Of a stretch of 9,279 bases of DNA, positions 1-9,279 are shown piece by piece (position 1 is the stretch's first letter; each line of letters starts with the position of its first letter). A program made the position numbers and the translations under genes. The notes beneath the pieces were generated by a model that did not search any database, had not been told where the DNA came from, and was given only the letters and a program-made list of their open reading frames with translations. The stretch comes from Octopus sinensis (taxonomy: Eukaryota), in NCBI RefSeq assembly GCF_006345805.1, contig NW_021827987.1, positions 1 through 9,279 of the forward strand. Reading direction: 5' to 3'.

Positions 1-39
1 TCTGGTTGGGGCTCCCATGACAGGTTTTATGTAGAGTTG

Positions 40-62
40 ATATATATATATATATATATATA
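40..62. repeat. (TA)n microsatellite abutting the 3' end of hammerhead-bearing element 1
   Basis: Pure alternating AT run, seen directly. Confidence 0.95.
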
Positions 63-276
63 AAGTTAATCCAAACATGAAAACACAAAGAGAAAACACA
101 ACAACGCGAGGACGTGGAACAAATATAGTATTATTGGACGCTCAGGAAGGAAGGAAGGGAAGAAGGCGGGTTTTACGTTTCGAGCGGAGCTCTTCGTCAG
201 AAACATAGGAAAAGGAAAGATCCAGAGAAGGGAAGACGGAGGGAAAAAAATCGCCAACGGTACACACGCGATACAT
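63..276 (-). mobile_element. Short hammerhead-bearing repeat 1, probably derived from a Penelope-like element terminal repeat or retrozyme
   Basis: Minus strand reads pyrimidine-rich leader, hammerhead, TCCTGAGCGT..AATAC..TTGTTCC..AACT, then (AT)n. The same blocks occur in the same order at 2881-3004. The boundary at 276 is approximate. The Penelope link rests on the known association of minimal hammerheads with these elements. Confidence 0.6.
170..204 (-). ncRNA. Minimal type I hammerhead ribozyme (HHR1)
   Basis: Minus strand GUUU-CUGACGA-A-GAGC(UCC)GCUC-GAAA-CGUA-AAAC. Conserved core, 4-bp stem II, palindromic ACGU stem III, GUA cleavage triplet and 4-bp stem I (GUUU/AAAC). Predicted cut between 174 and 173. 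Confidence 0.8.
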
Positions 277-321
277 GAGGTAGGGAAAGGACATGGGTAT
301 GAAACAGTTGTATCCTCTCAG

Positions 322-405
322 TCGCAATATCTTCATTTCAAACCTGAGGTAGAAAATATTCTGTATATACATTTACCAAACCTAATAACAGCTGCTGCAA
401 TGAAG
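322..405 (+). CDS. Weak candidate coding exon (SQYLHFKPEVENILYIHLPNLITAAAMK), product unrecognised
   Basis: Acceptor-like TTGTATCCTCTCAG ends at 321 and donor-like AAG|GTTTGC starts at 406. The 84 nt are open in one frame only, which is stop-free from 70 to 651. No recognisable homology. Confidence 0.2.
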
Positions 406-500
406 GTTTGCAGAGAATATACCGATTCTTCAGAATTTTTTGGCAACGAACTAGTTCACGAGACTCCGAAGAACCAGTCTTCAAACGATAAAAGAAAAGT

Positions 501-514
501 TGCTGCTGCTGCTG

Positions 515-560
<46 letters not shown>

Positions 561-611
561 CACCACCACTACTACCACCACCTCCTCCTCCTCCACCACC
601 ACCACCACACC

Positions 612-642
<31 letters not shown>
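501..642. repeat. Compound trinucleotide microsatellite (GCT)n(ACT)n(ACC)n(TCC)n(ACC)n(ACA)n
   Basis: Seen directly; successive units differ by one or two bases. Confidence 0.95.
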
Positions 643-643
<1 letters not shown>

Positions 644-732
644 AAATTTTTTAAATGCTAATGAATTTATTGTGTATGTGTGAATGCACAAGAATTTGGA
701 GCGTACAGTTAAAATTATATGAAATTTTACAT

Positions 733-795
733 TCTCTCTCTTTCTCTCTCTTTCTGTCTCTCTTTTCTCTCTCTCTTTCTCTCTCTACACACACA
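733..795. repeat. Interrupted (CT)n followed by short (AC)n
   Basis: Seen directly. Confidence 0.9.
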
Positions 796-874
796 TGCAA
801 TAATTTGTATATATTCATTCATTGAAACCATATATTTATTTGTATGTATGGGTGTGTGCTTATAACTATAGTTC

Positions 875-968
875 TATATATACATACATACATACATATA
901 CACACACATACATATATATATATATATATTATAATATATATATATTATATATATATATATATATATAA
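875..968. repeat. Compound (TACA)n/(CA)n/(TA)n microsatellite
   Basis: Seen directly. Confidence 0.9.
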
Positions 969-1372
969 TGTATACACCCACGCATACAAGAGAGAGGGAG
1001 AGATACTATATCTATCAATACATATATATATTGAATTATATAATAAATGTGTTTTGTATTTATACATTCATATAGAGTATATATAATTTTATGAAATATA
1101 TTTATTACACCCACATGCTTATACAATTCAATTACAATTATAAATATAAACTATATAAATATATATTTATAGAAATGTTTATTTTTGTGTAATATTTGTT
1201 ACATTTTCGTAATTTTTGCTCGTGAATACATTACAGGTCCAAAATCTATTTAATCTCTACCCGCATTACATCTGTACCCGCTCCACACCCGTTTTATAAG
1301 TTGCTCCCTTTTTCACTTTGCTCTTTCAACTTCGCACAATCCCACGGAATTTCAGAAAGCAATAACAACCCA

Positions 1373-1398
1373 TGTGCGTATGTGTGTCTGTATGTGGT

Positions 1399-1443
<45 letters not shown>

Positions 1444-1508
1444 GTCTCTGTGTATGTGCGTGCGCGCCTGTGCGATTGTGTGTGTGTACGCGCGCATGCG
1501 TGCGTGCG
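1373..1508. repeat. Compound (TG)n/(TGCG)n alternating purine-pyrimidine tract
   Basis: Seen directly. Confidence 0.9.
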
Positions 1509-1685
1509 TTAGTCGTAATTGTAGAATGATAAGAACTCAGAGAGACTATAAAAGCTTTTTCAATATTTGGATAACATCACGAGGAATTTGGGGCATAAAT
1601 AATAATGGCAGTTGGATCAATAAAAGCTGCCGTTGGGAATCAGAACGCATAAGAGGAGATAGCAACGGACCTGTGTGCACGTGCT

Positions 1686-1756
1686 GCACAAAAACGCGCA
1701 CAAAATCGCGCACCAAAAACGCGCACAAAAACGCGCACAGAAATGAGCGCGCACAC
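1686..1756. repeat. Minisatellite, ~12-nt unit AAAAACGCGCAC, four near-intact copies plus a degenerate fifth
   Basis: AAAAACGCGCAC, AAAATCGCGCAC, CAAAAACGCGCAC, AAAAACGCGCAC, AGAAATGAGCGCGCAC in tandem. Confidence 0.85.
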
Positions 1757-1782
1757 AACCATTACACATATATACTTATCTA

Positions 1783-2175
1783 TCTCTCTATATATAAAGC
1801 TGAAGTTGTCTGTGTATGGCAGGTTTGGTAGCCTTCAACTAACACTATCCCCTCCGAGACCCTGCAGCGCAGGTTGACCAAAATTGAGAGTATGATAGAA
1901 GAAGGCTTGCTCTTCCTTCCGTAGAAGAAAAATTTCAAATCGAACCATGTTAACACCAAAAATTATTTACATCAAAAAGATGCTTTTTTTCAATGAAAAT
2001 CCCTATTTTTTACGATTTTTTGACAGCTGTGTCGCCATTTTTCGGTGTATTTCAACCAGAAAAATGTTCACTTAAAGAGAATAACAAGCTACATAATGCA
2101 AATTTTTTACTTTTCAAAAGTTCCAATTGTAAAGGGTCGAAACAAATCCGAGCAACGCCGGGCGATTCCTGCTAG
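1783..2175 (+). mobile_element. Non-autonomous Helitron, ~393 bp
   Basis: 5' A|TCTCTCTATATATAAAG (alternative start 1779). Subterminal hairpin CCG-A-GC(AAC)GCCGG at 2148-2161, then CTAG at 2172-2175 followed by T. A|T insertion site with no TSD. All are Helitron hallmarks. Confidence 0.75.
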
Positions 2176-2264
2176 TGTACATATACAGAGGTAAACACTC
2201 ATACACATTATCCTTTAACTTTCGTCTGAGTACCTTGCGATGCATTGTATATTGGTTTTTGGCG

Positions 2265-2642
2265 GAGGCGCAATGGCCCAGTGGTTAGGGCAGCGGACTC
2301 GCGGTCATAGGATCGCGGTTTCGATTCCCAGACCGGGCGTTGTGAGTGTTTATTGAGCGAAAACACCTAAAGTCCACGAGGCTCCGGAGGGGATGGTGTG
2401 ATCCCTGCTGTACTTTTTCACCACAACTTTCTCTCACTCTTACTTCCTGTTTCTGTTGTACCTGTATTTCAAAGGGCCGGCCTTGTCACTCTCTGTGTCA
2501 CGCTGAATATCCCCGAGAACTACGTTAAGGGTGCACGTGTCTGTGGAGTGCTCAGCCACTTACACGTTAATTTCACGAGCAGGCTGTTCCGTTGATTCGG
2601 ATCAACCGGAACCCTCGTCGTCGTAACCGACGGAATGCTTCC
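2265..2642 (+). mobile_element. Full-length tRNA-derived SINE (family 1) with 14-bp target site duplication
   Basis: tRNA-like head with A and B boxes. Exact flanking direct repeat ATTGGTTTTTGGCG at 2251-2264 and 2643-2656. Structured 3' end. Confidence 0.9.
2274..2328 (+). promoter_or_regulatory. Internal RNA polymerase III type-2 promoter of the SINE
   Basis: A box TGGCCCAGTGG at 2274-2284 and B-box-like GGTTTCGATTCC at 2317-2328. Confidence 0.8.
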
Positions 2643-2789
2643 ATTGGTTTTTGGCGAGTTAATAAGGATACGAACCCCTCCGAGCTGCCATTGCGAATCA
2701 AAGGGAGAAAATGAGATTTGTAATCGACGCAAACGTGCTCAAATATCCTACACCCTCGTGTGTGCGCGCGCGTGTCTGGCTATTTCATC

Positions 2790-3004
2790 TTATTGAACCG
2801 TTAATCCTTACACATTCTTTTTCTCTCTCCGTTATTTTTTTTCATTCTCTCTCTCTCTCTTTTCTCTCTCTTAATCCATTCTGTCGAAGAGCGTAGGCTT
2901 GAAACGTAAAATACCTTTCCATTCTTCCAGAGCGTTAAACTAATACACCTGCTTGTTCCTACACCTGTCTTCGTCTTTCGTTTTCTGTAAATTTGAACTA
3001 TATA
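2790..3004 (+). mobile_element. Short hammerhead-bearing repeat 2, same architecture as 63-276
   Basis: CT-rich leader, hammerhead-like core, TCCAGAGCGT (2926-2935), AATAC (2942-2946), TTGTTCC (2953-2959), then AACT-ATATA. The 5' boundary is approximate. Confidence 0.55.
2879..2910 (+). ncRNA. Degenerate or variant minimal hammerhead ribozyme (HHR2)
   Basis: UU-CUGUCGA-A-GAGC(GUAG)GCUU-GAAA-CGUA-AA. Core A6 is replaced by U, G10.1 pairs with U rather than C, and stem I is only 2 bp. Confidence 0.55.
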
Positions 3005-3105
3005 CTATAAATCCTCGAGTATAGTCCGCCCTTGAGTATAATACGCAGGGGATTTTTAGGGGGCTGTACCTCTGAAAAGCCTAAGCCTTGTGTATAATAC
3101 GCACC
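3005..3105 (+). mobile_element. Left terminus of a TcMar Tc2/pogo-like DNA transposon or MITE, other end not found
   Basis: Starts after TA (3003-3004) with CTATAAATCCTCGAGTATAGTCCGC. The motif CTYGWGTATARTMCGC occurs three times (3014-3029, 3031-3046, 3087-3102), resembling internally repeated Tc2-type TIRs. No inverted partner seen in the window. Confidence 0.5.
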
Positions 3106-3396
3106 CCTTCTCTAACTTGAGCCAAGGAGGTCTATATAACATCCTTGGTTTGTAAAACTGTATATGGTAACGTACTTTATTATTATTGTATATATAACAT
3201 AATGCAAACGTGTAGCTTTCTGTTAATTTTGTTTGCAGAAAATAAAGAACTAACAGTAATAACGTTTAATAAATGTTGCTTAAAATGTATTTATGTAGGT
3301 GTTTATGAAAGATAATGTGAGAGAGAGAGAGATAAAGAGAGTGAGTGTTACTTACACATGCATGCAAACAATACATATATGACAACATACACCTTT

Positions 3397-3529
3397 ACTC
3401 TCTCTCTCTCTCTTTCTCTAACGCACACACGTCCATTTCATATACACGTCTCCCTCCCTCTCTCTCTCTCTCTCTCTCTCTATCTCTATCTCTTTCTCTC
3501 ACGCACACACGTCCATTTCATATACACGT
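3397..3529. repeat. (CT)n-associated tandem duplication, 80-bp period
   Basis: TCTTTCTCT(A/C)ACGCACACACGTCCATTTCATATACACGT at 3411-3449 and 3491-3529 (38/39 identical), separated by (CT)n. Confidence 0.85.
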
Positions 3530-3919
3530 ACATACATATTTCACTCCATCCTCTCTTTCACTTTCTGCTCTCACTTCAAAGCAAATGTCACCTTTTCACA
3601 CACACTTACACACGCACTCACATTCTAGATAAAACTGCTGTACGAATTGTTATTTCTTGCTGAGTGCACGCGCAGAATTACAGCTGAAATCTAATTGAAA
3701 TTATCTTTTCCTATTCTGTAATTCGTGTTTCTGATGAGCGTATTTAAAAACCTGATTTTCGATATAAACTTAAAACGAAGTTTTCCTAGCAATCATGTCT
3801 TTTACTTATAGTTTCTAGCATGTCCGAGGTGACATTTGCGCCCCCCCCTTATTTTTTCCTAAATTTCTTCCTATTCTTATGTTTTCGATACAGGAGATTA
3901 AGATTTCTTCCCCAAAACA

Positions 3920-4520
3920 CGTTCTCAATATTTTAATTTTCTCCCTCCTCACCTCAATTTCTTCCTTTTTACTTTTTCCAAATTTGTTTTTCTTCTTTTT
4001 CTTTTTTGTAATCCACGGAGAAAAAAACAGAGAGTACAAATCTTTAAGAATTTTCTTCTTCCTTTTTTCTTAAAGAAACACTAAAATCTCCTTCCCAAAC
4101 ATCCACCCATCACCTCACCACTTTCACAGAGCTACAAACTCCCAATGTTTCACTTTTAGCTTTTTGGAAAGCGAGGAAGTTTCTTCGAAAATAATGTCGT
4201 TTACTTGTTGTTTCTAGCATGTCGAGTTTTCTGGTGGTAGTCTGGTATTTTTTTTGTCTGCTACTTCAGTACACGCGTGAAACATCAGACGAAAGTGAAA
4301 CATTGGGAGGTTTTAGTCTTTGAAAGTGGGTAGGTGATGAATGGGCGAGGTGGGGGAAGGGGCATTGAGTATTGCTTTAAAAAAACTAAACTTAAAATAT
4401 ACATATATATTTCCCAGATTCGTAATCTCTATTTTTCTACGGGGATAAAAAAAAGAATTCGAAAAAGTTACGAATTAATAAATTGCGGTGGGGACGCGGG
4501 AAAATTAAAATTTTGAAAAA
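3920..4520. repeat. Long imperfect inverted repeat: arms ~3920-4156 and 4292-~4520, 135-bp spacer
   Basis: Perfect 18-bp IR CTCCCAATGTTTCACTTT (4139-4156 vs 4292-4309). 4108-4156 matches the reverse complement of 4292-4339 at 43/49. Outer anchor ATTTTAATTTTC at 3930-3941 vs 4500-4511. Confidence 0.8.
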
Positions 4521-4777
4521 GTGATTTCTGAGCAAAATCGTATTAACCCCCCCCCCTTTATACAATGAAACAATGCATAGTTTGTGATCTTTCTTAAGAA
4601 CAGAAAGCACTTTCATGCAAACCCAGGGAAATTGTAACCCCCTCCTTTGACTTTTAAACAAACAATAACTTCCATTACGCCAGTAATCCAGTCCACTAAT
4701 ATTATCAGCTATCAGCTGTGCCGATTCTACCCATAAGAAAAGAACAAATGATATAATGTGGCTGTTGGTCGTAATAT

Positions 4778-4804
4778 CCAGGCAACGCCGGGATGCATTG
4801 CTAG
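4778..4804 (+). mobile_element. Helitron 3' terminus, 5' end not located
   Basis: CC-A-GGC(AAC)GCC-G-GG hairpin then CTAG (4801-4804)|T. Same GCAACGCCGGG...GCTAG|T signature as 2152-2176. Confidence 0.7.
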
Positions 4805-4816
4805 TGTATGTGTATG

Positions 4817-5212
4817 TCTTTTTTTACTCTTTTTACTCTTTTTACTTGTTTCAGTCATTTGACTGCGACCATGCTGGAGCACCGCCTTTAGTCGAGCAAA
4901 TCGACCCCGGGACTTATTCTTTGTAAGCCCAGTACTTATTCTATCGGTCTCTTTTGCCGAACCGCTAAGTGACGGGGACGTAAACACACCAACATTGTTG
5001 TCAAGCAAACACAGACACTTATATATATATATACATATATATACATATATACGACAGGCTTCTTTCAGTTTCCGTCTACCAAATCCACTCACAAGGCTTT
5101 GGTCGGCCCGAGGCTATAGTAGAAGACACTTGCCCAAGGTGCCACGCAGTGGGACTGAACCCGGAACCATGCGGTTGGTAGACAAGCTACTTACCACACA
5201 GCCACTCCTGCG
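4817..5212 (-). mobile_element. Near full-length tRNA-derived CORE-type SINE (family 2, copy A) with internal (TA)n and (GAGTAAAA)n-like tail
   Basis: Minus-strand A box TGGCTGTGTGG (5194-5204), B box GGTTCAGTCCC (5151-5161), CORE-like ACCTTGGGCAAG, central TA/TACA run ~5021-5050 and short tandem tail. Highly similar to 7630-8035. Confidence 0.9.
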
Positions 5213-5213
5213 G

Positions 5214-5348
5214 TATAAACGACGAGCTTCTATCAGTTTCCATCTGCCAAATCCATTCACAAGGTTTTGGTAGGCGCCACCTGGTGGGACTGAACTCTGA
5301 ACGGTGTGATTGTGAAGCAAACCTCCTACCACACAACTATGCCTGCGC
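5214..5348 (-). mobile_element. Diverged, internally deleted 5' half of a family-2 SINE (copy B)
   Basis: Aligns by eye to ~5046-5212 (CAGTTTCCATCTGCCAAATCCATTCACAAGG, GTGGGACTGAAC, TACCACACA) but lacks the ~30-nt GAGGCTATAGTAGAAGACACTTGCCCAAGG segment. Confidence 0.8.
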
Positions 5349-6462
5349 TTATATTTCTTCCATTTATGGACGTTTTTTCTTTTATTTATGATATTTTTCT
5401 ACAGATATTTCAGATTATATTCTATAAGCCTTAATGGCTTCTTTTTCACAAAAATTATGTGAGGCATCGTTCCAATGATGGAGGTGAGAGTGTCTTGCAC
5501 CTTTTTTTTACCAGATCCTATCTCAGCTTTTATTGATTCAAATTCAGAGAAATACAAATAAAGAAGAAAAAAAAACGAATTTTTTTTTTCGTACGTTTTC
5601 TAAAATTCGAATAATTTAGTTTGAAAGAGTAACGTGCGTGAGCTTCAAAAAAATTATCACAATCGGGCATCACCAATGACACCTATGGTATATAAAGAAT
5701 AAAGCGTAGGAAGCTAACGGTGATTCCCCTGGAAGGCAGAGTGTTAAACATGAAACTGTTCTATCTTACTGTTACAGCTCATTATAACAAGTGTTGTAAC
5801 GATGCAGAGAAGACAGAAATTATGTAGGGGCCGAAATGATTTCACTGTTAAATTTATTTAGCTTCGTAGTCTGGTCTTTGCGAGGTTGAGAGTGAGTGAC
5901 TGTATTTGATCATAACATATAGAAAAATGGATGTCTTTTAATGAAATTTTTTTGGTTGTGGCTAATTTTAATACAATATTTATGTGTACATTTTCATAAA
6001 TGTTTGTCCGAGTAGAATTCTACGCATTCGTGAAATATCGGGCGAAAGTGCAACATTAGAAGCAAATCGAATTATTGCCCGAAATTGACCACAAAATCAT
6101 GCAACCCGACCTCGTTTCCGAGGTTATTTTAGTAGAAAAAAGAGTTGTGCCAAAAACATTGTTTATTTGGTAGCCTTTATATATATAGATAGATGATAAG
6201 CAGACAGATAATAAGCAGCTTTCTTTATTATAGTATAGATGTGACTGATTCTGAGAAACATAACTTTCATTATTCACACATCTTTCAAATAACTATAGCT
6301 GATTGTTGAGATAACGTAAAAAATATGTAAATGAAAGTAAAGTTTATTTGGTAGCCGAAAAATTACTGAATCTTTTGATACCCCATACGTCAAAATGGGC
6401 AACTCAATTTTCAAATGCATAATGAACATGCGCGTGCGTGCACACGCGCACACGAACTCTCT

Positions 6463-6683
6463 TATATATATGTGTGTGTGTGTGTGTTTGTGTTTGTCCC
6501 CTATCCTCGCTTAACAACCGATGTTGGTGTATTTACGTCCCTGTGACTTAGCGGTTCAGCACAAAAAACTAACAGAATAAGCACCAGGCTTTAAAAAAAT
6601 GTCCTAGGATTGATTCGATCCACTAAACATTTTGCATGGCCGCAGTTTAATTGCTGAAAGAAGTAAAAGGTAAAATGTAAAAG
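6463..6683 (+). mobile_element. Diverged 3' half of a family-2 SINE (copy C), starting at the central microsatellite
   Basis: (TA)(TG)n, then CGCTTAACAACCGATGTTGGTGTATTTACGTCC, TTAGCGGTTCAGCA, GCATGGCCGCAGT and a GTAAAA-repeat tail. Similar to 7817-8035. No head upstream. Confidence 0.8.
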
Positions 6684-7294
6684 ATATAATGGACGTTTTA
6701 ACATGAATTAACATGTGTATTACCAGTGACTGCCACGGTACAGAATCAATATAAAATTCGTTCTGTATGGTGGGAGTCACCGTGAACTGGGACATTTAAT
6801 ATATGCGTTAAAACTTTTAAAAACGCATAATTTATAACAACTAGTTGGCTGGTGCAAAGAAAGAAAAATATATGGTGCGAAATGGGCTTGGTAGGCAGTT
6901 TTAATGTAAACATTGAGGACAGCAATTATTCTTACAGCGGCCCTCATCACCATATTATCTATTTTTGGAGAGAAAAAAATCCACCAATCTTGTTCCCAGC
7001 TTGCTAGACATATTGTGATCCTCTGTTTACGAATGCACCACAATACGTTTATGTGACCTCTATGTAAACCTGCCTAACCTACAATGGGAATTGTAACAAA
7101 AATCTTCCTCTGTTGTGTTAAACGAAGGAAAGACGGACACAGCACGTTAGTAAAATGCTGTCCTCAATCGGTGTCTGCAAGGCGGGGTGCTCGGACCGCC
7201 TTTGGGCAATGGCGATATTTTTGGTAGGAGCTTCACGTAAGCAAGGAGTGGATAATAAAATTTGTAATAACACACACACACACACACGTATTTG

Positions 7295-7545
7295 GGATCT
7301 TTACCTTTTGACCGACAAATTTTAAAAAATTAATTTTTGTAACTAAACACTTTCAAACTTCGTATACTGGTAGAATGTGTCACATAAAACATCTTTTACT
7401 CTTGGCGTTGTTGAGTAAAATTCTGTATTTTGGAAGTTATTTTTGGTTAAAGTTGTCGTATTTCGTTAGTTTCAACCAATCAATGGCGTGTATTCAGCTG
7501 AATAAAATTACTGCTGTTGTTTGTCAACAATTTCCGGCGGTGATT
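7295..7545 (+). mobile_element. Left-end fragment of a MITE related to 8120-8562
   Basis: Starts GGATCTTT. 7339-7380 matches 8164-8205 at 41/42, and TTTCAACCAATCAATG is also shared. No right TIR. The segment 7496-7545 is assigned only tentatively. Confidence 0.7.
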
Positions 7546-7576
7546 ATGACGTTTCGGACATAGTCCTTCGTCAGAT
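7546..7576 (-). ncRNA. Minimal type I hammerhead ribozyme (HHR3) with canonical GUC triplet
   Basis: Minus strand AU-CUGACGA-A-GGAC(UAU)GUCC-GAAA-CGUC-AU. Intact core and 4-bp stem II, but stem I is only 2 bp in this copy. Predicted cut between 7548 and 7547. Confidence 0.7.
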
Positions 7577-7629
7577 GCATGAGGGAAATCCAGGAGAAAC
7601 GAAACAAGGACAAGAAAAAGTGAGAGTGA
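7546..7629 (-). mobile_element. Fragment of hammerhead-bearing repeat 3 (leader plus ribozyme only)
   Basis: Plus-strand flank GAAATCCAGGAGAA (7586-7599) parallels GAAAGATCCAGAGAA (215-229) of element 1. The downstream TCCWGAGCGT block is absent. Confidence 0.5.
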
Positions 7630-8035
7630 TACCAACCACATAATTGTGGGTTCAGTCCGACTGCATTGCAACTTGGGAAAGTGTCTTCTACTATAGCCTC
7701 GGGCCGACCAAAGCCTTGTGAGTGGATTTGGTAGACGGAAACTGAAAGAAGCCCGTAGTATATATCATATATATATATATATATATATATATTAATATAT
7801 AGATAGATAGATAGATATGTGTGTTTGTGTATGTTCCCCCCCCACCATCGCTTGACAACCGATGCTGGTGTGTTTGCGTCCCCGTAAGCTAGCGGTTCGG
7901 CAAACGCGACCGATAGAATAAGTATTAGGCTTACAAAGAATAAGTCCTGGGGTTGATTTGCTCGACTAAAAGCGGTGCTCCAGCATGGCTGCGGTCAAAT
8001 GACTGAAACAAGTAAAAGAGTAAAGAGCAAAAGAG
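7630..8035 (+). mobile_element. 5'-truncated family-2 CORE-type SINE (copy D)
   Basis: B box GGTTCAGTCC at 7649-7658 with the A box missing, CORE-like segment, internal (TA)n(GATA)n at ~7760-7817, and tail GTAAAAGAGTAAAGAGCAAAAGAG. Colinear with the reverse complement of copy A. Confidence 0.9.
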
Positions 8036-8119
8036 TATATATTGGCAAATGTCTGAAACCCTCGGTACGGTTAGGTATATTTTTGAAAAGGGAAAAGAAT
8101 GACTTCCCTTGCAGCTCTA

Positions 8120-8562
8120 GGATCTTTTCGGTTTGAACGGCAGATTTTTAAAATAATTTCCACGTAACTAAACACTTTTAAACTTCGTATACTGGTAGAA
8201 TGTGTTTATAAGACATTTTTTCTCTTGGCTTTATTGAGTAAATTCTTATAGTTTGTAAGATATTTGTTGCTGTTTTTTTCAATTTCTGCAATTTCAACCA
8301 ATCAATGACGTCTATTGAGGTGAAAAAATTCTGTGCCGTATGAATATGTCCCTCGTTTAAGAAACAGATTGGGTTTATTTACATTTCTGAAGAAAAAAAA
8401 GATACCCTTCCCCCCACCCCTAACCCTAACCCTAACTAACCCTATCTAACCCTAACTCTAAAACAGATTGAAATGCAATAGATCGTTACTAGGGTCATAA
8501 TTATGGGTGACAATTTCATATGACACCGCTAGAAAAAACTGCCGTTCAAACCGAAAAGATCC
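8120..8562. mobile_element. Intact 443-bp MITE with perfect TIRs and probable 8-bp TSD
   Basis: 8117-8143 CTAGGATCTTTTCGGTTTGAACGGCAG is the exact reverse complement of 8539-8565. Flanks CAGCTCTA (8112-8119) and TAGCTCTA (8563-8570) match 7/8. The GGATC terminus is supported by the related copy at 7295. Confidence 0.9.
8418..8456. repeat. Degenerate telomere-type (CCCTAA)n tract inside the MITE
   Basis: CCCTAACCCTAACCCTAACTAACCCTATCTAACCCTAAC, seen directly. Confidence 0.9.
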
Positions 8563-8684
8563 TAGCTCTAATCAATTTAATTTTCTAATAATATTATATA
8601 ATTTTACAGTTTGATTTGTAGATCTACAAGCTAAAATTAAATTGATTAGAAATTACGGGTGAACTCATTCTTTTCCTTTTCCAA

Positions 8685-9078
<394 letters not shown>

Positions 9079-9124
9079 TCGCACATCGAGTATTCTTCTA
9101 GATTCACATAAATTCTTCTAAATT

Positions 9125-9197
9125 ACACACACATACACACACACACACACACACACATGTATGCTTGCTTGTGTAGGTGTGTGTGTGTGTGTGTGTG
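9125..9197. repeat. (AC)n and (GT)n microsatellites facing each other
   Basis: (AC)n at 9125-9157 and (GT)n at ~9170-9197. Confidence 0.9.
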
Positions 9198-9279
9198 CAT
9201 TCCAAGTTTTATAGATGCGCTTAAGCTGTCGTTACACCGCCCTACATGCAAAGCATTCCATTACTGTACACAAAACAGC

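What the first reader, a model, noticed from the sequence alone, without database searches (positions are those of the whole stretch)
170..7576. Three dispersed minimal hammerhead ribozymes with covarying stem II in one 9-kb window
Seen: GUUU-CUGACGA-A-GAGC(UCC)GCUC-GAAACGUA-AAAC (170-204, minus), UU-CUGUCGA-A-GAGC(GUAG)GCUU-GAAACGUA-AA (2879-2910, plus) and AU-CUGACGA-A-GGAC(UAU)GUCC-GAAACGUC-AU (7546-7576, minus). The core is conserved while stem II and stem I sequences change with pairing retained, which indicates selection on RNA structure. All three have an extra A after A9 and a loop-less palindromic ACGU stem III. Established: minimal type I hammerheads with short palindromic stem III occur with Penelope-like retroelements and can cleave as dimers. 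Inference: at least three subfamilies of a non-autonomous, self-cleaving repeat are present, and this density suggests a very large and possibly uncharacterised cephalopod ribozyme family.
Basis: partly seen in the sequence, partly recalled or inferred. Interest (0 to 1): 0.85.

Follow-up and report, generated by a model that had tools for sequence, protein, structure and literature searches.

The report
Penelope-type minimal hammerhead relics in octopus
The three motifs are real, non-random copies of the already described "minimal hammerhead" that travels with Penelope-like retrotransposons. They sit in old, decayed short repeats of an octopus genome, one has a broken catalytic core, and this is a new host for a known element rather than a new kind of ribozyme.

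Summary
All three strings are at the stated coordinates. A structure descriptor finds only these three sites in the window, against 0.003-0.004 hits per dinucleotide shuffle.

**State of the three motifs**
- S1 (204..170, minus) and S3 (7576..7546, minus) have an intact hammerhead core.
- S2 (2879-2910, plus) reads CUGUCGA, so the essentially invariant A6 is U. Its stem II G·U is a CpG decay product.
- S1 has a 4-bp stem I. S2 and S3 have 2 bp.

**Match to a published class.** Every special feature matches the min-HHR of Penelope-like element (PLE) pseudo-LTRs (Cervera & de la Peña 2014, PMC4209133):
- an extra nucleotide after A9;
- the G10.1-C11.1 pair;
- loop-less palindromic ACGU in place of helix III;
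- a short helix I.

**Context**
- The motifs are the best conserved block (72% against 49-55% identity) of homologous short repeats. S1 and S2 lie in a ~200-bp element that ends at (TA)n. S3 lies in a ~340-bp element with a second, 5'-truncated copy and an inverted terminal fragment.
- A SINE in the window places it in an octopus genome.
- An independent 20-kb Octopus vulgaris stretch holds three more copies, all with mutated cores.
- The window has no RT or endonuclease ORF.

Verdict: a new member of a known kind. Family size and activity are untested. Interest is low to moderate.

The parts
170..204 (-). S1 minimal hammerhead. Stem I GUUU/AAAC, core CUGACGA, extra A, stem II GAGC(UCC)GCUC, then GAAA-CGU-A. 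Predicted cut between 174 and 173. This is the only copy with an intact core and a 4-bp stem I.
   Evidence: 79.3 bits
60..265 (-). S1 element, about 205 bp. It has a T/C-rich leader with a TGGA..TTTCC box, the hammerhead, and a ~105-nt tail that ends at the (TA)n run at 40-62.
   Evidence: nhmmer E=5.9e-32
2879..2910 (+). S2 hammerhead-like motif with a mutated core, CUGUCGA (A6 to U). Stem II is GAGC(GUAG)GCUU with a G·U pair. Stem I is only UU/AA.
   Evidence: (found only with A6 relaxed)
2818..3012 (+). S2 element, the same family as S1. It is homologous to S1 over about 200 bp.
   Evidence: 74% to L001:5040..4899; E=6e-30
7546..7576 (-). S3 minimal hammerhead. Core CUGACGA, extra A, stem II GGAC(UAU)GUCC, then GAAACGUC. 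Stem I is AU/AU only. Predicted cut between 7548 and 7547.
7291..7629 (-). S3 element. The leader (7629..7577) is homologous to the S1 leader. The hammerhead follows, then a different tail 'X' (7523..7295). It abuts SINE copy B at 7629/7630 and a (TG)n run at its 3' end.
   Evidence: E=1.2e-103
8116..8414 (-). X1, a second copy of the S3-type element, 78% identical in X. It is 5'-truncated inside the hammerhead core. Only a decayed 3' half is left (8410..8371, ...GAAGGG..CUUCAGAAAUGUAAAU...).
   Evidence: E=4.5e-82
8530..8566 (+). Inverted ~37-nt copy of the 3' end of X (…CTGCCGTTCAAACCGAAAAGATCCTAG), head-to-head with X1. A shared ~35-nt block follows both X ends (8110..8075 on minus, 8658-8695 on plus).
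   Evidence: (33 nt, 97%)
8417..8458 (-). Degenerate (TTAGGG)n telomere-type repeats joined to the truncated 5' end of X1.
7630..8040 (+). tRNA-derived octopus SINE, copy B. Its head lacks the first ~32 nt and it abuts the S3 leader. Other copies lie at 4822-5212 (minus sense, followed by a partial second unit at 5214-5347) and at 6463-6688 (partial).

Best explanation
The three motifs are copies of the Penelope-like-element (PLE) type minimal hammerhead (min-HHR). They are carried by old, dispersed, short retroelement copies in an octopus genome. These copies are either heavily 5'-truncated PLE ends or short non-autonomous derivatives.

**How it works (inferred from the published class, not shown here).**
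- In transcripts of the source elements the motif has stems I and II around the CUGANGA/GAAA core but no helix III of its own.
- The palindrome A15.1-C-G-U16.1 of one motif pairs with the same tetranucleotide of a second motif, from a tandem unit or a second RNA.
- Stem I also forms across the two motifs.
- The result is a double hammerhead in which each strand is cut 3' of H17.

**State of the copies in this window.** They are relics.
- S1 still has everything the class needs.
- S3 has the core but a 2-bp stem I.
- S2 has an A6-to-U core change, which should abolish cleavage.
- X1 has lost the 5' half.
For: **Shown here**
- The motifs are non-random.
- All the published hallmarks that were not part of the search pattern are present in every copy: one nucleotide between A9 and 10.1, G10.1 paired with C11.1 (a G·U in S2), and palindromic 15.2/16.2 with no loop 3. 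Stem I is 4 bp in S1, within the published 4-5 bp, and 2 bp in S2 and S3 (searches compared with PMC4209133).
- Stem II pairs in 100% of cells across four octopus copies. Two of its pairs are changed on both sides. The covariation score is 0.479 against 0.252 in shuffles (3 of 500 reach it) and at most 0.104 when partners are slid.
- The hammerhead is the conservation peak of the element: 72% mean pairwise identity against 49% upstream and 55% downstream.
- The carriers are repeats with shared leaders and tails.
- The S3/X type shows retroelement behaviour typical of PLEs: a common 3' end, variable 5' truncation, and an inverted truncated copy head-to-head (Craig et al. 2021, PMC8557442).
- S1/S2-type copies end at (TA)n about 105-128 nt after the hammerhead. 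In the Anolis Poseidon PLE the motif sits at the pLTR-ORF junction, reverse transcription starts 111-118 nt into the ORF, and insertion is into AT-rich DNA (PMC11167929).
- The host is Octopus. O. vulgaris has an old PLE expansion and 31 recently active PLE families (PMC13282606).
- The same architecture, GCU-CUGACGA-A-GGGC(UAAC)GCUC-GAAACGUC-AGC, recurs as a dispersed family on metazoan host contigs in metagenomes. The other matches to the same pattern mostly lack stem II.
Against: - There is no RT or GIY-YIG remnant anywhere in the window in six frames. The link to an autonomous PLE therefore rests on motif class and insertion geometry, not on a demonstrated pLTR.
- The open frame through S1 has no protein relative among 1.84 billion representatives.
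- Nearest-neighbour energies do not favour the active dimer. For S1 it is -8.3 kcal/mol against a dimer MFE of -28.3. For S2 and S3 it is about -0.5 against -15 and -25.
- Five of the seven octopus motif copies seen (four of six full-length motifs plus the X1 remnant) have damaged cores. Core-dead versions were themselves copied.
- Rfam models do not match.
- No cleavage or expression data exist for any copy.
Confidence: 0.8

Rival explanations
1. The hammerhead-shaped block is inherited and conserved in these elements for a reason other than self-cleavage. Candidates are recognition by the element's reverse transcriptase, or promoter or translation-start context. On this reading catalysis is dispensable for copying.
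For: - In the Anolis Poseidon PLE, catalytic mutants of the motif do not change insertion in vitro, and no RNA-seq ends map to the cut site (PMC11167929).
- S2 and an O. vulgaris paralogue share A6U and the GUAG loop.
- Two O. vulgaris copies that are 93% identical to each other share U4C, G8A and G16.2A. Dead cores were therefore propagated.
- S1 and S3 share an ATG 6 nt upstream of CUGA.
- Naiad PLEs thrive without hammerheads (PMC8557442).
- The active folds are thermodynamically poor.
Against: - Compensatory changes in stem II and the retained CUGANGA...GAAA...UH core in S1, S3 and the metagenome family are what a ribozyme constraint predicts.
- PLE hammerheads of fungi and Anolis do cleave (PMC4209133; PMC11167929).
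- The shared dead cores could come from local DNA duplication rather than retrotransposition. That pair lies 4.9 kb apart.
- CpG decay explains most of the changes.
Confidence: 0.2
2. The motifs are units of non-LTR retrozymes. These are short tandem repeats whose transcripts self-cleave at type I hammerheads and circularise into small circRNAs.
For: - If SINE copy B (7630-8040) is a later insertion, X1 and S3 become two head-to-tail units about 400 nt apart on the same strand.
- Unit sizes of 200-400 bp and low GC fit the retrozyme description (PMC7229834).
- A 2026 preprint derives animal retrozymes from PLE pLTRs.
Against: - Retrozymes are defined by canonical type I hammerheads with loop-loop contacts and a helix III hairpin, arranged in tandem arrays.
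- Here the motifs are minimal.
- S1 and S2 are solitary.
- Tandem Repeats Finder and self-BLAST show no array.
- X1 and S3 are only 78% identical, and X1 lacks half of its motif.
Confidence: 0.1
3. The motifs are chance matches to a short degenerate pattern in repeat-rich DNA.
For: - The pattern is short.
- Most of the other matches to the sequence pattern in metagenome contigs have little or no stem II and look like chance.
Against: - Shuffles give 0.003-0.004 hits per window against 3 observed.
- The flanks are homologous between copies and between the window and O. vulgaris.
- Unsearched hallmarks are present in all copies.
Confidence: 0.01

Closest known systems
min-HHR of Penelope-like elements (Cervera & de la Peña 2014, PMC4209133; dimer cleavage also reported by Lünse, Weinberg & Breaker 2017, cited from memory)
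   Same: - Type I topology with no helix III or loop 3.
- Palindromic 15.2/16.2.
- One unpaired nucleotide between A9 and 10.1.
- A G10.1-C11.1 pair.
- A short helix I.
- Several sequence families per genome, with compensatory changes between them.
- Most copies are solitary and far from any RT ORF.
   Different: - Stem II is 4 bp here, against 6-8 bp in the Schistosoma and Drosophila examples.
- The host (Octopus) is not described in the papers I could search.
- Residence in a pLTR is not shown.
- Most copies seen are decayed.
Poseidon PLE of Anolis carolinensis (PAc), hammerhead at the pLTR-ORF junction (PMC11167929)
   Same: - The motif lies about 110-130 nt upstream of the 3' end of the inserted unit.
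- Insertion ends lie in AT-rich DNA.
- There is evidence that a dead core does not stop copying.
   Different: - In PAc the ORF starts at stem II.
- Here no ORF with relatives runs through the motif.
- No RT/EN is nearby.
Non-LTR retrozymes of metazoans (Cervera & de la Peña 2020, PMC7229834)
   Same: - Short (170-400 nt), low-GC, non-coding elements with a type I hammerhead.
- They are probably mobilised in trans.
   Different: - Retrozymes carry canonical hammerheads with a helix III hairpin and loop contacts, and they occur in tandem arrays.
- The copies here are minimal and dispersed.
Rfam Hammerhead_1 / HH9 / HH10 families
   Same: The catalytic core consensus is the same.
   Different: There is no match even at E <= 10. 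Rfam-based counts, such as the 235 hammerhead_1 loci reported for the giant squid (PMC6962438), would not include this class.
Athena/Terminon EN-minus PLEs (hammerhead next to telomeric repeats; described in PMC8557442)
   Same: X1 has a hammerhead remnant directly joined to telomere-type repeats.
   Different: - In Athena the C-rich repeats follow the motif at the 3' end of the element.
- Here G-rich TTAGGG repeats precede a 5'-truncated motif at an internal chromosomal site.

Membership tests
Hammerhead ribozyme | Catalytic core C3-U4-G5-A6-N7-G8-A9 ... G12-A13-A14, the A15.1-U16.1 pair, and H17 at the cut site | tested here: met
   Met by S1 and S3. Not met by S2, which has U6, nor by the three O. 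vulgaris copies.
Hammerhead ribozyme | Three helices around the core | tested here: inconclusive
   Stem II is 4 bp in all copies. Stem I is 4 bp in S1 and 2 bp in S2 and S3. Helix III can only form between two motifs. The modelled dimer energies are weak.
Hammerhead ribozyme | Site-specific self-cleavage | not testable with these tools
   This needs in vitro transcription of monomers and dimers, or RNA end mapping.
PLE min-HHR (Cervera & de la Peña 2014) | No helix III or loop 3; positions 15.2/16.2 palindromic | tested here: met
   GAAACGUH with ACGU and no loop is present in S1, S2 and S3.
PLE min-HHR (Cervera & de la Peña 2014) | One unpaired nucleotide between A9 and 10.1, and a G10.1-C11.1 pair | tested here: met
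   All three have the extra A. G-C is present in S1 and S3; S2 has G·U.
PLE min-HHR (Cervera & de la Peña 2014) | Several consensus families per genome that differ by compensatory changes | tested here: met
   Small sample. Two stem II pairs and two stem I pairs change on both sides among four copies. There are two element types and at least three core variants.
PLE min-HHR (Cervera & de la Peña 2014) | Located in the pseudo-LTR of an element that encodes RT and a GIY-YIG endonuclease | tested here: inconclusive
   No RT/EN in six frames of the window, and no full element in the 40 kb of octopod DNA fetched. The literature says most min-HHRs are solitary. The insertion geometry and the inverted truncated copy are PLE-like.
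Non-LTR retrozyme | Canonical type I hammerhead with a helix III hairpin and loop 1-loop 2 contacts | tested here: not met
   The motifs are minimal and Rfam Hammerhead_1 gives no hit.
Non-LTR retrozyme | Head-to-tail tandem arrays of 150-450 bp units | tested here: not met
   S1 and S2 are solitary and no array is found. S3 and X1 could be a degenerate dimer only if SINE B is a later insertion, which is unresolved.

The most novel reading that the evidence does not exclude
Octopus genomes carry a very large family (10^4-10^5 or more copies) of short elements derived from Penelope-like elements and resembling SINEs. Subfamilies of this family kept multiplying after their hammerhead cores were inactivated (A6U; U4C/G8A). 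That would be natural evidence that self-cleavage is dispensable for this mode of retrotransposition, and it would make this one of the largest ribozyme-derived repeat families in an invertebrate.
Probability: 0.2. Interest if true: 0.5.

Novelty: new member of a known kind. Interest (0 to 1): 0.25.

Why it matters
- It adds octopods to the hosts of Penelope-type minimal hammerheads.
- It shows that Rfam-based ncRNA annotation of cephalopod genomes misses this class completely.
- The octopus copies are a natural series of intact and core-mutated variants that were each copied. A genome-wide census could therefore test whether cleavage matters for the spread of these elements, a question left open by the 2014 and 2024 PLE papers.
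- For this window alone, the practical conclusion is that these are decaying repeat relics, not functional ribozyme genes.

Tried and rejected
- **Rfam, gathering and E <= 10.** No hammerhead family matched. All the miRNA-like hits lie on microsatellites or inverted simple repeats and are artefacts.
- **ARAGORN.** No tRNA was called, although the SINE head is tRNA-like.
- **Six-frame Pfam scan of the window.** No RT, endonuclease or any other domain.
- **The 83-aa open frame through S1 against 1.84 billion representative proteins.** No hit, so the frame is not a PLE ORF start that can be recognised.
- **Metagenome pattern scan.** It gave a clean min-HHR family on metazoan host contigs, but these contigs had no RT next to the motif. 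It could not be used to show pLTR residence.
- **Attempts to obtain more octopus DNA through SINE-derived ORFs.** These yielded 20 kb of O. vulgaris, 20 kb of Argonauta hians and a few short Logan contigs. The second protein search was swamped by YIYIYI low-complexity words.
- **Reaching longer loci through neighbouring genes of L001.** Abandoned because the usable terminal exon is only 14 aa.
- **Is S3 an insertion into SINE B with a target-site duplication?** I tested this. The putative downstream SINE remainder is not collinear and not significant, so I dropped the claim. Which element inserted into which remains open.
- **A conserved alternative hairpin as the real structure.** Each copy sequesters a different part of the core, so no alternative fold is conserved.


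Full report
**1. Observation**

- S1 runs 204..170 on the minus strand.
- S2 runs 2879-2910 on the plus strand.
- S3 runs 7576..7546 on the minus strand.

They are not chance matches.
- The plain pattern CTGANGA-N6-30-GAAACGT occurs twice, against none in 200 dinucleotide shuffles.
- I wrote a structural descriptor. It requires the core, an optional one-base bulge, stem II of at least 3 bp, GAAA, a self-complementary 15.2/16.2 pair, U, H, and stem I of at least 2 bp.
- It finds S1 and S3, plus S2 once position 6 is relaxed, and nothing else on either strand.
- In 1000 shuffles the mean is 0.003-0.004 hits per window and there are never two.

Three corrections to the description are needed.
- S2 reads CUGUCGA, so position 6 of the CUGANGA consensus, which must be A, is U. 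Its core is not conserved.
- S2's stem II differs from S1's only by a G·U that arises from C11.1 to U at a CpG.
- Stem I is 4 bp in S1 but only 2 bp in S2 and S3.

Rfam does not recognise any of the three, even at E <= 10. Everything it reports in this window lies on microsatellites.

**2. What the motifs sit in**

The window is non-coding, microsatellite-rich eukaryotic DNA. It has no credible ORF and no Pfam domain in any frame.

The motifs are parts of homologous repeats.
- S1 (about 265..60, minus) and S2 (about 2818-3012, plus) align over some 200 bp. The aligned unit is a T/C-rich leader with a TGGA..TTTCC box, the hammerhead, and a ~105-nt tail that ends in or next to TA repeats.
- S3 shares the leader, an ATG 6 nt before CUGA, the hammerhead and a few following bases with S1. 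It then continues into a different ~230-nt tail, X.
- X has a second copy, X1 (8414..8116, minus), 78% identical. X1 is truncated inside the hammerhead core and keeps only a decayed 3' half.
- A 37-nt inverted copy of the very end of X lies head-to-head with X1 at 8530-8566. A ~35-nt block is shared after both X ends.
- A common 3' end, variable 5' truncation and an adjacent inverted truncated copy are what Craig et al. 2021 describe for Penelope-like elements (PMC8557442).

Within the S1/S2-type alignment the hammerhead block is the conservation peak. Mean pairwise identity there is 72%, against 49% upstream and 55% downstream.

**3. Host and further copies**

- A tRNA-derived SINE occurs three times in the window.
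- An ORF across it hits an Octopus vulgaris hypothetical protein at 79% identity.
- The 20-kb O. vulgaris locus around that gene (L001, chromosome OX597840.1) holds more than ten copies of the SINE at 72-94% identity. The window is therefore from an octopus.
- I built a covariance model from S1, S2, S3 and one O. vulgaris copy. Searched with filters off, it recovers its four training copies (three in the window, one in L001) and two further sites in L001.
- A profile of the whole element finds the same sites and no more.
- None is found in 20 kb of Argonauta hians.

All three O. vulgaris copies have damaged cores.
- One shares CUGUCGA and the GUAG loop with S2. The A6U change is therefore a subfamily trait and not a private mutation.
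- The other two are 93% identical to each other and share CCGACAA...GAAACAU, that is U4C, G8A and G16.2A, with every CpG of the motif decayed.
- All other pairs of copies are 50-66% identical. This fits the old Penelope-like expansion reported for O. vulgaris (PMC13282606).

**4. Structure**

- On four octopus copies stem II pairs in all cells.
- Four of the eight modelled pairs change on both sides.
- The covariation score exceeds 497 of 500 shuffles and all slid controls.
- With four sequences this is supportive and not conclusive. All the stem II covariation comes from S3.
- Thermodynamic modelling does not favour the active fold. The hammerhead dimer has intermolecular stems I and III and intramolecular stem II. 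It evaluates to -8.3 kcal/mol for S1 and about -0.5 for S2 and S3. The dimer minimum-energy structures are at -28, -15 and -25 kcal/mol.
- The alternative folds differ between copies, so none of them is a conserved rival structure.

**5. Comparison with what is known**

Cervera & de la Peña 2014 (PMC4209133) defined exactly this motif as the min-HHR of Penelope-like elements. Their description includes:
- no helix III or loop 3;
- palindromic 15.2/16.2;
- G10.1-C11.1;
- a helix I of 4-5 bp, or 2 bp in Drosophila virilis;
- thousands of copies per metazoan genome in several consensus families full of compensatory changes;
- mostly solitary copies attributed to truncated elements;
- no cleavage as a monomer and weak cleavage as a dimer in vitro.

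The same architecture turned up in my metagenome scan. It forms a tight family, GCU-CUGACGA-A-GGGC(UAAC)GCUC-GAAACGUC-AGC, on contigs that carry metazoan genes. The other matches to the sequence pattern mostly lacked stem II. Acropora is reported to have thousands of such minimal variants (PMC7229834).

Work on the Anolis Poseidon element (PMC11167929) gives the following picture.
- The motif sits at the pLTR-ORF junction.
- Reverse transcription starts 111-118 nt into the ORF.
- Integration is into AT-rich DNA.
- Catalytic mutants insert normally in vitro.

In S1 the distance from the start of stem II (192) to the element end at the TA run (about 64) is about 128 nt, and four of the five S1/S2-type copies end in TA repeats. 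This geometry fits a heavily 5'-truncated or non-autonomous PLE-type insertion.

The elements are not retrozymes as defined. Those have canonical hammerheads and tandem arrays.

**6. Most likely mechanism and its limits**

Shown:
- the motif class;
- homology of the carriers;
- the host;
- the decay state of each copy.

Inferred from the literature on the class:
- in source-element transcripts two motifs pair through ACGU and through stem I;
- they form a double hammerhead and cut after H17.

Not shown:
- that any copy here cleaves;
- that the carriers derive from an RT-encoding Penelope-like element in octopus;
- the size of the family.

The only unbiased density figure I have is three decayed copies in 20 kb of O. 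vulgaris. This hints at a large family but is far too small a sample to extrapolate from.

The propagation of core-dead variants keeps alive the rival view that cleavage is not what keeps the block in these elements. So does the Anolis result.

**7. Verdict**

It overstates the state of the motifs: two intact, one core-mutated, all in old relics.
- The kind is known. The octopus family appears undescribed: no paper in the searchable library links hammerheads to octopus repeats.
- Novelty: new member of a known kind. Interest: 0.25.

Noticed in passing
window 8417-8458 (minus strand reading): About 40 nt of degenerate (TTAGGG)n telomere-type repeat is joined directly to the truncated 5' end of X1, between X1 and the inverted X-end fragment. 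This could be an interstitial telomeric repeat, or a template switch at the 5' junction of a retroelement whose RT family is the sister of telomerase.
   Followed up: partly
window 4822-5212 (minus sense), 5214-5347, 6463-6688, 7630-8040 (plus sense): A tRNA-derived SINE of about 400 bp. Its head is CGCAGGAGTGGCTGTGTGGTAAG...GGTTCCGGGTTCAGTCCC and its tail is (TAAAAAGAG)n. It occurs three times here and more than 10 times in 20 kb of O. vulgaris. ARAGORN does not call it. Copy A is followed by a partial second unit.
   Followed up: partly
L001:7752-8033 and L001:12656-12940 (O. vulgaris): Two hammerhead-bearing element copies lie 4.9 kb apart and are 93% identical to each other. They share the same dead core (CCGACAA...GAAACAU). 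Both strands are open for about 90 codons across them, which is probably a compositional accident.
   Followed up: partly
window 7629/7630: There is an abrupt junction between the S3 leader and a SINE head that lacks its first ~32 nt. Either the S3 element inserted into the SINE, or a 5'-truncated SINE split a tandem X1-S3 pair. A weak, non-collinear resemblance to the missing SINE head lies at 7250..7200.
   Followed up: yes
window 3914-4156 and 4292-4527: A pair of inverted repeats about 240 bp long and 68% identical, of unknown type. It is not found in the O. vulgaris sample.
   Followed up: no
window 1686-1743: A short tandem array of a 12/25-nt unit (GCACAAAAACGC), CpG-rich and unlike the surrounding microsatellites.
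   Followed up: no
window 829-918, 3301-3491, 9118-9215: Sub-threshold Rfam miRNA 'hits' (mir-3149, mir-297, MIR533 and others) all fall on (TA)n, (CA)n or (GA)n tracts that are self-complementary. They are artefacts of simple repeats.
   Followed up: yes
L003-L122 (metagenome contigs Ga0126336/7, OMLO01...): 47 contigs carry one near-identical min-HHR family (CUGACGA-A-GGGC-UAAC-GCUC-GAAACGUC) next to metazoan genes (GPCRs, TRIM-NHL, an ABC transporter). This is host invertebrate DNA inside 'metagenomes', probably cnidarian.
   Followed up: partly
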